This document shows, one piece after another, positions 1 to 64,000 of a stretch of DNA of 64,000 bases. The DNA comes from a phage. The stretch is from NCBI GenBank assembly GCA_012178725.1, contig GCA_012178725.1_3030.1. One strand, given 5' to 3'. Every line of letters starts with the position of its first letter. Position 1 is the first letter of the stretch. The position numbers and the translations under genes were made by a program. The notes under the pieces were generated by a model. That model saw only the letters and a list, made by a program, of their open reading frames with translations. It had not been told where the DNA came from and searched no databases.

Positions 1-990
1 TTTTCAAAAGCCTGGGATTTATTTAATACTGACTTTACTAAATTCTCTAGCGAAACCGGAACATGGGGTCCTTTATTACAGAGCATCTTTGATTCTATTG
101 ATAAAATTAAACAACTTTGGGAAGCGGGAGATTGGGGTGGATTGACAGCAGCTATTGTTGAAGGACTCGGAAGTGTTCTTTTTAATTTAGGAGAGCTTAT
201 TCAATTAGGTATGGCTAAATTATCTGCTGCAATTCTTCGAGTCATTCCTGGTATGAAGGATACCGCTGATGAAGTAGAAGGAAGAGCATTGGAAAATTTC
301 CAAAATTCTACTGGAGCATCTCTCAATAAAGAAGACCAAGAAAAAGTTGCAAATTATCAAGATAAACGAATGAATGGAGACCTTGGTCCGATAGCAAAAG
401 GATTAGATAAAATTGCTAATTGGAAAACTCGTGCATCTAATTGGATTCGTGGGGTTGATAATAAAGAAGCACTAACTACCGACGAAGAACGCGCAGCAGA
501 AGAAGAAAAATTAAAGCAACTTTCACCTGAAGAAAGAAAAAATGCTTTAATGAAGGCTAATGAAGCACGTGCCGCGATGATTCGTTTTGAAAAATATGCT
601 GATTCAGCTGATATGAGTAAAGACTCAACGGTTAAATCAGTTGAAGCTGCCTATGAAGACCTTAAAAAACGGATGGATGACCCGGATTTAAATAATTCAC
701 CGGCAGTTAAAAAAGAACTTGCTGCTAGATTTTCTAAAATTGATGCTACTTATCAAGAGCTCAAGAAAAATCAGCCTAATGCCAAACCTGAAACTTCTGC
801 TAAATCACCAGAAGCGAAACAAGTCCAGGTGATTGAAAAGAACAAAGCACAGCAAGCTCCTGTTCAACAAGCATCTCCTTCGATCAATAATACTAATAAT
901 GTTATTAAGAAAAATACTGTCGTTCATAATATGACACCTGTCACAAGCACAACTGCTCCTGGTGTATTTGATGCGACTGGGGTTAATTAA
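1..990 (+). CDS. 29: baseplate hub / tail-length determinator gp29, C-terminal part (ORF open to window start)
   Basis: Frame 1 is open from nt 1 with no stop; listed start at 142 is a TTG; position immediately upstream of gp48/gp54 as in T4 baseplate operon. Confidence 0.6.
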   Translation, partial: FSKAWDLFNTDFTKFSSETGTWGPLLQSIFDSIDKIKQLWEAGDWGGLTAAIVEGLGSVLFNLGELIQLGMAKLSAAILRVIPGMKDTADEVEGRALENFQNSTGASLNKEDQEKVANYQDKRMNGDLGPIAKGLDKIANWKTRASNWIRGVDNKEALTTDEERAAEEEKLKQLSPEERKNALMKANEARAAMIRFEKYADSADMSKDSTVKSVEAAYEDLKKRMDDPDLNNSPAVKKELAARFSKIDATYQELKKNQPNAKPETSAKSPEAKQVQVIEKNKAQQAPVQQASPSINNTNNVIKKNTVVHNMTPVTSTTAPGVFDATGVN

Positions 991-998
991 GGAATAAT

Positions 999-2093
999 AT
1001 GGCAATTGTTAAAGAAATAACTGCTGATTTAATTAAAAAGTCCGGTGAGAAAATTTCAGCCGGGCAGAGTACTAAATCAGAAGTAGGAACTAAAACATAC
1101 ACAGCCCAGTTTCCAACTGGGCGTGCTAGTGGTAATGACACTACAGGGGACTTCCAGGTAACAGATCTATATAAGAATGGATTATTATTTACTGCATACA
1201 ATATGTCATCTAGGGATTCTGGAAGTCTTAGATCGATGAGATCTAACTACTCTTCTTCATCTTCGAGTATTTTACGTACAGCTAGAAACACTATTAGTAG
1301 TACAGTATCAAAACTATCAAATGGATTAATATCAAATAATAATTCAGGAACAATAAGTAAAGCTCCTATCGCAAACATTCTTTTACCGAGATCTAAATCT
1401 GATGTTGATACATCATCACATAGATTTAATGATGTTCAAGAAAGCCTTATCAGTAGAGGCGGAGGTACTGCTACTGGTGTGCTAAGTAATATTGCTTCAA
1501 CCGCAGTATTTGGGGCACTGGAAAGTATAACACAAGGTATAATGGCTGATAATAATGAACAGATTTATACGACAGCCAGAAGTATGTATGGTGGTGCTGA
1601 AAATAGAACTAAAGTGTTTACATGGGATTTGACTCCACGTTCAACAGAAGATTTAATGGCTATTATTAATATCTATCAATATTTTAACTATTTTTCTTAT
1701 GGTGAAACGGGTAAATCTCAATATGCTGCTGAAATAAAGGGGTATTTAGATGATTGGTATCGTTCTACGTTAATTGAACCTTTATCTCCGGAAGACGCAG
1801 CTAAAAATAAAACACTATTTGAGAAAATGACATCGAGTTTAACTAACGTTCTAGTGGTTTCAAACCCGACAATTTGGATGGTGAAAAACTTTGGTGCAAC
1901 ATCTAAGTTTGATGGAAAAACGGAAATATTTGGTCCATGCCAAATACAGAGCATCAGATTTGATAAAACACCTAATGGTAACTTTAATGGATTAGCTATT
2001 GCTCCAAACCTCCCTAGTACATTTACTCTCGAGATTACTATGAGAGAAATTATCACGTTAAACCGTGCTTCTTTATATGCGGGGACTTTTTAA
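999..2093 (+). CDS. 48: baseplate tail-tube junction protein gp48
   Basis: 364 aa, same length as T4 gp48; Ser-rich; synteny 29-48-54. Confidence 0.8.
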   Translation: MAIVKEITADLIKKSGEKISAGQSTKSEVGTKTYTAQFPTGRASGNDTTGDFQVTDLYKNGLLFTAYNMSSRDSGSLRSMRSNYSSSSSSILRTARNTISSTVSKLSNGLISNNNSGTISKAPIANILLPRSKSDVDTSSHRFNDVQESLISRGGGTATGVLSNIASTAVFGALESITQGIMADNNEQIYTTARSMYGGAENRTKVFTWDLTPRSTEDLMAIINIYQYFNYFSYGETGKSQYAAEIKGYLDDWYRSTLIEPLSPEDAAKNKTLFEKMTSSLTNVLVVSNPTIWMVKNFGATSKFDGKTEIFGPCQIQSIRFDKTPNGNFNGLAIAPNLPSTFTLEITMREIITLNRASLYAGTF

Positions 2094-3058
2094 TGTATTC
2101 TTTAGAGGAATTTAATAATCAAGCAATAAACGCAGATTTCCAACGTAATAATATGTTTAGCTGCGTTTTTGCGACAACTCCATCAACTAAAAGCTCTTCG
2201 TTGATAAGTTCAATTAGCAACTTTTCTTATAATAACTTGGGCCTAAATTCAGATTGGTTAGGATTAACTCAAGGCGATATTAATCAGGGAATTACCACGC
2301 TAATTACAGCTGGCACACAAAAACTGATAAGAAAATCAGGGGTTAGTAAATATCTTATTGGTGCCATGAGTCAACGCACAGTTCAAAGTTTATTAGGCTC
2401 ATTTACAGTTGGTACATATTTAATTGACTTCTTTAACATGGCATATAACTCATCTGGATTGATGATATATTCTGTAAAAATGCCAGAGAATAGATTATCC
2501 TATGAAACTGACTGGAACTATAATTCTCCTAATATTCGTATAACTGGAAGAGAATTAGACCCTTTGGTTATTTCATTTAGAATGGATTCAGAAGCTTGTA
2601 ACTATCGTGCAATGCAAGACTGGGTTAACTCTGTTCAAGACCCAGTAACTGGATTACGTGCTTTGCCACAAGATGTCGAGGCAGATATTCAGGTTAATCT
2701 TCATGCTCGTAATGGATTACCTCATACTGCAGTGATGTTCACTGGCTGTATTCCAATATCTGTGAGTGCTCCTGAGTTATCATATGATGGAGATAACCAA
2801 ATAACTACATTTGATGTTACTTTCGCTTATAGAGTCATGCAGGCTGGAGCAGTTGATAGACAAGCTGCCCTTGAATGGCTTGAATCTGCTACTATAAATG
2901 GTATTCAAAGCGTTCTCGGAAATAGTGGAGGTGTTACTGGACTATCTAATTCGCTTTCACGACTTAGTAGATTAGGGGGAACTGCAGGAAGCATTTCAAA
3001 TATTAATACTATGACAGGAATTGTCAATTCGCAAAGTAAAATATTGGGAGCAATATAA
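2093..3058 (+). CDS. 54: baseplate tail-tube initiator gp54
   Basis: 321 aa; start overlaps gp48 stop (translational coupling); synteny. Confidence 0.8.
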   Translation: MYSLEEFNNQAINADFQRNNMFSCVFATTPSTKSSSLISSISNFSYNNLGLNSDWLGLTQGDINQGITTLITAGTQKLIRKSGVSKYLIGAMSQRTVQSLLGSFTVGTYLIDFFNMAYNSSGLMIYSVKMPENRLSYETDWNYNSPNIRITGRELDPLVISFRMDSEACNYRAMQDWVNSVQDPVTGLRALPQDVEADIQVNLHARNGLPHTAVMFTGCIPISVSAPELSYDGDNQITTFDVTFAYRVMQAGAVDRQAALEWLESATINGIQSVLGNSGGVTGLSNSLSRLSRLGGTAGSISNINTMTGIVNSQSKILGAI

Positions 3059-3062
3059 CAAT

Positions 3063-3092
3063 GGGGACCTTTCGGTCCCCATATTTTTATTT
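3063..3092 (+). terminator. rho-independent terminator after gene 54
   Basis: GGGGACC-TTTC-GGTCCCC hairpin followed by ATATTTTTATTT. Confidence 0.7.
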
Positions 3093-3377
3093 ACGGAATG
3101 AAATGAAAGCAGAAACTGAAGCAACTAAACTGTCTTCAATATAAACTTCAATTTTTACCGGAGCTTCTGACTCAAATTTACCTGTTACTACACCCTGAAA
3201 AATACTTTCAGTTTGTTCTGGCTTTGAAAAATTTTCAGAAGGAAAAATTCCGAACTTTTTATCTGTTCCAAAAATTTTAATAAATTCATCGTAAACTGCT
3301 TCATTAAAAGCATTATCAGCAGGAATAACGCCTTCAACTACAAGTTCTTGACCTAAAAAGCGCAAAGAAGATTTCAT
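3087..3377 (-). CDS. hypothetical protein downstream of alt
   Basis: 96 aa ORF with upstream early-type promoter. Confidence 0.5.
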   Translation of the reverse strand: MKSSLRFLGQELVVEGVIPADNAFNEAVYDEFIKIFGTDKKFGIFPSENFSKPEQTESIFQGVVTGKFESEAPVKIEVYIEDSLVASVSAFISFRK

Positions 3378-3395
3378 TTTGTGTTCCTCATGTTA

Positions 3396-3430
3396 TGTCA
3401 GTAAGACTACTATAACACAACATAAGGGAC
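3396..3430 (-). promoter_or_regulatory. T4-type early promoter
   Basis: Minus strand GTTTAC, about 17 nt spacer, TGTGTTATAGT extended -10; near-identical copy at 19226-19260. Confidence 0.5.
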
Positions 3431-3437
3431 TTGTAAA

Positions 3438-5495
3438 CTACATTTTGAACTTTTTAGACATTCCGTTGATGTTAACCAAAGAAGCCAAGATTTGAGAAAC
3501 TTCGTTTTCCTCTTCTTTTGATTCTTCTACAAGAAATTGATTAAATCCAGCCATTGGACGAACTTCACCAGTTTCCATTAAATGGTCGCCATCATATACC
3601 GATTCCTCTAATTGTTCAGAAGGAGGAACGATTGTACCTTCGATTAGATACTTGTTATAAGCAGTTTCTTTCATAAAGTACGTACTTACTTTATTAATCT
3701 TCAGTAAAATTCCACGCGGTAGAATAACTTCAGCTTCTGATGGAAATCCTGATAAATGACCTGGAACGATAACTTTGATTCGCTCAGCTCCTTTAATTAC
3801 CATACCCACGCTAGTTTCAGCATCTTCATTAGCATATGTAGAATGACTACCCATATGCATCAAATCTTCTGCGTCAACTGAACCTTCTCCTTCACCAGAA
3901 AATACTGCGCCGGAATCATCTAGAGCCATATAGTTTTTACCATGCTCACCGAAGATATTTGGTTTAAGAGATGTGGATACGAAGTTCTTGAAATAGAACA
4001 TTTTGTTTTCAATGTTATGACGCAAAGTTTTAAAGGTAACTTCTTGTCCGCGATAAAGCGTAGTTCCTGGAGGAAGAACTGAACCTTTAGCGAATGCAGA
4101 ATCCAACGTCTCGATGTGCTTAATAGCTCGTTCCATATATTCTTCACGGGTAGAATCTGGTTTACCCAAAAGGAACGAGTTCATTTCAACATATGAATCT
4201 GCACAATAATCTTCAATTACATCAGATTCGGCCTGAGTCAGTCCTTTTGGAGTTACTTCAGTGCTTGCGTATTCATATGCCTGGGCAGCAGATTCATTAA
4301 TCAATTTATAAATGCCATTCATGACAAATTGAATAATAGCTGTCTTTTCATCTGGCGTAGCTTTAGAACCTTTAACTAAATCATTAATAATTTTCTTAAT
4401 AACATCAAAGCTATTAGAAATATTAATGTCAGCAAGATCGCTTAAAATTTTATCAGTTTTATAATCAAAGAATTCTTTATTCTTTAAATATTCTTGAGAA
4501 CCTTGATATGTTATATCGCTCTGCAACTTGATAGATGGATCACGTAAACGTGCGTGGGCCAATGCAATATGATTTCGGAAGTTTTCTAGTTCATAATCGC
4601 TAGATTTAAAACGAGAAGCACTTCTCATACCACCGATAGCTCCTTTGCTGAAGTTTGAACCAATCTGGATAACGCCAGAGTTCATCGGACCTTCTGCTTT
4701 ATATACCGGAACTTTAGATTCAAACTCTTGATATTTCTTTGCAGCGAAGCTATCACCCTGAAGTGAAGCATCGACAGTAGAATATTGAGCTTGTGCTGCT
4801 AATCGACGACTAATTTTAGTTTTTTGAATAACAGCTTGATCCGTGCGCTTATCATTTTCTAAAGCAATAGAAGCAGCAACAGCGACAGCTTTAGGAACAG
4901 CATTACCTGTTTTAACATCTACATAAACATCACCGACCTTTGATTCAACTTTTGTGAATAACTCAGTTGAAATAGGAGGTACACCTGGAATGTCTTCTAA
5001 ATTGGCATTTTTACGGTAAACCATAATATATGCATATTTCTTATCATAGTCCCAGATTTCCTTTAAAAGAACATATCGACCTGCTCCTTTAGTACGTACT
5101 AAACGGTCAGCAATAACTTGCATTTGACGAGCAGCGCCATTTGTTTTACTCTTTAGTACACGGAATAAGCACGCGTCAATTTTATACTGCTTCATTGTTT
5201 GAAGAGCAGTATCAAAAACAGCATTAATGACGCCAATTGGATTTCCACCCAAGTTTCTAAGCTTAACCAGTGATAATTTCTCGTTGACACCTATCATTAC
5301 GATATGCATCATTTTATCGCCTGGCTTAACGTTTTTATTTGTATCACCACCAGAGGTGTATGTACAAAATCTAAATCCAGGAAGCACGCTTTCTTCGCCG
5401 GCTTGAATAGCAAAAATTTGTGGTATTTTATGCTTAGGATTTAAGTTAACAACCGGCGCCGAAGCGCCGTCAAATAATTCTGTAATAAGTTCCAT
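3438..5495 (-). CDS. Alt-like ADP-ribosyltransferase, paralog of alt
   Basis: 685 aa; N-terminal MELITELFD propeptide-like start; C-terminal R-S-E motifs (LYRGQ, FVSTSL, EAEVILPRG); central region diverged from neighbour. Confidence 0.8.
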   Translation of the reverse strand: MELITELFDGASAPVVNLNPKHKIPQIFAIQAGEESVLPGFRFCTYTSGGDTNKNVKPGDKMMHIVMIGVNEKLSLVKLRNLGGNPIGVINAVFDTALQTMKQYKIDACLFRVLKSKTNGAARQMQVIADRLVRTKGAGRYVLLKEIWDYDKKYAYIMVYRKNANLEDIPGVPPISTELFTKVESKVGDVYVDVKTGNAVPKAVAVAASIALENDKRTDQAVIQKTKISRRLAAQAQYSTVDASLQGDSFAAKKYQEFESKVPVYKAEGPMNSGVIQIGSNFSKGAIGGMRSASRFKSSDYELENFRNHIALAHARLRDPSIKLQSDITYQGSQEYLKNKEFFDYKTDKILSDLADINISNSFDVIKKIINDLVKGSKATPDEKTAIIQFVMNGIYKLINESAAQAYEYASTEVTPKGLTQAESDVIEDYCADSYVEMNSFLLGKPDSTREEYMERAIKHIETLDSAFAKGSVLPPGTTLYRGQEVTFKTLRHNIENKMFYFKNFVSTSLKPNIFGEHGKNYMALDDSGAVFSGEGEGSVDAEDLMHMGSHSTYANEDAETSVGMVIKGAERIKVIVPGHLSGFPSEAEVILPRGILLKINKVSTYFMKETAYNKYLIEGTIVPPSEQLEESVYDGDHLMETGEVRPMAGFNQFLVEESKEEENEVSQILASLVNINGMSKKFKM

Positions 5496-5498
5496 GAT

Positions 5499-7550
5499 TT
5501 ATCCTTGAACGAACTTGTAAGGCATGTTTGCAATATCTATGCAAGACGCAATAATTCCAAGAGATGATTCTACTTTCTGTTTAACATTTGATGAAACAAA
5601 TGATGCAAAGTCAACTCTATCTTCTATATCACCTGTCATTGTAACCAATTCACCAGTTTCCATTAAATGGTCTCCGTCATAGATTACCGATTCGGTGAGT
5701 TCTTCTGTGGTCATAACTTCAGCTTGAATAAGCTTGTTGTTAGTTTTAACTGTTCCATCATTGTAAGATGCATCGGTTATTTTATTAACTTTGACCATTA
5801 ATCCACGTGGCAAAATGACTTCCATTTCATTTGAAGGCGCTAAACTTCCACCGGGTAAAACAACATTGACCTTATCAGCCCCAGTAATAACCCATCCAAT
5901 TCCGACTAAATTATCGCTAGAATTAACAAGCCCTTCATCATTTTTATCGATAGAAATGTTTAGACGCTTTTCATCTGGTAAAACACCAATAGCTGAATCA
6001 GTCATCCAAGTACCAAAAATGTTTGGATATAATGATGTTGATACAAAATTTCTAAAATAAAAAACTCGATTTTTTACCAATGTTTCATATATTGAAGGTA
6101 ACATTCGCTGTGAACGATATAAAGTAATACCCTTTGGCAATCGATCACCATTTTTAAAGGCTGAATCTAAATTATCGATGGCTTGTTCTATTTCAGGTGC
6201 TGTTAAAATACTTGTACGCTCATCTGGATTATATAATCCCAAAAGAGCATTATTCATGTCTACATATCCTGAACCTACATATTCACGAATTCCGCGTTTT
6301 TGCGCTGGTGTGTATTTAGATGAATCTTTATTTTCGACTATAGAATGCAATGACCATCCAACAGTAAGAGCATATCCACGTAATTCTCTTCGAATAATCT
6401 TTGTTTTTATTGCATTCCAAGAATTTTGCACTAACTCATTATTCGCAGCGTCTTGATTTAAATGCGAATGCTTGTTAATATTTCTTTCTAACCAAGCACC
6501 TTTATATTTTTCTAAAGTATCATCGACTATAGAAGCAATAGTTTCTAAAGTTTTTATTGAAGTAATAGATTCTTTTCGTAATCTTTCTAAAGCTTTATTT
6601 TTTATTTCTGTATTAACATCAGTTTCTTTATCTTCAGGAATTATAGAAGCTTCTCTGAATGCCATTCCAGCTGTAACACTATTAAGAGCATTCTCTAATG
6701 CAAATCCTGAAGTAGAAATAACAGTTAATTCATTAGCATCAGAAATTAAAGGAGCGTCAGCAGGTTTATTTAATTCTGCTGCTGAAGCCTCAAATTTTTG
6801 AAACATCGGTGTTTCAAATCTAGAAGATTCCAATGACTGACTTTGTGCAATTGCTCTACGTGAAATTTTAACTTTAACGATTACAGCTTGGTCAGAACGT
6901 TTATCATTTTCTTGTGCAATAGATGCTGCAATTGCCTCATTTTTAGTTACTTGAGCTCCAGTATCTTTATTGATATAAACATCGCCGACTTTCGATTCAA
7001 CTTTAGTAAAGAGCTCGGTACTAATTTCCGGAACTCCTGGAATGTCTTCTAGTGATACATTTTTGCGATGTATAAGAATATATGCATACTTTTTATCATA
7101 ATCCCAGAGTTCCTTAAGAAGGACGTATCTGCCACCTGAACGACTACGGATAAGTCTATCAGCAATAACTTGAATTTGTCGAGCTTGGCCAGCAGTTTTA
7201 GACTTAAGAATACGAAGCATACAAGCATCAATTTTATACTGACGCATTGTTTGCATTGCAACAGTAAAAACTGAATTGATATAATTAATTGGGCTTGGAC
7301 CAAGACCTTTTAATTTAGCAATTGAACCTTTAGCAGTTAATGTAAAAGGAACAATATGCATCATTTTATCGCCCATTTTTAAATCACGATTAGTATCACC
7401 TCCAGATGTATAGGTACATAAACGAAAGCCTGGTTGTTCAATTGCATCATCAACATGAACTGAAAAAATTTGTGGTATTTTCTTCTTTGGATTTAAGTTT
7501 GTAATCGGAAGAGTAGTATCTTCGTCAAATAATTCTGTAATGAGTTCCAT
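5499..7550 (-). CDS. alt: Alt ADP-ribosyltransferase (capsid-packaged, injected)
   Basis: About 683 aa from second ATG (SD GAGGA spacing); R-S-E motifs (LYRSQ, FVSTSL, EMEVILPRG); late promoter upstream; synteny between 54 and 30. Confidence 0.85.
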   Translation of the reverse strand: MELITELFDEDTTLPITNLNPKKKIPQIFSVHVDDAIEQPGFRLCTYTSGGDTNRDLKMGDKMMHIVPFTLTAKGSIAKLKGLGPSPINYINSVFTVAMQTMRQYKIDACMLRILKSKTAGQARQIQVIADRLIRSRSGGRYVLLKELWDYDKKYAYILIHRKNVSLEDIPGVPEISTELFTKVESKVGDVYINKDTGAQVTKNEAIAASIAQENDKRSDQAVIVKVKISRRAIAQSQSLESSRFETPMFQKFEASAAELNKPADAPLISDANELTVISTSGFALENALNSVTAGMAFREASIIPEDKETDVNTEIKNKALERLRKESITSIKTLETIASIVDDTLEKYKGAWLERNINKHSHLNQDAANNELVQNSWNAIKTKIIRRELRGYALTVGWSLHSIVENKDSSKYTPAQKRGIREYVGSGYVDMNNALLGLYNPDERTSILTAPEIEQAIDNLDSAFKNGDRLPKGITLYRSQRMLPSIYETLVKNRVFYFRNFVSTSLYPNIFGTWMTDSAIGVLPDEKRLNISIDKNDEGLVNSSDNLVGIGWVITGADKVNVVLPGGSLAPSNEMEVILPRGLMVKVNKITDASYNDGTVKTNNKLIQAEVMTTEELTESVIYDGDHLMETGELVTMTGDIEDRVDFASFVSSNVKQKVESSLGIIASCIDIANMPYKFVQG

Positions 7551-7573
7551 CATATCCTCTCTAGTGTTTATTC

Positions 7574-7581
7574 TATTTATA
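7574..7581 (-). promoter_or_regulatory. late promoter TATAAATA upstream of alt
   Basis: Exact TATAAATA on minus strand about 25 nt upstream of alt ATG. Confidence 0.6.
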
Positions 7582-7586
7582 AAATT

Positions 7587-7604
7587 AAAGGCCCGAAGGC
7601 CTTT
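7587..7604 (-). other. intergenic stem-loop (tetraloop hairpin)
   Basis: AAAGGCC-CGAA-GGCCTTT perfect palindrome overlapping stop of upstream ORF; possible terminator or RNA stabiliser. Confidence 0.45.
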
Positions 7605-7791
7605 AATAATCTATTGGTAAGAGAGTACGATATATTTCAAACTTTGGACCTTTTTCATAGGCATCAAAAGTTTCTGTGAATTTATTATAAGCATATGCAT
7701 CTATAAATTCAATCATGATTTGTGATACAGAAGTAGAAACATCTCCACCTTCTTTTTGAGCCACGACAATTGTTTCTAAGTAAGCTTTCAT
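7603..7791 (-). CDS. hypothetical small protein between gene 30 and alt
   Basis: 62 aa ORF overlapping ligase stop. Confidence 0.4.
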   Translation of the reverse strand: MKAYLETIVVAQKEGGDVSTSVSQIMIEFIDAYAYNKFTETFDAYEKGPKFEIYRTLLPIDY

Positions 7792-9251
7792 AAACCAGTT
7801 ACCTCATGAAAATCACCAAATACATCTTCGAATGTATTAGCTTTAGTTTTATCTTCACGTAAACGAATCGCAATCGGAAGAAATAATTTAACGTAATCAG
7901 TGCGGCCATCAGATTTTAACCAACCGTTGCATTCGCACTCTAGAATTTTTCCAATATAATAATTTTGGTTTTCCATAATGCGAGTACGGTCAAGTTCATG
8001 CGATTTTACACCGGCTTTATCTTTTAAGCCTGAACCAGCATTTACTTTAATTTTTCCACACTCTGATTCAAGAATAAATCCACCCGCTTTAGTAGGGTCT
8101 TTACGGTGAGGATAAATTCCTACAATTTTTAAATCAACATCAATTACTTCTTTAAATTTATAGAGATTTTTTGAACGAGCATTTTCCCATAATCCATCGA
8201 TATTTTTGAGAATAATACCTTCAAGACCTTGGTCAATATATTTTTTATAAATTACCTTAGCTTCATTTAGGTTATTTACTACCTGGTTTTCAATTAAAAT
8301 TACTTTATCATATCCTGATGTCATTTGTTCTAGTTTAGAAAAACGTACATCATATTTTAAACGAAACGCTGGAAGACCGTATATTTCTACCAACGGGACA
8401 TAATCCCAGACCTGAAACTTCATACATTGAGCTTCTTTTTCAGAAATGGTTCCTTTTAAGGATTTATTGGCGATTCCATTAGAAGTAGTACGAGATTCCG
8501 CTACTTCGGCGAATTCTTTAGCTTTACTAATTTCAGGATAAGCATCAAAAAGAAAATCTAGGCCTTCTGGTTCCTTTTTAACTTGCTCATGGTATACCAA
8601 TTCGCCATCAATTAACACACCTTCTGGATGAATCTGGCGGGCTTCAGCAGTCATTTTGATTAACTCTTCTTTAAGAAGATCTAATCCTAGATATTCATTA
8701 CCAGCTCGTGATAAAAGACGAACATCATCTAATTCATCGCCTCGGACTTCAGCAAAACACCGAGCTCCATCAGCTTTTAACTGCGCAAAAGCTGGAAACT
8801 TGATATTCTTACTAATGCCTTTTTCATCATAAGAACTTGCCAGCATTTGAGGTTGTTCAGGAATTAAACCTGGCCAAACTTTGTTTGCAATAGATACTGA
8901 AGCACCGCATTCAAGGTCTCGCATCATAACTCGACGCAAAACTTCAACATCATCCTTTTTACCATCGGTGATATATCCAGTTAATTCCTCAATTGCTGCA
9001 TTGCCAGTTAATTTCCGAGTAGCTAACGTGAATTCAATGAAGTCAAGCATATCGGTAATAGTCAGCATTCCAAAACTCTGGGTAGCAATACCAGGTTTAG
9101 GCCATTTCTTGATATAATACTGCAACCCACGAGAATAAGTTAAACGATATACTCGTTTAAGCAATTCATTATCTTTATTCTTTTCAAGAATTGCTTGCTT
9201 CTGCTTAGTTGAACCAATAGATGCTATTTCGTTCAGAATTTTAAGAATCAT
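7788..9251 (-). CDS. 30: ATP-dependent DNA ligase gp30
   Basis: 487 aa; KADGAR adenylation motif; recognised as T4 DNA ligase. Confidence 0.95.
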   Translation of the reverse strand: MILKILNEIASIGSTKQKQAILEKNKDNELLKRVYRLTYSRGLQYYIKKWPKPGIATQSFGMLTITDMLDFIEFTLATRKLTGNAAIEELTGYITDGKKDDVEVLRRVMMRDLECGASVSIANKVWPGLIPEQPQMLASSYDEKGISKNIKFPAFAQLKADGARCFAEVRGDELDDVRLLSRAGNEYLGLDLLKEELIKMTAEARQIHPEGVLIDGELVYHEQVKKEPEGLDFLFDAYPEISKAKEFAEVAESRTTSNGIANKSLKGTISEKEAQCMKFQVWDYVPLVEIYGLPAFRLKYDVRFSKLEQMTSGYDKVILIENQVVNNLNEAKVIYKKYIDQGLEGIILKNIDGLWENARSKNLYKFKEVIDVDLKIVGIYPHRKDPTKAGGFILESECGKIKVNAGSGLKDKAGVKSHELDRTRIMENQNYYIGKILECECNGWLKSDGRTDYVKLFLPIAIRLREDKTKANTFEDVFGDFHEVTGL

Positions 9252-9517
9252 TGTTCATCCTTTAGAGTTTGGTTTACAGCTCTATTATAAATCAATTCAT
9301 CATTAAGCTCAGTCAAAGACCTGTGGTACGTGGTTCTAACTTTATTTCCTTGCATCCAGTGCTTGACGTAAATGAAACCTTGTTCTACGCATTTTTTAAA
9401 AATTCGTTCGTCTTTTTGAGCACGGAATTCTGGATTGCATCTAAAAAATTGATTTACGTGACCGTAATCACGTGTAGTATTACCTTCATTTTCATAAATA
9501 GTATGAACAACAAACAT
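9248..9517 (-). CDS. hypothetical protein (30.1-like position)
   Basis: 89 aa ORF overlapping neighbours by 4 nt. Confidence 0.5.
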   Translation of the reverse strand: MFVVHTIYENEGNTTRDYGHVNQFFRCNPEFRAQKDERIFKKCVEQGFIYVKHWMQGNKVRTTYHRSLTELNDELIYNRAVNQTLKDEQ

Positions 9518-10359
9518 TAGAATGCTCCTTGAAAAATATTATCACCACTAGTAGGTCTATTATACAAATACTCTATGCCACCAGGTTTAATATAGTTCCA
9601 TGTATGAAATGGATGCACATGATATGGATGTGTATAATATGGATGGTATGGATTTAATCCAGGAGTTCTCCAGGTAGTATTCCAACGAAAAGAATCGTTT
9701 TTAATCATCTTTTCAATTGCATCTTTTACAGCTTTTTCACTATCAAAACTTTCTTTATTTTCCTTCAATGGAAAAAGCTTATTCTCTACATCATTCCATG
9801 TATAAACTCGCTGAGCAGTTTTTGGAATACTGTCACGTTCCCCTCGAGCCATCCAATACACAGGAACACGTAATATTTCACTCGCATGATCGCAGTGATG
9901 AGCGAGATCGTCAATATAACAAATTACGTTATATTTCTCTTTTGCCTTTTTGAACAACTCTTCTTTTGAAGAATCATGACCACACATCATTACTTCTGAG
10001 AAGGCACCAGGAAAAAGAGCATTCAAATTAAATTGACGATTCAGCAGAGCGTCAATAGAATCACCCAGCGCTGTAACAGCTACAAAATTATAATCTTCTT
10101 TTAACTTGTTAATTACACACAGAGCATCTTTATATGGAGACAAGTAACGAATAAAATCTGATCGATTGTATTTTTCAATTAACTTAACACCAAGTTCTTC
10201 ATCACAATTAAAAAGTTTACCTGGAGAAATAAATTTCTCATCTTGGATCATTTTTAAAATATGTTCCAACGGAAGATTATATTTCTGAGCAAAATAAGGA
10301 AGGCCTGATTGCCAGCTTAAACATACTCCATCAATATCAGTTAAAATAGTAGGCTTCAT
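9517..10359 (-). CDS. HAD-superfamily hydrolase-like protein with His/Tyr-rich C-terminal tail
   Basis: N-terminal DIDGV (HAD motif I), later ICYIDD; C-terminus PYHPYYTHPYHVHPFHTW. Confidence 0.55.
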   Translation of the reverse strand: MKPTILTDIDGVCLSWQSGLPYFAQKYNLPLEHILKMIQDEKFISPGKLFNCDEELGVKLIEKYNRSDFIRYLSPYKDALCVINKLKEDYNFVAVTALGDSIDALLNRQFNLNALFPGAFSEVMMCGHDSSKEELFKKAKEKYNVICYIDDLAHHCDHASEILRVPVYWMARGERDSIPKTAQRVYTWNDVENKLFPLKENKESFDSEKAVKDAIEKMIKNDSFRWNTTWRTPGLNPYHPYYTHPYHVHPFHTWNYIKPGGIEYLYNRPTSGDNIFQGAF

Positions 10360-10820
10360 AGAGAGTCTCTTAATAGGTTTAACACATCAATAAATTCAGC
10401 TTCGGTTAGTATTGTATCATCTTTTGTTAGACCACTAGCCATGCTGTGCTTCAAAACTTTTCCTTTCGAGGCTTGTAATGCATCACGAAAGCCCTTGTTT
10501 TGAATCGCTGCTTCAAAATATGCATTTGTGTATAATTCTTTCCACGCTGGGGAGTATCTTGAAAACGGAACTCCAAGCCAGAAGAGGGTCCCACGGTCCT
10601 GAGCTCTAGCATAAGACCTTCCAGCTTGTTGGGCGGCAAGCCCGGATAACCCAAATATACGACGTTGTTGTTCAACATTTTTCACCTTGCATCCTTGGAG
10701 GAATCCTTCAAGACCTCCAAATTGAATATCATCCATAACGAAAGGCCATTGGGCGAAATTACTTAATGCACATGATGGCCACCTAAAATTGCTTCTAATC
10801 TCTAGCTCAGACATTTTCAA
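10356..10820 (-). CDS. NADAR-domain protein (YbiA-like)
   Basis: 154 aa; LSNFAQWP ... EGFLQGCK matches NADAR core FSNFAxWP ... EHYFQAQK. Confidence 0.65.
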   Translation of the reverse strand: MKMSELEIRSNFRWPSCALSNFAQWPFVMDDIQFGGLEGFLQGCKVKNVEQQRRIFGLSGLAAQQAGRSYARAQDRGTLFWLGVPFSRYSPAWKELYTNAYFEAAIQNKGFRDALQASKGKVLKHSMASGLTKDDTILTEAEFIDVLNLLRDSL

Positions 10821-11013
10821 TGCTTATAATTTCAACATCAGCCCAATGACCATAGTTTGGTAGACGAAATTCAACTGGCCAGTCACTGCCTTTTTCTAAT
10901 ATAATAGACTTAACTTGTGGTTCTTCGTGTTCATCAGTATATGGATTTTTATCTGTTACTTTATATGTGACCTTAATGTACTGAATTCCAAAAATCTTAT
11001 TAATTATATTCAT
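10807..11013 (-). CDS. hypothetical small protein
   Basis: 68 aa ORF in tightly packed early gene array. Confidence 0.45.
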   Translation of the reverse strand: MNIINKIFGIQYIKVTYKVTDKNPYTDEHEEPQVKSIILEKGSDWPVEFRLPNYGHWADVEIISIENV

Positions 11014-11207
11014 ACTAATTCCTTTAATCCGTAAATAGGAGATAATTCATCACCCATACGAAGGTCTTCATTTCCATCTACCCAAGAAACAATATAAGCC
11101 TCTTTTATTTGAATACCACTCCATTTAAATGGAGGTAGAACCTTAGAAATTAATCCAGGTATACCAACTCCCTTTAATTCAACAGTTTGACCTAAAAAGA
11201 ATTTCAT
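11010..11207 (-). CDS. hypothetical small protein
   Basis: 65 aa ORF, overlaps neighbours by 1-4 nt. Confidence 0.45.
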   Translation of the reverse strand: MKFFLGQTVELKGVGIPGLISKVLPPFKWSGIQIKEAYIVSWVDGNEDLRMGDELSPIYGLKELV

Positions 11208-11494
11208 TAGAACCTCATCTGAAAACCGTGCGATTTAACATTACCGCTGCCAATATCAGAAATGTTAATTTCACGCGCAATTGAAGGGTCAATGTCAATT
11301 TCGCGATTGAGTTTAGTGATAGCTAAAGTATCGCGCCCATTTACAGTACGGAACTCTAAAGGACATACTACATTAACGTAGTTTTTAATCGATTCGCTGG
11401 TAGGTTGCAAATGAGCAGGAAGGTCTTTAGGCGCCTTAGAGAAAACCACTTCACAGAAGTTTTTACGAGTATCAAAATAAGTAGTCATAAACAT
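11207..11494 (-). CDS. hypothetical protein
   Basis: 95 aa ORF with GAGGAAAA SD 7 nt upstream. Confidence 0.5.
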   Translation of the reverse strand: MFMTTYFDTRKNFCEVVFSKAPKDLPAHLQPTSESIKNYVNVVCPLEFRTVNGRDTLAITKLNREIDIDPSIAREINISDIGSGNVKSHGFQMRF

Positions 11495-11511
11495 AGTATT
11501 TTCCTCAGCAA

Positions 11512-11525
11512 GGGGCCGAAGCCCC
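11512..11525 (-). other. intergenic tetraloop hairpin
   Basis: GGGGC-CGAA-GCCCC (UUCG on minus) between two minus-strand ORFs, just upstream of SD. Confidence 0.45.
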
Positions 11526-11535
11526 TCATTTTATT

Positions 11536-11913
11536 TTAAATATCAAATTCGTTAAGAACTACATCAAAGATTGCTTCAAGATGCTCAGGTTTAGCTCTAT
11601 TACTCAGAATATGACGAATCCAAGTTTTAACCAAAAGCTTGCGATTAGCACCATTCCAGCAAGGATGAGTCCCTAAATCACGTTGACGAAAATCATCATC
11701 CAGAGCGATTTTGAAGTTTGAACCTTCCATTGTGATTGAAACCGTGATTCCATTTTCAAATCGCATATAAACGTAGTTAGGAGTCATATACTGTTCAATT
11801 TCGCATACTGATCCATTTTGATGTTTCCAAAGGCAGATAGTATCAATAGAACCTGCAATACCATTAGAAACATATTTACGTTCAAAGTTGATGTAGTTCA
11901 TTTTATTCTCCAA
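11536..11913 (-). CDS. hypothetical protein
   Basis: 125 aa ORF. Confidence 0.5.
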   Translation of the reverse strand: MENKMNYINFERKYVSNGIAGSIDTICLWKHQNGSVCEIEQYMTPNYVYMRFENGITVSITMEGSNFKIALDDDFRQRDLGTHPCWNGANRKLLVKTWIRHILSNRAKPEHLEAIFDVVLNEFDI

Positions 11914-11970
11914 GATGTTTAATTGCGGTACAGGTATATAATATCATATCCTGTACCAAAGTAAACTATT

Positions 11971-12339
11971 TTATGCAACTTTAATCCAATTATCTAAATT
12001 TAATTCACCTTTGGCTTTCATTTTTTCAATCAAGAGGTCAGCGGTAATACGACCATTTTGATACCACGTAACATCTTCAGAGTAACCAGTTTCTTTATCT
12101 TCATAAGTCTCACAACGAATTTTACCAATAATCAAAGTTTTCAATTCGTATGTATCTCCAGTAAAAAAGTTAGTTAACATTATTTTCCAAGAGAAATCAT
12201 CAGAAGGACCTTCAGGAGTCATGCAACCTACAAATTCAAATTGTTCTTTGTATAAGTGCCACTGAAGTTCTTTAGTTTCGATAGCTTTATAGCCGTCGTG
12301 ATCTTTACCTTTGATGTATGAGTTAAGATTGATTTTCAT
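11971..12339 (-). CDS. hypothetical protein
   Basis: 122 aa ORF with own early promoter. Confidence 0.5.
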   Translation of the reverse strand: MKINLNSYIKGKDHDGYKAIETKELQWHLYKEQFEFVGCMTPEGPSDDFSWKIMLTNFFTGDTYELKTLIIGKIRCETYEDKETGYSEDVTWYQNGRITADLLIEKMKAKGELNLDNWIKVA

Positions 12340-12361
12340 TTTATTCTCCTTTGTTTGTGTA

Positions 12362-12398
12362 AGATAATACTATCACAAAGGAACTATACTGTAAACAA
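12362..12398 (-). promoter_or_regulatory. T4-type early promoter
   Basis: GTTTAC, 17 nt spacer, ATAGTATTAT on minus strand. Confidence 0.5.
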
Positions 12399-12411
12399 CT
12401 TTATGCAATCT

Positions 12412-12444
12412 TTGGAAAATAAAAAAGGACTCCCGAAGGAGTCC
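12412..12444 (-). terminator. rho-independent terminator
   Basis: GGACTCC-UUCG-GGAGTCC followed by UUUUUUAUUUU on minus strand, directly after stop of ORF 12450-12668. Confidence 0.7.
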
Positions 12445-12449
12445 TCAAC

Positions 12450-12668
12450 TTATGCTTTCTGCTTACCAAAACGAGAAGCATCATCTCGAAGAACCGCACG
12501 TGCTCGGCGCATGATCTTCTCAACAGTTTGATTGATACGAGAGTTCGACCCACGCTTGTAGCCAGCGCGTTTAGAATCACCAACTTTCTTTTCAACTGCT
12601 TTCTTTGCTTTAACTTGTTTTGCCATTATAAATTCTCTTTTAAATGAAAATGCAGGACTTATTGGCAT
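12450..12668 (-). CDS. small highly basic protein (start may be internal ATG at 12626)
   Basis: Lys/Arg-rich 58-72 aa (MAKQVKAKKAVEKKVGDSKRAGYKRG...); followed by strong terminator. Confidence 0.5.
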   Translation of the reverse strand: MPISPAFSFKREFIMAKQVKAKKAVEKKVGDSKRAGYKRGSNSRINQTVEKIMRRARAVLRDDASRFGKQKA

Positions 12669-12870
12669 TGCCTGCGCAAGCCCTCAAGGGGGTACTTAGG
12701 TTTTGTATATTTACCGACAGGATAACCATAAACCCGTCATCATTCACATTCAAGAGGTACACCGTAAAACTGCCGGGGTCTTAAAACTATAATGATTCGC
12801 AAATCATTAATCAGACAGTTCGACGGCTCCTCGATTTTAGCTCACACTAAGGCAGTGAATCTCCAATAAA

Positions 12871-13119
12871 TTACTTCAGTGTTACCACAAAGTGACGAAC
12901 TGCTTTTCGTGCAGCAGAAGCCAGAGGCTTAGCATATTTAAGTTCATCTTTTTCCTGAAGCTCAGCAGCTAATGCAGTTTGAGCAGGATTCAGATGTTTG
13001 AAATAACGCAGGATTTCAAGAGCTTCGGCTTCAACATCAATAGATGCGCCATAGTTTTCGTGACCATTATTCCATGCGTTTCGTTGCAGTTCAAGAGCGT
13101 GTTGTAATTGTTTAATCAT
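12871..13119 (-). CDS. rIII: rIII lysis-inhibition accessory protein
   Basis: 82 aa; position between 31 and the 30.x block; recognised as T4 rIII. Confidence 0.8.
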   Translation of the reverse strand: MIKQLQHALELQRNAWNNGHENYGASIDVEAEALEILRYFKHLNPAQTALAAELQEKDELKYAKPLASAARKAVRHFVVTLK

Positions 13120-13258
13120 TTAAAAATTCTCGTTAGAGATTAAAACTCGGTAGTCACGTTCTTCTGAATTTCATCTTCTTTCGACAGATCTCTCAGTTGT
13201 AGACTACCACATAGAATTGTTCGGTTAACTTATTATTCCGACGCCCAATTCATATTAT

Positions 13259-13266
13259 TATTTATA
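13259..13266 (-). promoter_or_regulatory. possible late promoter (TATAAATA) in 31-rIII intergenic region
   Basis: Exact TATAAATA on minus strand; function not assessable from sequence. Confidence 0.25.
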
Positions 13267-13602
13267 TCACTTATAAAGACACGGAATAGCTTTATAATGA
13301 CAAGTAACGAATTTTTGTTTAATTTCTTTTGGCTGCTTAAGACCCAGAGCTACAAAAGGATGCGGAACATTTCGAATTTGACCAACTGGAAGAGAAGTCA
13401 AATCGCCAACTTCGCAAAAACCTTCAGGAACATCAGGACCAACAGAGTGAACTACACACAGTTCAGGAACTTCACCTTGAACACGTTTACCGATAATAAG
13501 TCCTGATTCTGTAACTTCTTCATCACCAGCTTGTGCAGGTTCAGAAACTAAAATCACATATTCACCGACAGCACGAATTGGTAGCTGTTGTACTTCAGAC
13601 AT
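13267..13602 (-). CDS. 31: gp31 co-chaperonin (GroES analogue for capsid folding)
   Basis: 111 aa from second ATG; [15 protein letters not shown] start recognised as T4 gp31. Confidence 0.9.
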
Positions 13603-13658
13603 CATTTTTCCTTTTTGTTAACAGATGAATTAATAATAACAAATAATTCTTAAAGCAT

Positions 13659-13967
13659 TTATTTACCAATAAATTGGAGCAAATGCTCAACTTTCATACC
13701 ATTAACAGAAATCAATTTGTCAATAGAAAAACCTCGCCATGCACCAAGCTCAACATCAAATACTGGAATCATGTCAGTAGATTCTTTCCGAGTAGATTCA
13801 GTCAATTTACCAGTTTGCATGGTTGGCATAAAGTCTGCATCACGAGTACCTTTCATAGTACGAATAGTACCATCAGACTTTTCAAAAACTACGTTTGAAA
13901 TACCCATGGACAATTTAGTTTTCAAAATTTCACGAATTGCTACTTTTTGTTCAGTCGTCAGTTTCAT
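13659..13967 (-). CDS. hypothetical protein (31.1-like position)
   Basis: 102 aa ORF. Confidence 0.5.
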   Translation of the reverse strand: MKLTTEQKVAIREILKTKLSMGISNVVFEKSDGTIRTMKGTRDADFMPTMQTGKLTESTRKESTDMIPVFDVELGAWRGFSIDKLISVNGMKVEHLLQFIGK

Positions 13968-14207
13968 TTATTTACCTATTACAGTTTTAATATGAGTTGT
14001 TCCACGTTCTTTAAGAGTGGAAAGCAATTTTTGGCATTTTTCTAAATCAGATTTCCAACTATACGGCCTATCAATACAAACCCATTCTGACTTATAATAC
14101 TGTTTCCATTTAGAGAAAAAATACTTCTTATACTCTACAGCAAATGAAATGTTCTCGTTAGAATAAGAACTAATTGCTGTGAGCTGTACCAAACGAAATT
14201 TCATCAT
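13968..14207 (-). CDS. hypothetical protein (31.2-like position)
   Basis: 79 aa ORF, Cys/aromatic rich. Confidence 0.45.
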   Translation of the reverse strand: MMKFRLVQLTAISSYSNENISFAVEYKKYFFSKWKQYYKSEWVCIDRPYSWKSDLEKCQKLLSTLKERGTTHIKTVIGK

Positions 14208-14785
14208 TCACCACAGAATTCGTTGATATTTTCCCAGTTTAACTTATTCAAGTTTTTCTTAGGAACATTAAACACTTCAATACCTGCATTTCGCAAAATA
14301 TCATCCCAGCCAGGTTTATTTTTGTCGTATGTTTCGCAATAAACTAGTTTTTTAATTCCAGATTGAGCTATCGCTTTTGCGCAATCCGGACATGGAGAAA
14401 GTGTTACATACATAGTAGCACCTTCAATAGAAGAACCATTTCGTGCAGCAAACAAAATTGCATTTAGTTCAGCATGAATTTCATTTTTAGATGACCATTC
14501 CGAGTGAGCGCTGCGGTGTTCTTTCGCCAAGACAAAACGATCAGTTGAACCAAACGATACGCATTCAGGCTTATGACCTTGAATGATAGTATGTTTAGGC
14601 TTGTTCAACAACCAGCCTTGTTCAGCAGCATAATCACAGCAATTCACACCACCAGCAGGTGAACCATTATATCCGGTAGAAATAATACGTCCATTCTTTT
14701 CAATTACTGCTCCTACCTTCCAGGAGCAGCATTTTGATTCTTGCGATACTAAATATGCAATTTGAAGTACTGTACTCGCTTTCAT
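14204..14785 (-). CDS. cd: dCMP deaminase
   Basis: 193 aa; HAELNA and PCPDC zinc-binding deaminase motifs. Confidence 0.9.
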   Translation of the reverse strand: MKASTVLQIAYLVSQESKCCSWKVGAVIEKNGRIISTGYNGSPAGGVNCCDYAAEQGWLLNKPKHTIIQGHKPECVSFGSTDRFVLAKEHRSAHSEWSSKNEIHAELNAILFAARNGSSIEGATMYVTLSPCPDCAKAIAQSGIKKLVYCETYDKNKPGWDDILRNAGIEVFNVPKKNLNKLNWENINEFCGE

Positions 14786-15120
14786 TTCATAATCACCAGA
14801 TAAGCAGATTTAGCAGTTTCTACACGATAAATTTCGTGACGAAGTTTAGTTATACTTTTAATAACAGAACTAATTATATTCTGCCCATCTTTAAAGCGGT
14901 TTTTCTTATCAATGAAAATTGCACCAGCCATCTTTTTGTGAAGCTCAACTGGATACTTCGTCACAATAATAGCATCATACACAGAAGGATGAATACTATT
15001 CACTAGAGTATCATTCATTAAAGTTATTCTAATGAACTGTGCTGTTTCAGAATCAAGCGCTCTATGATCGCCAGTATCATTTTCAAGACAATTATCAATT
15101 ATATCAGTTAAATTCATCAT
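14782..15120 (-). CDS. hypothetical protein
   Basis: 112 aa ORF. Confidence 0.45.
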   Translation of the reverse strand: MMNLTDIIDNCLENDTGDHRALDSETAQFIRITLMNDTLVNSIHPSVYDAIIVTKYPVELHKKMAGAIFIDKKNRFKDGQNIISSVIKSITKLRHEIYRVETAKSAYLVIMK

Positions 15121-15353
15121 AGTACGCCATACACCCTTTGTGCTTCAACTAATCCATCGAAATCCAGTTTAAGATGCGATATTTGATCGCCATCACCTGG
15201 ATTCACAATTACTAATACTGAACGAGGAGTTTCGGTAATAACACGAACCGATGTTTCAGGAAATCGTTCAGAAACCCTATTTACTAATTCCTGCGCAAAT
15301 AGTTTAACTTTTTCTTGGAATTCTTTAACAGTAATTGGTTTTTCACTTAGCAT
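15117..15353 (-). CDS. hypothetical protein
   Basis: 78 aa ORF. Confidence 0.45.
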   Translation of the reverse strand: MLSEKPITVKEFQEKVKLFAQELVNRVSERFPETSVRVITETPRSVLVIVNPGDGDQISHLKLDFDGLVEAQRVYGVL

Positions 15354-15874
15354 GTTGATCCCAGCTCCTTACTTTCAACGTTTTTAACTAATTTGACAGA
15401 AACTAATTCAGCATCTTGAGTAATCATTACCGGACCTTCTTCATACTCTTCAAGATATTCTAGAGCTTTCTTTTTAGCTTCTTCTTTCGTATCAGTTTGA
15501 GCATAGATATAAAACATACAACCAGTAATACCTACTACTTTCCACTTAATTTCTTTATCAGCTTTAATTTCAAATTTACTGACAGAATCATCTTTTTGAA
15601 CTTCTTCGAAAAAAGAATATTCTAACATATAAGCAATTGAAAATAACGGGCTAACTTTATAGGATTCGCCCATTACGTCAACAGCTTTATACCAGCAGTC
15701 ATCAATTTCGCGTTTAATGCTAATAACATTCTTTGCAGGGTCAATTTTTACTTTAAATGAATTTTCCCCAATAAACTGGGCAATTCGTTTATTAGCCCCG
15801 CAAGTTTCATTAAAAATATCTTTATATCCAGCTTTAAAGCGATAAACCTTATCTTCTTCAAACCATTCGCTCAT
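15347..15874 (-). CDS. hypothetical protein
   Basis: 175 aa ORF with upstream early promoter. Confidence 0.5.
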   Translation of the reverse strand: MSEWFEEDKVYRFKAGYKDIFNETCGANKRIAQFIGENSFKVKIDPAKNVISIKREIDDCWYKAVDVMGESYKVSPLFSIAYMLEYSFFEEVQKDDSVSKFEIKADKEIKWKVVGITGCMFYIYAQTDTKEEAKKKALEYLEEYEEGPVMITQDAELVSVKLVKNVESKELGSTC

Positions 15875-15901
15875 TTCAATTTCCTCGTTTGTTTTGGTAG
15901 A

Positions 15902-15936
15902 GCTATAATATCACAACTCTACCGTAAAGTAAACTA
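15902..15936 (-). promoter_or_regulatory. T4-type early promoter
   Basis: GTTTAC, 17 nt spacer, TGTGATATTATAG on minus strand. Confidence 0.5.
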
Positions 15937-16212
15937 TTAAATTGCTTTGAATTCTGCTGTCTGCGATTCAAAACGAATGTCGCCTTTGATAACTAACTCA
16001 GCATCAAGACCGAATACAACAATGATATGCGCTGAACCTGGATACAACGTAATTGCAATAGAATCCACTTGGTCTGGAAGCAAAGTATTCAATACATGAG
16101 TCACTTGAGCATGAATTCGAAGCTCGGCTGCGTTATCAAGCTTTTCAAACATATTATTAGCGATAATTTGACTAAACACTACTTCTACGATTTTAGAATA
16201 AGTCGGAAACAT
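15937..16212 (-). CDS. hypothetical protein
   Basis: 91 aa ORF. Confidence 0.4.
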   Translation of the reverse strand: MFPTYSKIVEVVFSQIIANNMFEKLDNAAELRIHAQVTHVLNTLLPDQVDSIAITLYPGSAHIIVVFGLDAELVIKGDIRFESQTAEFKAI

Positions 16213-16214
16213 AT

Positions 16215-16407
16215 TTACCTCACATAATTTTCTTCAAGCCAATCAATAACATCCAACGCATTATCAAAAGTTGAACCATCTACTTTGTCTTCTGTTTCAT
16301 AATCAAGAACATCTAAGCCTAATCTTCCGTTAACAATAGGCCATAGACAAAATAGATATTTCTTTTCTTTTTCAATTTTATCACAAAGACGATAAATCTT
16401 TTCTAGG

Positions 16408-16415
<8 letters not shown>
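16215..16415 (-). CDS. hypothetical protein
   Basis: 66 aa ORF. Confidence 0.4.
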
Positions 16416-17826
<1,411 letters not shown>

Positions 17827-17830
<4 letters not shown>

Positions 17831-18063
17831 TTATTTTTCTCAACCAATGATTGAATATAATCATGCAGGTCTTTAGATGCTTTACCCCACTTATTTTGAT
17901 ATTCATTTTTGAGATTAGCGCGTGATTGAGCTAATAAAACATCATTAGTTGGAGGTAAAGATTCTAATCGCTGAATCTGGCGTCCATAAATCATTGCAGC
18001 CATCTCGGATTCATAAATCAATCCTTTAAGATGTTCAAATTGATGCCATGAAATCATTTGCAT
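17827..18063 (-). CDS. hypothetical protein
   Basis: 78 aa ORF. Confidence 0.45.
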
Positions 18064-18353
18064 TTATCCTCTTTTAACTCTTGACGATAATAACATATCA
18101 TAGTTTTCTGGTCATGTACATATCGTTTTACATCATTAAGCCAAATACGAAATTCCTGGGAATCTTCAAATGGCATACCGACCCAAGCTTTACCATCAAT
18201 AACTTTAACTTGCCAAGATAGTTTAGCTTCATCATATGACTTTATCTGCACAGGCCAATTAGGATGAACTGTTTCTTTCTTTACTTCTAGAGGCTTTGTC
18301 GAACAACCAACTAGAAGACCAATAGATAATATTACTGCTGATAGTCTAATCAT
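18054..18353 (-). CDS. outer-membrane spanin-like lipoprotein (Rz1-like)
   Basis: Signal peptide with lipobox LLVGC; 99 aa; directly downstream of i-spanin-like gene. Confidence 0.55.
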   Translation of the reverse strand: MIRLSAVILSIGLLVGCSTKPLEVKKETVHPNWPVQIKSYDEAKLSWQVKVIDGKAWVGMPFEDSQEFRIWLNDVKRYVHDQKTMICYYRQELKEDKCK

Positions 18354-18703
18354 TTAGAAAGGTCCTGGATGTCTTCTGCGAACTTGTTGAAGGAGTTATT
18401 GATTTGTTTTTCAACCAATCCTGGCTTATGAGCCACCACATCCGCCTTCTTTGCGTCTTTGCGCAGTTTTTCATTTTCACGCTCAATAGCAGCAATTGCC
18501 TCACGATTTTTATTATTCATCGCATCAATATAATTATACTGAATTCGCAAATTATTTAATGCTAAGGCGTTTTCATTGGCCGTTTTTGTAATTTCAGTAA
18601 CCGATGTTTCTAATCTTTCTACCTTATTTTTTAAAATAATAGATGTTCCGCCAAATACTATTACAAGTAATAGCAAACCTGCTGTCGTATTACTTAATTG
18701 CAT
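18350..18703 (-). CDS. inner-membrane spanin-like protein (Rz-like)
   Basis: N-terminal TM helix (LLLLVIVFGGTSIIL) followed by charged coiled-coil region; 117 aa. Confidence 0.55.
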   Translation of the reverse strand: MQLSNTTAGLLLLVIVFGGTSIILKNKVERLETSVTEITKTANENALALNNLRIQYNYIDAMNNKNREAIAAIERENEKLRKDAKKADVVAHKPGLVEKQINNSFNKFAEDIQDLSK

Positions 18704-19200
18704 AAAGTTTTAATAACCTCTATAATATCGTCTTGAGAAAGACCGTTAATTAAAATATGATGTTCCGCCGGAGATTTAGAAATTTTAAAGCATGCCGCAA
18801 CATCTTCTGCCATATCCGATGCGCTACGATTTGGATTACTAATTCCAAGACGATGTTTTCCCGTTAAAGGATTAACGATGATATAGCATTTACAGCTATT
18901 GATATGAACATTAGGTTGAGTCTGATTAATGAACACTTCACAATCATACTTAGCGAGTTGATTTTCTAAAAAGACTTTCATCTCTTCAACCGCATCAGGA
19001 AGCATATCACGGGCTTGCTCAAGACGACGATTTCGATATTCTTTAATGGTCGTTTTCCGCTTGACTTGCTTAGCTAAATCTTTCTTAAGATCGGTGATAT
19101 ATCCAACTCGACGATTTCCTTTAAATACAGAAATCCCATCTGTAGTATCACCGTATGCTTCAACGACCATTTCAGTAGTAATAAGCTGCAAATCCATCAT
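18694..19200 (-). CDS. alc: Alc (blocks transcription of cytosine-containing DNA)
   Basis: 168 aa; position between rnlA and pseT block as in T4. Confidence 0.7.
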   Translation of the reverse strand: MMDLQLITTEMVVEAYGDTTDGISVFKGNRRVGYITDLKKDLAKQVKRKTTIKEYRNRRLEQARDMLPDAVEEMKVFLENQLAKYDCEVFINQTQPNVHINSCKCYIIVNPLTGKHRLGISNPNRSASDMAEDVAACFKISKSPAEHHILINGLSQDDIIEVIKTLCN

Positions 19201-19225
19201 AAAGTCCTCATGTTATGTCAGTAAG

Positions 19226-19260
19226 ATTACTATAACACAACACGAGGGACTTGTAAACAG
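19226..19260 (-). promoter_or_regulatory. T4-type early promoter (copy of element at 3396-3430)
   Basis: GTTTAC ... TGTGTTATAGT on minus strand upstream of alc. Confidence 0.5.
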
Positions 19261-19261
19261 C

Positions 19262-20849
<1,588 letters not shown>

Positions 20850-20862
20850 AATAAAATGGGCC

Positions 20863-20876
20863 TTGCGGCCCACTCC
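20863..20876 (-). other. intergenic hairpin between nrdB and denA
   Basis: GGGCC-GCAA-GGCCC (GNRA loop on minus strand) followed by AUUUUAUU. Confidence 0.4.
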
Positions 20877-22046
20877 TTAAAAGTATTTTTTAAAACTCAT
20901 CATAACTTTATCATCAACATCATTATCAATCTGTGCAACAAGGTAAGATGACAGTTCTACTTCTTGTGGCGCGGATTGAACATTATCAGAATTAAGGTAT
21001 TCACGAATCCAAGGATATGGATGTTTAACCGGAGCATCGGTAATTGGGCATGGAAGATCGCACTGTTTCATACGAGATACAGTTAAGTAATCAATAAAGC
21101 TCCACATGCTATTTGTATTTAATCCAGGAACATCACCATCTTTAAATAAATGAACTGCCCAATCTTTTTCTTGGCGGTTAACTTCCATGAAAATATCAAC
21201 TGCTTCTTGTTCACACTCTTGGGCGATTTTAACCCATTCATCACCATCAGTGCCAAGCTGAAGTTGACGAATAATATATTGGGTGCCTTTAAGGTGAAGC
21301 TGCTCATCACGTGCAATGAACTTCATAATCTTGGCATTACCTTCCATGATTTCCATGTTCTTATGGAAGTTAAAGGTACACGCGAAAGATACATAAAAAC
21401 GAATAGCTTCTAAGGCATTAATAACGTGCAAACAGAGGTAAAGAGACTTCATTAAAGCACGTTTAGTACATGCAACAACTTTGCCTAACTCTTCTTTACG
21501 AAATCCTTCTGATAAAATTCCTTCATATTCTTCTTTAGCATTTTCCCATTCACGGGTTTTAATTAGAACGTCATCATAATAGCGACCGATAGATTCAGCG
21601 CGTTTCATAATAGCTTCATCTAATACAATCTCATCAAATACCTTCGATGGATCAGTATAAAGATTTCGCATGATATGTGTATATGAACGACTGTGAATAG
21701 TTTCACTAAAAGTCCATGTAGCAACCCATGTATCAAGACTTGGGTCTGAAATTAATGACATAAGTACAGCAGATGGCGCACGACCTTGAATGCTATCCAA
21801 AAGTGATTGATACTTCAGGTTATTAGTAAAAATATTTTGCTGATACTGAGGAAGCTTATTAAACTGCGCAGAATCCATCATTAAGTTTACTTCTTCAGGC
21901 CGCCAGAAAAATGACAATTGCTTTTCGGTCAAATCTTCAAAAACTTTATGGCGTTGAATATCATAACGCGCAATACCAAGACCTGAACCAAAAAACATAG
22001 GTTCTTTTAAAACATCAACTGGATTTGTATTAAAAACTGTGCTCAT
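20877..22046 (-). CDS. nrdB: ribonucleotide reductase beta subunit, uninterrupted
   Basis: 389 aa continuous ORF with di-iron R2 features; no intron. Confidence 0.95.
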   Translation of the reverse strand: MSTVFNTNPVDVLKEPMFFGSGLGIARYDIQRHKVFEDLTEKQLSFFWRPEEVNLMMDSAQFNKLPQYQQNIFTNNLKYQSLLDSIQGRAPSAVLMSLISDPSLDTWVATWTFSETIHSRSYTHIMRNLYTDPSKVFDEIVLDEAIMKRAESIGRYYDDVLIKTREWENAKEEYEGILSEGFRKEELGKVVACTKRALMKSLYLCLHVINALEAIRFYVSFACTFNFHKNMEIMEGNAKIMKFIARDEQLHLKGTQYIIRQLQLGTDGDEWVKIAQECEQEAVDIFMEVNRQEKDWAVHLFKDGDVPGLNTNSMWSFIDYLTVSRMKQCDLPCPITDAPVKHPYPWIREYLNSDNVQSAPQEVELSSYLVAQIDNDVDDKVMMSFKKYF

Positions 22047-22099
22047 AAATTTTCCACTTAGTTAATAGATAGTGACTCGTCCCCATGAGTCAAATTATA

Positions 22100-24364
22100 T
22101 CATAATTTACAGGATGAACAATCTTCAGCTTTTGGAGTTTCTATTTCATAATCATCAGTACCAGAACCATCTCGGGTATTATGATAATAGAAATTTTTTC
22201 CACCAAAGTACCAAAAATACAAAAGGTCATCAATCATTATTGACATTGGAACCTTTCCTTTTGGAAAAATCTGCGGGTCATAATATGTATTTGCTGAAGC
22301 TGATTGACATACCCATTTAAGCATAATAGCTACTTGCGTAAGATAAGGTTTATTACCTTTCTTAGCTAATTTCCATGTATAATCATAGAGGTCTATGTTA
22401 TGCTCAATATTGGGCACGACCTGATTAAAGGAGCCCTCTTTTGATTCTTTAACAGAGACTGGTCCACGTGGAGGCTCGATACCGTTTGTACTGTTAGATA
22501 CCTGACTGGACGATTCACAAGGCATCAACGCGGATAAAGTAGAATTTCTAATTCCATGCTGTTTGAGTTCAGATCGAAGTTCGTCCCAATCACACACGTA
22601 GTTGGGCGCAGCGATTTGGTCAATCTTTTTATTGTACCAGTCGATAGGTAATTCGCCTCGAGACCAACGAGTGTCTGAATAATATTCGCAAGGTCCTTTT
22701 TCTTTGGCGAGCTTAATGGATGCTTTAATGAGTCCATACTGTAATCTCTCAAATAGTTCATGTGTTAAATCGTTAGCATCTTCATAAGAAGCAAAGTTAC
22801 TTGCCAGCCAAGCTGCATAGTTGGTAACACCTACGCCAAGGTTACGACGCTTTTTAGCTTTTTCTGCTTCAGGAACTGGATATCCTTGGTAATCCAACAG
22901 ATTATCAAGAGCACGAACTTGAACTTCTGCCAATTCATTAATTTTATCTTGGTCTTGCCAGTCAAAATTATCTAATACGAATGCAGAGAGAGTACACAAT
23001 CCAATTTCAGCATCAGGACTATTCACATCATTTGTTGGAATAGCAATTTCACAGCACAAGTTACTCTGACGAATAGGTGCCTTTTCACGAATAAACGGAG
23101 TATAGTTATTCGTATTATCAATGAACTGTACATAAATCCTTGCTGTTCCTGAACGTTCAGTCATGAGCAATTCAAATAGTTCACGGGCTTTAATACGCTT
23201 TTTACGAATATTAGGGTCTTTTTCTGCTGCTTCGTATAATTCACGGAAACGGTCTTGGTCTTTAAAATAAGAATAATAAAGCTCTCCACCCATTTCATGC
23301 GGACTGAACAAAGTAATGTAATCGTTCTTTCCGAATCGTTCCATCATCAAATCATTCAGCTGAACACCATAATCCATATGACGAATTCGGTTTTCTTCTA
23401 CGCCTTTGTTATTTTTCAAAACGAGAAGATTTTCAACTTCCAAATGCCAAATAGGATAATAAGCAGTAGCAGCGCCGCCACGAATTCCACCCTGTGAACA
23501 TGATTTAACTGCAGTCTGAAAATGTTTCCAAAAAGGAATAACACCAGTATGGCGTACTTCACCCATGCCAATCTTAGAACCTTCGGCACGAATCATACCA
23601 ACGTTAATACCAATTCCAGCTCGTTTGGAAATATATTCAACAATTGAAGCAGAAGCCTTATTGATAGACTTCAGCGAATCACCTGCCTCAATAACAACAC
23701 ATGAACTAAATTGCCGAGTCGGAGTACGGCAACCAGCCATAATAGGAGTTGGCAATGAAATCTGTCGAGTAGATACTGCTTCATAAAAACGAATAACATG
23801 TTTTAATCTGTCAACAGGTTCATCTTGATGCAATGCCATTCCAATAGTCATAAATGCAAACTGCGGAGTTTCATAAATTTGACCAGTGGTTTTATCTTTA
23901 ACGAGATATTTTTCTTTTAATTGCATCGCCCCGGAATAAGTAAATTCCATATCCCGCTCGTGCTTAATTTTTGATTCTAAAAATGTAATTTCTTCTGCTG
24001 AATATTTTGACAACAATTCAGGGTCATATTTACCTTCATTTACGCAGTAAGAAATATGGTCAATAAATGAACGCGGTTCATATTGTCCGTAAACATGCTT
24101 ACGAAGAGCAAACATTAAACAGCGTGCAGCTACGTATTGATAATCAGGCTCTTCAACTGAAATAGAATTCGCAGCAGCCTTAATGACAATAGTCTGAATG
24201 TCATCAGTTGTCATTCCATCACGGAGATAAGATTTAATATTTTCATATAATTCATAAGGATCTACTGATGTTCCCTCAGCTGCCCAAGATAAAACTTTAA
24301 TAATTTTTTGTGGGTCAAAGCTCTGAGAAACACCACTACTTTTGATAACATTAATTAATTGCAT
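22100..24364 (-). CDS. nrdA: ribonucleotide reductase alpha subunit
   Basis: 754 aa; ATP-cone N-terminus, catalytic Cys and C-terminal CSSCKL tail. Confidence 0.95.
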   Translation of the reverse strand: MQLINVIKSSGVSQSFDPQKIIKVLSWAAEGTSVDPYELYENIKSYLRDGMTTDDIQTIVIKAAANSISVEEPDYQYVAARCLMFALRKHVYGQYEPRSFIDHISYCVNEGKYDPELLSKYSAEEITFLESKIKHERDMEFTYSGAMQLKEKYLVKDKTTGQIYETPQFAFMTIGMALHQDEPVDRLKHVIRFYEAVSTRQISLPTPIMAGCRTPTRQFSSCVVIEAGDSLKSINKASASIVEYISKRAGIGINVGMIRAEGSKIGMGEVRHTGVIPFWKHFQTAVKSCSQGGIRGGAATAYYPIWHLEVENLLVLKNNKGVEENRIRHMDYGVQLNDLMMERFGKNDYITLFSPHEMGGELYYSYFKDQDRFRELYEAAEKDPNIRKKRIKARELFELLMTERSGTARIYVQFIDNTNNYTPFIREKAPIRQSNLCCEIAIPTNDVNSPDAEIGLCTLSAFVLDNFDWQDQDKINELAEVQVRALDNLLDYQGYPVPEAEKAKKRRNLGVGVTNYAAWLASNFASYEDANDLTHELFERLQYGLIKASIKLAKEKGPCEYYSDTRWSRGELPIDWYNKKIDQIAAPNYVCDWDELRSELKQHGIRNSTLSALMPCESSSQVSNSTNGIEPPRGPVSVKESKEGSFNQVVPNIEHNIDLYDYTWKLAKKGNKPYLTQVAIMLKWVCQSASANTYYDPQIFPKGKVPMSIMIDDLLYFWYFGGKNFYYHNTRDGSGTDDYEIETPKAEDCSSCKL

Positions 24365-24494
24365 AAGTCCTCAACTTGAAAATCGTCTTTAAACAATCGG
24401 TTAACTATATGAGCTATTATATCACCATGACACGGCTTTGGTTTACATGTGCATCCTAGCCTCATTCCACGTAAAGGCTCTAAATGTGCTTTAG

Positions 24495-24680
24495 TTATTT
24501 CTCCGGATTTAATTCGACGTATAAATCTTTTTTGAATAATTCAATGGCAGCCTCCCGGCTGCCAGCATCTTTACCGACGTAATTTCCCCAAAATGTACCA
24601 CGGTGAATATTAACATCAAAGTCGGATTTATATTTATTCACTACCCGACATAGACGGCCCGCGCGGTGATAATTCGGCAT
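24495..24680 (-). CDS. hypothetical small protein
   Basis: 61 aa ORF between td and nrdA. Confidence 0.4.
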
Positions 24681-24897
24681 ATTGTTTTTCCGTTAAAACA
24701 GTAATATCATAATAACAGTCAGAAGAAATTTTAATGGTGGAAACTTTATTATCAAAATACTCACGGGTCATTTTATGAGTATAATATTTTTTGCCATAAA
24801 TGATAATAGGCTGATTTGGTCCTGGAACTTCTAACTCGCTTGGGTTAGGAAGTGTAAAAAGAACTGCACCAGAAGTATCTTTAAATCGTAAAATCAT
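24634..24897 (-). CDS. hypothetical small protein
   Basis: 87 aa ORF between td and nrdA, overlaps previous ORF in another frame. Confidence 0.4.
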
Positions 24898-24920
24898 AAA
24901 TCCTCACAATTAAATTAAAA

Positions 24921-25780
24921 TTACACCGCCATCTTTCCTTTAATTGGCGGGTGAGATACATAGTCGTTAAGAACAAAATTATGCGGCTTTGCGAATTGAC
25001 TCAACCAAAATACCTGTGATTCTGTGTCCCATTCATCAAATTCATCTGGGAATTTTAATTGTAATTCGCATAAATCCATAGGTTCACGACGCAAAATTTC
25101 TTTACATTGTTCTACGTGATTCATATAGATATGAGTATTACCGCCAGAAAATATCAAATCTCCCGGAATAAGATTACATATCTTAGCTACAATATGAACT
25201 AACGCAGCATATGATGCAATATTAAATGGAAGACCGAGGAAAACATCTACTGATCGTTGATACCACTGAAGGTCAAGGTATCCATTACGAACATTAAATT
25301 GATAGAACATATGACAAGGTGGTAATGCCATCTGCTTGAGTTCAGTTGGATTCCATGCTGAAATAATTTGACGCCTATCATTTGGCAGTTTTTTAATACG
25401 ATCAATAACTTCTATAATTTGGTCTACACCACCAAAATCACGCCACTGTTTTCCATAAATTGGACCAAGTTCACCGCTATGGTATCCTAAATCTTTTGCT
25501 TGATTTTCGTAATTTTCATCCCAGACTGTTTTGCCTTGAATTAATGAATCATGTTGAATTAATCGCAAATCATTGACATTTGTGCTTCCTGATAAAAACC
25601 ATATTAGCTCAGCAATGCATGCATTCCAGGCGAGCTTTTTAGTTGTTACTGCAGGAAAACCTTTGGTTAAATCCCAACGCAATTTAGTACCGAACAAAGC
25701 AATTGTTCCTGTGCCCGTTCGGTCATCGGTTTCATAGCCATTTTCAAAAATGTCTTTAATTAAATCTTGGTATTGTTTCA

Positions 25781-25781
<1 letters not shown>
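24921..25781 (-). CDS. td: thymidylate synthase, uninterrupted
   Basis: 286 aa from MKQYQDLIKDI; conserved ThyA core (PPCH motif); no intron. Confidence 0.95.
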
Positions 25782-26809
<1,028 letters not shown>

Positions 26810-26825
<16 letters not shown>

Positions 26826-27169
26826 TGAAAAGAGCTAGAAGCAAATCCGCTATCTTTAATCATTTTAACTAAAGTTACCATTCCTCTGTTAACTGCTTGT
26901 GCGATTTCATCAAAAACTTCATCACTATCACCATAAAGATCACTAAAAAGTTCTAACACGTTCTTCTGAACTTTTAATTTACAGCCAACAAATTCGCCTA
27001 CAGTAAATTCGTTTCCGCCAATTCCAGCGTAAAACGTAATTACACCAGTTAATGGTCTTTCACTAGAACATAGGTCGTGTGATAAATTAATATAAGCCGT
27101 CCCGGGTGCAGTTTTAAGTTGGCAACGAATACTTACTCGAGCAATTCCAGCTACACGAATGTCAGACAT
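26810..27169 (-). CDS. hypothetical protein
   Basis: 119 aa ORF. Confidence 0.45.
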
Positions 27170-27179
27170 AATATTTTCC

Positions 27180-27422
27180 TCAAACAGACTTTTTCACAAT
27201 TTTCCAATCAGTTTTAAACTGATCGACGTCAGAATGATAAATCCAGAATCCTGCGCTTTCTCCATCTTCATAAAGAGGACATCCATCGCATTCATCTTCC
27301 CATCCCATATCACGTAAAAGATGTTCAGCTTTTTCAACGAGCTCAGAATCTTTACCGATGATATTAAAATACCATTTACCTCTAACTTCTGAATCTTTGA
27401 TGCTCTGACGTTGTAATCTCAT
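27180..27422 (-). CDS. hypothetical protein
   Basis: 80 aa ORF. Confidence 0.45.
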   Translation of the reverse strand: MRLQRQSIKDSEVRGKWYFNIIGKDSELVEKAEHLLRDMGWEDECDGCPLYEDGESAGFWIYHSDVDQFKTDWKIVKKSV

Positions 27423-27457
27423 TTTATTCTCCAGTTATTTGGTAACTCAGTATGGGA

Positions 27458-27490
27458 CCATTATATCATAGCCCCATTTAGTTGTACACT
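27458..27490 (-). promoter_or_regulatory. T4-type early promoter
   Basis: GTGTAC ... TGATATAAT on minus strand. Confidence 0.45.
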
Positions 27491-27495
27491 ACTTT

Positions 27496-27873
27496 TTACT
27501 GAATATCAAAAGTTGCTTTAATCAGTGCAATGACTTCTGCCGCATTTTTATGATTTACCTGTACATGAATGGTTTGAGTATCATCAACATCATCAGAAGC
27601 ATCGCTATCAACTTCCAGGAAGTGACAGAATTCCCATTCAGCGAGTTCAAAGTACTCATCATCATCACTCATACTATTCAGGATGGTGCCATCTTTCATT
27701 TCAACTTTTTCAACAAAATAATCACCTTCAATATAACACATATCCAGGACTTTGAAGGAACTGCCATGTTGTTCCATCAACTTGACCATGCACGAATTAG
27801 CATCAGGATTACCAGCGATGAATCGTTTTTTTGCAGCAGGGTCTAATACGTAAAATTTACCAGTTTCCATCAT
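27496..27873 (-). CDS. hypothetical acidic protein, paralog of 27932-28312
   Basis: 125 aa; shares architecture and C-terminal motif with neighbour. Confidence 0.5.
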   Translation of the reverse strand: MMETGKFYVLDPAAKKRFIAGNPDANSCMVKLMEQHGSSFKVLDMCYIEGDYFVEKVEMKDGTILNSMSDDDEYFELAEWEFCHFLEVDSDASDDVDDTQTIHVQVNHKNAAEVIALIKATFDIQ

Positions 27874-27899
27874 TTTAATTTCCTCATGTAGTTGATAAG

Positions 27900-27934
27900 G
27901 CTATAGTATCATTACCATAGCCCGTTGTAAACTA
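27900..27934 (-). promoter_or_regulatory. T4-type early promoter
   Basis: GTTTAC, 17 nt spacer, ATACTATAG on minus strand. Confidence 0.5.
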
Positions 27935-28312
27935 CTTTTTGAAAGTTTTTCGCAAAAGTTCAATGATTTCATCTACATTGTTTTCGTCAACAATGCAGTG
28001 AATTTTTGTTACGCCAGAAACCGGGTCTTTGACTTCATCTTTTTCAGAAGTCGGTTCTTTATACTCACGAAAACAATGAAATTCGTCTTCGCAAATTTCT
28101 AAAAGTCTATCTTTGAGGTAAAAATGTTTTCCATTTGCGCATTCAATGTGTTTTACTGCTTTATATCCATTAGCGACGGAAACTTCTTTAACTTCAAACC
28201 ATCCGCCATTCTCTCGAATGGCTTTAACTATTGATGAATTAGAACGTGGGCTATAATTAATAAATGTATCAATAAGTCTTGGAACAAGTTCATACTTTCT
28301 ACCAGTATACAT
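27932..28312 (-). CDS. hypothetical protein, paralog of 27496-27873
   Basis: 126 aa. Confidence 0.5.
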   Translation of the reverse strand: MYTGRKYELVPRLIDTFINYSPRSNSSIVKAIRENGGWFEVKEVSVANGYKAVKHIECANGKHFYLKDRLLEICEDEFHCFREYKEPTSEKDEVKDPVSGVTKIHCIVDENNVDEIIELLRKTFKK

Positions 28313-28330
28313 AATGTTTCCTCATTTTAA

Positions 28331-28346
28331 TAGGGGCTTGATAGCC
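28331..28346 (-). other. intergenic hairpin
   Basis: GGGGCT-TGAT-AGCCCC immediately after stop of ORF 28356-28646. Confidence 0.4.
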
Positions 28347-28355
28347 CCTTAATAA

Positions 28356-28646
28356 TTATTGTTCGATCAGTCCCATGTAAAATTCTGCGTCTTCAGAATC
28401 CATGCCATCGCAATATTCATTAGCCATAAAGCGGGTGAGGTCTTCAAGAGGACCTTCAATAACGATTTGAATACTCCAAAACTTAGAATCTTGTACGCTT
28501 GTGATACTAAGTTCAGGATAACGATTACGAATAATTTCTTCGATATATTCAAAATCAACGATGTCAATATCAACTTTAGCCATATTATTTTCCTCTTTAA
28601 TTATTAGCAGTATTGCCGATAGTTTTATAGTACCATGGAAGGACAA
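28356..28646 (-). CDS. hypothetical acidic protein
   Basis: 96 aa ORF. Confidence 0.45.
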
Positions 28647-28658
28647 GGATGTAAACAG
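28622..28658 (-). promoter_or_regulatory. T4-type early promoter with A/T-rich upstream element
   Basis: GTTTAC ... TGGTACTATAAAA on minus strand; upstream AAAATTTTTCACAAAAC shared with 45301-45330. Confidence 0.5.
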
Positions 28659-28671
28659 TTTTGTGAAAAAT

Positions 28672-28705
28672 TTTTAAAATAAAAAAGGGGACCCTAGAGG
28701 TCCCC
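28672..28705 (-). terminator. rho-independent terminator downstream of gene 32
   Basis: GGGGACC-UCUAG-GGUCCCC followed by UUUUUUAUUUU on minus strand. Confidence 0.7.
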
Positions 28706-28727
28706 AATTAATTAGTAATATAATCTA

Positions 28728-29636
28728 TTAAAGGTCATTCAAAAGGTCATCCAGGTCCGTGTCATCAGCACTAGATGAACTGCCAGAGCTTGAGCTCATA
28801 AAATCATCTTCAGTTTTTGTATTGAAGTCATCAACATTGAATGCATCCAAATCATCAGCAACTTTATCAGCTTTCTTAGCAGCAGTTGCAGCGGCACCGC
28901 CCATCACAGCAGTTCCCATAACTTGACCGAATTTAGTGCTCAGTTCTTCAAATGATTTGAATTTATCTTTAGAAGTCATTTCAGAAAGGTCAACCATTTG
29001 TTCGAACAGTTCTTTCTGGAAAGATTCATCGTCAATGTTTGGAATAGCAGATTGATTCAGGAATTTAGATTCATCGTAGTTACTAAATCCAGAAACCTGT
29101 TTAACTTTCAGTACAAAGTTAGCACCTTCCCACGGACAAGTTACATCAACCGGAGTTTCACCCATTTCAACATCAACCGCAATCATCGCGTTGATTTTAT
29201 CCCAGATTTTCTTACCGAAACGATATTTAAATACTTTACCTTCATTTTCTGGAGCAGCTGGGTCTTTTACTACAAGAATGTTAGCCCAGTAAGAAGTTTT
29301 ACGTTTAACAAGACCGTACTCTTTATTGTCAGTGTTGTACAAATCATTTTTACTGATGTACTGACATACTGGACAAGAATCGTAATCACCGTAGGTAGAT
29401 GAGCATGTTTCGATATACCATTTACCATTTTTCTTGAAACCGTGATTTACAAGAAGTGCGAATGGTGCTTGTTCATCATTTTTAGACGGAAGAAAACGAA
29501 TTACTGCTTGACCGTTACCCGCATTGTCGAGTTTCAGTTTCCACTCGCCTTTATCTTCAGAAGAAAAACCACCTTTATTTCCAGCCAGTTTAGCCATTTG
29601 CGCAGCGAGTTCAGCAGTAGATTTACGTTTAAACAT
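28728..29636 (-). CDS. 32: single-stranded DNA-binding protein gp32
   Basis: 302 aa; zinc-binding Cys/His cluster; acidic Ser/Asp-rich C-terminal tail. Confidence 0.95.
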
Positions 29637-29715
29637 TTTTATTTCCTTTTTAATTTAATTAACAGTTGGTGCTATGACGATGTATGACCTCATAGCTGGT
29701 CAGTGAGATAATTAT
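29637..29715 (-). promoter_or_regulatory. gene 32 5' leader (autoregulatory translational operator region)
   Basis: A/U-rich UUAAAUUAAA repeats directly upstream of ATG on the minus strand, preceded by structured sequence, as described for T4 gene 32. Confidence 0.45.
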
Positions 29716-29719
29716 AATC

Positions 29720-29727
29720 TATTTATA
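29720..29727 (-). promoter_or_regulatory. late promoter TATAAATA upstream of gene 32
   Basis: Exact TATAAATA on minus strand about 85 nt upstream of gene 32 ATG. Confidence 0.4.
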
Positions 29728-29735
29728 ATAAGCAA

Positions 29736-30389
29736 TTAATACTTACAAGATTTCACAGTTTCAATGAAAACATTTTTAGCTTTCTGTGAATCAATATTTA
29801 AAATTTTTCTATAAGCCTTTAACTTTATAGAATAATTATTCCAGACTAAATTATCAGTCTGTTCATCGTGTTTATCAATTATATTTAAAAACGAATCAAG
29901 CAAGATAAACGTCTCAAACGAAATTATGTTCGATTGCAGAAGTTTAAAAATATAACTTGACTGAACCTTTGGATTATATTCAAAGATTTCTTTAAAAGCA
30001 GAAACTTCAACTTTTTTACTAAAATAGTAAATGTTGCGAATATCTTCTTCAAACTTAAATTTAATTTGCTTTAAGCGTCCGATATATTCACGATAAAACA
30101 CAAGTGCATCAGCGTCAGAGATGTCACCAATCCAAGCATCTTGGTTAGCAACCAAATTGCTTATAAAGATTAAAGCAAGTTCCTTTAATTTATATTTTTC
30201 TGATAACTTCTGGAAAAAATACTTATCCCTTCGCTTTTGATAAGCGGCATCAGACACCCGCATGCACCAGTTATACTTAATAACATCATACTTTCCATTC
30301 ATATGCTGTTTTATCATTAAGTATAATTTATAAACTGATTTACCATCAATGTATCTTTCACCACCAGCAGGCATGCGGAGTTTAATCAT
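29736..30389 (-). CDS. 59: gp59 helicase-loading protein
   Basis: 217 aa; basic; synteny 32-59-33. Confidence 0.9.
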   Translation of the reverse strand: MIKLRMPAGGERYIDGKSVYKLYLMIKQHMNGKYDVIKYNWCMRVSDAAYQKRRDKYFFQKLSEKYKLKELALIFISNLVANQDAWIGDISDADALVFYREYIGRLKQIKFKFEEDIRNIYYFSKKVEVSAFKEIFEYNPKVQSSYIFKLLQSNIISFETFILLDSFLNIIDKHDEQTDNLVWNNYSIKLKAYRKILNIDSQKAKNVFIETVKSCKY

Positions 30390-30733
30390 AGTAGAAAATC
30401 TAATGTATTAGTTTTTTCACAACGAACAACAGAAGGACGTAAAAGATTTTCGTCAATGGCTTCTGACTGAATTTTTTCAATTATACCCGAAGGAATAAAT
30501 TTAGCAAATTGAGTTTCAGGAATAGAATTTTCTTCTAAGAATGCTGTTGTAGCTTCAAGATAACTCATTCCAAACTCTTCTACCATTTTTTCAATAATAA
30601 ATCCGTTTTCTTGACGATCAAGAAGCTTTGCTATTTCATCCTTTTCTTTCTTGATTGAAAGTTCTTTTTCTGAAAGACCGGTCTCATCGACCGGACGAAT
30701 ATCATTTAGAGAAAACTGTGTCATAAAGTTCAA
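30386..30733 (-). CDS. 33: gp33 late-transcription co-activator
   Basis: 115 aa acidic protein; overlaps gp59 start by 4 nt. Confidence 0.8.
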   Translation of the reverse strand: MNFMTQFSLNDIRPVDETGLSEKELSIKKEKDEIAKLLDRQENGFIIEKMVEEFGMSYLEATTAFLEENSIPETQFAKFIPSGIIEKIQSEAIDENLLRPSVVRCEKTNTLDFLL

Positions 30734-30971
30734 CTACCTCTTCGGTTTCAGCTTCAAACACATCACGGTTATCTTTATGATACAAAGCTAATAGACGATT
30801 AAACATCTTACCATCAACGCCAAGTTCATCTTTGGCACGAATTCGAATATCTTTAATCAGTTCATTATAACCGGAAATTTTCAGTTTATGATCAGATGCT
30901 TCTTTAATAAATTTAGCCAAGTCTTCGCCGTGGATAGCTTCATCAAATTCAACCATTTCTTTTTTAGCCAT
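30702..30971 (-). CDS. dsbA: DsbA double-stranded DNA-binding protein
   Basis: 89 aa; position between rnh and 33. Confidence 0.8.
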   Translation of the reverse strand: MAKKEMVEFDEAIHGEDLAKFIKEASDHKLKISGYNELIKDIRIRAKDELGVDGKMFNRLLALYHKDNRDVFEAETEEVVELYDTVFSK

Positions 30972-30979
30972 TATTCACC

Positions 30980-31897
30980 TCAAAATTCATTAATGCTATT
31001 AGTTAATTTAGAAAGACCCGCTTTTACAAAATATGAATAAATTTTGCCACGCGGTGGTAATTTATATGAATTATAGTAATTCACAATGTTTGAAGCAATA
31101 TTATCAGGAATATAATCAAAATCAATTAAAACTAAATTTTCTTTATAACGATTATATTCAGATTCTGTGAGAAGCACCTTAGCTTGCTCACGGTCATTAG
31201 CAATAGCTTCAACGATTGAAGTTTTCATTGAAGGAGTTCGTTCACCTTCAACTCTAGTAAACCAAAAGTCAGATCGTACTTTAACTGAAGCAACGTTATC
31301 CTTTTTGTCGCCTTTAAGGATTTTAGTCATACAGTCAATTTCAGCAGAACCGCTTTTAATTTTAACCCATTTCTTATGCATCGGTGACCATTGCTTAACA
31401 TTTGGATATTTGTGAAGCTGAGTGAAGTCACCATCCGATGAAATGATCAAAATCTTATGTCCTTCTAAAGAGAACTTTTTAACAAGAACAGCAATGTGGT
31501 CATCTGCTTCATACTTATCAATATCCATAACAATGTATGGCATATAAGCTTTCAATTCATCTATAACTTTATGACTGGATTCAAAATAACCTTCCCAGTC
31601 CCAAGTAGATTCTTCTCGTGCTTTTCCACGGTTTTTCTTGTAATAATACGCGAAATCACGACGCCAGTATCCAGATTTCGCGTTATCAATACACAGTACA
31701 ATTTTAGTGTATCCAAGCGTTTTTGCTTTTTTGACATTAAACTTAATTGAGTTCAATATCAAATGACGAACCATTGATAAATTAATTTTTTCTTTATCTG
31801 GGAAGTTTACCAGAGCAGTTGAAAGCGCAATTTGACTAAAGTCAATAAAGCAAATTCCTTCTTTGTAATCTTCATCCAGCATCATTTCTAAATCCAT
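30980..31897 (-). CDS. rnh: RNase H (5'-3' exonuclease / flap endonuclease)
   Basis: 305 aa from MDLEMM; FEN-family acidic clusters (ISSDGDF). Confidence 0.9.
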   Translation of the reverse strand: MDLEMMLDEDYKEGICFIDFSQIALSTALVNFPDKEKINLSMVRHLILNSIKFNVKKAKTLGYTKIVLCIDNAKSGYWRRDFAYYYKKNRGKAREESTWDWEGYFESSHKVIDELKAYMPYIVMDIDKYEADDHIAVLVKKFSLEGHKILIISSDGDFTQLHKYPNVKQWSPMHKKWVKIKSGSAEIDCMTKILKGDKKDNVASVKVRSDFWFTRVEGERTPSMKTSIVEAIANDREQAKVLLTESEYNRYKENLVLIDFDYIPDNIASNIVNYYNSYKLPPRGKIYSYFVKAGLSKLTNSINEF

Positions 31898-31927
31898 ATG
31901 AACCTCGTTCAATTAGTGAGATTTCTA

Positions 31928-31958
31928 TTATATACCATCCAAATCTTAAAGTAAACAA
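31928..31958 (-). promoter_or_regulatory. T4-type early promoter for rnh
   Basis: GTTTAC ... GGTATATAAT on minus strand in divergent region. Confidence 0.5.
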
Positions 31959-31959
31959 G

Positions 31960-31967
31960 TATAAATA
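31960..31967 (+). promoter_or_regulatory. late promoter TATAAATA for gene 34
   Basis: Exact TATAAATA 34 nt upstream of gene 34 ATG. Confidence 0.65.
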
Positions 31968-32001
31968 CTTATTATTGAAAACACAATAGGAGCCCGGGAG
32001 A

Positions 32002-35000
32002 ATGGCCGAGATTAAAAGAAAGTTCAGAGCAGAAGATGGTCTGGACGCAGGTGGCGATAAAATAATCAACGTAGCTTTAGCTGATCGTGCCGTAGGAACT
32101 GACGGTGTTAACGTTGATTACTTAATTCAAGAAAACACAGTTCAACAATACGATCCAACTCGTGGATATTTAAAAGATTTTGTAATCATTTATGATAACC
32201 GCTTTTGGGCTGCTATAAATGATATTCCAAAACCAGCAGGAGCTTTTAATAGCGTACGCTGGAGAGCGTTACGTACTGATGCAAACTGGACAACTGTTTC
32301 ATCAGGACCTTATCAATTAAAATCGGGTGAATCAATTTCAGTTGATACTGCAGCTGGTAATGACATTACATTTACTTTACCATCTACCCCAATTGACGGT
32401 GATACTATCGTTCTCCAAGATATTGGAGGAAAACCTGGAGTTAATCAAGTTTTAATTACAGCTCCGGTACAAAGCATTGTAAATTTTAGAGGTCAGCAAG
32501 TACGTTCAGTACTAATGACTCATCCAAAATCACAGATAGTTTTAATTTTTAGTAATCGTCTGTGGCAAATGTATGTCGCTGATTATAGTAGAGAAGCTGT
32601 AGTTGTAACGCCTGCGAGTCTCTATCAGGCGCAATCAAACGATTTTATCGTACGTAGATTTACTTCTGCTTCAGCAATTAATATTAAACTTCCAAGATTT
32701 GCCAATCATGGCGATATTATTAATTTCGTTGATTTGGATAAATTAAATCCTCTTTATCACACAATTGTTACTACATATGATGAAACAACTTCAGTACAAG
32801 AAGTTGGAACTCATTCCATTGAAGGTCGTACATCGATTGACGGTTTCTTGATGTTTGATGATAATGACAAATTGTGGAGATTGTTTGACGGGGATAGTAA
32901 AGCACGTTTACGCATTATAACAACTAATTCTAATATTCGTCCAAATGAAGAAGTCATGGTATTTGGCGCGAATAATGGAACAACCCAAACAATTGAACTT
33001 CAGCTTCCGACTGATATTTCTGTTGGTGATACTGTCAAAATTTCCATGAATTACATGAGAAAAGGACAAACAGTTAAAATCAAAGCTGCCGGTGAAGATA
33101 AAATTGCTTCTTCAGTTCAATTGCTGCAATTTCCAAAACGTTCAGAATACCCACCTGAAACTAAATGGGTGACTGTTCAAGAATTAGTTTTTAATGGCGA
33201 AACCAATTATGTTCCAGTTTTACAGCTTGCTTATATCGAAGATTCCGATGGAAAATATTGGGTTGTACAGCAAAACGTTCCAACTGTAGAAAGAGTAGAC
33301 TCTTTAAATAATTCTACTAGAGCAAGATTAGGCGTAATTGCTTTAGCTACACAGGCTCAAGCTAATGCTGATCTAGAAAATTCTCCACAAAAAGAACTGG
33401 CAATTACTCCAGAAACGTTAGCTAATCGTACTGCTACAGAAACTCGTAGAGGTATTGCAAGAATAGCAACAACTGCGCAAGTAAACCAGGATACCACATT
33501 CTCTTTTGCAGATGACCTTATCATCACTCCTAAAAAGTTGAATGAAAGAACTGCTACAGAAACTCGTAGGGGTGTCGCTGAAATTGCTACGCAGCAAGAA
33601 ACTAATACAGGAACCGATGATACTACAATCATCACTCCTAAAAAGCTTCAAGCTCGCCAAGGTTCTGAATCATTATCTGGTATTGTAACCTTTGTATCTA
33701 CTGCAGGAGCTACTCCAGCTTCTAGCCGTGAATTAAATGGTACGAATGTTTATAATAAAAACACTAATAATTTAGTTGTTTCACCTAAAGCTTTGGATCA
33801 GTATAAAGCTACTCCAACACAGCAAGGTGCAGTAATTTTAGCAGTTGAAAGTGAAGTAATTGCTGGACAAAGTCAGGAAGGATGGGCAAATGTGGTTGTA
33901 ACGCCAGAAACGTTACATAAAAAGACATCAACTGATGGAAGAATTGGTTTAATTGAAATTGCTACGCAAAGTGAAGTTAACACAGGAACTGATTATACTC
34001 GTGCAGTCACTCCTAAAACTTTAAATGACCGTAGAGCAACTGAAAGTTTAAGTGGTATAGCTGAAATTGCTACGCAAGTTGAATTCGACGCAGGCGTCGA
34101 CGATACTCGTATCTCTACACCATTAAAAATTAAAACTAGATTTAATAGTACTGATCGTACTTCTGTTGTTGCTCTATCTGGATTAGTTGAATCAGGAACT
34201 CTCTGGGACCATTATACCCTTAATATTCTTGAAGCAAATGAGACACAACGTGGTACACTTCGTGTAGCTACACAGGTCGAAGCTGCTGCAGGAACATTAG
34301 ATAATGTTTTAATAACTCCTAAAAAGCTTTTAGGTACTAAATCTACTGAAGCGCAAGAAGGTGTTATTAAAGTTGCAACTCAGTCTGAAACTGTGACTGG
34401 AACGTCAACAAATACTGCTGTATCTCCAAAAAATTTAAAATGGATTGTGCAGAGTGAACCTACTTGGGCAGCAACTACTCTGATAAGAGGTTTTGTTAAA
34501 ACTTCATCTGGTTCAATTACGTTCGTTGGTAATGATACAGTAGGTTCAACACAGCCATTAGAATCATATGAGAAAAATGGTTATGCAGTATCACCATATG
34601 AATTAAACCGTGTATTAGCAAATTATTTGCCGTTAAAAGCAAAAGCTGCTGATACAAATTTATTGGATGGTCTAGATTCATCTCAGTTCATTCGTAGGGA
34701 TATTGCGCAGACAGTTAATGGTTCACTAACCTTAACCCAACAAACGAATCTGAGTGCCCCTCTTGTATCATCTAGTACTGCTACGTTCGGTGGATCAGTT
34801 TCAGCAAATAGTACATTAACTATTTCTAATACTGGAACAGCAACTCGATTGATTTTTGAGAAAGGACCTCAAACTGGAACAAACCCAGCCCAAACGATGA
34901 CTGTTAGAGTGTGGGGAAATCAATTTAGTGGGGAATTAGATACAACACGTTCTACCGTATTTGAAGTTAGTGATGAAACATCTAGTCATTTTTATTCTCA

Positions 35001-35871
35001 GCGCAATAAAGCCGGAAATATAACATTTAATATCAACGGTACAGTAACACCGATAAATGTTAATGCTTCAGGAACATTGAATGCAAATGGCGTAGCAACA
35101 TTTGGTAATTCAGTCACTGCAACTGGTGAAATTATTTCTCGAAGCGCAAATGCTTTCCGTGCTATTAACGGAAATTATGGTTTCATTGTTCGCAACGATG
35201 GATCAGTAACGAATTTTATGCTTACTGCATCGGGTGATCAGACTGGTGGATTCAATGGATTACGTCCTTTAGCTATCAATAATGCATCTGGTCAAGTAAC
35301 AATTGGCGAAAGTTTAATTATTGCCAAAGGTGCTACTATAAATTCAGGCGGTTTGACTGTTAACTCGAGAATTCGTTCTCAGGGTACTAAAACATCTGAT
35401 TTATATACCCGTGCACCAACATCTGAAACTGTAGGATTCTGGTCAATTGATATTAACGATTCAGCCACTTATAACCAGTTCCCGGGTTATTTTAAAATGG
35501 TTGAAAAAACTAATGAAGTGACTGGACTTCCATACTTAGAACGTGGCGAAGAAGTTAAATCTCCTGGTACACTGACTCAGTTTGGTAACACACTTGATTC
35601 GCTTTACCAAGATTGGATTACTTATCCAACGACACCAGAAGCGCGTACTACTCGCTGGACACGTACATGGCAGAAAACCAAAAGCTCTTGGTCAAGTTTT
35701 GTTCAGGTATTTGACGGAGGTAACCCTCCTCAACCATCTGATATCGGTGCTTTACCATCTGATAATGCTACAATGGGGAATCTTACTATTCGTGATTTCT
35801 TACGAATTGGTAATGTTCGCATTATTCCTGACCCAGTGAATAAAACTGTTAAATTTGAATGGGTTGAATAA
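32002..35871 (+). CDS. 34: long tail fibre proximal subunit gp34
   Basis: 1289 aa (T4 length); internal ATETRRG...IATQ...ITPKKL repeats. Confidence 0.95.
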   Translation: MAEIKRKFRAEDGLDAGGDKIINVALADRAVGTDGVNVDYLIQENTVQQYDPTRGYLKDFVIIYDNRFWAAINDIPKPAGAFNSVRWRALRTDANWTTVSSGPYQLKSGESISVDTAAGNDITFTLPSTPIDGDTIVLQDIGGKPGVNQVLITAPVQSIVNFRGQQVRSVLMTHPKSQIVLIFSNRLWQMYVADYSREAVVVTPASLYQAQSNDFIVRRFTSASAINIKLPRFANHGDIINFVDLDKLNPLYHTIVTTYDETTSVQEVGTHSIEGRTSIDGFLMFDDNDKLWRLFDGDSKARLRIITTNSNIRPNEEVMVFGANNGTTQTIELQLPTDISVGDTVKISMNYMRKGQTVKIKAAGEDKIASSVQLLQFPKRSEYPPETKWVTVQELVFNGETNYVPVLQLAYIEDSDGKYWVVQQNVPTVERVDSLNNSTRARLGVIALATQAQANADLENSPQKELAITPETLANRTATETRRGIARIATTAQVNQDTTFSFADDLIITPKKLNERTATETRRGVAEIATQQETNTGTDDTTIITPKKLQARQGSESLSGIVTFVSTAGATPASSRELNGTNVYNKNTNNLVVSPKALDQYKATPTQQGAVILAVESEVIAGQSQEGWANVVVTPETLHKKTSTDGRIGLIEIATQSEVNTGTDYTRAVTPKTLNDRRATESLSGIAEIATQVEFDAGVDDTRISTPLKIKTRFNSTDRTSVVALSGLVESGTLWDHYTLNILEANETQRGTLRVATQVEAAAGTLDNVLITPKKLLGTKSTEAQEGVIKVATQSETVTGTSTNTAVSPKNLKWIVQSEPTWAATTLIRGFVKTSSGSITFVGNDTVGSTQPLESYEKNGYAVSPYELNRVLANYLPLKAKAADTNLLDGLDSSQFIRRDIAQTVNGSLTLTQQTNLSAPLVSSSTATFGGSVSANSTLTISNTGTATRLIFEKGPQTGTNPAQTMTVRVWGNQFSGELDTTRSTVFEVSDETSSHFYSQRNKAGNITFNINGTVTPINVNASGTLNANGVATFGNSVTATGEIISRSANAFRAINGNYGFIVRNDGSVTNFMLTASGDQTGGFNGLRPLAINNASGQVTIGESLIIAKGATINSGGLTVNSRIRSQGTKTSDLYTRAPTSETVGFWSIDINDSATYNQFPGYFKMVEKTNEVTGLPYLERGEEVKSPGTLTQFGNTLDSLYQDWITYPTTPEARTTRWTRTWQKTKSSWSSFVQVFDGGNPPQPSDIGALPSDNATMGNLTIRDFLRIGNVRIIPDPVNKTVKFEWVE
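33360..34460 (+). repeat. tandem degenerate coding repeats within gene 34
   Basis: Repeated peptide modules (RTATETRRGIARIAT / RTATETRRGVAEIAT / ESLSGIAEIAT / TQRGTLRVAT ... ITPKKL) seen in translation. Confidence 0.7.
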
Positions 35872-35879
35872 GAGGTATT

Positions 35880-36995
35880 ATGGAAAAATTTATGGCAGAG
35901 TTTGGACAAGGATATGTCCAAACGCCATTTTTATCGGAAAGCAATTCAGTAAGATACAAAATAAGCATAGCGGGTTCTTGCCCGCTTTCTACAGCAGGAC
36001 CATACGTTAAATTTCAGGATAATCCTATCGGAAATCAAACATTTAGCGCAGGCCTTCATTTAAGAGTTTTTGACCCTTCCACCGGAGCATTAGTTGATAG
36101 TAAGTCATATGCTTTTTCGACTTCAAATGATACTACATCAGCTGCTTTTGTTAGTTTCATGAATTCTTTGACGAATAATCGAATTGTCGCTATATTAACT
36201 AGTGGAAAGGTTAATTTTCCTCCTGAAGTAGTATCTTGGCTAAGAACCGCCGGAACGTCTGCTTTTCCATCTGATTCTGTATTGTCAAGATTCGACGTAT
36301 CATATGCTGCTTTTTATACTTCTTCTAAAAGAGCTATTGCATTAGAGCATGTTAAATTAAGTAATAGAAAAAGCACAGATGATTATCAAACTATTTTAGA
36401 TGTTGTATTTGACAGTTTAGAAGACGTCGGAGCTACCGGGTTTCCAAGAAGAACGTATGAAAGTGTTGAGCAATTCATGTCGGCGGTTGGTGGAACTAAT
36501 AACGAAATTGCGCGTCTACCAACTTCAGCTGCTATAAGTAAATTATCTGATTATAATTTAATTCCTGGTGATGTTCTTTATCTTAAAGCACAGTTATATG
36601 CTGATGCTGATTTACTTGCTCTTGGAACTACAAATATATCTATCCGTTTTTATAATGCATCAAATGGATATATTTCTTCAACACAAGCTGAATTTACTGG
36701 GCAAGCTGGGTCATGGGAATTAAAGGAAGATTATGTAGTTGTTCCAGAAAACGCAGTAGGATTTACGATATATGCACAAAGAACTGCACAGGCTGGTCAA
36801 GGCGGCATGAGAAATTTAAGCTTTTCTGAAGTATCAAGAAATGGCGGAATTTCAAAACCTGCAGAATTTGGCGTCAATGGTATTCGAGTTAATTATGTCT
36901 GTGAATCCGCTTCACCTCCGGATATAATGGTACTTCCTACACAAGCATCGTCTAAAACTGGTAAAGTGTTTGGACAAGAATTTAGAGAAGTTTAA
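35880..36995 (+). CDS. 35: long tail fibre hinge protein gp35
   Basis: 371 aa; synteny 34-35-36-37. Confidence 0.85.
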   Translation: MEKFMAEFGQGYVQTPFLSESNSVRYKISIAGSCPLSTAGPYVKFQDNPIGNQTFSAGLHLRVFDPSTGALVDSKSYAFSTSNDTTSAAFVSFMNSLTNNRIVAILTSGKVNFPPEVVSWLRTAGTSAFPSDSVLSRFDVSYAAFYTSSKRAIALEHVKLSNRKSTDDYQTILDVVFDSLEDVGATGFPRRTYESVEQFMSAVGGTNNEIARLPTSAAISKLSDYNLIPGDVLYLKAQLYADADLLALGTTNISIRFYNASNGYISSTQAEFTGQAGSWELKEDYVVVPENAVGFTIYAQRTAQAGQGGMRNLSFSEVSRNGGISKPAEFGVNGIRVNYVCESASPPDIMVLPTQASSKTGKVFGQEFREV

Positions 36996-37000
36996 ATTGA

Positions 37001-37026
37001 GGGAGCCTTCGGGTTCCCTTTTTCTT
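37001..37026 (+). terminator. hairpin with U-run after gene 35
   Basis: GGGAGCC-UUCG-GGUUCCC followed by UUUUUCUU. Confidence 0.55.
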
Positions 37027-37034
37027 TATAAATA
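37027..37034 (+). promoter_or_regulatory. late promoter TATAAATA for gene 36
   Basis: Exact TATAAATA 24 nt upstream of gene 36 ATG. Confidence 0.65.
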
Positions 37035-37057
37035 CTATTAAAATAAAGGGGCATACA

Positions 37058-37735
37058 ATGGCTGATTTAAAAGTAGGTTCAACAACTGGAGGCTCTGTCA
37101 TTTGGCATCAAGGAAATTTTCCATTGAATCCAGCCGGTGACGATGTACTCTATAAATCATTTAAAATATATACAGAATATAATAAACCACAAGCAACTGA
37201 TAACGATTTCGTTTCTAAAGCATCAGGTGGCACATATTTAAACAAAGTATCATTTAATGCAGGTGTACAAATCCCGTTTTCTAAAGACGGCGTAATTCAA
37301 ACAGGGAACATTAATGGTATTTTTCCTGGAGTTGATGATGGGGCCGATTTTACAGCAAACAACCTAGATATCGTTTCTTGGTATGGTGTTGGATTTAAAT
37401 CTTCATTAGGTAATTCAGGATATACGATATCCATTAATACTCGTACAGGCACAATTAATACTAAAGGCGGTGTTTACGCCTCTGGACAAGTTCGTTCAGA
37501 CATGGCTGCACCTGTTGCGGTTAACGATCTTACTCGTAAAGATTATGTTGATGGAGCAATAAATATTGTTACAGCAAACGCAAACTCTAGGGTATTACGC
37601 TCTGGAGACACTATGACAGGAAATTTAACTGCGCCAAACCTTTTTTCACAGAATCCTGCATCTCAACCCTCACATGTTCCACGATTTGACCAAATTGTTA
37701 TTAAGGATTCTGTTCAAGATTTCGGCTATTATTAA
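37058..37735 (+). CDS. 36: long tail fibre distal small subunit gp36
   Basis: 225 aa; synteny. Confidence 0.85.
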   Translation: MADLKVGSTTGGSVIWHQGNFPLNPAGDDVLYKSFKIYTEYNKPQATDNDFVSKASGGTYLNKVSFNAGVQIPFSKDGVIQTGNINGIFPGVDDGADFTANNLDIVSWYGVGFKSSLGNSGYTISINTRTGTINTKGGVYASGQVRSDMAAPVAVNDLTRKDYVDGAINIVTANANSRVLRSGDTMTGNLTAPNLFSQNPASQPSHVPRFDQIVIKDSVQDFGYY

Positions 37736-37743
37736 GAGGACTT

Positions 37744-40700
37744 ATGGCTACTTTAAAACAAATACAATTTAAAAGAAGCAAAACTGCAGGAGCACGTCCT
37801 GCCGCTTCAGTATTAGCCGAAGGTGAATTGGCTATAAACTTAAAAGACCGTGTACTTTTTACTAAAGATGACCAAGGAAATATTATTGATCTGGGTTTTG
37901 CTAAAGGCGGTAGTATTGACGGGAATGTTATTCATACAGGCAATTATAACCAAACTGGCGATTATACTTTAAATGGCGTCTTCACTCAGACTGGTAATTT
38001 TAATTTAACTGGTATTGCTCGAGTAACTCGCGATATTATTGCCGCTGGGCAGATTATGACTGAAGGCGGAGAACTTATTACAAAAAGTTCAGGTACAGCG
38101 CATGTTCGTTTTTTCGATGGCAATAGTCGCGAACGTGGAATCATTTATGCCCCGGCTAATGACGGTTTAACTACACAAGTACTTAATATCAGGGTTCAAG
38201 ACTATGCCGCTGGCAGCGAAAGCACTTATGCATTTTCAGGCAGTGGCCTATTTACTTCACCTGAAGTATCAGCATGGAAATCTATTTCGTCTCCACAAAT
38301 TCTGACCAACAAAGTCATTACTAATAATAAATCTACGGGTGATTATGACATCTATTCGATGGCAGACAATGTTCCATTGTCTGAAAGCACTACTGCTATT
38401 AATCATCTTCGTGTCATGCGTAATGCCGTTGGTTCTGGTATTTTCCATGAAGTTAAAGATAATGATGGAATAACTTGGTATGCAGGTGATGGACTTGACA
38501 CCTATCTTTGGTCATTTACTTGGAGCGGCGGAATTAAATCAAGTCACTCAATTTCTATTGGTTTAACATCTGGTAGTAAAGATTATTCAATATTAGGACC
38601 ATCTAGTATTGCTTTAGGAGATAATGATACTGGATTTAAATGGCATCAAGATGGATATTATTTTAGCGTTAATAATGGAACAAAAACGTTTTTATTTAGT
38701 CCTAGCGAAACAACTAGCCTAAGAAAATTTGTAGCTGGATATTCTACTAACGGAACCGATTTAACTACTCCTCCAACTGAAAATTATGCTCTTGCTACTG
38801 TCGTGACATATCACGATAATAACGCGTTTGGAGATGGTCAGACTCTTTTAGGATATTATCAAGGCGGTAACTATCATCACTATTTCCGCGGCAAGGGTAC
38901 TACAAACATTAATACTCACGGCGGTTTGTTAGTTACTCCTGGTAATATTGACGTTATTGGTGGTTCTGTTAATATTGATGGTAGAAATAATGCTTCTACA
39001 CTGTTGTTTAGAGGTAACACAACTGGTAGTAGTTCAGTTGATAATATGACAATTTCCGTTTGGGGCAATACGTTTACTAATCCTAGTGAAGGCACCCGTA
39101 AAAATGTCATGGAAATTTCTGACGCAACTAGCTGGATGAGTTATATTCAAAGACTTACTACTGGTGAAGTAGAAATGAACGTTAACGGTTCATTTGAATC
39201 ATCCGGTGTTACTGCTGGAAATAGAGGAGTTCACACAACAGGCGAAATTTCATCTGGAGCAGTGAATGCTCTTCGCATTTGGAATGCAGATTATGGAGCT
39301 ATTTTTAGACGTTCAGAAGGTAGTCTTCATATTATTCCAACTGCTTATGGTGAAGGCAAAAATGGTGATATCGGTCCACTTCGTCCATTTAGTATTGCTT
39401 TGGATACTGGTAAGGTTGTTATTCCAGATTTAGAATCAAGTTATAACACGTTTGCTGCAAATGGCTACATTAAATTTGCTGGTCATGGCGCTGGCGCTGG
39501 TGGTTATGATATTCAGTATTCACAAGCTGCTCCTATTTTCCAAGAAATTGATGACGACGCTGTAAGCAAATATTATCCTATTGTTAAACAGAAGTTTCTA
39601 AACGGTAAATCCGTTTGGTCTTTAGGTACTGAAATTAATTCGGGTACATTCGTTATTCATCATCTGAAAGAAGATGGATCGCAGGGCCATACATCTCGTT
39701 TTAATCAAGACGGTACTGTTAACTTCCCGGATAACGTTCAGGTCGGCGGCGGTGAAGCTACTATTGCTCGTAATGGTAACATCTGGTCTGATATCTGGAA
39801 AACGTTTACTTCAGCAGGCGACGTAACTAATATTCGCGATGCTATTGCTACTCGCGTTGCCAAAGAAGGCGACACGATGACCGGCACTCTTTGGATTAAT
39901 AAAGATGCCGCTGGAATAGTTCTTAATCCTCCTTTGACCAGTGATTCATCATTTATTCGTTCTGATACGGCCGGGGCCAATAATTGGTATATTGGTAAAG
40001 GCGGTGCCGACAATGGTCTAGGTTTTTACAGTTACATTACACAAGGCGGTGTATACATAACAAATACCGGTGAAATATCGCTTTCTCCTCAAGGACAAGG
40101 AACATTTAATTTTAATAGAGACCGCCTTTATATAAATGCTAGTCAATGGGTTGCACATAAATCTGGCGCTTGGGGCGACCAATGGGGCTTAGAAGCTCCT
40201 GTATTTGTGGATTTTGGTAGTGTCAGTAATGACTGCTATTATCCTATTATTAAAGGAAAATCTGGTATTACTAACGAAGGATATTTTTCCGGCGTAGATT
40301 TTGGTATGCGACGCATTACTAATACATGGGCACAAGGTATTATTCGTGTAGGTAATCAGGAAAACGGTTCAGACCCACAAGCCATCTATGAATTCCACAG
40401 TAACGGTACTTTTTATGCCCCTAGCCTACTTAAGAGCAACAGAGTATCAGCAGGTGGCGGTGACCCTGTATGGGCCGGGCCATGTATTGTTCTTGGCGAT
40501 AATGACACAGGTCTAGTTTGGGAAGCAGATGGTATTTTCAACGCATATGCAAACGGCCAAGGTGTATTCAGTTTTAGAGCTGGTCTCGCACAAACATTCG
40601 GTAACGTAGCGTTAAACGTTAACGCAGGTATGTATGTTCGTGATAACATTGATGTTAACGACGTTTATATCCGTTCTGATATTCGTTGTAAGTCAGAAAT

Positions 40701-40995
40701 TAAGCTTATTAAGAACGCTCAAGAGAAATCTAAACTCTTAGGCGGCTATACTTATCTGCTTAAAAACTCTGTTACAGACGAAGTTAAACCATCTGCAGGT
40801 TTAATTGCTCAGGAAGTTCAAGAAGTATTGCCTGAACTTGTTTCTGAAGATAAAGAGACCGGACTGCTTCGTTTGAACTATAACGGTATTATCGGTTTAA
40901 ATACTGCTACAATCAACGAGCATACAGATGAAATCAAGGAATTGAAATCTGAAATTGCCGAATTGAAAGCATTAATTAAATCATTGATAAAATAA
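37744..40995 (+). CDS. 37: long tail fibre distal subunit gp37 with C-terminal intramolecular-chaperone-like domain
   Basis: 1083 aa; Gly/Thr/Asn-rich fibre sequence; C-terminal region (SDIRCKSEIK ... GLIAQEVQEVLPELV ... coiled coil) resembles auto-cleaving chaperone domains. Confidence 0.9.
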   Translation: MATLKQIQFKRSKTAGARPAASVLAEGELAINLKDRVLFTKDDQGNIIDLGFAKGGSIDGNVIHTGNYNQTGDYTLNGVFTQTGNFNLTGIARVTRDIIAAGQIMTEGGELITKSSGTAHVRFFDGNSRERGIIYAPANDGLTTQVLNIRVQDYAAGSESTYAFSGSGLFTSPEVSAWKSISSPQILTNKVITNNKSTGDYDIYSMADNVPLSESTTAINHLRVMRNAVGSGIFHEVKDNDGITWYAGDGLDTYLWSFTWSGGIKSSHSISIGLTSGSKDYSILGPSSIALGDNDTGFKWHQDGYYFSVNNGTKTFLFSPSETTSLRKFVAGYSTNGTDLTTPPTENYALATVVTYHDNNAFGDGQTLLGYYQGGNYHHYFRGKGTTNINTHGGLLVTPGNIDVIGGSVNIDGRNNASTLLFRGNTTGSSSVDNMTISVWGNTFTNPSEGTRKNVMEISDATSWMSYIQRLTTGEVEMNVNGSFESSGVTAGNRGVHTTGEISSGAVNALRIWNADYGAIFRRSEGSLHIIPTAYGEGKNGDIGPLRPFSIALDTGKVVIPDLESSYNTFAANGYIKFAGHGAGAGGYDIQYSQAAPIFQEIDDDAVSKYYPIVKQKFLNGKSVWSLGTEINSGTFVIHHLKEDGSQGHTSRFNQDGTVNFPDNVQVGGGEATIARNGNIWSDIWKTFTSAGDVTNIRDAIATRVAKEGDTMTGTLWINKDAAGIVLNPPLTSDSSFIRSDTAGANNWYIGKGGADNGLGFYSYITQGGVYITNTGEISLSPQGQGTFNFNRDRLYINASQWVAHKSGAWGDQWGLEAPVFVDFGSVSNDCYYPIIKGKSGITNEGYFSGVDFGMRRITNTWAQGIIRVGNQENGSDPQAIYEFHSNGTFYAPSLLKSNRVSAGGGDPVWAGPCIVLGDNDTGLVWEADGIFNAYANGQGVFSFRAGLAQTFGNVALNVNAGMYVRDNIDVNDVYIRSDIRCKSEIKLIKNAQEKSKLLGGYTYLLKNSVTDEVKPSAGLIAQEVQEVLPELVSEDKETGLLRLNYNGIIGLNTATINEHTDEIKELKSEIAELKALIKSLIK
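40670..40995 (+). other. C-terminal intramolecular chaperone (peptidase S74-like) domain of gp37
   Basis: Motif pattern S-D-I-R-x-K ... G-Y ... IAQEVQ ... LPELV followed by heptad-like ELKSEIAELKALIKSL. Confidence 0.5.
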
Positions 40996-41000
40996 TAAAA

Positions 41001-41014
41001 GGGCCTTCGGGCCC
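41001..41014 (+). other. intergenic UUCG hairpin between genes 37 and 38
   Basis: GGGCC-UUCG-GGCCC followed by GGAGG SD and gene 38 ATG. Confidence 0.5.
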
Positions 41015-41025
41015 TGGAGGTTTTT

Positions 41026-41805
41026 ATGGCAGTAGTAGGAATTCCTGGTTGGATTGGGACTTCAGCCGTCGCTGAAACAGGCCAGCGCTGGATGTCAGCG
41101 GCCTCTAGAGAATTGCGTCTAGGGAACCCATCTTGGATGTCACAATTCGCTGGACGCTCAAGAGAAATTATTCACACGCTTGGAGCAGACCATAACTTCA
41201 ATGGTCAATGGTTTCGTGACCGTTGTTTTGAAGCCGGCGGTGCTCCTATAGTGTTTAATATCACAGGCAACTTAGTATCATATTCTAAAGACGTTCCTTT
41301 ATTCTTCATGTATGGTGATACTCCTAACGAATATGTTACTTTGAATATTCATGGTGGTGTTCATATGTGGGGCCGAGGTGGTAATGGTAGCGTAAATGGA
41401 AGCCCAGGCACTAATGGTGGCGACGTAATCCAAAATGATATTGGTGGACGACTTCGTATTTGGAACTATGGCGTTATTGCATCAGGCGGCGGCGGTGGTG
41501 GTGCAGTGTCATTACAGAATAGCTGGGCACCAAATGCTACAGCAGGTGGCGGTGGTGGTAGACCGTTTGGCATCGGCGGAGGCGGCGTTAATTGGCCGGG
41601 TGGTAATGCTAGTTATGACGCGCCTGGCGGTGCCGGTTACACTTCCCAATTCGGCGGAGGCAATGGCGGTGATGCTGGAGGTCGGGGTGGAGATGGATGG
41701 GGTAATCACTTATCTAGATCCGGCGGTGGTGCTCCAGGTAGAGCGGTATTCGGTTCTTCACCATCATGGGGTGCAACAGGCACGATCTACGGTTCCTGGA
41801 TTTAA
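41026..41805 (+). CDS. 38: tail fibre adhesin gp38 (T2-type, glycine-rich motifs)
   Basis: 259 aa; multiple poly-Gly motifs (GGGGGGA, GGGGGR, GGGGV, GGGNGG) separated by short variable segments; directly after gene 37. Confidence 0.85.
41380..41740 (+). repeat. glycine-rich motif repeats (GGY codon runs) in gene 38
   Basis: ggcggcggcggtggtggt-type runs visible in DNA. Confidence 0.7.
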
Positions 41806-41824
41806 ATGGTAATACCTCTCAGCA

Positions 41825-41832
41825 TATAAATA
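41825..41832 (+). promoter_or_regulatory. late promoter TATAAATA for holin gene t
   Basis: Exact TATAAATA 19 nt upstream of t ATG, followed by AGGAGGG SD. Confidence 0.65.
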
Positions 41833-41850
41833 TCCTTAAAAGGAGGGTCT

Positions 41851-42507
41851 ATGGCAGCACCTAGAATATCATTTTCGCCCTCTGATATTCTATTTGGTGT
41901 TCTAGATCGCTTGTTCAAAGATAACGCTACCGGGAAAGTTCTTGCTTCCCGGGTAGCTGTCGTAATTCTTTTATTTATGATGGCGATTGTTTGGTATAGG
42001 GGAGATAGTTTCTTTGAGTACTATAAGCAATCAAAGTATGAAACATACAGTGAAATTATTGAAAAGGAAAGAAATGCACGCTTTGAATCTGTCGCCCTGG
42101 AACAACTCCAGATAGTTCACATATCATCTGAGGCAGACTTTAGTGCGGTGTATTCTTTCCGCCCTAAAAACTTAAACTATTTTGTTGATATTATAGCATA
42201 CGAAGGAAGATTACCTTCAACAATAACTGAAAAATCACTTGGAGGATATCCTGTTGATAAAACTATGGATGAATATGCAGTTCATTTAAATGGACGTCAT
42301 TATTATTCTGACTCAAAATTTGCTTTTTTACCAACTAAAAAGCCTACTCCCGAAATAAACTACATGTACAGTTGTCCATATTTTAATTTGGATAATATCT
42401 ATGCTGGAACAATAACCATGTACTGGTATAGAAATGATCATATAAGTAATGACCGCCTTGAATCAATATGTGCTCAGGCGGCCAGAATATTAGGAAGGGC
42501 TAAATAA
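41851..42507 (+). CDS. t: holin
   Basis: 218 aa; single N-terminal TM segment (VAVVILLFMMAIVWY) and large periplasmic domain. Confidence 0.9.
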   Translation: MAAPRISFSPSDILFGVLDRLFKDNATGKVLASRVAVVILLFMMAIVWYRGDSFFEYYKQSKYETYSEIIEKERNARFESVALEQLQIVHISSEADFSAVYSFRPKNLNYFVDIIAYEGRLPSTITEKSLGGYPVDKTMDEYAVHLNGRHYYSDSKFAFLPTKKPTPEINYMYSCPYFNLDNIYAGTITMYWYRNDHISNDRLESICAQAARILGRAK

Positions 42508-42780
42508 TTATTTGTTTGTATACATTTCTAAATATCTATATACACCCTCAAAACCCTCGTTGAATTCGTCGATGAGGGTTTTCTTATCTTCTTGAGTTAA
42601 TTCAGAAACAATTTTACGGAATGAATTCTGATTTAATTTTCTACCTTCATGCGTTACTCCAATCTCATTCAGAAATGCAATAAAATTAGCACGATTCTCA
42701 ACAATATCTTCTCTGGAAAATTTAATCAAAATAGACGCAACAGTAATAATTTCACGAACTGTATCAATGTTTTTATTCAT
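42508..42780 (-). CDS. asiA: anti-sigma70 factor AsiA
   Basis: 90 aa; recognised MNKNIDTVREIITVASILIKFSRED start. Confidence 0.9.
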   Translation of the reverse strand: MNKNIDTVREIITVASILIKFSREDIVENRANFIAFLNEIGVTHEGRKLNQNSFRKIVSELTQEDKKTLIDEFNEGFEGVYRYLEMYTNK

Positions 42781-42792
42781 TAACTATACCAC

Positions 42793-42945
42793 TCAATTAG
42801 TTGACTTTGTTATAATATCATCAGACGCTTGATTTGTAAACTGGTCTGTGTTATTTTCTTCAAAAATTTTTTCTGCGAATTCCTTGAACGACTCACGTTC
42901 CTGAGCTACATTGTGCTCGATTACCTTTTCAAGATTATGACTCAT
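42793..42945 (-). CDS. hypothetical small acidic protein between arn and asiA
   Basis: 50 aa ORF found by manual translation (MSHNLEKVIEHNVAQERESF...); ATG overlaps arn stop (ATGA); contains the asiA early promoter. Confidence 0.35.
   Translation of the reverse strand: MSHNLEKVIEHNVAQERESFKEFAEKIFEENNTDQFTNQASDDIITKSTN
42813..42842 (-). promoter_or_regulatory. T4-type early promoter for asiA
   Basis: GTTTAC, about 18 nt spacer, TATTAT on minus strand. Confidence 0.45.
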
Positions 42946-43220
42946 TCGAAATAATCTTCAATTTCGTAATCATGGACATAAATCATTATAGTTTTTAATA
43001 CATCATCAATACTTTTTCCTGGAGCTGGAATTACGTAAAAATATCCTGCTTTTGAGAGGTCTTTATAAGTTCCAACCAAGAAATCATTATTCTCGAGATG
43101 TAATTCTTCAACTAATTCATTAACAATTGAATGGTATAAATTTGGTAGAAACTTATATAGCTTTTCTAGAGTATCAATTTTGATTGTGTATTGAACCACG
43201 GACTGAGAATCAATAATCAT
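42942..43220 (-). CDS. arn: Arn anti-restriction (McrBC inhibitor) protein
   Basis: 92 aa acidic protein at the T4 arn position. Confidence 0.75.
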   Translation of the reverse strand: MIIDSQSVVQYTIKIDTLEKLYKFLPNLYHSIVNELVEELHLENNDFLVGTYKDLSKAGYFYVIPAPGKSIDDVLKTIMIYVHDYEIEDYFE

Positions 43221-43303
43221 AGACCTTCCCCTTATGTTTCTGTTTGCGATTAGATTCTTTAAACGCTTTCTTCTTATCCTTATGAACAGAAGCTTTATTA
43301 AAA

Positions 43304-43522
43304 TTATGTTTTGCGACTAAATTGTTCATAGTGCTGAATTACCTCTCTTAAGCATTTACATGTGAATGAAAACTTTTTAGCTACACCACATTCAAATATA
43401 TGTTCTCTTAAATCACGTGTATCGGTATATCCCATCTCAACAATAAAATGCCGTATTAGATTTTTATCTTTATCATTGAGAGAATTAAAATAATCAGATT
43501 TTGAATTAATTTCCCTGGCCAA
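43304..43522 (-). CDS. hypothetical protein
   Basis: 72 aa Cys-containing ORF. Confidence 0.45.
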   Translation of the reverse strand: MAREINSKSDYFNSLNDKDKNLIRHFIVEMGYTDTRDLREHIFECGVAKKFSFTCKCLREVIQHYEQFSRKT

Positions 43523-43802
43523 ATTGAATCACCTTCAGTTGACGTTTTAGCTCTTTTATCATCTCTTCGTTCATCGCAATATAAAGATCGCGTAAAGCAG
43601 GTTTTAGCATTCCATTTACTGGAGAACTAAATGGGCACACATAATCTTTTCCTACAAGCTTTTTAGTTAATTCCATATCACAGAACTGAAATGCCGGTTC
43701 ATTGGCATAAATTCCCCAATTAGTTGACATCATTTTATTGGCATATTCCAACGCCTGGATTTGATTCATAATTCCATCAATTTGAAACTTTTTAATATTC
43801 AT
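43506..43802 (-). CDS. hypothetical protein
   Basis: 98 aa ORF. Confidence 0.45.
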   Translation of the reverse strand: MNIKKFQIDGIMNQIQALEYANKMMSTNWGIYANEPAFQFCDMELTKKLVGKDYVCPFSSPVNGMLKPALRDLYIAMNEEMIKELKRQLKVIQFGQGN

Positions 43803-44263
43803 TAGTAAAGGTCCTCAGAGTAAAGTTCTTTTTCACTACCACCACGTTCAATACGTACTTGTCCAGCGTAAGTTGCAATAATCATTGCTTCTTCACGTGT
43901 CCAATAATTACTATATTGGTCAATAAATCCTTGGTCATCATCGCAAACTTGCTGAGTAACTAATTGAGGTTTAACTACATCTAAAACTTCTGCCATATCT
44001 TTAGAATAATGACGAGCACCTGGAATAATAAGAGTTCGTCCATCTTTTAATTTAAAACGATTGGCTGCGCAAACAATCCGTCGTTGATACTTTTGGTTTT
44101 CATCCCAATATGCAGTCTGCCAACAGATTTCAGGAACTTCTTTCAGAATATCTTCTTCTGTGCATTTATAACCATGCGCTTTAAATTTTTCAACAAGACT
44201 TTCTGGAGTCTCACGAGATAAAGGAACATTCAGCATTTTTAAACGATTAATAAATGGGTTCAT
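43802..44263 (-). CDS. hypothetical protein
   Basis: 153 aa ORF. Confidence 0.5.
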
Positions 44264-44589
44264 TTAAACCATCCTTTAATACGCTGCCACAAAGTTTTCT
44301 GTTGAGCTTTGTTAACACCAATTGAACGAATAACTGGTTGAGATTCCTGGAATTCTTTATAATCAGCAAGGTAAATTTCGTAAGCTGCATCCGTAAATGA
44401 ACTTATCGCTGCCATAAAATTATTGCGAATACCTACTGGAGCATCTTTACTTTCACGAATAATCATGTATTTACCAGTCTTAATCTTTACGATAGTTCCA
44501 AGATAAGCTCCATGGTACCAGATGTCCCATCCCTCTTGAGTGGGTTCTGCGCAACGACGAAGTTCATTGACAATTTCTAACTTGTTCAT
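44260..44589 (-). CDS. hypothetical protein
   Basis: 109 aa ORF. Confidence 0.5.
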
Positions 44590-44599
44590 TATTTATTCC

Positions 44600-45235
44600 T
44601 CACAGTTCAGATGCTACAGTGATTACAGCTTCAATGTTTTCTGCCGAGCGTTTAATGTCAAGATACACATTACCGTTTTTAGCGATTTTACATGACATTC
44701 CGATGTCAGTAAATTTCTGAATATGATGTTCCATCATTTTGTATCCAAAAATTCGCATATTTCCATTATTGTTAATTTCAAAATTACGAATTCCGTGAGT
44801 ACGTTTTTCTAAAATAGCGAGATAGTTACTGCGATAAGTTTCAACCTTTTTAAGAACAAATCCATTTTCATCTAAAAGTTTTAACATGAGGTCTTTATCT
44901 TCTTCCATATCAGAAGTAATTTCACGAGCTTTACGAGTTGCTCGTTTTTTCAGTAGTTCCGGAGCATTTTCCTGTGCATATAAAGTTGCTGCGTTTGAAA
45001 TAATATCCTGAGCTTCACCTGTAATGATTAATCCATCACCAGATTTCTCCACCAGGCCTTTTTTAATCAATACCCCAATATTACTATTAACTACTGCGTT
45101 ACCTAAATCTGGATGTACCTCACGAACTTCTACAGCTGTAATGAAATCTTTCTTAGCAATGGTAATTAAAATCGCAGCAGTTTTTTCATTCAGAACATCG
45201 TTAGAAGCTTTGATGATATAAGTTACTTTAGACAT
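44600..45235 (-). CDS. motA: MotA middle-transcription activator
   Basis: 211 aa; recognised as T4 MotA. Confidence 0.9.
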   Translation of the reverse strand: MSKVTYIIKASNDVLNEKTAAILITIAKKDFITAVEVREVHPDLGNAVVNSNIGVLIKKGLVEKSGDGLIITGEAQDIISNAATLYAQENAPELLKKRATRKAREITSDMEEDKDLMLKLLDENGFVLKKVETYRSNYLAILEKRTHGIRNFEINNNGNMRIFGYKMMEHHIQKFTDIGMSCKIAKNGNVYLDIKRSAENIEAVITVASEL

Positions 45236-45273
45236 TTTCTAATCTCCGTAATTCTGTATCAGTAGTTGATAGT

Positions 45274-45308
45274 TGTATAGTACCACAGTATGCTTTGGTT
45301 GTAAACCG
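45274..45308 (-). promoter_or_regulatory. T4-type early promoter for motA
   Basis: GTTTAC ... TGGTACTATACAACT on minus strand. Confidence 0.5.
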
Positions 45309-45320
45309 TTTTGTGAAAAA

Positions 45321-45357
45321 ATTTTTAAAATAAAAAAGGGAGAGCCTCGGCTCTCCC
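45321..45357 (-). terminator. rho-independent terminator
   Basis: GGGAGAGCC ... GGCTCTCCC hairpin followed by UUUUUUAUUUU on minus strand. Confidence 0.65.
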
Positions 45358-45360
45358 TAA

Positions 45361-45508
45361 AATTACTGCATGACTGTGATAACTGTCATGATAACACGTT
45401 GAATTCCGAACGCAAGAAGACCTCCTGCTATGGCTGGAACAACGCCTAAACCCGCCAGTAAAATGCTACCAGATACTAATGCAGCGCTTGTAATACCAAT
45501 GAATGGAC
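45361..45508 (-). CDS. small hydrophobic membrane peptide
   Basis: 49 aa ORF by manual translation (MSPFIGITSAALVSGSILLAGLGVVPAIAGGLLAF...) immediately downstream of gene 52. Confidence 0.4.
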
Positions 45509-46837
45509 TCATTTGATTTCCTCTAAATCTTTGGTGTATTCGGTAACTACATCAGTAGTTTTCCAATATTCGTTTTCTTCTTTTTTAGCTTTAGCTTCTT
45601 CAGCAAGTTTCTTTGCTTCATCGGAAGTCATATGAAAAATATTCATTCCAACTAGTTTATCAACATAAGAAGAATACATATCGATTTTCGAAAGTTCTTC
45701 GGTCAGTTCTTTACGAGTTTTACCCTGTACAACAATTTCACCTGAAATTACTTTCTTAATGAAATGTGCCTTGGCAAAGGCTAAACGAAAAGCTGACTCA
45801 GTTTCTTTGATTTTGTTATCAATTCGTTTTTGGACATAAGTTTTACGAACTTCAACAAAGTCTTTAATTAAATCAACTACGTTATCGTAAACTTGTAGTT
45901 TTCCTTTCTCATTAATAACCGTAATATTCTGAGAACGACGCTCAATCAACCCGAAGTCTTTCATAATTTTTGCGTGGCGTTCTTCTTCATTATCGCTCAA
46001 AGAATATTCTTTACGGAATTTAACTTTGAATCCAAAACCGTGCTCACCGCAAGCATCATCCCATGTAATGAAGCCTTTATCTTCAAGTGGGTCTAAAATT
46101 TTACTCACATAAGTTTCACGATCATACTTATACGGAATCTCAGTGATATGCATTTGAGTTCGTGAAGTAAACTTATATGTTCCACGAATTTCATATTGCC
46201 CATCAATTTCAACGACTTCACCACGAAATTCTGGGAATTCTACCTTCGGTTTAGTTACTTTCTTTCCTTGAAGAGCTTGCAGTACAGCTTTCTTAACAGA
46301 AGAAACACTATGAGGAAGAATGTAAGTTGCATAACCAGTTGCAATACCGGAAACACCATTAAGAAGAACAGTAGGAATAATAGGCAAATAGAAAGCAGGC
46401 GGAATGTGTTCTTTATCTTGATGTACCGGAGCATATTCAGTATCTTTATATACGTTATAGAAATTTTTACTTACACGAGCAAAAATATAACGACTTGCTG
46501 CTGCTTTTTGGACGGTACGAGAACCAAAGTTTCCTTGACCATCTAACAGAGGAAAGTTATTATTCCAAGTGTTAGCCATCAAAGCACCTGCGTCTTGCGC
46601 AGAGTTTTCACCATGATGATATCCAAGGTCCGCTACACCGCCTGCGATAGAAGCGAGTTTGTGAAACTTATCTTTATTTCCTCGTGCCAAATCAAGAGCT
46701 CGAGCAATAACAAATCGTTGAACTGGCTTAAATCCATCAATCATATTTGGAATGGCACGATTTTCAACCGTGTACATAGCATAAGCCAATGCTTCATTAT
46801 CAATGATACTTTTTAAATCGCGATTATTCAGTTGCAT
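45509..46837 (-). CDS. 52: DNA topoisomerase II medium subunit (GyrA-like)
   Basis: 442 aa; recognised as T4 gp52. Confidence 0.95.
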   Translation of the reverse strand: MQLNNRDLKSIIDNEALAYAMYTVENRAIPNMIDGFKPVQRFVIARALDLARGNKDKFHKLASIAGGVADLGYHHGENSAQDAGALMANTWNNNFPLLDGQGNFGSRTVQKAAASRYIFARVSKNFYNVYKDTEYAPVHQDKEHIPPAFYLPIIPTVLLNGVSGIATGYATYILPHSVSSVKKAVLQALQGKKVTKPKVEFPEFRGEVVEIDGQYEIRGTYKFTSRTQMHITEIPYKYDRETYVSKILDPLEDKGFITWDDACGEHGFGFKVKFRKEYSLSDNEEERHAKIMKDFGLIERRSQNITVINEKGKLQVYDNVVDLIKDFVEVRKTYVQKRIDNKIKETESAFRLAFAKAHFIKKVISGEIVVQGKTRKELTEELSKIDMYSSYVDKLVGMNIFHMTSDEAKKLAEEAKAKKEENEYWKTTDVVTEYTKDLEEIK

Positions 46838-46838
46838 A

Positions 46839-46982
46839 AATTTACCATACTAGTGAATGTAGTGCCATAATAACATCAGAAATGAAAAGCACGACTTGAA
46901 TTAATCCGAACATTACTCCATAATATAGTGCTACTAATAAAGTAGCAAGGGCTAATGAATAGCCCAAGATTTTCTTAATCAT
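46839..46982 (-). CDS. small hydrophobic membrane peptide
   Basis: 47 aa ORF by manual translation (MIKKILGYSLALATLLVALYYGVMFG...); ATG overlaps ac coding end. Confidence 0.35.
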
Positions 46983-47133
46983 TAGTAGATAACAACACAA
47001 ATGTTAAATATGCACACATACCCTGGGCTAAAGCTTGCGAAAACACGCTGCTGGCATCAATACAGATAGTTAAAACACATGCTACTATCCAACAAATAAA
47101 TGAAATAACTCCTAATAATTTTGCAATATTCAT
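46975..47133 (-). CDS. ac: Ac-like small membrane protein (acriflavine sensitivity)
   Basis: 52 aa hydrophobic ORF by manual translation (MNIAKLLGVISFICWIVACVLTICID...); position between stp and 52. Confidence 0.5.
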   Translation of the reverse strand: MNIAKLLGVISFICWIVACVLTICIDASSVFSQALAQGMCAYLTFVLLSTND

Positions 47134-47140
47134 ATTTTCC

Positions 47141-47221
47141 TCACTGGCGTCCGAAGACGCCTTTAGTTTTAAGATTATTACGATAGAACTGCATCACATG
47201 TTCGTTATGGAAATTACTCAT
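47141..47221 (-). CDS. stp: Stp peptide (26 aa, activator of host PrrC anticodon nuclease)
   Basis: Manual translation gives [26 protein letters not shown], matching the T4 Stp sequence as I recall it; ATG overlaps ndd stop (TAATG). Confidence 0.85.
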
Positions 47222-47679
47222 TAATATGCCTGCAAAACAAATTTAAAGTTATCAGCCAACATACGGTTCATTTCTTCAAGTGTTTGATACTCAGAATGAT
47301 GATTACGAGTAAACGCCAAAGCTAACTGACCTTTACCAAATCCTGTCGTCAGAGGTTTCATCTTAGAAGCAGGCAGATAAAATACTGTGTATGGAACATT
47401 GTTATTTGCAATAGTACGTGCAAGCTGAGACCGACGTTGACGAATATGACTTAGAACTGCACTGAATCCTTGCTTAGAACGCTGATTACCTACATAAAAT
47501 CGTGCAGACACACATGGATTACTAAATGGACGACCATCTAATTTACTTACTAAAAAGTAAAATCCAGGTTTAGATAAAATGTCTTTATGCGGAGTTCCCA
47601 AAAACCATTCACCGCCCTTGATTGTGCCAATAACAGTTGCGCCTGCATTATTCAGATCAGTAACAGTCATGTATTTCAT
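47221..47679 (-). CDS. ndd: Ndd nucleoid disruption protein
   Basis: About 152 aa from [19 protein letters not shown]; recognised as T4 Ndd. Confidence 0.85.
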
Positions 47680-47739
47680 ATTAATTTCCTCTAAATTATT
47701 TTCTACTCCAAGGCCGCATGAATACACGCGGCCATTAAA

Positions 47740-47955
47740 TTAATCGTCGCAGTCGACGCTCAATTCCCAAAACTCTTCTACGGTATAAGTTTCAATATCA
47801 TTTTCAATACAGAAACGTTCATTACTATTGTTTGCTAAAGTAGCGTTAACTGTCATTTTCTCGCTGGTACTCTTAAGAGGTGAAATACGAATTAACTGAT
47901 CACCGTTATCTAAACAAAAAATTTCACCAACTTTTACATCTTTAAAACTTTTCAT
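47740..47955 (-). CDS. hypothetical small protein
   Basis: 71 aa ORF. Confidence 0.45.
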   Translation of the reverse strand: MKSFKDVKVGEIFCLDNGDQLIRISPLKSTSEKMTVNATLANNSNERFCIENDIETYTVEEFWELSVDCDD

Positions 47956-48070
47956 AATTCACCTCAAGGAGTATAAAATCCGAATGCAGTTGTTGACCAT
48001 CCCATCCAGTATGGGAAATTTGCACCAATGTAAAACATAAGAATATAAAACCAACCGCTCAGCAAATTCA

Positions 48071-48289
48071 TCATTTTACACCGTTCCAAATTGTTTCAAC
48101 CACGGATTTTAAGCCATTTTGATGAATGTCCATTCCAACTACCGCCATCAAATAGATTCCAACTACAACTGAACCTAAGGCAAAAATCAGCATGAAAATG
48201 AATAAAGCCGGAAAAATATTATCGAAAAACCATTCAATAAATGTAAAAGCACTGCGTTTACGCTTCATATTTTCCTCACATAAATCCAA
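48071..48289 (-). CDS. small membrane protein (start uncertain)
   Basis: Hydrophobic core FPALFIFMLIFALGSVVVGIYLMAVVG. Confidence 0.4.
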   Translation of the reverse strand: MDLCEENMKRKRSAFTFIEWFFDNIFPALFIFMLIFALGSVVVGIYLMAVVGMDIHQNGLKSVVETIWNGVK

Positions 48290-48389
48290 AGTAAACGTTT
48301 AATACATCAATCATTAAAACGATTGGGAATATACTCAAAACAACTAAAATTATAATTATATTCCATATAGCTTTAATAATCTTTTTCAT
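48276..48389 (-). CDS. small hydrophobic peptide (37 aa)
   Basis: MKKIIKAIWNIIIILVVLSIFPIVLMIDVLNVYFGFM from ATG at 48389 with GGAGGAAC SD. Confidence 0.4.
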   Translation of the reverse strand: MKKIIKAIWNIIIILVVLSIFPIVLMIDVLNVYFGFM

Positions 48390-48413
48390 TTTGTGTTCCT
48401 CCGTGGTTGATAG

Positions 48414-48450
48414 GGTAATAATACCACAGAGGAACAGTCTTGTAAACAAC
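48414..48450 (-). promoter_or_regulatory. T4-type early promoter
   Basis: GTTTAC ... TGTGGTATTATTAC on minus strand. Confidence 0.5.
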
Positions 48451-48693
48451 TTTTTTAAAAATATTCGTAATAAATGTGAATACCAATCACTACTGCCGAA
48501 ACTTGCGCAACCCACCACGCACAAGCAATAAGTACAGAATTAAAAATTTTCATAATAACCTCATCACAAAAGTAAATGTTAAACAAATTACTGGAATACT
48601 AATTAACCAAACAAAACACCACCACAATGAACTCATAGTTCAATCTCAGCGATTTTCATTTTATTCTCCAAATCTGTATCAGTATTTGATAGT

Positions 48694-48728
48694 TGTATAG
48701 TACCACGGTCCTTGTGGTATGTAAACCA
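48694..48728 (-). promoter_or_regulatory. T4-type early promoter (near-copy of motA promoter)
   Basis: GTTTAC ... TGGTACTATACAACT on minus strand. Confidence 0.5.
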
Positions 48729-48741
48729 TTTTGTGAAATTT

Positions 48742-49299
48742 TTAAATGGAAAGATACCATCCATTGTAGTTGCTTTTTCTTACAACCTTACGAAGGTCTT
48801 CTCTATCACCGATGAACTTCGGAGTGTACTGGATGACACCTGGATGAATTTCTTTAGTGTTGAATATAATTATACAGTCCGCGACCTGGTGATTTAGAAT
48901 GGGCCCTAGATTTATTCCAGAACCATATGGATACTCTCCGCTGCATCCTGTTGTTACAGAAATCCAACGTGAGTCAGTTTGATGTGTCTTAACTTCTACA
49001 CGGAGCCCGCAATATTTTGGATGTGCTAAAACATCCCATGCATATGTGTACGGATCATTGACATCTTCTTGGCCTTTATTGACATATCCGCTTAGCCAAT
49101 CTGCTACAAAAAACTCTGCGTACACAGCGATACGGCATCTTTCGATAACTTCTGTCTTATCCTGATTTGGGTTTTGTTTTAAAGAGTATCTTGCAGTATC
49201 AGCAATTTTGACCTTCATTTCACCAGTCAAGTCACTGTTCGATAGGGTAAATGTCGGAATCTGAAATAGTCTCTGTAGCCCCGGATTCGTTTTCTGCAT
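48742..49299 (-). CDS. denB: endonuclease IV (DenB)-like protein
   Basis: 185 aa; position adjacent to rIIB as in T4. Confidence 0.7.
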   Translation of the reverse strand: MQKTNPGLQRLFQIPTFTLSNSDLTGEMKVKIADTARYSLKQNPNQDKTEVIERCRIAVYAEFFVADWLSGYVNKGQEDVNDPYTYAWDVLAHPKYCGLRVEVKTHQTDSRWISVTTGCSGEYPYGSGINLGPILNHQVADCIIIFNTKEIHPGVIQYTPKFIGDREDLRKVVRKSNYNGWYLSI

Positions 49300-49344
49300 T
49301 TAAACTTTCCTTTATGTCGGAATCACTGATATTCATATAATAAA

Positions 49345-49370
49345 TCATAAAACAAAAGGGCCGAAGCCCT
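49345..49370 (-). terminator. hairpin with U-run
   Basis: AGGGC-UUCG-GCCCU followed by UUUUGUUUU on minus strand after ORF 49375-49569. Confidence 0.5.
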
Positions 49371-49374
49371 TATT

Positions 49375-49569
49375 TTATTTGAATTGTGCAATTCTTTTCT
49401 CTAGACATTCAGCATAAGATTTCATTGAGATGAACTGTGAAAGCAGCAGTTCTTGCTCAACTGCACTAACCGTTAGAAACTTTGTGCTTTCTAAAAATTT
49501 GCTCAGTGCATTAATTTTGAGCATTAATTGATCGTATTCTTCTTTTACTCGTGCTTGATAACCTAACAT
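49375..49569 (-). CDS. hypothetical small protein between rIIB and denB
   Basis: 64 aa helical ORF. Confidence 0.45.
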   Translation of the reverse strand: MLGYQARVKEEYDQLMLKINALSKFLESTKFLTVSAVEQELLLSQFISMKSYAECLEKRIAQFK

Positions 49570-49597
49570 AATTTTCCTTAGTTAAGGGCCGAAGCCC

Positions 49598-50536
49598 TTA
49601 TTTAAATTGTTCAGTAACGTCTTCAACTACTTCATATTGGCAGGTACGCATTTTAGCATCATTGTAATCAATCGGAATTGATACTACATCACGTGGATGT
49701 ACTTTAACTTTTACAACTCGGCTGGTTGAACTGCCAAAGTGACGAATATAAGATTTAGAACACACATGCAGACCACGAGAACAAGTTTGTGTATCATCGT
49801 CATTCACACGAGTACGCGGCATTTTAACTACTTTACCAGGACTGTTATCAAAGGTATTTGAGTGACAGTCAAAGTAATTGCTGCGAACTACTTTCCAAGC
49901 ATAGAAGTAACCATCTTCTGTAATTTCAATATCGTTTGCTACCAAGAAATCAAAAAGTCGAGATACCGCTTTCTGGCTTGGGTTTTCCAGCAGATTTTCC
50001 AAGAACGGAAAATAAAATTCAAAGTTTTCGCCTTTTTCCATCGAATCAAGAATACGATCAACCAAACCAGACCGCAATTCAATATTTTGATAGAATAAGC
50101 TTCCACCTTCAATTCGAACATCACCGGAAATATATTTTTCAACAGCGCGACGAACATTAATTTTTTGTGCCGCTTCTTCCAACTTATCCGCTACAAGCAG
50201 ATTAAGAATTTCCTGGAAGTTTGAATGAGTATTAGGAGTTGCGTTATAAGTTACACCGTCAACAGTAATTGAAATGAATTTTTTAGATGCATTCCAAATA
50301 ATGTCAGATTTAGCAACTGGAGCAATAACTGCATCGCTATTAACTTTAACTGTAATATCACCACTAATAGTAACTTTAGGGCGTTTAGCTTCTTCAGCAT
50401 TTTTCAAAACACGACGGATTGTGTCAACCGATACACCTTGCCAATCAGCCAATTCCTGTTGAGTGTAATTACCACTTGAATACAGTTTAACAATTTCAGC
50501 TTGTTCGTTTTTGGTCAGGCATTTAATATTGTACAT
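49598..50536 (-). CDS. rIIB: rIIB membrane-associated protein
   Basis: 312 aa; MYNIKCLTKNEQAEIVKLYSSGNY start recognised. Confidence 0.95.
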   Translation of the reverse strand: MYNIKCLTKNEQAEIVKLYSSGNYTQQELADWQGVSVDTIRRVLKNAEEAKRPKVTISGDITVKVNSDAVIAPVAKSDIIWNASKKFISITVDGVTYNATPNTHSNFQEILNLLVADKLEEAAQKINVRRAVEKYISGDVRIEGGSLFYQNIELRSGLVDRILDSMEKGENFEFYFPFLENLLENPSQKAVSRLFDFLVANDIEITEDGYFYAWKVVRSNYFDCHSNTFDNSPGKVVKMPRTRVNDDDTQTCSRGLHVCSKSYIRHFGSSTSRVVKVKVHPRDVVSIPIDYNDAKMRTCQYEVVEDVTEQFK

Positions 50537-50547
50537 AATTTTCCTTA

Positions 50548-52725
50548 TTAGGCCGCAAGGGCCTTCATAGTTTTAGCGATTTGGGAAACTTCATCATCAC
50601 TTAAAGAGTTGCGATAACCGATGAAGTCGGAAACAATACGGAATTTCTTGGTAAACTCAGCAACCATTTTATCACTGTTTTTTGAAGCATTATTTGATAA
50701 TACATCAAAAAGATTAGTTACTGTCCAGATGTCATGACCGATGGTATCTTTTCCACCATTAAAATATACACCGCGCAATGAACTAACTATATTAGCGAGT
50801 CGTGTATATTCTTCAGAAACTTCATCTGTACTGAAGTACTTCATCATAAAATCTAGTTCAGGATACTTGATAATTTTATCAATATATCGTTGAGCTGAAC
50901 TTGAATAACCTACGTACTTATCATAATCTACATCATCAAAAGCATCTACATATAAATCACGCAAAGCTTCAAAAATACATTGGCACTGACCGAGTTCTTT
51001 TACCTTTTTCTGTAAAAGCGGACGAATAACATAAAATTCATTAATGCCAATAAGATTAGCCATACGAATCAAAATATTCATAGATGGATGACAAAGAGAT
51101 GTAGTACCATCCATAGAGAAAATATCAGAACGATGCATATACGCTACATAACCAGTAATTTCATCTGCTTCTGATGTGAGCGTAAATAGTTCCTCTTTTT
51201 CCCATCGCCCATCTTTAATTTCAAATTTAAATGCTGTAGCAGCTTTAGGACGAGGAGCTTTACTTTTAACTACCTTTGGAATATAGCTTTTAACTAAAGC
51301 TTCAATTTCTGACAAATAATGAATGTTAACTTCATCACTTTCAAACATCGCCATAATATCAGGAAGTAAATCAATCTGCGATTCTACTTCCGGATTAATA
51401 AACAGAAGACGCTCATTGTGATGAATATTCAAAGTGTTATTAAATTCACTATCATCTAACGCGTGTGCTAATCCACGGACAATATTAACACGATTTTTAA
51501 TATTATCAATAACGATATTAATTTTTGTTGCATTAATACCAAACAGACGATAACTTGATGCAACGGCTGAAGTTTCATGACTTTGCTTAATGCGCTTCAG
51601 TCGAGGGTCAAGATTTACTTCATACACAACTCCTGCATTACATAACTTACTATCAGGTTCAAACATGCTTTGCATCTTCTTATATGACAGATTTTTAGTC
51701 GTAAATTTGACTGAATTACTAATCATATAATCTCGAGCAGAATATCCCATCTTCATCAATTCACGATATGTGTGACGAGGAGATGTAGATTCTTTAAATC
51801 GTTTTACATCTTCATTAAATGCTTTCTCACTGAGTTCTTTAACTCGTTCAATAATATTTTTACGAGTGCGATCATCCAGTGAAAGAGCCTCGCGAGATGG
51901 AGCAATATCAAGTGAACCCATTGGAAACTTAATGTAATTCACTTCATTGCGAATGCTTAGCCAGTTACGGTCTCTAATAACACCATCGATAGGATAAACA
52001 ATACCGCCATAGATAGCATACAATCCGCCGCGATCAGGCCAGTATCTTTCTGGATTTACACCGTAATAGTCATCAAAATCTGGAAAATAATCAATTTCGC
52101 GGTCAAGACCATTAATGATAGCCAAATCTTTGAATGGTCGCATGATATAAGAAACTTCATAAGCAAAGTTTCTAAAGTCTTTTTCTTCAACTGGAACTAC
52201 AATTTCAATACCAGTTTTATCATCTGGACCCATTTCTTTTACGAATGTAGGTTTAATCTGTGGACCATCACCATCCATATAAGCTACATAACCACGAATT
52301 TCACCTTTATGATACGAAGTAATACTAAATGTATCAGTATAACTAAACGGAGATTTAGAACCTAAACCAAATCCGCCAATGAAATCGTTAGATTCAGCCT
52401 TAGATGAACTGAAGTATGAATTATACAACCCAGGAGAATTATCATCACCTTGAATATCAAAATCACTCATACCCGGACCAAAATCTCGACAAACAAATCG
52501 TGGGTCTAAACGTCCAGGAATTTGTATGATAAATTTTTCAGGATTTCCATTAAGTGCATGAGCATCAATCATGTTAGTAATCAATTCACGGACTACTGCG
52601 CGAATCTTGTTTGTATACAAATCAGATGATAGAATTTTAAATACTTTAGGATTTGCTGCGATGCTAAATGCTTTTGATTTAGAACCATTACCAAGAATTG
52701 TTTCTTTTTCAGTGGTGATAATCAT
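50548..52725 (-). CDS. rIIA: rIIA protein
   Basis: 725 aa (T4 length); ATPase-like N-terminal region. Confidence 0.95.
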
Positions 52726-52735
52726 AATTTCCTCA

Positions 52736-52939
52736 TTAATTCATATTACGTTTAATAACTTCGGCAACTTCTAGTAGTTCATCTTTAGTTGCAGTGTCGG
52801 ATTGAATTTTATCTCTAATATCTTTAAAGCGGTTTTTAAATTCTTCGGCTTCTCCCATATCGAAAAAGCGTTGAATGATTCTATATTCTCGATGAACTGC
52901 TTTATCAAAAAGTTCTAAATTTACTTTATATGATTTCAT
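52736..52939 (-). CDS. hypothetical small protein (rIIA.1 position)
   Basis: 67 aa ORF. Confidence 0.5.
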
Positions 52940-52993
52940 TTCAATATCCTCATTTGCCCAATTAATTATACCACATCCTTGTGGTAAAGTAAA

Positions 52994-54814
52994 CTACTGG
53001 CTCATCCATTCTTTACGAAGGTCAGCATTATCTCCCATGAGCATTTCAAAAAGCTCTTTCCAGTTCTCAGGAAGTTTAACAACATCATATACTGGATTTT
53101 GAATCATCTCACGATATTCAGATTTTTCCAAAGAGCCAAGTCCTTTAATATAACGGATGCTATGTTTAGGTAGAGCATCTTTGGCACTCTCATATTCAGC
53201 GACTGTATAAAACCATTCTTGTTTTTTACCGACCTGAGCGATGATTACAGGAGTTTTGACAAAGCGAATTCGTCCTTGCTCAAACAGTTCTGGCCAATTA
53301 CTAAAAAATCCAAGAAGAGAAGGATAAATGCTTCCTAGACCATCATGGTCAGCATCAGTCATAATAGCAATATTATGATAATTCAAGTTTTCAGCTTTTT
53401 CACCAAGAACTAGACCAGTGATTGCGCAAATATCAAACAGTTCTTTGTTTTTAAGCATATCTGCATAAGACATACCCCAGCTATTAAGAACTTTACCACG
53501 CAATGGATAACCACCGTGAAGTTCTTTATCACGAACATCAATAAGATATCCGATAGCAGAATCACCCTCAGTCAAGAAAAGAGTAGTGTCAGCATCTTTA
53601 CCGCAAAGATTCGCTTTGATATGTTTATGAACCTTAGCTTTAGAAGCCTTTTTAGCTGCTTTAGTTTCTGCTGCTTTTTCTGCCGCCAATTTACGAGCCA
53701 AAGCAGCTTCAATAATCGGCATTAGAATTGCTTCATTATTTAGAATAGCACGTGAAATCTTTTTAGCATCAAGTTGAATATGACTACGGATTTCACCAAA
53801 TGGAGAAGTCAAACGCTCTTTAGTTTGAGAATCAAATCGCATGTTTTTCATATCACGAACAAACATAACGATAGTCAAACATTCTTTGACACGCGCTTTG
53901 GTTACATCAATTTTGAACTTACGTTTGATTTGTGGAATAAGGTCTTCACAAATATCATCCATAACACAGTCAATGTGATGGCCACCATTCTTAGTATGAA
54001 TGTTATTCACATAAGTTAATTGACGAAAACCATCCGGTGAACGACCAACTGCAATAGAACAATTTTCTTGTTCTTGAACGATAGCATGCTCATCATATTG
54101 GCGTGCATATTTCTTAAAATTACCCTGAACCTTTTTACCATTAAAGGTAAATTGAATATCAGGATAAACAACAGCAAGTGTCTGGAGACGATCTAGTGTA
54201 ATGTCAAGATAAACTTGGGACAGCTCATTAGTTTCAAATGACATAAAATCAGGAATGAAAGTAACACGAGTTCCTTTCCATTTTCCTGGAATAGTTTCCC
54301 ATGATTTATTTTCCATGCCATTTGAACAACGAACTACAATATTATTTTGACCATCGCCAGTTTCACCAACAAACATCACAGAAAAAATGTTAGTTAAACT
54401 AGAACCAACACCGTTCATACCGCCGGTGACGCGTTCTTTATCATCACCGAAGTTACCACCTGCTTTTGGAATAGTCCATGCAGCAACAGGACCAGGAATT
54501 TCTTCACCGGTAGGTGTTTTAACCATCGCTTGTGGAATACCGCGACCGTTATCTTCAACTGTTACTTGATTGTTTTTAATAGTAACGTTAATTTTATTTG
54601 CGAATTTAAACTTAGTACGAATACCTTCATCTACTGAGTTATCGATAATTTCATCAATAAGCTTAACAAGACCAGGTACATACTGAACACTTTCCCATTT
54701 ACCAAACAGAAAGCGCTCATGCATTTCATTAGCAGAAGAACCAATGTACATGCCGCTACGCTTTTTGATATGTTCAATATCGCTCAGAATTTTAATTTCA
54801 TTCTTAATCATCAC
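52994..54814 (-). CDS. 39: DNA topoisomerase II large subunit (GyrB-like), unsplit 39+60 form
   Basis: 606 aa; GHKL ATPase region plus Toprim motifs (EGDSA, MTDADHDG) in one ORF. Confidence 0.9.
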   Translation of the reverse strand: MMIKNEIKILSDIEHIKKRSGMYIGSSANEMHERFLFGKWESVQYVPGLVKLIDEIIDNSVDEGIRTKFKFANKINVTIKNNQVTVEDNGRGIPQAMVKTPTGEEIPGPVAAWTIPKAGGNFGDDKERVTGGMNGVGSSLTNIFSVMFVGETGDGQNNIVVRCSNGMENKSWETIPGKWKGTRVTFIPDFMSFETNELSQVYLDITLDRLQTLAVVYPDIQFTFNGKKVQGNFKKYARQYDEHAIVQEQENCSIAVGRSPDGFRQLTYVNNIHTKNGGHHIDCVMDDICEDLIPQIKRKFKIDVTKARVKECLTIVMFVRDMKNMRFDSQTKERLTSPFGEIRSHIQLDAKKISRAILNNEAILMPIIEAALARKLAAEKAAETKAAKKASKAKVHKHIKANLCGKDADTTLFLTEGDSAIGYLIDVRDKELHGGYPLRGKVLNSWGMSYADMLKNKELFDICAITGLVLGEKAENLNYHNIAIMTDADHDGLGSIYPSLLGFFSNWPELFEQGRIRFVKTPVIIAQVGKKQEWFYTVAEYESAKDALPKHSIRYIKGLGSLEKSEYREMIQNPVYDVVKLPENWKELFEMLMGDNADLRKEWMSQ

Positions 54815-54838
54815 TTATCCTCGTTTGGTTTCGGGAAT

Positions 54839-54863
54839 ATTATACTCCGGTAATCATAAAGCT
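54839..54863 (-). promoter_or_regulatory. candidate MotA-dependent middle promoter for gene 39
   Basis: AGCTTTA (MotA-box-like, one mismatch to TGCTTTA) 12 nt upstream of TATAAT on minus strand. Confidence 0.4.
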
Positions 54864-54880
54864 AAAGGCCCGAAGGCCTT

Positions 54881-55141
54881 TTATTTAAAACGGATAGTCG
54901 AATCCTTGAAGAATAGACCAGAACATACGGTTCCTTCTACTTTCTGCCCGGTAGGTCCAATAGCGCGAAATCCAGTATGTTGGAAATCATTTTCAGAGCA
55001 ACCGAACCAATTGTATCCAGTGATTTCAATATTAGTAAAACCGCTTGATGACAAAATTTTGGTTGCATTATCAGCATCAGTACATCCTGCTAAAGACACT
55101 GCTAATACTAATGCTGCGATAGAACGATTAATATATTTCAT
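54881..55141 (-). CDS. small lipoprotein
   Basis: MKYINRSIAALVLAVSLAGC signal peptide with lipobox; about 86 aa. Confidence 0.55.
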   Translation of the reverse strand: MKYINRSIAALVLAVSLAGCTDADNATKILSSSGFTNIEITGYNWFGCSENDFQHTGFRAIGPTGQKVEGTVCSGLFFKDSTIRFK

Positions 55142-55145
55142 AATT

Positions 55146-55517
55146 TCACTCAAATTTAATGGCTTGAAGAAGACTAATAATTCTCAAGCGACTTCTTTCA
55201 TCTTTAACTGTAAAAGAAAGAGGGTCACCAGATTTCATAGTGATGGTGCATCCAAAATCAAAATCTTCTGTAACTTCTTCGAAGAAGTCAAATTCTTCAT
55301 CATAAATTAGAACATTACTCTGAAAGCTGTGAAGAATTTTTCCATCATTTCCAGATGCTGTACTAATCATTGTAACATTATGACCTTTCATATCTTCAAC
55401 GATAAATTCGCTTGTAGATATTACTGCATTAATAGAACCGTTCCTATGAATAGCAGAAAATAGATATTTCTTTTCTTCACCTTCGCGAACACGATATTTC
55501 TTACCGATTTTAAACAT
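55146..55517 (-). CDS. hypothetical protein
   Basis: 123 aa ORF. Confidence 0.5.
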   Translation of the reverse strand: MFKIGKKYRVREGEEKKYLFSAIHRNGSINAVISTSEFIVEDMKGHNVTMISTASGNDGKILHSFQSNVLIYDEEFDFFEEVTEDFDFGCTITMKSGDPLSFTVKDERSRLRIISLLQAIKFE

Positions 55518-55519
55518 AA

Positions 55520-55696
55520 TTACCCTTTAAGTAAGTCGTAAAATCCACCATTCACATGCTTAGGAGCAGAAGGCCGACGAGTAGACAAACGATGACATTT
55601 AGGGCAAACATCATTTTCTCGTTCAGAAATCTTTTTAATTTTTTCATATTCATGCCCGCAATCTTCGGATTGGCATTTATAATCATACATTGGCAT
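55520..55696 (-). CDS. FmdB-family zinc-ribbon microprotein
   Basis: Manual translation MPMYDYKCQSEDCGHEYEKIKKISERENDVCPKCH... ; matches MP-Y-Y-C..CG..FE ... CP.CG signature. Confidence 0.5.
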   Translation of the reverse strand: MPMYDYKCQSEDCGHEYEKIKKISERENDVCPKCHRLSTRRPSAPKHVNGGFYDLLKG

Positions 55697-55698
55697 AA

Positions 55699-56124
55699 TT
55701 ATTCCTTAAAGTGTGCTTTCAACATCTGATACAAGGACCATGCCTGTTCATTATTTTCAATAGTAACTTTCATGACCGGGAATTCTGTGAAATCTTCTAT
55801 TTGTTCTTGCTCTTTCTCTTCCTGCTCTTGCTCTTCAGCTGCCTGGTATGGATTTTCAACTTCATCAAAGAACCCAGCTTCGCTAGTAGAAAGCCAGATA
55901 AAGTTTTCGTCAAGGATATCACCATGTGTTGCATATCCAACTGTGCCAGTAGATGTCACAATTTTAGTAGGACGACCAAGATGGTCAACATCTAAAATTT
56001 TAAAAGGATGCATACCTAAACGGCGCGCATAGATTCCGTTATCAGTATGATCTTTAATAAAATTTTCTTGAGCTTGTTTATTTTTAAATTGATACCATTT
56101 ATTAACTTCAAATTTAATAGCCAT
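55699..56124 (-). CDS. goF: GoF-like protein (assignment by size and position)
   Basis: 141 aa; position between 39 and motB. Confidence 0.45.
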
Positions 56125-56339
56125 TAATAAGTTTCCTTCCAGTAAGTTGTGCCATCTTCAGTAATTTCACGAAATACACCGTAAATTGGTTGTTTATCAC
56201 CAACCTTTTCATACACATAAACCGAAGTCAAGTGAGTAAACTTAACGGTATGTTCTTTTTGAACTACTACCAAATCTGGATCGAATAGTACATCTTCAAA
56301 TTCGTCATTAGTGCAATTCTGAACAATTTTACGTTTCAT
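56124..56339 (-). CDS. cef: Cef-like small protein (assignment by size and position)
   Basis: 71 aa. Confidence 0.4.
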
Positions 56340-56352
56340 TACAATTTCCTCA

Positions 56353-56634
56353 TTAATTGAACAGTGGAGCGATGCGTTTCAGAAGAGTAGCAGCACCTTT
56401 AGCGAATTTTACATCATGAAAAACAGTTTCTTCTTCCGTTACAACACGAGCTTTAATGTTTTCACAATCCCAATTTTTGCGAACAATCTTCAAAAGCTGC
56501 AGTAAATCTTTACATTCAGCAATATCGATAACACATCCACGAGAATCTTCCATTATCGCACGATAACCGTAAGCCATACCATAATCATTGAAAGATTGCT
56601 CGATGATAATTAAATTTTCCATTTTATTCTCCAA
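56353..56634 (-). CDS. hypothetical protein
   Basis: 93 aa ORF. Confidence 0.45.
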   Translation of the reverse strand: MENKMENLIIIEQSFNDYGMAYGYRAIMEDSRGCVIDIAECKDLLQLLKIVRKNWDCENIKARVVTEEETVFHDVKFAKGAATLLKRIAPLFN

Positions 56635-56719
56635 GTTGTTTTCTGTATCAGTAGTTGATATTGATATAGTACCATAATCAACTACTGATGTATATAGTTT
56701 TATGAAAAAATTTTAAACT

Positions 56720-57211
56720 TTATGCATAGCGAGCTTTGCTATAGTGTTTAATCCAACTTTCAGGAATGACTTTGTATGTTCCTAAAAATACCGCGTTGTA
56801 TAACTTAACGCCATCTTCTACCCATTGATCAGTAATGTATGCACACATAGCGCGAGTACGGTTAACAACACCTTCCTCACCTTCAGTAAATTCAAACTCA
56901 TAAGGAGCAACGAACTTAATAGCCTGACCGAGTTTCCACTTAAAGTCTACACCTACATGCGAAGTATCAATCGTTTCAATTCCTTTAGCGGGAACAGCTT
57001 TCAAAAACGCAGGCTCAAGAAATTTCCATCGAACATAACCAAACTGAGGTTTAGACATTCCATCTTTAGGAATGATACGCACTTTTACTTCAGAATCTTC
57101 ATCTTTAACACCATGTTTAAGCTGAATGCTTACGACTTCAACCAATTTTCCTGCTGCTTTAGAACGGGATTTATCAGATACACGAGCAATTTCACCGATA
57201 TTAATATTCAT
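56720..57211 (-). CDS. motB: MotB-like protein
   Basis: 163 aa; position between goF/cef block and dexA. Confidence 0.55.
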   Translation of the reverse strand: MNINIGEIARVSDKSRSKAAGKLVEVVSIQLKHGVKDEDSEVKVRIIPKDGMSKPQFGYVRWKFLEPAFLKAVPAKGIETIDTSHVGVDFKWKLGQAIKFVAPYEFEFTEGEEGVVNRTRAMCAYITDQWVEDGVKLYNAVFLGTYKVIPESWIKHYSKARYA

Positions 57212-57284
57212 AATTATCTCTCACTTGTTAAAAAGATTTTATACTCCGCAGGACCATTATACTCTGGTCCCAAGAGTTTGTAAA

Positions 57285-57785
57285 CTAGCTTACACGAACA
57301 TTAATCACTGCGCTGCGAGGAACTACAGAGTACTCTCCAGCATGAACTACGTTCAGAAGTTCAACACCATCTTCAATCCACTGATCAGTTACCCAACCGC
57401 CAATCGGATTCGCGAATGGACGACGAATATAAACTGCCTTACACAACAAATCAGTCGGGTCTTCAATTTTTTCAACTGGTGTTACATACATAGAAACTAA
57501 ATCCATATCAATATGGGATTTTTCTTGTTCTTCTTTTTCAATTTCTGTCAATAAATTGAAATCTTCTTCATAGATGATGAATGATGATACCCTTCCATAA
57601 TAGTTTCTAATTTCCATGTACACTGTACCAATGAGAATTCCGCTATTAACACTAATAACAGTAAAAGGATATCCGCCAGTTGTACCAAGAAGTTCCCAAA
57701 ACTTGCTATCAGTCGTATTCGACATTGTCTGGAAATCAATTTCAGATGGTTTTTTCATTTGATACGTAGTATTAATTTTAATCAT
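57285..57785 (-). CDS. paralog of MotB-like protein
   Basis: 166 aa; C-terminal WVTDQWIEDGVELLNVVHAGEYSVVPRS resembles YITDQWVEDGVKLYNAVFLGTYKVIPES of neighbour. Confidence 0.5.
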   Translation of the reverse strand: MIKINTTYQMKKPSEIDFQTMSNTTDSKFWELLGTTGGYPFTVISVNSGILIGTVYMEIRNYYGRVSSFIIYEEDFNLLTEIEKEEQEKSHIDMDLVSMYVTPVEKIEDPTDLLCKAVYIRRPFANPIGGWVTDQWIEDGVELLNVVHAGEYSVVPRSAVINVRVS

Positions 57786-57794
57786 AATTTTCCT

Positions 57795-58346
57795 TTAATC
57801 TAAGGTAATAAAGCCTTTTAATTCGGCATGCGATTTGCGAAACATTACTTGATGCCCACCAATGATAACTTGATCATCTGGCACTTCATAAATCGCAATG
57901 TACATTCCACGATCTTTTAAGTCTTCACGCTCTTCTCGAGTAAACCATCTCATTATATCATATTCACTAGCGAAAGCAAAATGATATAATGCAATAAACC
58001 ACAATGGAATATAATTTTCAATTCGTGAATAATCTTTATTCCATTTAGTTTTAATAGCATCATTAGCATTTTCAACTAATAACTTATCATCGTGCGGAAT
58101 AGGAATACTTTCATGACTTTCATAATTATCGCTATGATGATGAAATGACGATGAATTAATACCGCAAAATTTTAGCCAAGTTCGAGTTTTCATAGAATCA
58201 AATCCACGATAAGGAGTTGATTGAACACATAACTCTTGCCTAATTTTCATTATACCACTATCATCATTTAATGCGCTAAACGATGATTCAACACGATAAA
58301 TTTTCATTTTATTATCCTCAGTAGCTATGGTGTTATAATACCACAA
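57795..58346 (-). CDS. hypothetical protein
   Basis: 183 aa ORF. Confidence 0.5.
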   Translation of the reverse strand: MWYYNTIATEDNKMKIYRVESSFSALNDDSGIMKIRQELCVQSTPYRGFDSMKTRTWLKFCGINSSSFHHHSDNYESHESIPIPHDDKLLVENANDAIKTKWNKDYSRIENYIPLWFIALYHFAFASEYDIMRWFTREEREDLKDRGMYIAIYEVPDDQVIIGGHQVMFRKSHAELKGFITLD

Positions 58347-58370
58347 CTGACCGAGGAAGTAAACAACTTT

Positions 58371-59054
58371 TTATCGTTTAGTTGGAAGAGATAGAGGATC
58401 GCATTCTTCCTCTGATGGAGCGTCTTCTAGACCCATAGCGTATCGCAAAGCATACTTCATCATCAGGATGTCTTTCGCACAGTCATGAATAGAATCATGT
58501 GCAACGAATCCATCTAAAGTTCCCTTTGGAAGAGGACATGTGGTCATATCACGAACAAGCAGAAGTGCTTCAATTCTGGTACGAATATCACGCTGATTCC
58601 AGAATTTACACGGTTCTAACTTAAATGTGTCAAGCTCATTCTCAGAAACACCATTAAGACGTTGAATATCACGAATGAGATCGACTAAAATTGGAAAATC
58701 AAACGACATTCCACGGCACCAGCCTTGAGATTTCCAAGGATCGATATTATGCGCATTGATGTAATCATTAAATTTTGCAATACCATCGATAGTGCTTACA
58801 TCTTCATCTGATGGTGCAATATTTTTTCTAGCTTCAGGTGATTGATTTTTCCACCATTCGATAGTGCTTTTAGTAAAAAGACGATGTCCTTTTTGGCTTT
58901 TTAAATCAAATTTGATTTTAATGCCGCGTGAAACTAATTCATCAAATGTTTCAACAACTTCCGGGTTAGGGTCAAAAGCAATTACAGCCAAATCAATAAC
59001 AGCTGCTTTTTCACCACTTCCCATCGTTTCAAAATCTATAATAAAATCAAACAT
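58371..59054 (-). CDS. dexA: exonuclease A (DEDD 3'-5' exonuclease)
   Basis: 227 aa; N-terminal FDFETMG acidic exonuclease motif. Confidence 0.85.
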   Translation of the reverse strand: MFDFIIDFETMGSGEKAAVIDLAVIAFDPNPEVVETFDELVSRGIKIKFDLKSQKGHRLFTKSTIEWWKNQSPEARKNIAPSDEDVSTIDGIAKFNDYINAHNIDPWKSQGWCRGMSFDFPILVDLIRDIQRLNGVSENELDTFKLEPCKFWNQRDIRTRIEALLLVRDMTTCPLPKGTLDGFVAHDSIHDCAKDILMMKYALRYAMGLEDAPSEEECDPLSLPTKR

Positions 59055-59311
59055 TAAATTTTCCTTGCTAAATCGCGAATTTGACCTACAGTATAGTCTT
59101 GAATATAAACTTTATTGATAGGCTCATCAATAAATTTTGCCATAGATTCAATGTCTTTTTGTATTTCTTCAAGACTGTATACTATCTTTAAAGCTTTTTC
59201 GCGAATAGTAATATTTTCAGGACCCTGATTTTCTTTAATGACAGCTTTAACATTTGCCATAAGAGATTTAAATTGGTACCAACTTAATTCAATCATTAAT
59301 AATCGCCTCAT
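59054..59311 (-). CDS. hypothetical protein, paralog of 59289-59549
   Basis: 85 aa. Confidence 0.45.
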   Translation of the reverse strand: MRRLLMIELSWYQFKSLMANVKAVIKENQGPENITIREKALKIVYSLEEIQKDIESMAKFIDEPINKVYIQDYTVGQIRDLARKI

Positions 59312-59549
59312 AAAGATAGCTAATTTCGCCTAAAACATAATCATTAATTGTAACAGTTTTCACTTCACCGCAAAAGAATTCTAACGCAATTAAATCTCGT
59401 TCAATTTCTTCTAATTGAAGCATCAACTTATTAGATTCAATTTTTACAGTTTCACGATTTTTACCATGAGCAATTTCATAAATTTCGCTAATTTTATCCT
59501 GAAGAAAATAAAACTGATCTTTAGTTATTTCCACGAATAGCTTCCTCAA
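59289..59549 (-). CDS. hypothetical protein, paralog of 59054-59311
   Basis: 86 aa. Confidence 0.45.
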   Translation of the reverse strand: MRKLFVEITKDQFYFLQDKISEIYEIAHGKNRETVKIESNKLMLQLEEIERDLIALEFFCGEVKTVTINDYVLGEISYLYEAIIND

Positions 59550-59588
59550 ATTTAATCAATAATTTACAGACACTTTCATCTAGTGTAA

Positions 59589-59780
59589 TTACCGTATCTG
59601 TATTACTGTGATATGATTGTTTTCAATTCGTTTAATTGCTAATATAGTATCACTTATAAGATAAAGCTTATGAAGGAGCTCAGCTCCTGTTACCATAACA
59701 TTAAGATTATCTTGCTTATTAGTATGCTTCCTTATACCATCTATTAGACGATTTAAATATTTTGAATTGATGTTAATCAT
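59589..59780 (-). CDS. hypothetical small protein
   Basis: 63 aa ORF. Confidence 0.4.
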   Translation of the reverse strand: MININSKYLNRLIDGIRKHTNKQDNLNVMVTGAELLHKLYLISDTILAIKRIENNHITVIQIR

Positions 59781-59786
59781 ATATCC

Positions 59787-61106
59787 TCACACATAAAACA
59801 CATCATAACGACCACGAGTGACACCAACATAAAGAAGCTGCTGAGCTAATTCAGCATCTGCATAATGAATACAAGGCGTATAAATGAAAGCACGGTCTAC
59901 AGACATACCCTGCGCTTTATGGAATGTTGATGCAGGAAGTGCTTTCACTTTACTAAACTGTGATTTAGCATCCCAAAAATCGCTCCACGGAGCTTTTCCG
60001 CCTTTGTTCCAATTTTTATAAGTTTCTGCTGTTTTACCTAAAAATAGGTTAAACTTATACAATTCTTCATCAGATGAAATTATTTTAATCTTTTCACGAT
60101 AATATTCATCATCGCCATAAGTTTCTACTGTTAAATCCCAATGACGAATTAAGTATTCCCCAGAAACACCACGAGCTTTAACAAACGTTGATGTATACTC
60201 TGCTTCTATAATACGAACTAATTGTCCGTTATTAAAAATAATTTCTGACACAGGCTTTCCATCAATTTTATATGTTTTAATTAATGGTTCCTGCATTACA
60301 ATAATTTCACCGACAATAAAATCTTTATCAGTTTCAAAAATCTTTTTACGAATGATGTTATTTAACTTGTCAACAGATTTATTCGTAAATGCCATTACGC
60401 GATTTTCAAACAAATCATCTAGTGATTTTACGATTGAAAAATAATTTACCATAAAATCGCGTAAAGCAGTATCACCAGTAAATCCACGTACTCCATGCCC
60501 GTCAACAACTTTGTCATAAATCCACTTACCGTTGCGAACGTCAGTAGCTACATCAATAATAGGAGCATTACTGCGTTTAACTTCAGTGAGTTCACACTGA
60601 TAAAAATCTTTATGTGTAAAGAATGGACTGATATAAGCAGTATTTTCTCCTGGGTCAACAGGTCTAATTTGCTTATTATCACCTATTCCAATTATAGTAC
60701 ACCACGGCGGGATAGTTGAAAGCAGAATTTTAAATAGCTTTCTATCATACATTGACACTTCATCGCAGATTAATACCCTGCATTTAGCTAAATCTGGTAC
60801 TTCCTTCTGCTCAAAAAGAACGTTTTCTTCATATGTTACTGGGTTAATTTTAAGAATACTATGAATAGTACTTGCTTCTTTCCCTGATAGTTTTGAAAGA
60901 ATCTTTTTAGCTGCATGAGTAGGAGCTGCTAAAATAATACCAGTTTCACCCGTAGATATTAAAGCTTCAATGATGAATTTGGTAAGAGTAGTCTTACCGG
61001 TGCCAGCAGGTCCATTAATAGTTACATGATGTTTCTTTTCTTTAATAGCCTTCATAACAATGTTAAAGGCATTTTTCTGGCCTTCGGTCAAATCATCAAA
61101 TGTCAT
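59787..61106 (-). CDS. dda: Dda SF1B DNA helicase
   Basis: 439 aa; Walker A GPAGTGKT; recognised as T4 Dda. Confidence 0.95.
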   Translation of the reverse strand: MTFDDLTEGQKNAFNIVMKAIKEKKHHVTINGPAGTGKTTLTKFIIEALISTGETGIILAAPTHAAKKILSKLSGKEASTIHSILKINPVTYEENVLFEQKEVPDLAKCRVLICDEVSMYDRKLFKILLSTIPPWCTIIGIGDNKQIRPVDPGENTAYISPFFTHKDFYQCELTEVKRSNAPIIDVATDVRNGKWIYDKVVDGHGVRGFTGDTALRDFMVNYFSIVKSLDDLFENRVMAFTNKSVDKLNNIIRKKIFETDKDFIVGEIIVMQEPLIKTYKIDGKPVSEIIFNNGQLVRIIEAEYTSTFVKARGVSGEYLIRHWDLTVETYGDDEYYREKIKIISSDEELYKFNLFLGKTAETYKNWNKGGKAPWSDFWDAKSQFSKVKALPASTFHKAQGMSVDRAFIYTPCIHYADAELAQQLLYVGVTRGRYDVFYV

Positions 61107-61414
61107 CGTAAATTCCCTGCAATTGGTATACTAACAATACGCCCAGTATCTAAAATTCGCTGATATAATCTTTGTGTGTCTACGTCAGGCTTAACATGTT
61201 TAACTTCTATTTTATTAAACCAAAACTTACGTGGAGTCTCAACTAATCTTGGAATTCCCTTACCTAAAGCTAGTCGATACTGTTCTTTAAGAGTAGTAAA
61301 TACTTTATCAGCAATCTTCCATTCAAAAAATACAGCAGGACGATGTTCATCAAGCGGAACTGGCGCCGTAAATCCGTCTTTGTCTCGGTAAACTATCGCA
61401 TATACATAAACCAT
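61103..61414 (-). CDS. hypothetical protein
   Basis: 103 aa ORF overlapping dda start by 4 nt. Confidence 0.5.
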   Translation of the reverse strand: MVYVYAIVYRDKDGFTAPVPLDEHRPAVFFEWKIADKVFTTLKEQYRLALGKGIPRLVETPRKFWFNKIEVKHVKPDVDTQRLYQRILDTGRIVSIPIAGNLR

Positions 61415-61415
61415 A

Positions 61416-62162
61416 TTATCCTCGGATAAGTTTAAAAATTGAACAATTTAGCGGGTATCCTCTTTTCAGTTTAAGTTTATCAATAAAAGACAAGTTTTGA
61501 TACCGCTCTACACCTTGAATAATTTTATCACACATATCATATTGCATTTCTGCTTCTGACAACTTTTTCACAATTTTCCAATCCGAGCCTTTAAGAAGAA
61601 CGTTCAGTTTAACAACTTCAGCGCCTTCTGCTATGCGAGAACCATCAATACGAGCTTTAAGTGCTATAATCCTTAGCTTAATGTCAGAGGTCTGTTTTGA
61701 TTTAGAAAGCTGAGAAATGTGTTCAATTCGATTTTCACGTTTTTTCTGTATAGCTTTAATTTGATTATAAGTCTTTTTGATTTTAGCCCATTTCTTTTCA
61801 TCTAAATTTAGTTTATGAACTTTTTTCGCAGATGAACGACCAATTCGCAAAGCAAATAAATCCCGTTTTTCAATTAACTCCTCTAAAGTATAATCAGAAC
61901 GAAATGTATTATACTTTTTCTTTACTGCAATAACATTCCCTTTAATGTATCCAACGTTATTATCAAAACGTTCTAATGATAATTTCTCTCCTTCAATACG
62001 ATTATCAAAAGGTTCTCCCGAGTAAGCACAAACTTTTTGATCTAAAATGTTCTTAATGTAATTGAAGTCTAAGTTAAAATCTTTAGAACGTCTTTTTGCA
62101 GATGCCTGAGTATGCTCTAAACGACGTTTAATTTTACGAATTTGGTTATTAGACAGCTTCAT
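61416..62162 (-). CDS. Srd-like basic protein (assignment by position)
   Basis: 248 aa, Lys/Arg-rich; position between dda and modA. Confidence 0.45.
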   Translation of the reverse strand: MKLSNNQIRKIKRRLEHTQASAKRRSKDFNLDFNYIKNILDQKVCAYSGEPFDNRIEGEKLSLERFDNNVGYIKGNVIAVKKKYNTFRSDYTLEELIEKRDLFALRIGRSSAKKVHKLNLDEKKWAKIKKTYNQIKAIQKKRENRIEHISQLSKSKQTSDIKLRIIALKARIDGSRIAEGAEVVKLNVLLKGSDWKIVKKLSEAEMQYDMCDKIIQGVERYQNLSFIDKLKLKRGYPLNCSIFKLIRG

Positions 62163-62285
62163 ATTTTTCTCACATCTTACGGACGGTTAACTACTTATAC
62201 TATAACATTTTTACTTCAGCTTGTAAACAACTTTATGTAAAAATGCTTTAAAAATTTCATGGTATAATGAATCTAAGTCCTTCCA

Positions 62286-62888
62286 TTATAGATTAAATCC
62301 TTCAAAATCAAGAGTATAGATAGTGTATGTTGAATACTTTTTGTACTCATATCTATCTGCAATTCTAAATACACTTCCAGCTGGTATCATTACTTCTTGT
62401 TCATCTGAAACTAATTCCATATTACGATAACGATGGCTATCCGGAAACTTAAAGTTTGGATTGTATTCTTTACAGCGCAGAGCTTTTATAGCATACTCCT
62501 GGAAATTGAATACCATAGGAGCTTTGAATTCAAAAATAACTTGTGTGTTATACTCTAAACCAGAAGCAAAATGTAGAGCTATATTTTTATCATATGAAGC
62601 TGATACGACTTTATCAAATGTAATAATATCAATTCCTTGATTTAACACCTGCTTAGTCTCAGCTGGAACACCTCTCCAAAGAGGTTTATCGTTTGGAACC
62701 AAACGAGATTTGATTATTTCATTTAACCAAGTATGGTCATCTGGCTTATTAGTAATACAATGAATTAAAAGTTCAATTTCAGATAAATTAAACCCTTCAG
62801 AAAGTAATTCTTCACGAATAGAAGCACGCACCGATGCATCCATTGATTTTATTTTAAAATCTTTTAGTTGCATTACTGAGTATTTCAT
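62286..62888 (-). CDS. modA: ModA ADP-ribosyltransferase
   Basis: 200 aa; R-S-E motifs (LWRGV, VVSASYD, EQEVMIP). Confidence 0.85.
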   Translation of the reverse strand: MKYSVMQLKDFKIKSMDASVRASIREELLSEGFNLSEIELLIHCITNKPDDHTWLNEIIKSRLVPNDKPLWRGVPAETKQVLNQGIDIITFDKVVSASYDKNIALHFASGLEYNTQVIFEFKAPMVFNFQEYAIKALRCKEYNPNFKFPDSHRYRNMELVSDEQEVMIPAGSVFRIADRYEYKKYSTYTIYTLDFEGFNL

Positions 62889-63508
62889 TCAACTACCTCA
62901 ATATCATAAACTTTAAATGTTCCAAATGAATCGTGTAATTTTTCTTTTGAAATAGAAGTTATTCTATACTTTCCAATTGGAATCATCCATTCTTGTTCAC
63001 GCACAATCATCATTAAGTTATCAGTACGCTCTGAATCTAATCCATCAGTATCTTCATACGTGTACTTAAACTCAGTATTAGGAGAAGAAAGTATAATATC
63101 GCTGATATGGTCAGAATAATTAAAAGCTTTATTAGTTTTTAAGCGAAGTATTATTTTAGTAAAATATTCAGCATAAGAAAAAGAACATGCTGTGAGCAAA
63201 CTAGTAGTAAATGAATCTACTCTATTCGTTGAAAACACTTCTCCAACTTGTAAATCTTTAATAAGTTCTTCTGTTGATTTTGATATACCACGATATAGCT
63301 GATAAGGAGATTTAGTTAAATGCTTTTTAATGATTTTATTCAACTGCCTATGAAGAGCTTCATTCTTTTTGGCTTCCATACATTGCCAAAGAATTGACTG
63401 TTCAAAGTCAGTAAATTTTTCACAGACCTTTTTATACATATCATATTGAAAATCAACGCTTTCAGCTTTTATAGATAACTGTTCAACATCTGCAAGATTA
63501 ATAATCAT
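62885..63508 (-). CDS. modB: ModB ADP-ribosyltransferase
   Basis: 207 aa; R-S-E motifs (LYRGI, FTTSL, EQEWMIP); overlaps modA start by 4 nt. Confidence 0.85.
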   Translation of the reverse strand: MIINLADVEQLSIKAESVDFQYDMYKKVCEKFTDFEQSILWQCMEAKKNEALHRQLNKIIKKHLTKSPYQLYRGISKSTEELIKDLQVGEVFSTNRVDSFTTSLLTACSFSYAEYFTKIILRLKTNKAFNYSDHISDIILSSPNTEFKYTYEDTDGLDSERTDNLMMIVREQEWMIPIGKYRITSISKEKLHDSFGTFKVYDIEVVE

Positions 63509-63575
63509 GATAGCCTCCGTATACTTCAGAAGCTATCATATCATTGTTAGAAAGGAAAGTAAACAACTTTTTGAA

Positions 63576-63758
63576 TTATTTTGCCCAGGGAGCCCAAGGC
63601 GGAGGGTCAAGATGGTATGAAGCTAGTTCTTCTAGAAGAGCATCTGGGGCTTCAATTCCATAATTCTGTAATACTATACGGTACTCTTTCTTATAATCAC
63701 TAGAATCATTCTGGATATTCGTAGAATGATTATCTTCTAACATCTCAAATAAATCCAT
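63576..63758 (-). CDS. hypothetical small protein
   Basis: 60 aa ORF. Confidence 0.4.
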   Translation of the reverse strand: MDLFEMLEDNHSTNIQNDSSDYKKEYRIVLQNYGIEAPDALLEELASYHLDPPPWAPWAK

Positions 63759-63766
63759 ATTAATTC

Positions 63767-63961
63767 CTAGCGATAAAAACCAAAGTGACGATTAGCTTCA
63801 ACAATCTTTCTTTCTTCTTCAGACATTCTCCAGCGTAGTCCAACATCAAAATGAGCCCAGACCATCCTAACAAATGCATTTATATCTTTAATATCTTCAA
63901 TAATGAATGTTTTACTTTTAAAAGGTTGACTCGCTAATTTAACTTTATCGTCTTCAAACAT
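63767..63961 (-). CDS. hypothetical small protein
   Basis: 64 aa ORF. Confidence 0.4.
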   Translation of the reverse strand: MFEDDKVKLASQPFKSKTFIIEDIKDINAFVRMVWAHFDVGLRWRMSEEERKIVEANRHFGFYR

Positions 63962-64000
63962 GTCAAAAAGACCATATTCATGAGCTCTTTTATAGCCTTT

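Follow-up and report, generated by a model that had tools for sequence, protein, structure and literature searches.

The window analysed here is a stretch of 64,000 nucleotides of phage DNA. An earlier note made from the letters of this DNA had described two tandem minus-strand genes of the Alt ADP-ribosyltransferase type, of 685 and about 683 aa. Both reading frames were found where it had placed them, separated by only 3 nt, and BLASTP identified them as paralogues. The genes of the locus are as follows.

5499-7550, minus strand: copy A, an open reading frame of 683 aa from the second ATG, the T4 alt orthologue
3438-5495, minus strand: copy B, an open reading frame of 685 aa, a second full-length Alt paralogue
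3087-3377, minus strand: alt.-3, 96 aa, DUF5498 (PF17602 at 5.4e-64), the final gene in this run of minus-strand genes

The gene order (gp48, gp54, alt.-3, B, A, alt.1, ligase) is the order found in AR1, T6, and T4T, and alt.-3 is annotated under the same name in AR1 and T4T. Both Alt copies sit between gene 30/alt.1 and alt.-3/gene 54, which is the conserved alt locus.

Copy A can start at two adjacent ATG codons, at 7553 (684 aa) or at 7550 (683 aa). The second gives MELITELF..., the annotated start of T4 Alt, and the GAGAGGA Shine-Dalgarno is better spaced for it than for the first; copy A was therefore taken as 683 aa. The comparison with T4 Alt that the earlier note had recommended gave 97% identity between copy A and T4T Alt, and the phrog_802 profile covers residues 1-682 at 1.3e-263. 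The catalytic domain PF03496 was detected in copy A at 4e-34 (118.1 bits) and in copy B at 5.8e-20 (71.9 bits), with a Pfam gathering cut-off of 23.4. Copy B is covered by phrog_802 over residues 1-685 (1.8e-256), and PF26846 (Tevenvirinae_ADPRT) is a precomputed annotation on its protein cluster and relatives. Sequence searches of the PDB returned marginal CdtA matches only for copy A (E ~ 2e-3) and no match for copy B, so there is no solved Alt structure to anchor the residues. The predicted model of the copy B catalytic domain has the Vis/C3/iota-type ADP-ribosyltransferase fold.

The catalytic motifs that had been noticed in both genes were confirmed. Copy A carries the R in LYRSQ, the STS in FVSTSL, and the ExE in NEMEV, which continues as NEMEVILPRG. 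Copy B carries LYRGQ, FVSTSL, and SEAEVILPRG, with R482, S507, S509, E587, and E589 (B numbering) as the catalytic residues. Across an 18-sequence family alignment that includes both copies, the R, S-x-S, and E-x-E positions do not vary, and the loss of catalytic residues from the downstream copy, which the earlier note had considered, is thereby discounted. R-S-E residues with E-x-E, the arginine-specific type, are present in A and B alike.

BLASTP aligned the two proteins at E = 8e-159 with 41% identity, and a MAFFT alignment gave 46% identity over aligned positions. Both N-termini read MELITELFD, and the common N-terminal part of about 230 residues proposed earlier was borne out: identity is 54-76% per 50-residue block over residues 1-240. 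Gene conversion was rejected as the cause of this conserved N-terminus by the dS of 1.45 over the same residues. The two copies differ by a dS of 1.3-2.0, with the N-terminal domain included. Synonymous sites are thus saturated, which makes the duplication old. These values point to an old tandem duplication in which both copies have been held by constraint.

The signals for transcription and translation are as follows.

7574-7581, minus strand: T4-type late promoter TATAAATA, an exact match, about 20 nt ahead of the ATG of copy A
5502-5506, minus strand: copy B Shine-Dalgarno AAGGA, within the last codons of A, 6 nt before the B ATG
7587-7604, minus strand: hairpin AAAGGCC-TTCG-GGCCTTT plus a trailing AATTTT, just past the alt.1 stop codon, read from the sequence
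3409-3437, minus strand: early-type sigma-70 promoter, (G)TTTACA, 17-nt spacer, TG-extended TATAGT, a consensus match (10/12 with TG)
3061-3082, both strands: bidirectional hairpin terminator, 9-bp stem with 6 GC pairs, from the terminator scan

The late promoter had been reported ahead of the upstream copy only. It is the sole exact match on the minus strand between 3000 and 13000, which agrees with that report. The copy A stop codon occupies 5499-5501 and the copy B ATG 5493-5495; no promoter can fit between the genes because the gap is only 3 nt. There is no evidence for an internal promoter of copy B: late-promoter matches with one mismatch (177 found, 195 expected) and sites resembling sigma-70 promoters (19 found, 18.7 expected) both occur at chance level. 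The terminator scan gave no terminator-like site between A and B, and none downstream of A before 3061-3082. With one late promoter and a 3-nt gap, the late co-expression of A and B suggested earlier is plausible. A single transcript driven by TATAAATA would span A, B, and alt.-3 and reach the hairpin at 3061-3082, which lies between alt.-3 (minus) and gene 54 (plus) and is likely the end of the late alt transcript. Copy B would rely on read-through for its transcription and have a Shine-Dalgarno of its own for translation, with its start 3 nt past the A stop. The hairpin at 7587-7604, which was absent from the output of the consensus terminator scan, probably stops early transcripts that read through from gene 30/alt.1. 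The putative promoter at 3409-3437 lies directly 3' of the copy B stop codon and would let alt.-3 be expressed early on its own.

Both proteins may be packaged into the phage head. About 40 copies of gpAlt are present in the scaffolding core, and a small N-terminal peptide is removed from it by gp21 (PMC9958956). The N-terminus MELITE/LFD, with an I-x-E motif, occurs in both copies. By analogy to T4 gpAlt, this N-terminus and the alpha/beta domain of about 240 residues (Pfam Tevenvirinae_ADPRT) would direct A and B to the prohead scaffolding core, where the gp21 protease would remove a short N-terminal peptide from each. After injection together with the DNA, both proteins would mono-ADP-ribosylate arginines of host proteins through the R / S-T-S / E-x-E site. 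Copy B might instead be made without being packaged and act late in the producing cell, or a cryptic early or middle promoter might drive it, as for ModA/ModB. T4 ModA and ModB are R-S-E transferases of the same phage group, and their targets are proteins of host transcription and translation (PMC2988021, PMC5512222), but they are early, unpackaged proteins of about 200 aa and have neither the N-terminal nor the central domain of the Alt copies. Sigma-70-like hexamer matches do lie in the 3' part of A, for example at 5788-5760; however, these are the matches that occur at chance level, copy B follows a late gene at a distance of 3 nt, and it keeps the peptide and N-terminal domain that are absent from ModA/ModB. 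An unpackaged copy B is therefore highly improbable. The best reading is that A and B are late-expressed, head-packaged, arginine-specific ADP-ribosyltransferases. The C3-like and binary-toxin R-S-E transferases (Vis, C3bot, CDTa, iota/CPILE-a, VIP2, and Certhrax) are secreted and not virion-packaged, and they have neither the Tevenvirinae domain at the N-terminus nor the helical module in the centre of the Alt copies.

The distribution of copy B was determined among GenBank phage records. At an identity of at least 95% at the amino-acid level, copy B was found in about 397 records, including T6, AR1, and PP01; among 60 rows sampled, all of those in these identity bands were full length and in one piece. 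Window positions 3000-8000 were covered to at least 80% in 392 records. The two genes are often annotated as 'alt (x2)' or 'alt_1/alt_2' in the carrier records, and the pair is explicit in AR1, T6, JK08 (alt_1/alt_2), and SP18 (alta/altb). The second alt genes of T6 (KMB99_gp201), AR1 (AR1_201), JK08 (alt_2), and the RB32/RB51 type lie at the same position as copy B and are 98-100% identical to it. T6 pairs copy B with a T6-type copy A, whereas the window pairs it with a T4-type copy A. Tandem Alt paralogues are found between gene 30 and alt.-3/gene 54 in Shigella phage SP18, a member of another genus (Gaprivervirus), and at the same locus in 44RR as the ORF187c/alt duplication (Nolan 2006, PMC1524935); these copies are distant (~30% identity) and are comparable to A and B as pairs.

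T4 has a single intact alt gene, as the earlier note had said, together with a deleted remnant, alt.-1/alt.-2. In T4T, the remnant aligns to B nt 1-348 (94% identity at the DNA level) and resumes at B nt 2039-2058. The two ends of the deletion correspond to the following sites in the window.

5148-5156, minus strand: CTAAAGAGT, 5' microhomology at copy B nt 340-348, where the T4-lineage deletion starts
3449-3457, minus strand: CTAAAAAGT, 3' microhomology at copy B nt 2039-2047, where the T4-lineage deletion ends

In 91 records the sequence runs contiguously across the T4-type deletion junction. The protein families phrog_23015 and phrog_15247 match copy B residues 1-56 and 62-117, respectively. 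Judged from these alignments, T4 alt.-1/alt.-2 is the leftover of copy B after a deletion of about 1.69 kb between the 9-nt microhomologies. The same origin is stated in the GenBank notes on T4 and T4T, and the remnant of a second alt was already published by Nolan et al. in 2006 (PMC1524935). The two-gene alt locus is thus already known and is normal in most T4-like phages, with T4 as the exception; the unusual character that the earlier note had implied for the pair does not hold. That note had also reasoned that its idea would fall if T4 and its relatives routinely carried the same two genes with known roles. The first part largely applies, since the relatives do carry both and T4 itself keeps only the remnant. 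The second does not, since the literature searched yielded no study on what copy B does, only the 2006 comparative-genomics remark; apparent mentions of alt in a preprint on bNACHT turned out to be the word 'alter'.

Because T4 and about 90 other records are without copy B, the gene is dispensable, at least on laboratory hosts. Copy B could be a decaying, non-functional duplicate heading for the state of T4, as T4 and relatives carry fragments only and single-gene hybrid (A/B) alt loci also exist. This is extremely unlikely. The 685-aa reading frame is intact and at least 95% identical in the roughly 397 records, none of the catalytic residues varies, 772 sequences belong to the closest protein cluster, and a dN/dS of 0.03-0.06 contradicts decay and indicates strong purifying selection. 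Copies A and B both look functional from their sequences. The locus is very probably the standard Tequatrovirus alt locus, with copy B as a functional Alt paralogue.

The two proteins differ most in their centres. Over residues ~241-410, identity falls to 22-24% in a forced, gap-rich alignment. The central modules (~180 residues) compared alone gave no BLASTP match even at E <= 100, and the profile-profile comparison by hhalign gave a probability of 1.3%. The earlier description of these regions as unrelated therefore holds at the sequence level; the module is all-helical, and a common fold could still exist. The ARTT loop also differs, with an aromatic residue preceding E-x-E in the B-type proteins only. 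Relative to T4 gpAlt, the head-packaged NAD+:arginine ADP-ribosyltransferase (phrog_802; PF26846 and PF03496) of which copy A is the 97% orthologue, copy B is alike in length, three-part architecture, N-terminal peptide, R-S-E/ExE residues, and locus. It is unlike gpAlt in its overall identity (~46%), its non-alignable central module, its ARTT loop, and the insertions in its ART domain.

[quoted passage not shown] Copy B could be active and packaged yet redundant with A, modifying the same targets (e.g. RNAP alpha Arg265) as extra dosage or backup. The catalytic motifs, N-terminal domain, and operon are common to A and B, and T4 lost copy B with no known defect, the junction being present in 91 records. 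However, purifying selection acts on both copies although their synonymous sites are saturated, the central modules share no detectable similarity, and the ARTT loop differs systematically. Sub- or neo-functionalised paralogues typically look like this, and a dosage duplicate would not be expected to, which makes redundancy unlikely. The divergence of the central modules and the ARTT loop suggests distinct targets, and it is somewhat more probable than its opposite that A and B would modify different sets of host proteins.

The genomic feature itself adds nothing new: hundreds of records annotate the pair, and its link to T4 alt.-1/alt.-2 can be read in GenBank and in the paper of 2006. A broader reading is offered tentatively, at slightly short of even confidence. 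Copy B would be a second packaged and injected arginine ADP-ribosyltransferase with targets of its own, unstudied because the laboratory model T4 deleted the gene, and the central module with the ARTT loop would be an exchangeable targeting cassette. If this is true, the T4-type and T6-type A alleles and the A/B hybrid genes would reflect shuffling driven by an arms race. A host defence or toxin protein might be among the targets of copy B; T4 Alt reportedly acts on MazF. The best-studied phage, T4, is without copy B, which is under strong purifying selection in the roughly 80% of its close relatives that retain it; natural T-even phages therefore probably inject a wider ADP-ribosylation repertoire than the T4 literature describes.

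The gene order of the window, which comes from a T4-like (Tequatrovirus) genome, is the same as that annotated in AR1, T6 and T4T, the T4 GenBank record used for comparison. The features of the alt locus are as follows.

Features of the alt locus
Gene 29 (C-terminal part), gene 48 and gene 54, in that order, plus strand
3061-3082, bidirectional hairpin from the terminator scan
3087-3377, minus strand, alt.-3 (DUF5498)
3409-3437, minus strand, T4-early-like promoter match (G)TTTACA-17-TATAGT with TG, directly after the copy B stop and ahead of alt.-3
3438-5495, minus strand, copy B, the downstream alt paralogue, 685-aa ORF
5148-5156 and 3449-3457, minus strand, imperfect 9-nt direct repeat CTAAAGAGT / CTAAAAAGT in copy B
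3564-3596, minus strand, motif Y-D-G-D-x-[LM]-[LM]-E-[TS]-G-E, copy B residues 634-644, with an equivalent stretch in copy A
5499-7550/7553, minus strand, copy A, the T4 alt orthologue, 683/684-aa ORF
7574-7581, minus strand, exact late promoter TATAAATA, the sole exact match near the locus on that strand
7587-7604, minus strand, hairpin AAAGGCC-TTCG-GGCCTTT followed by T-rich AATTTT, between alt.1 and the alt late promoter, read from the sequence
7603-7791, minus strand, alt.1
7788-9251, minus strand, DNA ligase gene 30

Copy A shares 97% identity with T4 Alt. It starts with MMELITELF in the ORF list; its second ATG (7550) is the annotated T4 start and is better spaced from the GAGAGGA Shine-Dalgarno sequence. 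The neighboring alt.1 product (62 aa) has a hit to Pfam PF24647, 'Phage blade protein' (7.5e-29). In some records, T6 NC_054907 for one, GenBank names the orthologue 'siderophore-interacting protein', apparently a misannotation that has been passed on.

Copies A and B were aligned by BLASTP (E = 8e-159, 41% identity) and MAFFT (46% over aligned positions), and both pass Pfam PF03496 and are matched end to end by phrog_802, 'Alt-like RNA polymerase ADP-ribosyltransferase'. The sequence comparison indicates that they are clear paralogues. The similarity is strongly modular along the protein. Identity is 54-76% over residues 1-240, 22-24% with many gaps over residues 241-410, 39-50% around the catalytic Arg and S-T-S, about 20% in the insertion-rich loop, and 61% in a conserved C-terminal patch. 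When the central modules of about 180 residues were compared alone, no BLASTP match was obtained even at E <= 100, and the hhalign probability was 1.3%. The catalytic residues R482, S507, S509, E587 and E589 (copy B numbering) are invariant in an alignment of 18 sequences. The earlier note had described two ORFs with a shared N-terminus, unlike centers, R-S-E motifs kept by both, and a late promoter upstream of copy A only; all of these were borne out.

Between A and B, synonymous divergence has reached saturation throughout; even for the conserved N-terminal domain, dS is 1.45. This indicates that the N-terminal similarity reflects constraint, and recent gene conversion as its source is ruled out by that value. 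Against the AR1 and T6 orthologues, copy B has a dN/dS of 0.03-0.06 at a dS of 0.13-0.20. Its AlphaFold2 model, with a pLDDT of 71 on average and about 80-90 in the domain cores, divides into an alpha/beta domain at the N-terminus (~12-215), an all-helical center (~240-470) and the ADP-ribosyltransferase core (~480-622); confidence is low at 517-555 and 629-663. The Y-D-G-D motif, invariant or nearly so in 18 of 18 homologues, falls within a low-pLDDT, apparently disordered linker. The gp21 prohead protease consensus is resembled by L-x-E followed by a small residue, and the motif region may, speculatively, be a C-terminal processing site.

T4 was verified to carry a single intact alt, with the second copy present only as the remnant genes alt.-1/alt.-2. 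Following alt, the T4T sequence aligns with copy B nt 1-348 (94% identity) and from there jumps directly to nt 2039-2058. The breakpoints share the 9-nt microhomology CTAAA(G/A)AGT, and the two arms of the direct repeat mark exactly both ends of the deletion. These matches and the shared microhomology indicate that alt.-1/alt.-2 is a frameshifted stump of copy B left by a deletion of about 1.69 kb. The T4T GenBank note states the same origin; the older AF158101 note describes an 'old duplication of the first part of gene alt'. PHROGs 23015 and 15247 (61 and 67 positions) fit copy B, at residues 1-56 and 62-117, more closely than they fit copy A. A query spanning the T4 junction matched without a break in 91 records, among them T4 isolates, RB55, RB59 and HY03.

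To gauge how common the pair is, 5 kb of DNA across the locus was used as a query; 80% or more of this stretch is covered in 392 phage records, many of which label the genes 'Alt-like RNA polymerase ADP-ribosyltransferase (x2)', 'alt (x2)' or 'alt_1/alt_2'. In 397 records the copy B protein is matched at 95% amino-acid identity or more; of 60 rows sampled, all those in these identity bands, T6 and PP01 among them, were single-piece and full-length. The same 685-aa gene is present in AR1, and the protein cluster closest to copy B has 772 member sequences. Outside Tequatrovirus, Shigella phage SP18 (Gaprivervirus) has genes annotated as alta and altb in the corresponding place, and a full-length alt duplication was reported in 44RR, with T4 alt.-1/alt.-2 termed paralogous to alt (Nolan et al. 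2006, PMC1524935). With about 400 two-copy records against the 91 junction records, most records (about 400 of about 500) have two intact alt genes, and the lineage with the T4-type deletion is in the minority. The tandem divergent pair thus stands as first described, but its implied unusualness does not: it is an already known, routine feature.

The stop codon of copy A is 3 nt from the copy B ATG, and AAGGA lies 6 nt upstream of that ATG. From the late promoter to the hairpin at 3061-3082, the terminator scan found no terminator-like site. The hairpin at 7587-7604 is absent from the consensus scan output. Internal sigma-70-like and near-consensus late-promoter matches occur only at chance frequency. 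Read most simply, the locus would be a single late operon A-B(-alt.-3), with alt.-3 probably also expressed early. C-terminal extension mutants of T4 Alt.-3 escape the CmdTAC defence by blocking ClpP-dependent CmdA degradation (bioRxiv 10.1101/2024.02.24.581662).

T4 gpAlt, a scaffolding-core component of about 40 copies, loses a short peptide from its N-terminus to gp21; injected along with the DNA, it ADP-ribosylates Arg265 of RNAP alpha and other host proteins (PMC9958956; PMC2988021; PMC5512222). Copy B has kept the MELITE|LFD start and the N-terminal domain, and its active site is intact; it would therefore most likely follow the same route of core packaging, gp21 processing, injection and host ADP-ribosylation. 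In this clade, an ARTT motif of the E-x-E type goes with arginine specificity, and this type fits the Arg265 target of T4 Alt (PMC2988021). In B-type proteins an aromatic residue precedes E-x-E by 3-4 positions (GFPSEAE, EYPEEAE); copy A proteins lack it (T4-type APSNEME, T6-type PQSQEME). This residue and the central module, which is completely different in A and B, are both plausible determinants of specificity. By the sequence of the central module, 18 homologues fall into five or more types, all of similar length. The main rival is that A and B are redundant; the differing central module and aromatic residue of copy B favor the reading that the two would modify different target sets. No study of the second Alt's biochemical role was found in the literature.

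T6 copy A (1904-3997 of the T6 sequence) is 100% identical to the window copy A over residues 1-250 and about 97% over the last ~40, and only 18-70% over the central and catalytic part between these ends. The T4-type center of copy A is found at 90% identity or more in 174 records; sampled Tequatrovirus records such as RB51, KIT03 and PE37 have a T6-like, ~49%-identical center in its place. Copy A is thus mosaic across Tequatrovirus, in a pattern that looks like cassette exchange between conserved flanks. Three protein clusters of Alt homologues (P0003, P0005 and P0006) are A/B hybrids: the N-terminus is of A type and the rest of B type, with clean crossovers at three independent points (residues ~38, ~164 and ~206). 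In L007, a contig from Logan SRR24155011, the P0005 hybrid (5001-7055) is the sole alt gene between alt.1 and alt.-3. The different crossovers and the lone hybrid imply that unequal recombination in the conserved N-terminal region repeatedly collapses the pair into one gene. These observations leave the verdict of a known feature unchanged, and they fit alt as a modular, recombining effector locus.

What the first reader, a model, noticed from the sequence alone, without database searches (positions are those of the whole stretch)
9517..10359. HAD-like hydrolase with a His/Tyr/Pro-rich C-terminal tail
The N-terminus has the DxDGV nucleophile motif of HAD phosphatases, and the C-terminus ends in an unusual low-complexity stretch, PYHPYYTHPYHVHPFHTW. 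Such a tail could bind metal or mediate an interaction. The gene sits directly upstream of the NADAR gene with overlapping stop/start, suggesting co-expression.
Basis: seen in the sequence. Interest (0 to 1): 0.4.

Follow-up and report, generated by a model that had tools for sequence, protein, structure and literature searches.

The report
T4 gp30.2: nucleotidase-like phosphatase, floppy tail
This is the T4-type phage gene 30.2: a real, expressed, still uncharacterised phosphatase of the HAD superfamily, closest to 5'(3')-deoxyribonucleotidases, with a fast-evolving disordered proline/aromatic-rich tail whose histidine richness is a local repeat variant and not a conserved metal site.

The parts
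9517..10359 (-). Gene 30.2 ORF, 280 aa plus stop (T4 ortholog: 278 aa, UniProt P32275)
9775..10359 (-). HAD phosphatase core with helical cap, residues 1-195
10324..10338 (-). HAD motif I, DIDGV (D8 nucleophile, D10 acid/base)
   Evidence: D8 and D10 invariant in A1, A2 and A3
10096..10320 (-). All-helical insert between strand 1 and strand 2 (about residues 14-88), containing the C1-type cap. It includes W16 (10312-10314), which aligns with the Phe at +8 from the nucleophile in mouse cdN
   Evidence: DSSP of the model; alignment to 2jao; W16 invariant or nearly so
10072..10074 (-). HAD motif II, T96, at the end of strand 91-96
   Evidence: at least 90% conserved; strand
9964..9966 (-). HAD motif III, K132
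   Evidence: invariant in 121 distant relatives
9907..9912 (-). HAD motif IV, D150-D151 (Mg2+ ligands by analogy)
   Evidence: at least 90% conserved
9700..9771 (-). Tail helix, residues 197-220
   Evidence: helix with pLDDT 65-86; also present in the second model
9658..9672 (-). Tail motif WRTPG (residues 230-234)
   Evidence: W230 at least 90% conserved in type-A tails; motif present in RB69
9598..9654 (-). H/P/Y-rich low-complexity repeat NPYHPYYTHPYHVHPFHTW (residues 236-254), over a 15-nt tandem DNA repeat (9604-9645). It is an indel hot spot
9550..9582 (-). Tail motif GGIEYLYNRPT (residues 260-270), the best conserved tail element across genera
   Evidence: G-x-E-Y-L..QPT in 17 homolog clusters with 45-95% core identity; short helix 263-266 in both models
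9520..9546 (-). C-terminal GDNIFQGAF. The last codons contain AAGGAG (9525-9530), the Shine-Dalgarno sequence for 30.1
10356..10359 (-). ATGA: stop of 30.3 overlapping start of 30.2
10356..10820 (-). Upstream gene 30.3 = AdfN, a NADAR DNA ADP-ribosylglycohydrolase (the annotated T4 start corresponds to the ATG at 10814)
   Evidence: Pfam PF08010 E 3.9e-69; PMC11825919
9248..9517 (-). Downstream gene 30.1 (DUF3045), TAATG overlap with 30.2
   Evidence: Pfam PF11243 E 2.9e-64
7788..9251 (-). Gene 30, ATP-dependent DNA ligase, the most constant neighbour of the HAD gene

Best explanation
gp30.2 is an active, Mg2+-dependent HAD-superfamily phosphomonoesterase of a divergent lineage related to the 5'(3')-deoxyribonucleotidase (NT5C) family. 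The lineage is almost entirely confined to phages.

By analogy with HAD chemistry (inferred), Asp8 attacks the substrate phosphate to form an aspartyl-phosphate. Asp10 acts as acid/base. Thr96 and Lys132 hold the phosphate, and Asp150/Asp151 hold Mg2+. The helical cap closes over a small substrate. The cap carries the invariant W16 at the position of the base-stacking Phe of cdN/mdN. The substrate is most likely a (deoxy)nucleoside monophosphate or a closely related small phosphoester.

The gene is made early, in one translationally coupled unit with AdfN, gp30.1 and DNA ligase. The C-terminal 85 residues are not catalytic. They form one helix followed by a Pro/aromatic-rich intrinsically disordered tail. 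The tail evolves about ten times faster than the core, expands and contracts by repeat slippage, and has been lost or replaced repeatedly. It carries short linear motifs (WRTPG, GIEYLxNxPT) that probably dock the enzyme to a partner. The His richness of this allele is a by-product of HPY/NPY repeat variation.

For: Motifs: D8, D10, K132 and R108 are invariant, and W16, N111 and D151 nearly invariant, in 121 relatives down to 21% identity. T96 and D150 are at least 90% conserved in the closer sets.

Family link: the A3 profile hits 3bwv (putative 5'(3')-deoxyribonucleotidase) at E 6.5e-7 over the full length. The A2 profile hits mouse cdN at E 0.014. 46 of 121 relatives match Pfam NT5C, and 5 of 10 sampled pass its gathering score. 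hhalign of the gp30.2 group against those relatives gives 99.95%, E 9e-38. Structural neighbours among viral models are phage '5' nucleotidases'.

Context: distant relatives sit next to MazG, GMP reductase/IMPDH and HIT genes.

Expression: the T4 protein is classed 'early RNA / middle protein', the same class as ligase and gp30.1.

Tail: pLDDT 31-58 in two independent models. Only in-frame indels are seen, giving total lengths of 276-310 aa. dN/dS is 0.27 against 0.026 for the core. 39 of 99 clusters have almost no tail and 53 have more than 60 aa. The motifs are conserved across genera.
Confidence: 0.6

Rival explanations
1. gp30.2 is a nucleic-acid end-healing 3'-phosphatase, like the HAD domain of T4 polynucleotide kinase/phosphatase. 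It would prepare nicks for the DNA ligase encoded just downstream.
For: DNA ligase lies downstream on the same strand within 1.33 kb in 65 of 79 related viral loci, often 2-6 nt after the HAD gene. In three more loci the ligase lies just upstream. There is a weak PHROG hit to polynucleotide kinase (E 0.0036). One distant relative touches Pfam HAD_PNKP (E 0.0032). PD-(D/E)XK nuclease genes are adjacent in two distant loci.
Against: The model has a helical cap of roughly 60-75 residues over the active site. By established knowledge of HAD enzymes, such a cap favours small substrates, whereas the PNKP phosphatase is essentially capless. The family link goes to NT5C and not to PNKP. T4 already encodes PseT. 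Synteny among T4-like phages is partly inherited and not independently selected.
Confidence: 0.1
2. gp30.2 is the unidentified T-even-specific factor that AdfN (gp30.3) needs in vivo to counter DarT1. It could recruit AdfN through its tail, or it could process an ADP-ribose-derived phosphoester.
For: The ATGA overlap with adfN implies coupled translation. PMC11825919 reports that AdfN-T4 removes ADP-ribose from DNA in vitro. The same paper reports that it cannot neutralise DarT1 in uninfected cells or rescue T5 or Bas25, yet it rescues RB69. The authors propose a need for an additional T-even protein. RB69 encodes gp30.2. Other phage NADARs need no helper.
Against: The HAD gene occurs without a detectable NADAR in 48 of 79 loci, so its primary role does not depend on NADAR. 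AdfN is active alone in vitro. The proteome time course puts gp30.3 in a different protein class (late) from gp30.2 (middle). There is no direct evidence of any interaction.
Confidence: 0.08
3. The His/Tyr/Pro stretch is a dedicated metal-binding element (Zn, Ni or Cu).
For: This allele has 5 His in 18 residues, including HVH and HPxH spacings. Related Klebsiella-phage tails also contain an HPGN..H element.
Against: His count varies from 2 to 5 among 11 near-identical Tequatrovirus alleles, and T4 itself has NPYNPYHPYQTHPFQTW. His is not enriched in homolog tails (1.7% against 2.4% in cores). 39 of 99 homolog clusters lack the tail. What is conserved is the Pro/aromatic pattern.
Confidence: 0.07
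4. The tail is an annotation or reading-frame artefact, and the true protein ends near residue 195.
For: Many homologs are only 196-220 aa long.
Against: The frame stays open through 276-310 codons in all 11 alleles examined, and every indel is in frame, including a 32-codon duplication. dN/dS is 0.27. The motifs are conserved at protein level across genera. The window-type tail is found in 500 phage records.
Confidence: 0.01

Closest known systems
5'(3')-deoxyribonucleotidase family (Pfam NT5C, PF06941; human cdN/mdN; S. epidermidis 3bwv)
   Same: HAD core with a helical cap inserted after motif I. DxDGV with an aromatic residue at +8 (W16 against Phe in cdN). Motif IV at a strand end. Similar size, about 190 aa. 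Profile-level homology: 3bwv at E 6.5e-7, and hhalign 99.95% to relatives that pass PF06941.
   Different: The window protein itself does not reach PF06941 even at E<=1. It has its own signature (WQSGLPYF, LNRQFNLNALFPGAF, invariant R108/N111/R172). It carries an 85-residue tail absent from the cdN/mdN and 3bwv chains, which are 168-207 residues long. Its substrate is untested.
Phage-encoded '5' nucleotidases' (for example the Delftia phage PhiW-14 nucleotidase, and annotated nucleotidases of Erwinia and Vibrio phages)
   Same: Same fold, as structural neighbours in BFVD. They are phage proteins of similar size.
   Different: Only 12-18% identity. Those annotations are mostly predictions too. 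None has the Straboviridae tail.
T4 polynucleotide kinase/phosphatase (PseT), phosphatase domain
   Same: HAD phosphatase encoded by the same phage, with a DxDGT-type nucleophile motif. It acts in a pathway that ends with a ligase.
   Different: gp30.2 has a large helical cap and no kinase domain. Similarity to PNK models is marginal (E 0.0036).
Disordered C-terminal tails with short linear motifs on enzymes
   Same: Low predicted order, Pro/aromatic-rich composition, fast evolution, repeat-driven length changes, and islands of conserved motif.
   Different: No partner is known, and the motifs match no motif class that I could test. They occur nowhere else in the 64-kb window.

Membership tests
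HAD superfamily phosphatases | Motif I DxDx(T/V) at the end of strand 1, with Asp at +2 (phosphatase/mutase type) | tested here: met
   DIDGV at residues 8-12, directly after strand 4-7. D8 and D10 are invariant in 99, 39 and 121-sequence alignments.
HAD superfamily phosphatases | Motif II Ser/Thr at the end of strand 2 | tested here: met
   T96 ends strand 91-96 and is at least 90% conserved.
HAD superfamily phosphatases | Motif III conserved Lys/Arg | tested here: met
   K132 is invariant in all alignments.
HAD superfamily phosphatases | Motif IV acidic pair (DD / DxxxD) at a strand end | tested here: met
   D150-D151 end strand 145-150. Both are at least 90% conserved, and D151 is nearly invariant in distant relatives.
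HAD superfamily phosphatases | Rossmannoid HAD fold | tested here: met
HAD superfamily phosphatases | Mg2+-dependent phosphoryl transfer through an aspartyl-phosphate | not testable with these tools
   Needs enzymology.
NT5C 5'(3')-deoxyribonucleotidases (PF06941) | The protein scores above the PF06941 gathering threshold | tested here: not met
   No Pfam family at E<=1 for the window protein or its core.
NT5C 5'(3')-deoxyribonucleotidases (PF06941) | Demonstrable homology to bona fide members | tested here: met
   5 of 10 sampled relatives found with the gp30.2 profile pass PF06941 (26-40 bits against a cutoff of 24.8). hhalign of A2 against A6 gives 99.95%, E 9e-38. The A3 profile hits 3bwv at E 6.5e-7.
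NT5C 5'(3')-deoxyribonucleotidases (PF06941) | Aromatic residue at +8 from the nucleophile that stacks on the base (Phe18 in cdN, Phe49 in mdN; residue roles recalled from the literature) | tested here: met
   W16 aligns with that Phe of mouse cdN in HMMER alignments and is invariant or nearly so. Its role is inferred.
NT5C 5'(3')-deoxyribonucleotidases (PF06941) | dNMP phosphatase activity | not testable with these tools
   No published assay was found.
PNKP-type polynucleotide 3'-phosphatase | Open, essentially capless active site that accepts polynucleotide ends | tested here: not met
   The model has a helical insert between strand 1 and strand 2, residues about 14-88.
His-rich metal-binding tail | Conservation of the His ligands among orthologs | tested here: not met
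   His count is 2-5 among 11 close alleles. His is not enriched in homolog tails.

The most novel reading that the evidence does not exclude
The disordered tail is a docking device that places a nucleotidase-like phosphatase in a T-even-specific complex (AdfN/NADAR, DNA ligase, or the replication/dNTP-synthesis machinery). On this reading gp30.2 is the missing T-even factor that AdfN-T4 needs to work in vivo against DarT1. The repeat-driven tail variation would then reflect an arms race or co-evolution with that partner.
Probability: 0.08. Interest if true: 0.6.

Novelty: new member of a known kind. Interest (0 to 1): 0.3.

Why it matters
gp30.2 is present in at least 1439 sequenced T4-type phages. 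It is almost always encoded next to DNA ligase, yet it has no assigned function even in the model phage T4. Placing it as a divergent NT5C-like phosphatase gives a concrete substrate panel to test: 5'/3' dNMPs, including hm-dCMP and dUMP. It also suggests a possible unrecognised step in phage nucleotide-pool control. The tail shows how a phage enzyme gains, varies and loses a disordered appendage by repeat slippage. The gene's coupling to adfN gives a cheap test of an open question raised in PMC11825919, namely why AdfN-T4 works only in T-even infections. None of this overturns current understanding. The HAD call is already present in some GenBank annotations.

Tried and rejected
- Direct family scans of the window protein gave nothing useful. 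Pfam returned no hit. NCBIfam returned only a spurious 15.8-bit thiamine diphosphokinase match. PADLOC returned nothing. PHROGs returned only phrog_420, 'unknown function'.
- A single-sequence PDB search was insignificant (E 1.4-1.5).
- A second AlphaFold run on a type-A-tail-only alignment (A4) was meant to see whether the GIEYL motif docks on the core. It gave a worse core and the same disordered tail.
- A tail-only profile search of 5.8 billion proteins returned only two tail fragments of gp30.2 itself. It gives no evidence that the tail is a module shared with other proteins, but a short profile has low power.
- A regex search for the tail motifs in all six frames of the window found them only in this ORF.
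- The afdb50 fold library was unavailable.
- The genome-contig scan with A3 failed because no stretch was conserved enough. With A2 it found one locus, which is a T4-like phage contig inside a bacterial assembly.
- Literature searches for gp30.2, T4 30.2 with HAD, and NT5C with phage found nothing. The T4 genome review PMC150520 is not held.
- The promoter/terminator scan showed no enrichment (15 found against 11.3 expected), and Rfam gave no hit in 9000-11600. No hidden RNA or regulatory element explains the tail.
- A NADAR-anchored locus search with the single protein returned only near-identical phages. It could not test whether T4-type NADARs always travel with the HAD gene.
- I considered and rejected that the C-terminal domain of Yersinia phage P0067 is a fused 30.1 (E 1.9).

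Full report
**What is there**

Window 9517-10359 holds an ATG-started ORF of 280 codons on the minus strand. The region is 97% identical at DNA level to many Tequatrovirus (T4-like) genomes. In T4 records the ortholog is gene 30.2, 278 aa, annotated 'hypothetical protein' or 'unknown function'.

The neighbours on the same strand, in 5' to 3' order, are:
- 30.3 at 10356-10820 (Pfam Phage_30_3, E 3.9e-69);
- 30.2 at 9517-10359;
- 30.1 at 9248-9517 (DUF3045, E 2.9e-64);
- gene 30, DNA ligase, at 7788-9251.

All three junctions overlap: ATGA, TAATG and ATGA. The four genes therefore form one translationally coupled string. No sigma-70-like promoter enrichment, terminator or Rfam family lies inside the unit.

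**The observation**

DIDGV is at residues 8-12 and PYHPYYTHPYHVHPFHTW at residues 237-254. The stretch is the most H/P/Y-rich 18-mer in any ORF segment of at least 100 aa in the window. It has 13 of 18 such residues; the runner-up has 8, and 200 shuffles gave a maximum of 11. It sits on a 15-nt tandem DNA repeat. It is not the C-terminus, because 26 further residues follow it.

**The core is a HAD phosphatase**

The topology is strand 4-7, then an all-helical insert, then strand 91-96. This is a C1-capped HAD.

The four catalytic motifs are conserved:
- D8 and D10 are invariant.
- T96 is at least 90% conserved.
- K132 is invariant.
- D150/D151 are at least 90% conserved. The pattern holds in 121 relatives down to about 21% identity, where D8, D10, R108 and K132 are invariant and V12, W16, N111 and D151 nearly so.

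Asp at +2 from the nucleophile marks phosphatases and mutases among HADs; this rests on established knowledge of the superfamily. I conclude that the enzyme is catalytically competent.

**Which HAD**

The window protein hits no Pfam or NCBIfam HAD model. It belongs to PHROG 420, 'unknown function'. An exhaustive profile search found 1377 clusters (at 50% identity) with E<=1e-3, mostly proteins of 190-220 aa.

Several results link the family to NT5C, the 5'(3')-deoxyribonucleotidase family:
- 46 of 121 relatives match Pfam NT5C (PF06941), more than match any other family.
- 5 of 10 sampled relatives pass its gathering score over the full length.
- A profile-profile comparison of the T4-like group against those NT5C-positive relatives gives 99.95% probability, E 9e-38.
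- The broad family profile hits the solved structure 3bwv (putative 5'(3')-deoxyribonucleotidase) at E 6.5e-7 end to end.
- The narrow profile's only PDB hit below E 0.1 is mouse cdN, at E 0.014.

In those alignments the invariant W16 falls on the Phe that lies 8 residues after the nucleophile in cdN. From the literature as I recall it, that Phe stacks on the nucleotide base.

Viral structural neighbours beyond the orthologs are mostly annotated '5' nucleotidase'. Some GenBank and JGI records already call orthologs 'HAD-like hydrolase', 'phosphatase' or '5' nucleotidase ... cytosolic type'.

**The tail**

Across homolog clusters the C-terminal region is the variable part:
- 39 of 99 clusters have at most 35 residues after W188, and 53 have more than 60.
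- Long tails are Pro-rich (13.8% against 4.4% in cores) but not His-rich (1.7% against 2.4%).
- At least three tail types recur. One carries W(R/K)xPG ... GTGIEYLxxQPT (17 clusters, core identity 45-95%). One ends in LRAYY (13 clusters). One ends in LNKVxANDS (8 clusters).

Both AlphaFold models give a helix at about 197-220, then pLDDT 31-58 to the end, with only a one-turn helix on IEYL.

I compared eleven Tequatrovirus alleles:
- The core is about 99% identical, whereas the tail is 60-96% identical over 500 phage records.
- All length differences are in frame, giving totals of 276-310 aa, including a 32-codon duplication in Shigella phage CT01.
- The repeat ranges from NPYNHPYQTHPFQTW (phage HZ_ZJUN4) to NPYHPYYTHPYNPYYTHPYHMNPFHTW, with 2-5 His. 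T4 itself, with NPYNPYHPYQTHPFQTW, also has only 2.
- The downstream motif has two alleles, GGIEYLYNRPT and GDAGYFNRLT.

Pooled Nei-Gojobori estimates give dN/dS 0.026 for the core and 0.27 for the tail (only 11 sequences, not tree-corrected). The tail is therefore translated and under selection, but much more weakly than the core.

The invariant last codons (CAA GGA GCA TTC) contain AAGGAG seven bases before the 30.1 start. Conservation of the extreme C-terminus may therefore be an RBS constraint. RB69 gp30.2 keeps WRTPG but lacks GIEYL.

A conserved metal site is not supported. A disordered docking tail is the most economical reading, but no partner is known. The motifs occur nowhere else in the window, and a tail-only profile search found only gp30.2 fragments.

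**Context and expression**

I examined 79 related viral loci:
- DNA ligase lies downstream on the same strand within 1.33 kb in 65, often 2-6 nt after the HAD gene, and lies just upstream in three more.
- A NADAR gene is present in 31, directly upstream in 21.
- 30.1 is present in 24.

The core occurs in 1439 phage records. Every record sampled except one 1.4-kb fragment is a 114-253 kb genome of T4-type phages of Escherichia, Klebsiella, Aeromonas, Acinetobacter, Vibrio and others.

Among 185,579 species genomes, the family signature was found once. That hit is a 178-kb contig with the phage arrangement NADAR-x-HAD-ligase.

In distant marine-type loci that lack a detectable ligase, the neighbours include MazG, a GMP reductase/IMPDH, a HIT protein and PD-(D/E)XK nucleases. 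This fits nucleotide or DNA metabolism.

In the T4 transcriptome/proteome time course (PMC9697503 supplements), 30.2 is 'early RNA / middle protein', like 30 and 30.1. By contrast, 30.3 is 'early RNA / late protein'.

**Relation to AdfN**

PMC11825919 shows that gp30.3 (AdfN) is a NADAR that removes DarT1 ADP-ribose from DNA. AdfN-T4 fails outside T-even infections, and the authors suggest it needs an additional T-even protein. Other phage NADARs need none.

gp30.2 is translationally coupled to adfN and is present in RB69, which AdfN-T4 can rescue. That makes it a candidate helper.

Against this, the HAD gene exists without NADAR in most loci, and AdfN is active alone in vitro. I rate this idea as a low-probability but cheaply testable one.

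**Verdict**

This is a real gene, and the HAD call is correct. It is a divergent NT5C-like phosphatase of unknown substrate. The tail is real, disordered, repeat-variable and motif-bearing. The metal-binding idea is not supported, and the neighbour order needed correction.

The HAD nature is already in public annotations. The tail anatomy and the stronger linkage to ligase than to NADAR are, as far as I could find, undescribed. Interest is modest, at 0.3.

Noticed in passing
window 9525-9530 (minus strand): The Shine-Dalgarno sequence of gene 30.1 (AAGGAG) lies inside the last codons of 30.2 (CAA GGA GCA TTC = QGAF). This gives a second reason for the invariance of the gp30.2 C-terminus among Tequatrovirus alleles.
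   Followed up: partly
P0013 (302 aa, 1378-bp Logan contig): A single ORF fuses a 30.2-type HAD core to a 30.1/DUF3045 domain (40% identical to window gp30.1, E 9e-18). It is either a natural fusion hinting at a 30.2-30.1 functional link, or a lost stop or assembly error.
   Followed up: partly
L081 216-1148 (Shigella phage CT01, OK018184.1): The gp30.2 allele is 310 aa and carries an in-frame 32-residue tandem duplication that repeats the HPY repeat plus the GGIEYLYNRP motif.
   Followed up: partly
L086 (NZ_JBHSCL010000010.1, 178,077-bp contig of a Flagellimonas marina assembly): The contig carries NADAR, the HAD gene (49% identity) and a T4-type DNA ligase (39% identity) in the phage order. 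It looks like a complete T4-like phage genome, from contamination or co-culture, inside a bacterial assembly.
   Followed up: partly
L072 4859-5398, L073 5433-5996, L078 5417-5983, L079 261-722: In marine-type distant loci, the HAD homolog is always preceded by a conserved protein of about 150-190 aa (..EGGTKTQRNL..FFVKKLMP..) with no Pfam match.
   Followed up: no
P0067/P0069 (Yersinia phages phiR1-RT/TG1), P0081, P0102, P0141, P0153, P0224: Some family members replace the disordered tail with larger extra regions. P0067/P0069 have a C-terminal extension of about 110 aa that is not 30.1-like. P0081 has a Cys-rich end. P0153 (591 aa) and P0224 (660 aa) have the HAD domain at the C-terminus. 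None of the extra regions has a Pfam match.
   Followed up: partly
window 10814-10820: The mechanical ORF for 30.3/AdfN starts at a TTG (10820). T4 annotation uses the ATG two codons downstream (152 aa).
   Followed up: no
window 11511-11526: A perfect GC-rich palindrome (AGGGGCCGAAGCCCCT) lies in the short gap between the 30.7 and 30.6 ORFs. It is the only terminator-like hairpin in 9000-12000. Its role on the minus (coding) strand was not examined.
   Followed up: no
P0002 (220 aa): This cluster representative is 99% identical to gp30.2 up to residue about 207 and then switches to unrelated sequence (..RSEEHTSELQSQN). It is probably a chimeric assembly.
   Followed up: no
L087 8268-8681 (RB69 30.3) against window 10356-10820: RB69 30.3 is annotated at 137 aa and does not overlap 30.2 (42-nt gap). 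This is consistent with the frameshift-truncated AdfN reported in PMC11825919.
   Followed up: no

Follow-up and report, generated by a model that had tools for sequence, protein, structure and literature searches.

The gene at 10356..10814 on the minus strand of the window (the whole 64,000-nt stretch of phage DNA analysed here) is, judged from its sequence, the orthologue of T4 gene 30.3, or adfN, the function of which is already published and is not new. We consider it highly probable that its product is a NADAR-fold guanine-ADP-ribose N-glycosidase that defeats DarTG1. On the side of the present analysis, this reading is based on identity to T4 AdfN, the NADAR fold, the catalytic residues, an intact C-terminus and T4-like synteny. 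Papers from 2012 to 2025 already describe the family, including its fold, enzymology and counter-defence role; with this copy 99% identical to the tested protein, its discovery value is small. Its worth is for annotation: tool-based annotation would miss adfN, because the public phage records carrying the gene, the RefSeq T4 record included, call it a 'hypothetical protein', and Pfam and PHROGs list no function for it.

Gene call, family assignment and synteny of adfN

The adfN product is identical to T4 gp30.3 at 150 of 152 residues, the differences being G29D and I125M. It matches PF08010 (Phage_30_3, 'Bacteriophage protein GP30.3') over the entire profile (positions 1-138 of 138; E=3.9e-69; 231.3 bits, against a gathering cut-off of 36 bits). 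PHROGs places it in phrog_652, labelled 'unknown function', and NCBIfam holds no family for adfN, for the Alt paralogues or for ModA/ModB. In phage EAWsc9 (GenBank PQ341120.1, L004 301..759), the adfN ORF is intact and wholly unannotated. The locus contains the following features:

10356..10814, minus strand: adfN, T4 gene 30.3 orthologue, 152 codons and a stop at 10356-10358; putative stand-alone NADAR-fold DNA ADP-ribosylglycohydrolase
7788..9251, minus strand: ligase, placed by ORF order against T4
9517..10359, minus strand: 30.2 orthologue, 280 aa, overlapping the adfN stop by 4 nt
10807..11013, minus strand: 30.4 orthologue, with an 8-nt overlap with adfN
10451..10678, minus strand: ORF 30.3', 75 aa, +1 frame inside adfN; annotated in T4; PF11097 (DUF2883), E=3e-54

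The ORF listing of the window gives a minus-strand ORF whose stop end at 10356 is real and whose mechanical start, TTG 10820, yields 154 aa. The ATG at 10814 (10814..10812), two codons inside this ORF, is the likely start of adfN, with a product of 152 aa, because it overlaps the stop of the upstream 30.4 ORF as ATGTCTGA, gives the 459 nt annotated for gene 30.3 in T4 along with the 8-nt overlap with 30.4, and agrees with the E36/K43 numbering of the literature. The earlier note, made from the letters of the window alone, had given an ORF at 10356-10820 encoding 154 aa; the ORF itself stands, while its start and length should probably be moved to ATG 10814 and 152 aa. The LSNFAQWP and EGFLQGCK motifs on which that note drew are present in the product.

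The window is from a T4-like phage (Tequatrovirus). Many Tequatrovirus genomes match the region at 96-97% identity; no record identical to it was found in the phage collection searched. The minus-strand ORF order is collinear with that of T4: ligase, 30.1, 30.2, 30.3, 30.4, 30.5, 30.6, 30.7, 30.8, 30.9, rIII, 31, 31.1, 31.2, and cd. In a synteny test of ligase-30.1-30.2-30.3-30.4, both the order and the overlaps in the window matched the T4 annotation. The adfN protein is present in 1511 phage records by tblastn, the carriers being mostly Straboviridae with hosts in Escherichia, Klebsiella, Aeromonas, Acinetobacter, Vibrio and other genera. Because of this collinearity and these 1511 records, the 'hypervariable block' in which the gene had been placed is the wrong description for adfN. 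No darT1 gene lies beside adfN, the flanks being the 30.2 and 30.4 orthologues, both without a Pfam match; Pfam searches with the 30.2, 30.4, 30.5 and 30.6 orthologues gave no match at E<=1. A promoter and terminator scan of 7600-13400 found sites no more numerous than in shuffled sequence.

A separate observation concerns GenBank record PV654520.1, 'Pseudomonas phage vB_PSGBLB0006', whose stated host is P. aeruginosa. This record is 96.8% identical to 12 kb of the Tequatrovirus window, and its label is therefore doubtful: it is probably wrong, or the sample was contaminated.

ORF 30.3', embedded in adfN, was considered as a real second gene and rejected as unsupported. Among the window, T4, REP4, FJ1 and EAWsc9, substitutions in the overlap fall mostly at adfN third codon positions, where any change is non-synonymous in the 30.3' frame. 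Between the window and REP4, 2, 0 and 10 substitutions occupy adfN positions 1, 2 and 3, respectively, leaving AdfN unchanged and altering 11 of the 75 residues of 30.3'. The 30.3' ATG is absent in FJ1, and the 30.3' frame is closed in the distant homologues Miro and JSE. Given this substitution pattern, the lost ATG and the closed frames, 30.3' bears no sign of protein-level constraint and is probably a shadow ORF rather than a constrained gene.

NADAR fold, catalytic residues and the window allele

The Pfam NADAR model PF08719 gave no match to the window protein even at E<=10, PF08010 being the only model matched, and searching the PDB with the bare sequence returned only a chance match (E=0.68). 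The case for NADAR membership is thus built on the fold, the motifs and transitive homology. The phage branch has a separate Pfam model, PF08010; when 60 family members were scanned singly, all 60 matched it and 22 also matched PF08719 (best E=1.5e-7), and in homologue P0198 the two matches cover the same region. Searched against the PDB, a profile of the family found E. coli YbiA (E=0.004), with LSNFA...EGFLQ..K aligned to FSNFAAWP...SEHYFQAQKF. The predicted fold (AF2 model) matches NADAR structures only, with about 133 residues aligning to NADAR cores. The residues and segments of interest are as follows:

10707..10709, minus strand: Glu36 codon GAA, in the catalytic helix; invariant in 61 members and aligned to the glutamate of YbiA SEHYFQ
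10686..10688, minus strand: Lys43 codon AAG; the lysine is kept in at least 90% of family members
10446..10448, minus strand: His123 codon CAC, after strand 120-122; marks the phage gp30.3 branch
10359..10403, minus strand: C-terminal helix, residues 138-152 (helix 138-151 in the model), identical to T4; the segment missing from the defective RB69 allele
10728..10730, minus strand: codon 29, GAT (Asp; Gly29 in T4), in the turn of the beta hairpin that precedes the catalytic helix

Across an alignment of 61 family members, S18-N19-F20, E36, Q40 and H123 do not vary, and at least 90% of the members retain K43; H123 directly follows the last strand (120-122) of the model. E36 corresponds to E43 of the Phytophthora NADAR (PnNADAR), which contacts the distal ribose, and K43 to K50 of the same enzyme, which contacts the pyrophosphate (PMC11543638). 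The catalytic residue of the last strand differs by family, being Glu in YbiA, Asp in the DarG1 type (BC4488 family) and His in the phage proteins (PMC11125620, PMC11543638). As in the AdfN family, the window protein is a stand-alone core domain of 152 aa without extensions, with H123 in or after the last strand.

The assignment to NADAR in the earlier note is thus borne out by a fold match confined to NADAR structures, by the conservation of E36, K43 and His123, and by relatives that reach the Pfam NADAR model. Of the checks proposed there, structure prediction agreed with the assignment, and the profile search gave a divided answer, negative for the window protein alone and positive for 22 of its 60 relatives. 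Loss of the catalytic residues, which that note named as grounds for abandoning the assignment, was not seen, E36, K43 and H123 being intact. A second such ground, the lack of a significant NADAR profile hit, would wrongly reject the adfN product if applied to it directly.

A profile search of 1.84 billion representatives recovered the gp30.3-type domain family as 1667 clusters at 50% identity. In the metagenomic proteins P0099, P0103, P0144, P0153, P0166 and P0207, the gp30.3-type NADAR domain occurs in tandem or joined to other domains; its partners in metagenomic proteins are a GDSL lipase, prolipoprotein diacylglyceryl transferase (Lgt), a BspA-type LRR and an FtsW/RodA-like region. These fusions may be real (cellular) or artefacts of gene calling.

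One of the two substitutions that set the window allele apart from T4, G29D, puts Asp at a site where at least 90% of the 61 family members have Gly. The allele could be impaired by this change and the gene present yet non-protective, as in RB69, whose defective allele carries a frameshift that deletes the last 15 residues (PMC11825919). Several observations weigh against this. The reading frame, the three catalytic residues and the C-terminal helix are intact, residues 126-152 are identical to T4 with no frameshift, and the AF2 model is confident through the position-29 region (block pLDDT 97). Furthermore, position 29 varies in viable relatives, being Ser in phage REP4, Asp in 1 of 12 IMG/VR contigs (independent, in a different background) and Glu in the distant homologue P0057. 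Given this variation at the site among other isolates, we judge inactivation by G29D to be very unlikely. The second difference, Met125, is common to the window allele and phages REP4 and FJ1. The window allele is thus expected to behave like the T4 allele and to be functional.

Published function, proposed mechanism and alternatives

From the literature on the T4 protein come the other elements of the reading: that it is enzymatically active, that it is specific for DarTG1 and that it does not bind the toxin. Gene 30.3 was found by crossing DarTG1-resistant T2/T4 with sensitive RB69 and was renamed adfN (Johannesman et al.; preprint PMC11257639; Nat Commun 2025, PMC11825919). Ectopic expression of AdfN(T4) restored RB69 plaquing on DarTG1, and deletion of adfN rendered T4 and T2 about 10^4-fold sensitive, specifically on DarTG1-carrying hosts (PMC11825919). 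AdfN is necessary and sufficient against DarTG1, not DarTG2 (Cihlova 2024; Johannesman 2025), with the genetic evidence for DarTG1 resistance covering the T4 and T2 alleles only (Johannesman et al., PMC11825919). In vitro, T4 gp30.3 hydrolyses guanosine-linked ADP-ribose on DNA and not thymidine-linked ADP-ribose; by itself, it is not sufficient to save E. coli cells exposed to DarT1 (Cihlova et al. 2024, PMC11125620). Purified AdfN strips ADP-ribose from DarT1-modified DNA, binding between AdfN and DarT1 was not found in a two-hybrid assay, and E36A, K43A and C-terminal truncation impair the T4 protein (PMC11825919). A 2026 study that included the T4 NADAR found it active on guanosine-ADPr and tabulated cytidine-ADPr reversal only for NADAR + YbiA-type enzymes (PMC12945103). 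The earlier suggestion that a phage NADAR could counter a host DarTG-type defence has accordingly been demonstrated for the T4 AdfN that is 99% identical to the window protein, for DarTG1 and not DarTG2 (PMC11825919; PMC11125620).

In the window, adfN lies in a tight, overlapping minus-strand gene run (30.7 to 30) and would probably be co-transcribed with its neighbours early in infection; early expression together with ADP-ribosyltransferases (ARTs) was stated by Iyer et al. 2022. Host DarT1 would ADP-ribosylate guanine in the replicating phage DNA, and AdfN, as a minimal 152-aa NADAR-fold N-glycosidase, would hydrolyse the guanine-ADP-ribose bond and release ADP-ribose, restoring a replicable template on which phage replication could proceed. 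By virtue of this activity, AdfN would be an orphan, phage-borne enzymatic counterpart of the DarG1 antitoxin that acts without binding the toxin. The window phage is thus predicted to resist DarTG1-carrying hosts.

The window also encodes the four ADP-ribosyltransferases listed in the earlier note, two of them Alt-like proteins matching PF03496 and two matching phrog_832:

3438..5495, minus strand: Alt-like paralogue, 685 aa, PF03496 (E=6e-20)
5499..7553, minus strand: Alt-like paralogue, 684 aa, PF03496 (E=4e-34)
62286..62888: ModA/ModB-type protein, 200 aa, phrog_832 'RNA polymerase ADP-ribosylase'
62885..63508: ModA/ModB-type protein, 207 aa, phrog_832 'RNA polymerase ADP-ribosylase'

In T4, a single alt is accompanied by alt.-1 and alt.-2, short remnants of an ancient duplication; the window has two full-length tandem Alt-like paralogues, and two Alt genes are annotated in several Tequatrovirus records too.

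The presence of these four genes lends some plausibility to a role in which AdfN mainly reverses or tunes ADP-ribosylation by the phage's own two Alt proteins, ModA and ModB on host proteins or RNA. T4 Alt, ModA and ModB modify protein arginine side chains, and ModB attaches NAD-capped RNA to proteins. Such protein arginines and RNA-protein linkages are not NADAR substrates, however: all characterised NADARs, the T4 protein included, act on guanine-N2 ADP-ribose in nucleic acids (PMC11125620, PMC11543638, PMC12945103). Moreover, the phenotype of an adfN deletion shows only on hosts that carry DarTG1, neither Alt nor ModA is mentioned in the Nat Commun paper (PMC11825919), and the literature searched contains no link between Alt/Mod and adfN. 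Nor are the ART genes adjacent to adfN: the alt pair is about 3-7 kb off, on the far side of the ligase, and modA/modB lie about 52 kb away in the other direction. Reversal of a phage-made modification, which had been put forward alongside counter-defence, is therefore unsupported, and we regard it as very improbable. Equally remote is a role in degrading soluble ADP-ribose-derived immune signals or, in the manner of YbiA, reactive riboflavin intermediates, in place of DNA adducts. Degradation of soluble ADPr signals was predicted by Iyer et al. 2022; that prediction has been superseded by the DNA guanine de-ADP-ribosylation and DarTG1-specific phenotype of the near-identical T4 protein (PMC11125620, PMC11825919), and the Glu that defines YbiA is replaced by His in the gp30.3 family.

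In uninfected cells AdfN(T4) does not work as an antitoxin, it gives hardly any rescue of phages outside the T-even group, and its full action is seen only in T-even infection; DNA modification was ruled out as the cause and a second T-even protein was suggested (Johannesman et al., PMC11825919). Because of the failure in uninfected cells and the poor rescue of non-T-even phages, the enzyme-only picture is incomplete. Possibly, gp30.2 is a functional partner of AdfN. The gp30.2 orthologue starts MKPTILTDIDGVCLSW, an N-terminal DxDGV motif of the sort typical of HAD-superfamily hydrolases; one GenBank record names a gp30.2 homologue 'haloacid dehalogenase-like hydrolase', and the orthologue falls in PHROG 420, of unknown function. 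In the distant Acinetobacter phage Konradin, too, gp30.3 is followed by a gp30.2 homologue, which is not the case in Miro or JSE. As overlapping neighbours, 30.2 and 30.4 are evident candidates for the suggested T-even protein. That this cofactor is in fact gp30.2 or gp30.4, and that the locus would encode two components acting together in de-ADP-ribosylation instead of a single enzyme, appears unlikely.

Comparison with known NADARs and anti-DarTG factors

The closest characterised system is T4 gp30.3 itself (AdfN, anti-DarT factor NADAR), which the window protein equals in length, catalytic residues, genomic position and overlaps with 30.2 and 30.4, differing by the two substitutions G29D and I125M. 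Relative to the NADARs of DarG1 antitoxins (BC4488 family; Geobacter/Trichlorobacter lovleyi, PDB 8bat), the phage protein has His where theirs has last-strand Asp, and is a bare core domain lacking the N-terminal extension. In contrast to DarG1, adfN has no neighbouring darT1 gene, and the T4 protein does not substitute for DarG1 when cells are uninfected. The YbiA-family NADARs (E. coli YbiA, PDB 2b3w; Phytophthora nicotianae NADAR, PDB 8bau) share 14-20% identity with the phage protein, which carries His for their last-strand Glu. N-glycosidase activity on riboflavin intermediates is linked to the YbiA types, which also remove cytidine-ADPr, an activity not attributed to the phage type in the 2026 summary table (PMC12945103).

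Other phage factors counter the same defence. AdfA (T4 gp61.2) lacks an enzymatic domain, and DarT1 is bound by its neutralising variant; AdfN, in contrast, is enzymatic and showed no binding to the toxin (PMC11825919). The independently acquired NADARs of Bas32 and Bas60 are, like AdfN, NADAR enzymes, from other NADAR branches; unlike AdfN(T4), they work outside their own phage.

Follow-up and report, generated by a model that had tools for sequence, protein, structure and literature searches.

A T2/S16-plan receptor-recognition module at the distal end of a Tequatrovirus long-tail-fibre operon, with a gp38 adhesin of predicted OmpF type

Results

The window, a 64,000-nucleotide stretch of phage DNA, carries tail fibre genes in the order g34-g35-g36-g37-g38-t, which is the canonical T-even order as read from the ORF list. 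The g37 gene (37744-40995, + strand) encodes a gp37 of 1083 amino acids (aa) and g38 (41026-41805, + strand) a gp38 of 259 aa. The ORF list and Pfam place g38 directly 3' of g37 and 5' of the holin gene t (41851-42507, + strand; Phage_holin_T, E=3e-116). The coordinates and both proteins of the original prediction agreed with the ORF list. The module is the distal end of a Tequatrovirus long-tail-fibre operon and follows the T2/S16 plan.

A T4-type late promoter motif, TATAAATA, lies 5' of g36 (37027..37034, + strand) and is the sole such motif preceding g36-g37-g38. A further copy is found before g34 (31960), and another (41825..41832, + strand), assigned to holin gene t, delimits the module on its 3' side. 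The window contains no more TATAAATA copies than expected by chance, and promoters were assigned by position and by reference to known T4 late promoters. Because no other copy lies ahead of g36-g37-g38, g38 is probably cotranscribed with g36 and g37. Between g37 and g38 is a hairpin, GGGCC-UUCG-GGCCC (41001..41014, + strand), with an energy of -14.3 kcal/mol in a 51-nt context. It starts 5 nt past the g37 stop codon TAA, which is followed by a second in-frame TAA, and ends 1 nt before the g38 Shine-Dalgarno sequence GGAGG (41016-41020). A hairpin was present at the same position in 24 T-even loci, including those of T2, T4, and T6, with one compensatory change of a G-C to a C-G pair. Function as an intrinsic terminator was considered and is unlikely, as the ribosome-binding site splits the T-run from the stem and g38 lacks a promoter of its own. 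A single-protein gp38 scan of IMG/VR supplied 13 loci that were used in the hairpin comparison and in the linkage comparison described below; the IMG/VR scan with a 12-sequence gp38 alignment gave no confirmed locus.

Residues 1-977 of gp37 (37744..40674, + strand) are predicted to form the mature shaft of the distal half-fibre, approximately 105 kDa, ending in ...NDVYIR, the predicted docking strand for gp38. Pfam Gp34_trimer matched residues 450-551, the N-terminal 640 residues aligned to gp37 of both T4 and T2, and nucleotides 37700-39900 were 92-100% identical to ECP52/RB51. Residues 978-1083 (106 aa, 11.8 kDa; 40675..40992, + strand) were assigned by Pfam and PDB matches to the Peptidase_S74, or intramolecular chaperone, domain. 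PF13884 (Peptidase_S74) matched residues 978-1033 of 1083 (E=9.9e-12; 45.4 bits against a cut-off of 22), and S16 gp37 (PDB 6F45_A) aligned to residues 913-1083 (E=7.8e-30). When the domain was the sole query, 6F45_A was recovered at E=6.6e-24 and the auto-processing domain of MYRF (7DC3) at E=0.024.

The motif DVYIR^SDIRCK marks the putative cleavage site in gp37. Its Ser-x4-Lys element is intact, with Ser978 (40675-40677, + strand) as the predicted nucleophile and Lys983 (40690-40692, + strand) as the predicted general base. A Ser/Lys dyad is also present in endosialidase. The stretch S978-D-I-R-C-K983 aligned with S-D-R-R-I-K of S16 and S-D-I-R-L-K of T2, the lysine falling five residues after the serine, and the cleavage site of S16 gp37 is known at the matching position (PMC7917993). 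By analogy, the chaperone domain very probably cleaves itself off at the Arg977-Ser978 bond. A chaperone-like gp37 C-terminus had been part of the original prediction, and the Peptidase_S74 and 6F45_A matches, together with Ser-x4-Lys at the S16 cleavage position, bear it out. The strings quoted there, SDIRCKSEIK and GLIAQEVQEVLPELV, were found in gp37, as was the heptad-like tail DEIKELKSEIAELKALIKSLIK, a predicted helix at the C-terminus; the start position of the original prediction, 40670, is no more than 2 codons from the domain boundary at Ser978.

Three regions were distinguished in gp38, with domain names taken from PMC12892980 and PMC12032242. The N-terminal attachment domain, residues 1-42 (41026..41151, + strand), matched PF21721 (Gp38_N; E=7.6e-21, 74.3 bits, cut-off 25). 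The linker and beta-helix region, residues 43-115 (41152..41370, + strand), is the best-conserved part across all aligned gp38 adhesins. The receptor-binding domain comprises residues 116-259 plus the stop codon (41371..41805, + strand) and belongs to PF05268 (GP38; E=5.1e-83, 278.7 bits, cut-off 25), which matched residues 47-259; the two families together span full-length gp38. Trp9, Trp22, and Trp37 of the N-terminal domain hardly varied across the 12 aligned sequences, S16 among them. In S16, the N-terminal tryptophans of gp38 plug into the gp37 tip (PMC7917993), and the N-terminal domain here would dock on the tip of the gp37 trimer in the same way.

Glycine accounts for 65 of the 259 residues of gp38 (25%) and for 35% of residues 110-259. 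There are 15 runs of at least 2 glycines, including GGGGGG, GGGGG, and GGGG; the motifs comprise GRGGNG at 116-121, GGGGGG at 154-159, one at 174-187, and further runs up to residue 235. The glycine columns were invariant or nearly so in the 12-sequence alignment and line up with two crystal structures. Crystallized gp38 proteins were matched at E=5.9e-50 (S16, 6F45_D) and E=7.8e-73 (PP01, 9V85). Like the Pfam and 6F45_A matches above, these greatly exceed what chance would give. Because both matches are at E<=6e-50, we regard the fold as settled, and glycine motifs alternating with loops fit a polyglycine-II sandwich. By its sequence, gp38 is a T2-type adhesin in architecture.

The five receptor loops were transferred from the numbering of the PP01 crystal structure (PMC12892980). 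On the + strand, they are loop A (residues 122-127, 41389-41406), loop B (163-172, 41512-41541), loop C (186-190, 41581-41595), loop D (205-209, 41638-41652), and loop E (223-231, 41692-41718). The short segments that had been noted between poly-Gly motifs are thus present, with loops A-E lying between the glycine runs. The original prediction called these segments variable, which does not hold within the RB51/RB69/Bas47 group, where gp38 dN/dS was approximately 0.04. This ratio (Nei-Gojobori, at dS 0.3-0.5) points to strong purifying selection and would be an overestimate if multi-step codon paths between identical residues, such as those between the two Ser codon families, explain the approximately 11 "non-synonymous" steps counted between the window and NHEP10 for 3 amino acid differences, as we attribute them.

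Loops B through E agree residue for residue with RB51, RB69, and Bas47, for which published knock-out data indicate a need for OmpF. In loop A, S122 and S126 replace the T and N of the tested OmpF phages, two conservative changes. Among the gp38 sequences aligned, these serines were common to NHEP10 only; receptor data for NHEP10 were looked for and none were found.

Discussion

Judging by the adhesin sequence, the E. coli porin OmpF is most probably the receptor, the loops being shared with RB51, RB69, and the BASEL phages Bas38, Bas46, and Bas47. The gp38 protein was 97.7% identical to that of Bas47, 97.3% to Bas38, and 95.0% to Bas46, phages whose primary receptor is OmpF (supplementary table, PMC8594841); for Bas47, published data include ompF complementation. 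It was 94% identical to gp38 of Yersinia phage fPS-2, which uses OmpF plus LPS (PMC7917993), 93% and 90% identical to gp38 of FL33 and FL31, whose receptor is OmpF (PMC12032242), and 90% identical to gp38 of RB51 and RB69, which require OmpF (PMC3157838). Across this OmpF-dependent group, Yersinia phage fPS-90 included, identity was 90-98%, loops B-E were the same, and gp38 length was equal or differed by at most 2 residues; the difference lies in S122 and S126 of loop A. Since several relatives need additional factors, OmpF may be insufficient alone: RB51 and RB69 also need FhuA and a full LPS core, and a tolC effect has been found for the FL phages. The OmpF prediction is the new point here, the module being otherwise already known.

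The same architecture could serve a receptor other than OmpF (FadL, Tsx, OmpA, OmpC, or LPS) if the two loop-A substitutions, S122/S126 in place of T/N, had redirected binding. Trojet et al. found that replacing 1-2 residues of the variable segments can be enough for a shift in specificity, as in SV76 compared to T2, and even single changes can do so in other gp38 proteins (PMC3157838). However, the loop-A changes are conservative (Ser/Thr and Ser/Asn), at least 6 OmpF-dependent phages have the same loops B-E, and the adhesins of T6 (Tsx), T2 (FadL), PP01, and S16 (both OmpC) differ at every loop. We consider another receptor improbable, and OmpF is retained as the predicted one.

Taken together, the features of the locus make a T2/S16-plan explanation as a whole, with a self-cleaving gp37, a gp38 docked on its tip, and OmpF-type loops, highly probable. 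In the proposed sequence of events, the 106-residue Peptidase_S74 chaperone domain at the C-terminus of gp37 would assist trimerization of the protein. Once the fibre had folded, that domain would cut itself off at the Arg977/Ser978 bond by means of Ser978 and Lys983, exposing a flat ...DVYIR tip. One gp38 monomer would then dock on the tip through its tryptophan-bearing N-terminal domain. Its five loops, presented at the distal tip of the polyglycine-II sandwich, would engage the outer-membrane receptor in the initial, reversible step of adsorption. Homology, motifs, gene order, loop identity, and mosaic ancestry are direct observations; autocleavage, 3:1 docking, and OmpF binding would follow by analogy with characterized relatives. 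No evidence against the two-gene architecture was met in the analysis.

The gp37-gp38 complex of Salmonella phage S16 (PDB 6F45; attributed to Dunne et al. 2018 by PMC7917993 and PMC12892980) has the same two-gene plan. The chaperone domain aligned with its S16 counterpart end to end with the Ser/Lys motif in common, and gp38 aligned over its full length with tryptophans and glycine motifs conserved. However, gp38 was only 49% identical and differed in all five loops, the gp37 sequence preceding the cleavage site was unlike, and the receptor of S16 is Salmonella OmpC. The best structural homologue of gp38 by sequence, PP01 gp38 (PDB 9V85, E=7.8e-73; PMC12892980), binds OmpC of O157 specifically, and its loops A-E are all unlike those of the window.

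T2 is the prototype, and Drexler, Riede, and Henning reportedly described the proteolytic processing of T2 gp37 in 1986 (listed in PMC3157838). The likeness extends to a C-terminal gp37 domain, processed in T2 and predicted to be so here, and a Gly-rich gp38 adhesin, and the C-terminal 290 residues of gp37 aligned to T2 gp37 at E=5e-30. In contrast, gp37 was 30% identical overall (1341 aa in T2, 1083 aa here) and gp38 52% identical. T2 uses FadL and OmpF (PMC3157838, PMC8594841). The "T2-type" label originally given to the adhesin therefore stands for architecture and not for specificity: alignment with characterized adhesins matched its loops to the OmpF-type RB51/RB69/Bas47 and set them apart from those of T2 and T6. 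More distantly, endosialidases, phage T5 pb1, and MYRF share a C-terminal PF13884 domain with Ser-x4-Lys on a trimeric fibre, the direct match of the chaperone domain to MYRF (7DC3) being weak. Here, however, the carrier of the domain is not a tailspike but the distal half-fibre of a T-even phage, and loss of the domain would create the site at which a separate adhesin docks.

Cleavage of this gp37 is predicted from sequence, which leaves room for the chaperone-like domain to be a degenerate remnant that stays attached, in which case gp38 would bind at another place or would fail to bind. However, both Ser978 and Lys983 are preserved; [DN]VY[IV]R-SD.R.K was kept in 12 of 12 aligned gp37 C-termini, and dN/dS for the domain was approximately 0.05 relative to NHEP10 and Bas47, indicative of strong purifying selection. 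A remnant is therefore very improbable.

A T4-type arrangement, in which the gp37 C-terminus is a receptor-binding needle and gp38 an assembly chaperone absent from the virion, has in its favor that several GenBank records label close gp38 homologues "long tail fiber assembly chaperone" or "assembly catalyst", terms carried over from the naming of T4 proteins. T4 gp38 (183 aa) had no similarity to gp38 (best BLASTP E=2.1), the main T4 gp37 alignment ended near residue 640 with no significant alignment to the T4 tip in the displayed output, and the T4 gp37 tip was not among PDB matches to gp37 at E<=1. The gp37 C-terminus aligned instead with gp37 of T2 and S16. At the level of sequence, the T4-type arrangement is already refuted for both proteins, and we give it almost no credence. 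An overlapping gene in the Gly-rich DNA, either 41435-41812 (+ strand, 125 aa) or 41512-41709 (- strand, 65 aa), both frames of which are in the mechanical ORF list, was rejected as having next to no chance, as GGN-rich coding DNA has few stop codons in other frames and the g38 dS of 0.3-0.5 relative to close relatives would not be tolerable under second-frame constraint.

Judged by sequence ancestry, the two-gene module is a mosaic in which a Mosigvirus-like cassette (gp37 tip, chaperone domain, and gp38 N-terminal domain) lies inside an RB51-like Tequatrovirus. The cassette was contiguous in 44 of the 46 phage records carrying it. Chaperone type and gp38 N-domain type co-varied without exception across 19 loci, the N-domain type found here co-occurring with the 105-106-aa chaperone type. 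Breakpoints, in contrast, occur to either side of this pair, at the cleavage site and at the gp38 linker. The chaperone and gp38 could be a matched pair, for example if the departing chaperone trimer recruited or handed over its cognate gp38, although we regard this as rather unlikely.

The exact gp37 and gp38 proteins are already in NCBI and represent an ordinary, well-studied T-even fibre tip, for which the original prediction is the textbook reading. The value is practical rather than conceptual, and the current view of T-even adsorption is unchanged. The adhesin allele allows a prediction from sequence that infection starts at OmpF; if true, resistance would arise through loss or down-regulation of ompF, which could inform phage cocktail design and the interpretation of host range. 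The mosaic adds one more case in which Tequatrovirus and Mosigvirus have exchanged tail-fibre modules. One further idea is that the conserved hairpin, lying directly 5' of the g38 Shine-Dalgarno sequence, might tune the 3:1 ratio of gp37 to gp38.

The g37-g38 module and its place in the tail fiber locus

The window DNA is that of a T-even phage; across 24 kb around the locus it shared 94-95% identity with RB51/RB68/ECP52-like Tequatrovirus genomes. The ORF list and Pfam placed g35 (371 aa; 35880-36995), g36 (225 aa; 37058-37735), g37 (1083 aa; 37744-40995), g38 (259 aa; 41026-41805), and the holin gene t (218 aa; ending by 42507) on the plus strand. On the same strand, the naming of g34 (ORF list; 1289 aa, within 32002-42507) relied on its size, its place in the locus, and the annotations of homologues. 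The coordinates, lengths, and peptides quoted in the original prediction were all correct, with Ser978 of SDIRCK (40675-40677) lying 5 bases from its proposed start. G+C rose to 0.44 at 40-42 kb, coinciding with the glycine codons of g38.

Gp36 was a 225-aa allele, compared to 218-219 aa in RB51, ECP52, T2, fPS-2, Bas47, NHEP10, and RB69, with which it shared merely 71-76% protein identity; its 90% cluster had only 10 members, phage JEP6 among them. Residues 58-127 of the hinge protein gp35 matched the Pfam ILEI domain (interleukin-like EMT inducer; E=1e-8, over the curated cut-off), a surprising family name for a phage fiber hinge.

Gp38 matched Pfam GP38 (E=5.1e-83) and Gp38_N (E=7.6e-21), together over its full length, and the solved adhesins of PP01 (9V85; E=7.8e-73) and S16 (6F45_D; E=5.9e-50), bearing out its description as a 259-aa glycine-rich adhesin of the T2 type. 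Glycine content was 25% overall and 35% in residues 110-259, and the N-terminal W9, W22, and W37 occupied nearly invariant alignment columns. The self-cleaving-chaperone-like domain proposed for the end of gp37 was also recovered, cleavage itself being predicted: Peptidase_S74 ("chaperone of endosialidase") was found by Pfam at residues 978-1033 (E=9.9e-12), and the last 171 residues matched the crystallized C-terminal fragment of Salmonella phage S16 gp37 (6F45_A; E=7.8e-30). As sole query, the last 124 residues matched 6F45_A (E=6.6e-24) and, weakly, the auto-processing domain of myelin regulatory factor, from the same family.

A fiber tip of the T4 type was the alternative. Gp38 had no similarity to the T4 gp38 chaperone (best E=2.1), and the T4 gp37 receptor-binding tip was unmatched by window gp37 among the alignments listed, the main one stopping near residue 640. 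The C-terminal 290 residues of gp37, chaperone domain included, aligned with T2 gp37 (E=5e-30). The interpretation as a T2-type module therefore stands.

NCBI already contains identical gp36, gp37, and gp38 proteins (EEY7270233-35), all three from one contig of 167,174 bp in an assembly labeled Escherichia coli; the gp38 entry carries the name 'receptor-recognizing protein'. The contig appears to be an entire lytic T-even genome that was submitted as part of a bacterial isolate assembly. Gp37 was the sole member of its 90% cluster and is a recombinant of known segments. Architecture, mechanism, structures, and receptor prediction by phylogeny are all published (PMC3157838, PMC7917993, PMC8594841, PMC12032242, PMC12892980). 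The g37-g38 module is ordinary, well understood, and already known, and was read correctly.

Predicted self-cleavage of gp37

In a 12-sequence alignment, [DN]VY[IV]R-SD.R.K was kept in gp37 of the window, NHEP10, Bas47, Bas38, fPS-2, FL33, RB51, ECP52, RB69, T2, and T6, and S16 aligned there with DLNVS-SDRRIK. Salem et al. reported autocleavage of S16 gp37 between the two Ser of DLNVS^SDRRIKK; for the fPS phages, they predicted that the cut follows DVYIR (PMC7917993). Window gp37 reads DVYIR^SDIRCK at the corresponding site, from which the predicted products would be a 977-residue mature gp37 (~105 kDa) and a 106-residue, 11.8-kDa chaperone fragment. For T2 gp37, processing was reportedly described as early as 1986 by Drexler, Riede and Henning (as listed in PMC3157838).

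Receptor prediction and selection on gp38

The closest gp38 relatives by tblastn in the phage collection were NHEP10 (98.8% identity), Bas47 AlbertHofmann (97.7%), Bas38 AugustSocin (97.3%), Bas46 ChristianSchoenbein (95.0%), fPS-2 (94.2%), FL33 (93.0%), FL31 and RB51 (90.0% each), and RB69 (89.6%). OmpF is given as the primary receptor of Bas38, Bas46, and Bas47 (BASEL supplementary table), with ompF complementation demonstrated for Bas47 (PMC8594841). OmpF and LPS core are used by fPS-2 and fPS-90 (PMC7917993), FL31, FL33, and FL34 are OmpF-dependent (PMC12032242), and RB69 and RB51 need OmpF plus FhuA plus full-length LPS core (PMC3157838).

Receptor loops were placed by mapping those of the PP01 crystal structure (PMC12892980). 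Loops B (residues 163-172), C (186-190), D (205-209), and E (223-231) were identical to those of RB51, RB69, and Bas47. Loop A (122-127) reads SVNGSP, compared to TVNGNP in those phages; the two conservative differences are common to NHEP10. Every loop was unlike the window's in T2 (FadL/OmpF), T6 (Tsx), PP01 (OmpC), and S16 (OmpC), and T2 gp38 had only 52% identity. Judged by the receptor use of its relatives and the loop match, the window phage very probably uses OmpF as primary receptor.

Only 3-7 residues separated window gp38 from NHEP10, Bas47, and Bas38, despite dS of 0.3-0.5 (dN/dS ~0.04). Against its closest relatives (loci L001, L002, L010), g38 was 89-91% identical in DNA and 97-99% in protein, with dS 0.38-0.52 and dN/dS ~0.04. 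Within the OmpF group, strong purifying selection acts on the so-called hypervariable loops; of the expected variable segments between glycine runs, the glycine-rich pattern held and the variability did not within this group.

Mosaic ancestry

Segments were defined by sliding-window and per-gene identities. The N-terminal two-thirds of gp37 (37700-39900) was closest to RB51/ECP52 (92-100%); the gp37 tip, chaperone domain, and gp38 N-domain (about 39900/40400-41300) to Mosigvirus-type Bas47 and NHEP10 (84-96%), RB51/ECP52 identity being merely 52-78% in the core (40500-41300); and the gp38 receptor domain, t, and beyond (41300 onward) to RB51-like phages (90-100%). Compared with its flanks, 39900-41300 points to exchange of a tail fiber module between genera, a Mosigvirus-like tip on an RB51-like Tequatrovirus backbone and holin, with one apparent breakpoint inside g38. 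A 477-nt query of the chaperone domain and gp38 N-domain (40675-41151) found 46 phage records, contiguously in 44; carriers in Mosigvirus or relatives included JS98, PhAPEC2, Bp7, VR5, and Shf125875.

Across 19 loci (excluding L013, a locus with its chaperone region truncated to 33 aa), chaperone type, told by length, and gp38 N-domain type co-varied without exception: 105-106 aa with GIPGWIGTS..., 113 or 117 aa with GVPGWIGSS..., and 111 aa with GPWVG.... The receptor domain assorted independently, T6 (Tsx) and fPS-2 (OmpF) having one common chaperone/N-domain type. Physical adjacency is the simplest explanation of the co-variation; a functional pairing of chaperone and N-domain types is a less probable alternative.

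Expression signals

The late-promoter motif TATAAATA occurred ahead of g34 (31960), g36 (37027), and t (41825), and none was found directly ahead of g38, so the g36-g37 transcript presumably covers g38 as well. Between the g37 stop and the g38 Shine-Dalgarno, adjoining the latter, lay a plus-strand C(UUCG)G-type hairpin, GGGCC-UUCG-GGCCC (41001-41014), resembling the CUUCGG hairpins that are a familiar feature of T4 messages. A hairpin was present at this junction in 24 of 24 T-even loci compared, T2, T4, and T6 included, with 92% of cells paired and one compensatory pair (G-C to C-G); none of 500 shuffles reached the observed score. Three near-identical UUCG hairpins occurred elsewhere in the window, all on the minus strand (7589-7602, 11512-11525, and 54866-54879), against a chance mean of 0.03, i.e., none expected.

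Follow-up and report, generated by a model that had tools for sequence, protein, structure and literature searches.

Two small proteins of the T-even phages, Imm and Sp, reside in the membrane or periplasm, where they act on the host envelope, and are the classical explanation of superinfection exclusion by T4. They have about 83 and 97 amino acids (aa), and their genes lie elsewhere in the T4 genome than those described here. In the accessory D region of T4, Ac (51 aa) and gp52.1 (46 aa) each have a single hydrophobic helix, and Ac, annotated both as acridine resistance protein and as predicted membrane protein, has a genetic phenotype. Small regulators of the AcrZ, MgtS, MgrB, KdpF, and CydX type cross the membrane once, have 30-65 aa with almost no soluble domain, and bind larger membrane proteins. 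Holins, antiholins, and type I toxins (Hok, Ldr, Ibs, TisB) are also short and hydrophobic, and target the inner membrane. Finally, T4 carries a string of genes named ndd.1 to ndd.6, whose RNAs are all classed as early. A review that lists these six genes assigns no function to them.

We analyzed the corresponding locus in a 64,000-nucleotide stretch of phage DNA (contig GCA_012178725.1_3030.1; hereafter the window). The window comes from a T4-like phage (Tequatrovirus), and the region is 99.9% identical to phage Maryam and about 96% identical to T4. The minus strand between positions 47740 and 48660 encodes ndd.6 (28 aa), ndd.5 (32), ndd.4 (37), a gene of the DUF7248 family (65), ndd.2 (36), and ndd.1 (71). 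These ORFs correspond one-to-one to the T4 and Maryam annotations ndd.1-ndd.6, on the same strand and in the same order, between ndd and denB. The gene order is identical in 19 Tequatrovirus sequences, and the synteny with ndd, denB, rIIB, and gene 52 is stable across genera. The string of tiny hydrophobic ORFs is the T4-like ndd.1-ndd.6 cluster, previously annotated, non-essential, and uncharacterized. In particular, ndd.2-ndd.6 are no new observation, since their T4 annotation is decades old and each has a PHROG family (E-values of 1.6e-17 to 3.4e-30, over the whole peptides). Neighbors on the same strand include the small hydrophobic ORFs 52.1 and ac, given as predicted membrane proteins in the T4 annotation, and the nearby rIIB is annotated as a membrane-integrity protector. 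The features of the locus are as follows.

48697..48725, minus strand (48725->48697): early-type promoter P1; TTTACA, 17 nt ending in TGG, then TACTAT, with an A-tract ahead.
48633..48659, minus strand: 8-codon ORF (MKIAEIEL) with a strong Shine-Dalgarno site (GGAG); stop codon in an ATGA overlap with the start of ndd.6.
48550..48636, minus strand: ndd.6 homologue, 28 aa, MSSLWWCFVWLISIPVICLTFTFVMRLL; PHROG 8851, E 1.6e-17.
48455..48553, minus strand: ndd.5 homologue, 32 aa, MKIFNSVLIACAWWVAQVSAVVIGIHIYYEYF; PHROG 5011, E 9e-26.
48418..48446, minus strand (48446->48418): early-type promoter P2; TTTACA, 17 nt ending in TGG, then TATTAT, with AAAAAA ahead.
48276..48389, minus strand: ndd.4 homologue, 37 aa, MKKIIKAIWNIIIILVVLSIFPIVLMIDVLNVYFGFM; PHROG 3098, E 2.4e-20; strong Shine-Dalgarno site (GGAGG).
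48071..48268, minus strand: DUF7248 gene, 65 aa; PF23906, E 4.4e-20; PHROG 2401.
47964..48074, minus strand: ndd.2 homologue, 36 aa, MMNLLSGWFYILMFYIGANFPYWMGWSTTAFGFYTP; PHROG 4135, E 1.7e-24.
47740..47955, minus strand: ndd.1 homologue, 71 aa; PHROG 2183, E 2.9e-37.
47712..47733, minus strand: GC-rich hairpin GGCCGCGTGTATTCATGCGGCC between ndd.1 and ndd, at the downstream boundary of the cluster.

An earlier, sequence-only reading of this DNA had listed consecutive, overlapping minus-strand ORFs of about 8, 28, 32, 37, and 64-72 aa, and all of them exist, the last having 65 aa from its ATG or 72 aa from an upstream TTG. The term overlapping holds for three junctions, where stop and start share ATGA (the 8/28, 28/32, and 65/36 aa ORFs); the remaining junctions are gaps of 65, 7, and 8 nt. 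Every start has either a Shine-Dalgarno site or an ATGA overlap. Two more ORFs in the same span, of 36 aa (47964-48074) and 71 aa (47740-47955), were not quoted in that reading.

The 8-codon ORF was also part of the original list of peptides, and there we disagree. Most relatives have at this position an 87-aa ORF (MKFKFYY...NSNEMKIAEIEL), of which only MK and IAEIEL are left in the window, Maryam, and T4. The 8-codon ORF is the relic of an in-frame deletion. Its pN/pS of 0.85 indicates no constraint at the peptide level, and we rejected it as a functional peptide gene. Nevertheless, 19/19 sequences have the last 8 codons together with the ATGA overlap, regardless of the upstream DNA, and the ORF has likely been kept as a translational-coupling leader for ndd.6.

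In this AT-rich window, 10% of all 25-75-aa ATG ORFs of the six frames reach a Kyte-Doolittle score of 2.0, so that a lone hydrophobic ORF is weak evidence. It is conservation that shows these ORFs to be more than chance. They are in frame in 19/19 or 17/19 of the sampled Tequatrovirus relatives; the sequence-only reading had named a lack of in-frame conservation among related phages as evidence against its proposal, and the ORFs withstood this check. For four of the five hydrophobic peptides, tblastn gave matches that were full-length or at least 80% covered in 494-510 records. In five of the six genes pN/pS is 0.08-0.13, against values that mostly reach or exceed 1 when the wrong frames are used, and third-position changes are in excess in the annotated frames. 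Genes on the antisense strand were considered and rejected, since only the annotated frames give a pN/pS near 0.1 and the antisense open stretches vary between genomes. To follow the 28-37-aa peptides across genera, we used loci anchored on Ndd. In other genera of T4-like phages, the interval from denB to ndd contains diverged homologues of four genes, with their motifs, and the families include phages of Escherichia, Pectobacterium, Cronobacter, and others, with Ndd proteins only 46-66% identical. Homologues at 43-61% identity retain length, frame, and motifs. The genes ndd.5, ndd.6, and ndd.2 are patchy among relatives, with an adjoining cassette-like slot, and in three loci that contain Ndd (L040, L047, and L051) one such peptide or none was detected between denB and ndd. 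In the rest of the window, profile searches found no paralogues of four of the families. All this shows real genes that are conserved and under purifying selection, with early promoter motifs and one hydrophobic segment of transmembrane (TM) length each. They are a prime example of phage "dark matter": purifying selection maintains five one-helix peptides in about 500 sequenced T-even-type genomes, four of them recognizable in other genera, with a function unassigned even in the best-studied phage.

The evidence differs in detail from gene to gene. The ndd.6 product (MSSLWWCF...) has one hydrophobic helix of TM length, with two conserved Cys and a conserved Trp and Pro (best 19-residue Kyte-Doolittle window of 2.33). 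Of the 494 phage records with a full-length tblastn match, 190 are identical; pN/pS is 0.11, and homologues of about 43% identity in JS98-like and other phages have WC.IW...IP.IC..F in common. The ndd.5 product (MKIFNSVL...) also has one TM helix; its gene has a GAGG Shine-Dalgarno site and an ATGA overlap with the ndd.6 stop, has full-length matches in 494 records, and shows variable sites at a ratio of 2/1/9 over the three codon positions (pN/pS of 0.10). Among the sampled loci, ndd.5 was found in Tequatrovirus only. The most widespread family of the cluster is ndd.4, present in most of 36 Tevenvirinae loci, including those of Pectobacterium and Cronobacter phages, and intact in 19/19 sequences. 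Its product (MKKIIKAIWN...) has a basic amphipathic N-terminus, one TM helix (window of 3.08), a conserved Pro, and a conserved Asp past the helix. Within the genus, ndd.4 has a pN/pS of 0.51, with all changes being V/I/A swaps, and no clear third-position excess; its support comes from conservation across genera, including the motif. The tblastn search with ndd.4 gave no matches, which we attribute to the low-complexity filter.

The 65-aa protein has a KRKR N-terminus, a long TM helix, and a conserved C-terminal tail (...DIHQNGLKSVVETIWNGVK). It matches PF23906 with 71.9 bits, for a cut-off of 27, and its gene is at least 80% covered in 497 records, with variable sites of 6/2/21 by codon position and a pN/pS of 0.08. 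Across genera, the TM segment is variable and the C-terminal motif GLKSVVE.IWNG is conserved. The AlphaFold2 (AF2) model has two helices in a helix-kink-helix arrangement (mean pLDDT of 79); as it consists of helices only, a fold search would be without meaning. An all-against-all HMMER comparison with this protein as query retrieved three related small proteins (76, 62, and 25 aa), the other matches being weak, to much larger proteins, and read as compositional. The family is therefore narrow. The ndd.2 product is aromatic-rich (33%), hydrophobic, and uncharged, and its start codon shares ATGA with the stop codon of the 65-aa gene. Matches covering at least 80% of it occur in 510 records, some of them from Klebsiella phages at less than 60% identity; it has a pN/pS of 0.13 and carries the cross-genus motif G.N.PYWLG. 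A 13-nt deletion disrupts it in JEP6 and SP21535. Ndd.1, the product of the final gene of the string before ndd, is soluble and acidic rather than a membrane peptide (pN/pS of 0.10), and its AF2 model is unreliable (pLDDT of 43).

The two early promoters proposed from the sequence were both recovered, at 48725->48697 and 48446->48418. They have in common GTTTACA, 17 nt, TGG, and TAyTAT, and their -35, TGn, and -10 elements are kept in 19/19 Tequatrovirus sequences. P1 overlaps the 3' end of denB and would drive the 8-codon leader, ndd.6, and ndd.5; it scores 9/12 with TG in a consensus scan. The early promoters of T4 were described as "UP/-35/TGn/-10" (PMC2988021), and P1 fits this description. 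P2 scores 10/12 with TG and would drive ndd.4 and the later genes. Its sequence matches further sites in T4-type genomes, as expected of a repeated promoter motif. At the other end of the cluster, the GC-rich hairpin is found in 19/19 relatives, which differ in its loop and inner stem. When a 72-nt segment spanning it is folded for minimum free energy (-19.4 kcal/mol over the full segment), the hairpin is the main stem-loop; it has no U-tract.

The description of the products as single-TM-helix-like microproteins agrees with the best 19-residue Kyte-Doolittle windows, which are 2.2-3.1 for the 28-, 32-, 37-, and 65-aa peptides; the value for the 36-aa ndd.2 peptide is 1.17. Basic N-termini support the membrane character, with Ndd.6 and Ndd.2 showing no clear charge bias. 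From these sequences we infer that the five hydrophobic ORFs are translated and inserted in the membrane with a defined topology, and that they have a target in the envelope. By the positive-inside rule alone, Ndd.4 and the DUF7248 protein would be oriented N-in/C-out, which would place the Asp-containing tail of Ndd.4 and the GLKSVVE.IWNG tail of the DUF7248 protein at the periplasmic face. Early transcription of ndd.2-ndd.6 in this phage is expected from the conserved promoters together with the RNA class of the T4 orthologues. In T4 proteomics, Ndd.1 is the only member of the cluster that was detected, in the early class (PMC9697503 supplement). Peptides of such size and hydrophobicity are hard to see by mass spectrometry.

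How do these peptides compare with the described systems? Ac (52 aa in the window) and gp52.1 resemble them in strand, region, single hydrophobic helix, and length. In contrast to Ac, the ndd.x peptides have no genetic phenotype, and profile searches in the window detected no sequence relationship to either protein. Imm and Sp are larger and without homology to the ndd.x peptides, whose Pfam and PHROG matches go to unrelated families. The ndd.x peptides match the shape of the AcrZ-type regulators, having a single hydrophobic segment, at most 65 aa, and no soluble domain, but differ from them in being phage-encoded and early-expressed, and have no sequence similarity to them in Pfam or NCBIfam. 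We use these regulators, by analogy, as a working model. A place among holins, antiholins, and spanins is not supported: the promoters are of the early sigma-70 type, the neighbors are denB and ndd, with no endolysin or spanin next to them, and no holin family matched. Type I toxins are not supported either, given the lack of Pfam or NCBIfam matches and of a cis-antisense RNA family. The cluster has no matches in NCBIfam, PADLOC, or Rfam, the Rfam scan of 47100-48900 returning only sub-threshold chance matches, and the literature searched holds no toxicity experiments on the ndd.x peptides.

Genetic screens of T4 show little effect of these genes. All of them are "Not Fit" in CRISPRi-ART and "Non-essential" in HIDEN-SEQ, for which we took the tables of essentiality, delta-rnlA, and RexAB row by row. 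T4 insertions in these genes had no effect with RexAB (log2FC of +0.07 to +0.14, q = 1). The ndd.x genes go unmentioned among the hits reported for DarTG1/2, CBASS, Mokosh, and clinical isolates in the accessible parts of the HIDEN-SEQ source. Hence, the T4 orthologues of ndd.2-ndd.6 are dispensable in the laboratory (K-12) and irrelevant to RexAB. The sole functional lead is the loss of an early stimulation of phosphatidylglycerol synthesis in T4 deletions. The first descriptions of this phenotype date from 1968-69, and its mapping has gone no further than deletions that cover this region. Both sa-delta-9 and rII-delta-DD2, which remove denB and adjacent DNA, abolish the stimulation; these are multi-gene deletions in multiply mutant backgrounds, and denB or another gene could be responsible (PMC6071114).

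On balance, the peptides are probably early inner-membrane microproteins that act on conserved targets in the envelope, tune its physiology through helix or tail contacts, and are encoded by accessory genes. The two strong early promoters would be active within the first minutes of infection, and the short cistrons would rely for translation on Shine-Dalgarno sites of their own or on ATGA termination-reinitiation. In this way, ndd.6 would be coupled to the 8-codon leader, as ndd.2 would be to the 65-aa gene. The five products of 28-65 aa, each essentially one hydrophobic helix, would then insert into the host inner membrane. They are too small for enzymes, and most likely they would act by contacting larger proteins of the envelope, helix to helix or through their tails. 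Their role may be to tune lipid synthesis, permeability, and membrane-bound complexes during early takeover, with nothing essential for replication, and accessory genes of this kind might bring a benefit only on some hosts or in some conditions. The sequence-only reading was partly supported in this respect: interference with host envelope functions, one of its two proposals, can reasonably be inferred from the sequences. If the peptides do tune membrane proteins or lipid synthesis, they could serve as probes or inhibitors of conserved Enterobacterales inner-membrane targets, and an old unassigned T4 phenotype would be explained.

Alternatively, the peptides might form a counter-defense cassette, in which individual members neutralize membrane-anchored systems for abortive infection or exclusion that certain hosts or prophages carry, much as the neighboring rIIA/rIIB do with RexAB. 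We regard this as unlikely. The dispensability of the genes in K-12 would fit, as would the patchy ndd.5, ndd.6, and ndd.2 with their adjoining slot, and the neighborhood is rich in genes that interact with host defense (rIIB, stp). However, the RexAB result is null, the accessible HIDEN-SEQ hits for other systems and clinical isolates do not mention these genes, and PADLOC gave no related similarity. Furthermore, ndd.4 and the DUF7248 gene span host genera, for which a conserved target seems to fit better than a sporadic defense.

It is decidedly unlikely that at least one peptide is itself the early T4 factor that stimulates phosphatidylglycerol synthesis and sustains phospholipid synthesis, acting in the membrane at the CDP-diacylglycerol branch point (e.g., on PgsA or PssA). 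The stimulation depends on a protein that is synthesized in the first 5 min after infection. Two deletions abolish it, sa-delta-9 (from 52.1 to denB, with ndd.1-6 inside) and rII-delta-DD2, which overlaps sa-delta-9 in part, and other large deletions do not (PMC6071114). The peptides are early, of membrane type, and inside the deleted interval, and the conservation of ndd.4 and DUF7248 across hosts is what one would expect of a housekeeping target. Yet the mapping is coarse, since denB, denB.1, ndd, ac, and 52.1 are deleted too, and the strains carry other mutations (PMC6071114). Earlier studies also disagree on the lipid effect, and Pfam and NCBIfam show no homology to regulators of lipid metabolism. 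A bolder version is a "membrane-takeover" toolkit, in which each peptide would act on a different conserved Enterobacterales inner-membrane protein and at least one, most plausibly Ndd.4 or the DUF7248 protein, would be the long-sought early T4 factor that turns phospholipid synthesis toward phosphatidylglycerol; this we hold to be speculative and considerably more apt to fail than to be confirmed.

That the peptides serve the phage's own membrane machinery, by anchoring or organizing Ndd, the rII proteins, or topoisomerase/replication complexes, appears improbable. Such a role would account for the stable synteny with ndd, denB, rIIB, and gene 52, and the T4 annotation has Ndd binding host DNA to the membrane, with gp52 being membrane-associated in RB32. 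The loci L040, L047, and L051, however, have Ndd with one or none of these peptides detected, and T4 growth is unaffected by their individual loss. Superinfection exclusion, the other proposal of the sequence-only reading, in which the peptides would block DNA entry or envelope penetration by later phages, is very improbable. As small early membrane proteins they belong to the general class of Imm and Sp, but Pfam and PHROG show no similarity to either, the literature consulted on D-region deletions reports no such phenotype, and nothing links the cluster to exclusion. Lastly, chance ORFs arising from T-rich codons and seemingly conserved through kinship, or a real gene on the antisense strand, are almost certainly not the explanation: the hydrophobicity shared by a tenth of the small ORFs, the long antisense open stretches, and the lack of mass-spectrometry detection of hydrophobic peptides are outweighed by purifying selection solely in the annotated frames, by Shine-Dalgarno sites and coupled starts with promoters in the same direction, by the diverged homologues of other genera, and by antisense stretches that differ in extent between genomes.

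The comparison with T4 has a practical consequence for the gene models. Functional-genomics screens still work with models that are corrected here, to one 65-aa gene instead of ndd.3 plus ndd.2a and to a 37-aa ndd.4, with the true peptide genes set apart from the 8-codon coupling leader. The T4 peptides Ndd.1-Ndd.6 (AF158101; HM137666) are 90-100% identical to those of the window and have PHROG and Pfam families in common with them. The T4 reference record lacks one G and therefore has two genes, ndd.3 (26 aa) and ndd.2a (40 aa), in place of the 65-aa gene; its ndd.4 begins five codons earlier, at an ATG specific to T4. Intact forms of 65 and 37 aa are found in the window, in T4T, where the 65-aa gene is named "ndd.3", and in two other T4 genomes.

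A 1,061-base query spanning the denB-ndd interval matched 498 phage records, with Escherichia phage vB_EcoM_Maryam 99.9% identical and phage T4 about 96% identical. The T4 annotation of this stretch has matching strand and gene order (denB, ndd.6, ndd.5, ndd.4, ndd.3, ndd.2a, ndd.2, ndd.1, ndd, stp, ac, 52.1, 52), which places the interval in what is classically the non-essential 'D region' of Tequatrovirus genomes. The sequence-only reading had described a string of mini-ORFs here, and the minus strand holds exactly those, with two additional ORFs (ndd.2 and ndd.1) in the same stretch.

Features of the denB-ndd interval (ORFs from ORF reading, promoters from sigma-70 consensus matches)
48725->48697, minus strand: promoter P1, TTTACA, 17 nt, TACTAT, with TGn, after an A-tract
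48633-48659, minus strand: 8-aa ORF MKIAEIEL (the leader)
48550-48636, minus strand: ndd.6, 28 aa, MSSLWWCFVWLISIPVICLTFTFVMRLL
48455-48553, minus strand: ndd.5, 32 aa, MKIFNSVLIACAWWVAQVSAVVIGIHIYYEYF
48446->48418, minus strand: promoter P2, TTTACA, 17 nt, TATTAT, with TGn, after an A-tract
48276-48389, minus strand: ndd.4, 37 aa, MKKIIKAIWNIIIILVVLSIFPIVLMIDVLNVYFGFM
48071-48268, minus strand: 65-aa DUF7248 ORF (72 aa if from an upstream TTG)
47964-48074, minus strand: ndd.2, 36-aa aromatic-rich ORF
47740-47955, minus strand: ndd.1, soluble 71-aa ORF

All starts have a Shine-Dalgarno match (GGAG, GAGG, GGAGG, GAGG, GAGGTG) or an ATGA stop/start overlap, the latter at three junctions (8/28, 28/32 and 65/36 aa). 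As had been proposed, the hydrophobic peptides are each predicted to hold one TM-length segment, and in four of them Kyte-Doolittle scores over 19 residues peak at 2.2-3.1. Hydrophobicity alone is weak evidence, since in this AT-rich window 10% of the 25-75-aa ORFs that start with ATG, taken over all six frames, are equally hydrophobic.

We checked conservation in frame among relatives, on which the sequence-only reading made its claim depend, using the denB-ndd interval of 18 other Tequatrovirus genomes (19 sequences with the window). An intact ORF is kept by every genome for ndd.6, ndd.5, ndd.4 and ndd.1, apart from one IMG/VR contig whose ndd.6 is frameshifted at the 3' end, and by 17 of the 19 for the 65-aa ORF and for ndd.2 alike. 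Codon 45 of the 65-aa gene is a stop in T2 record PV958097. In JEP6 (genome L010) and SP21535 (genome L016), ndd.2 is frameshifted by the loss of 13 nt, and a 24-aa ORF from an internal Met remains; hence, loss of ndd.2 is possible in nature. Variable sites concentrate at third codon positions (first/second/third: ndd.5 2/1/9, 65-aa gene 6/2/21, ndd.2 5/3/15, ndd.1 3/6/20). Pooled pairwise pN/pS is 0.11 for ndd.6, 0.10 for ndd.5, 0.08 for the 65-aa gene, 0.13 for ndd.2 and 0.10 for ndd.1, and mostly at least 1 in the two wrong frames; for ndd.4 it is 0.51, V/I/A swaps accounting for all changes. Synonymous divergence is lower in ndd.6 (pS 0.08) and ndd.4 (0.04) than in their neighbours (0.14-0.21), which may reflect sampling noise over 28-37 codons or additional nucleotide-level constraint. 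By tblastn, ndd.6 and ndd.5 were found at full length in 494 records each, while at least 80% of the 65-aa protein was covered in 497 and of ndd.2 in 510. All six proteins have full-length PHROG family matches, and the 65-aa protein matches Pfam DUF7248 at 72 bits (cut-off 27). This comparative evidence argues that the ORFs of the ndd cluster are genuine accessory protein genes. Genes on the opposite strand were considered; open stretches are present there, but they differ between genomes and lack the coding signatures. Chance ORFs are ruled out by length, frame and motifs kept at 40-60% identity, and by mosaic presence/absence.

The same families of tiny hydrophobic ORFs recur between denB and ndd in 36 IMG/VR loci fetched via an Ndd anchor (Ndd 46-100% identical to that of the window), including Pectobacterium phage PM2, Cronobacter phage Pet-CM3-4 and Escherichia phage EcS1. 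Most loci have Ndd.4, with KK.LKAIWN, a TM segment and then IFP.V.MID. DUF7248, a narrow family by exhaustive HMMER search, has a basic N-terminus and a variable TM segment, and is strongly conserved at its C-terminus, which reads [IV]Q.[DN]GLKSVVE.IWNG. Ndd.2 shows G.N.PYWLG across loci, and Ndd.6 shows WC.IW...IP.IC..F with both cysteines conserved (the JS98 homologue is about 43% identical, counted from the alignment). Among the loci sampled, Ndd.5 is restricted to Tequatrovirus. One member is kept even in a 226-bp denB-ndd interval, and PM2 has ndd.4 only. No paralogues were found elsewhere in the window, and NCBIfam, PADLOC and Rfam searches gave no match.

The denB/ndd.6 slot (48637-48741, minus strand) is a cassette site, with deletion endpoints within short AATGAAA-type repeats. 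Most relatives have an 87-aa ORF there (MKFKFYY...NSNEMKIAEIEL), T2, RB9 and RB32 an unrelated 68-aa ORF (MFTTAELKRAK...), and the window, Maryam and T4 neither. The 8-aa mini-ORF of the sequence-only reading is present, formed by an in-frame join between the two opening codons of the 87-aa ORF and its final six, but shows no constraint on its peptide (pN/pS 0.85). The last eight codons and the ATGA overlap onto ndd.6 are kept in 19/19 sequences regardless of upstream content, and ndd.6 lacks a good Shine-Dalgarno site of its own. On the simplest reading, the leader would be retained because ndd.6 is translated by termination-reinitiation.

Comparison of genomes also corrected gene models. The opening of the 65-codon gene reads ATGAACGT in the T4 reference AF158101.6, and ATGAAGCGT in T4 OZ035787, T4 strain 147, T4T and the window. 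One G is thus absent just after the ATG in AF158101.6, which splits the gene into an out-of-frame 'ndd.3' of 26 aa and a 40-aa 'ndd.2a' that begins at an internal Met; T4T is already annotated with a single 198-nt gene. Recent T4 omics, CRISPRi-ART and HIDEN-SEQ tables retain the split names. The 42-aa ndd.4 start of T4 is a T4-specific ACG-to-ATG change within the Shine-Dalgarno sequence (window 48389-48410, minus strand), and every other genome and the T4T annotation support 37 aa. Natural in-frame TM-TM fusions occur in Shigella phage Sf25 (P0007, ndd.4::DUF7248) and in a T4 variant (P0008, 151,790-bp contig, ndd.5::DUF7248), indicating that the array recombines between TM-coding segments. 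Both arose by natural deletion and join the N-terminal half of Ndd.4 or Ndd.5 to the DUF7248 C-terminal tail.

The two early promoters reported from sequence are both present, with consensus elements and TGn kept in 19/19 sequences, and fit the 'UP/-35/TGn/-10' architecture of T4 early promoters (PMC2988021). T4 ndd.1-ndd.6 RNA is of the early class, and Ndd.1 is the sole product of these genes detected by proteomics (PMC9697503 supplement), the missed detection being unsurprising for hydrophobic peptides of 28-65 aa.

The products of ndd.1-ndd.6 are listed as unknown by Kutter et al. (PMC6071114). In T4, all are 'Not Fit' by CRISPRi-ART (PMC11879866 supplement) and 'Non-essential' by HIDEN-SEQ, with 86-100% of TA sites hit; under RexAB the cluster shows log2 fold changes of +0.07 to +0.14 (q = 1), compared with -8.6 for rIIA and -6.8 for rIIB (bioRxiv 10.1101/2025.11.20.689424 supplement). 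The only functional lead comes from physiology: soon after infection, T4 stimulates the synthesis of phosphatidylglycerol, an effect abolished by the sa-delta-9 deletion (which runs from 52.1 to denB and takes in ndd.1-6) and by rII-delta-DD2, which overlaps it in part, and kept in other large deletions (PMC6071114). Because both deletions also remove denB, and the strains have further mutations, this mapping does not point to the peptides in particular.

The genes are conserved, carry early-type promoters and, in T4, are dispensable in the laboratory, with one TM-length hydrophobic segment each. Superinfection exclusion, suggested by the sequence-only reading, finds no support beyond a class resemblance to Imm and Sp, with no homology in Pfam/PHROG matches. 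We favour conserved targets in the envelope (lipid synthesis, permeability, membrane complexes) rather than sporadic defence systems, because phages that infect different host genera keep Ndd.4 and DUF7248. The peptides would be translated and would insert into the inner membrane, where Ndd.4, with KK..K at its N-terminus, and DUF7248, with KRKR, would lie N-in/C-out, exposing at the periplasmic face the conserved Asp-containing Ndd.4 tail and the conserved GLKSVVE.IWNG helix of DUF7248. The small size of all these peptides excludes an enzyme role, and they would bind larger membrane proteins, by analogy with the bacterial small membrane proteins AcrZ, MgtS and MgrB. Host specificity is possible for Ndd.5, Ndd.6 and Ndd.2, whose distribution is patchier. 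The ndd.2-ndd.6 cluster has long been annotated, and this genome is nearly identical to deposited ones. Of residual interest are the role of the five strongly conserved membrane microproteins, the motifs shared across genera, the putative coupling leader ahead of ndd.6 and a possible link, which can be tested, to the T4 lipid phenotype not yet assigned to a gene.

The small-membrane-peptide theme spans about 3.3 kb of the same strand, including Ac (52 aa, 46975-47133, minus strand), gp52.1 (46 aa, 46842-46982, minus strand), both tiny hydrophobic ORFs, and a 49-aa Gly/Ala-rich hydrophobic ORF whose ATG overlaps the gene 52 stop (45363-45512, minus strand). Among database homologues of Ndd.1 (P0024, P0025, P0030, P0042), many bear 'naphthalene 1,2-dioxygenase', an implausible propagated name for a protein of 71 aa, and others 'outer membrane protein', although Ndd.1 has no hydrophobic segment. 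The AlphaFold model of Ndd.1 is unreliable. Between ndd.1 and ndd, a GC-rich hairpin without a U-tract (GGCCGCGTGTATTCATGCGGCC, 47712-47733, minus strand) is kept in 19/19 relatives, varies in its loop and inner stem, and may serve in RNA stability or processing.
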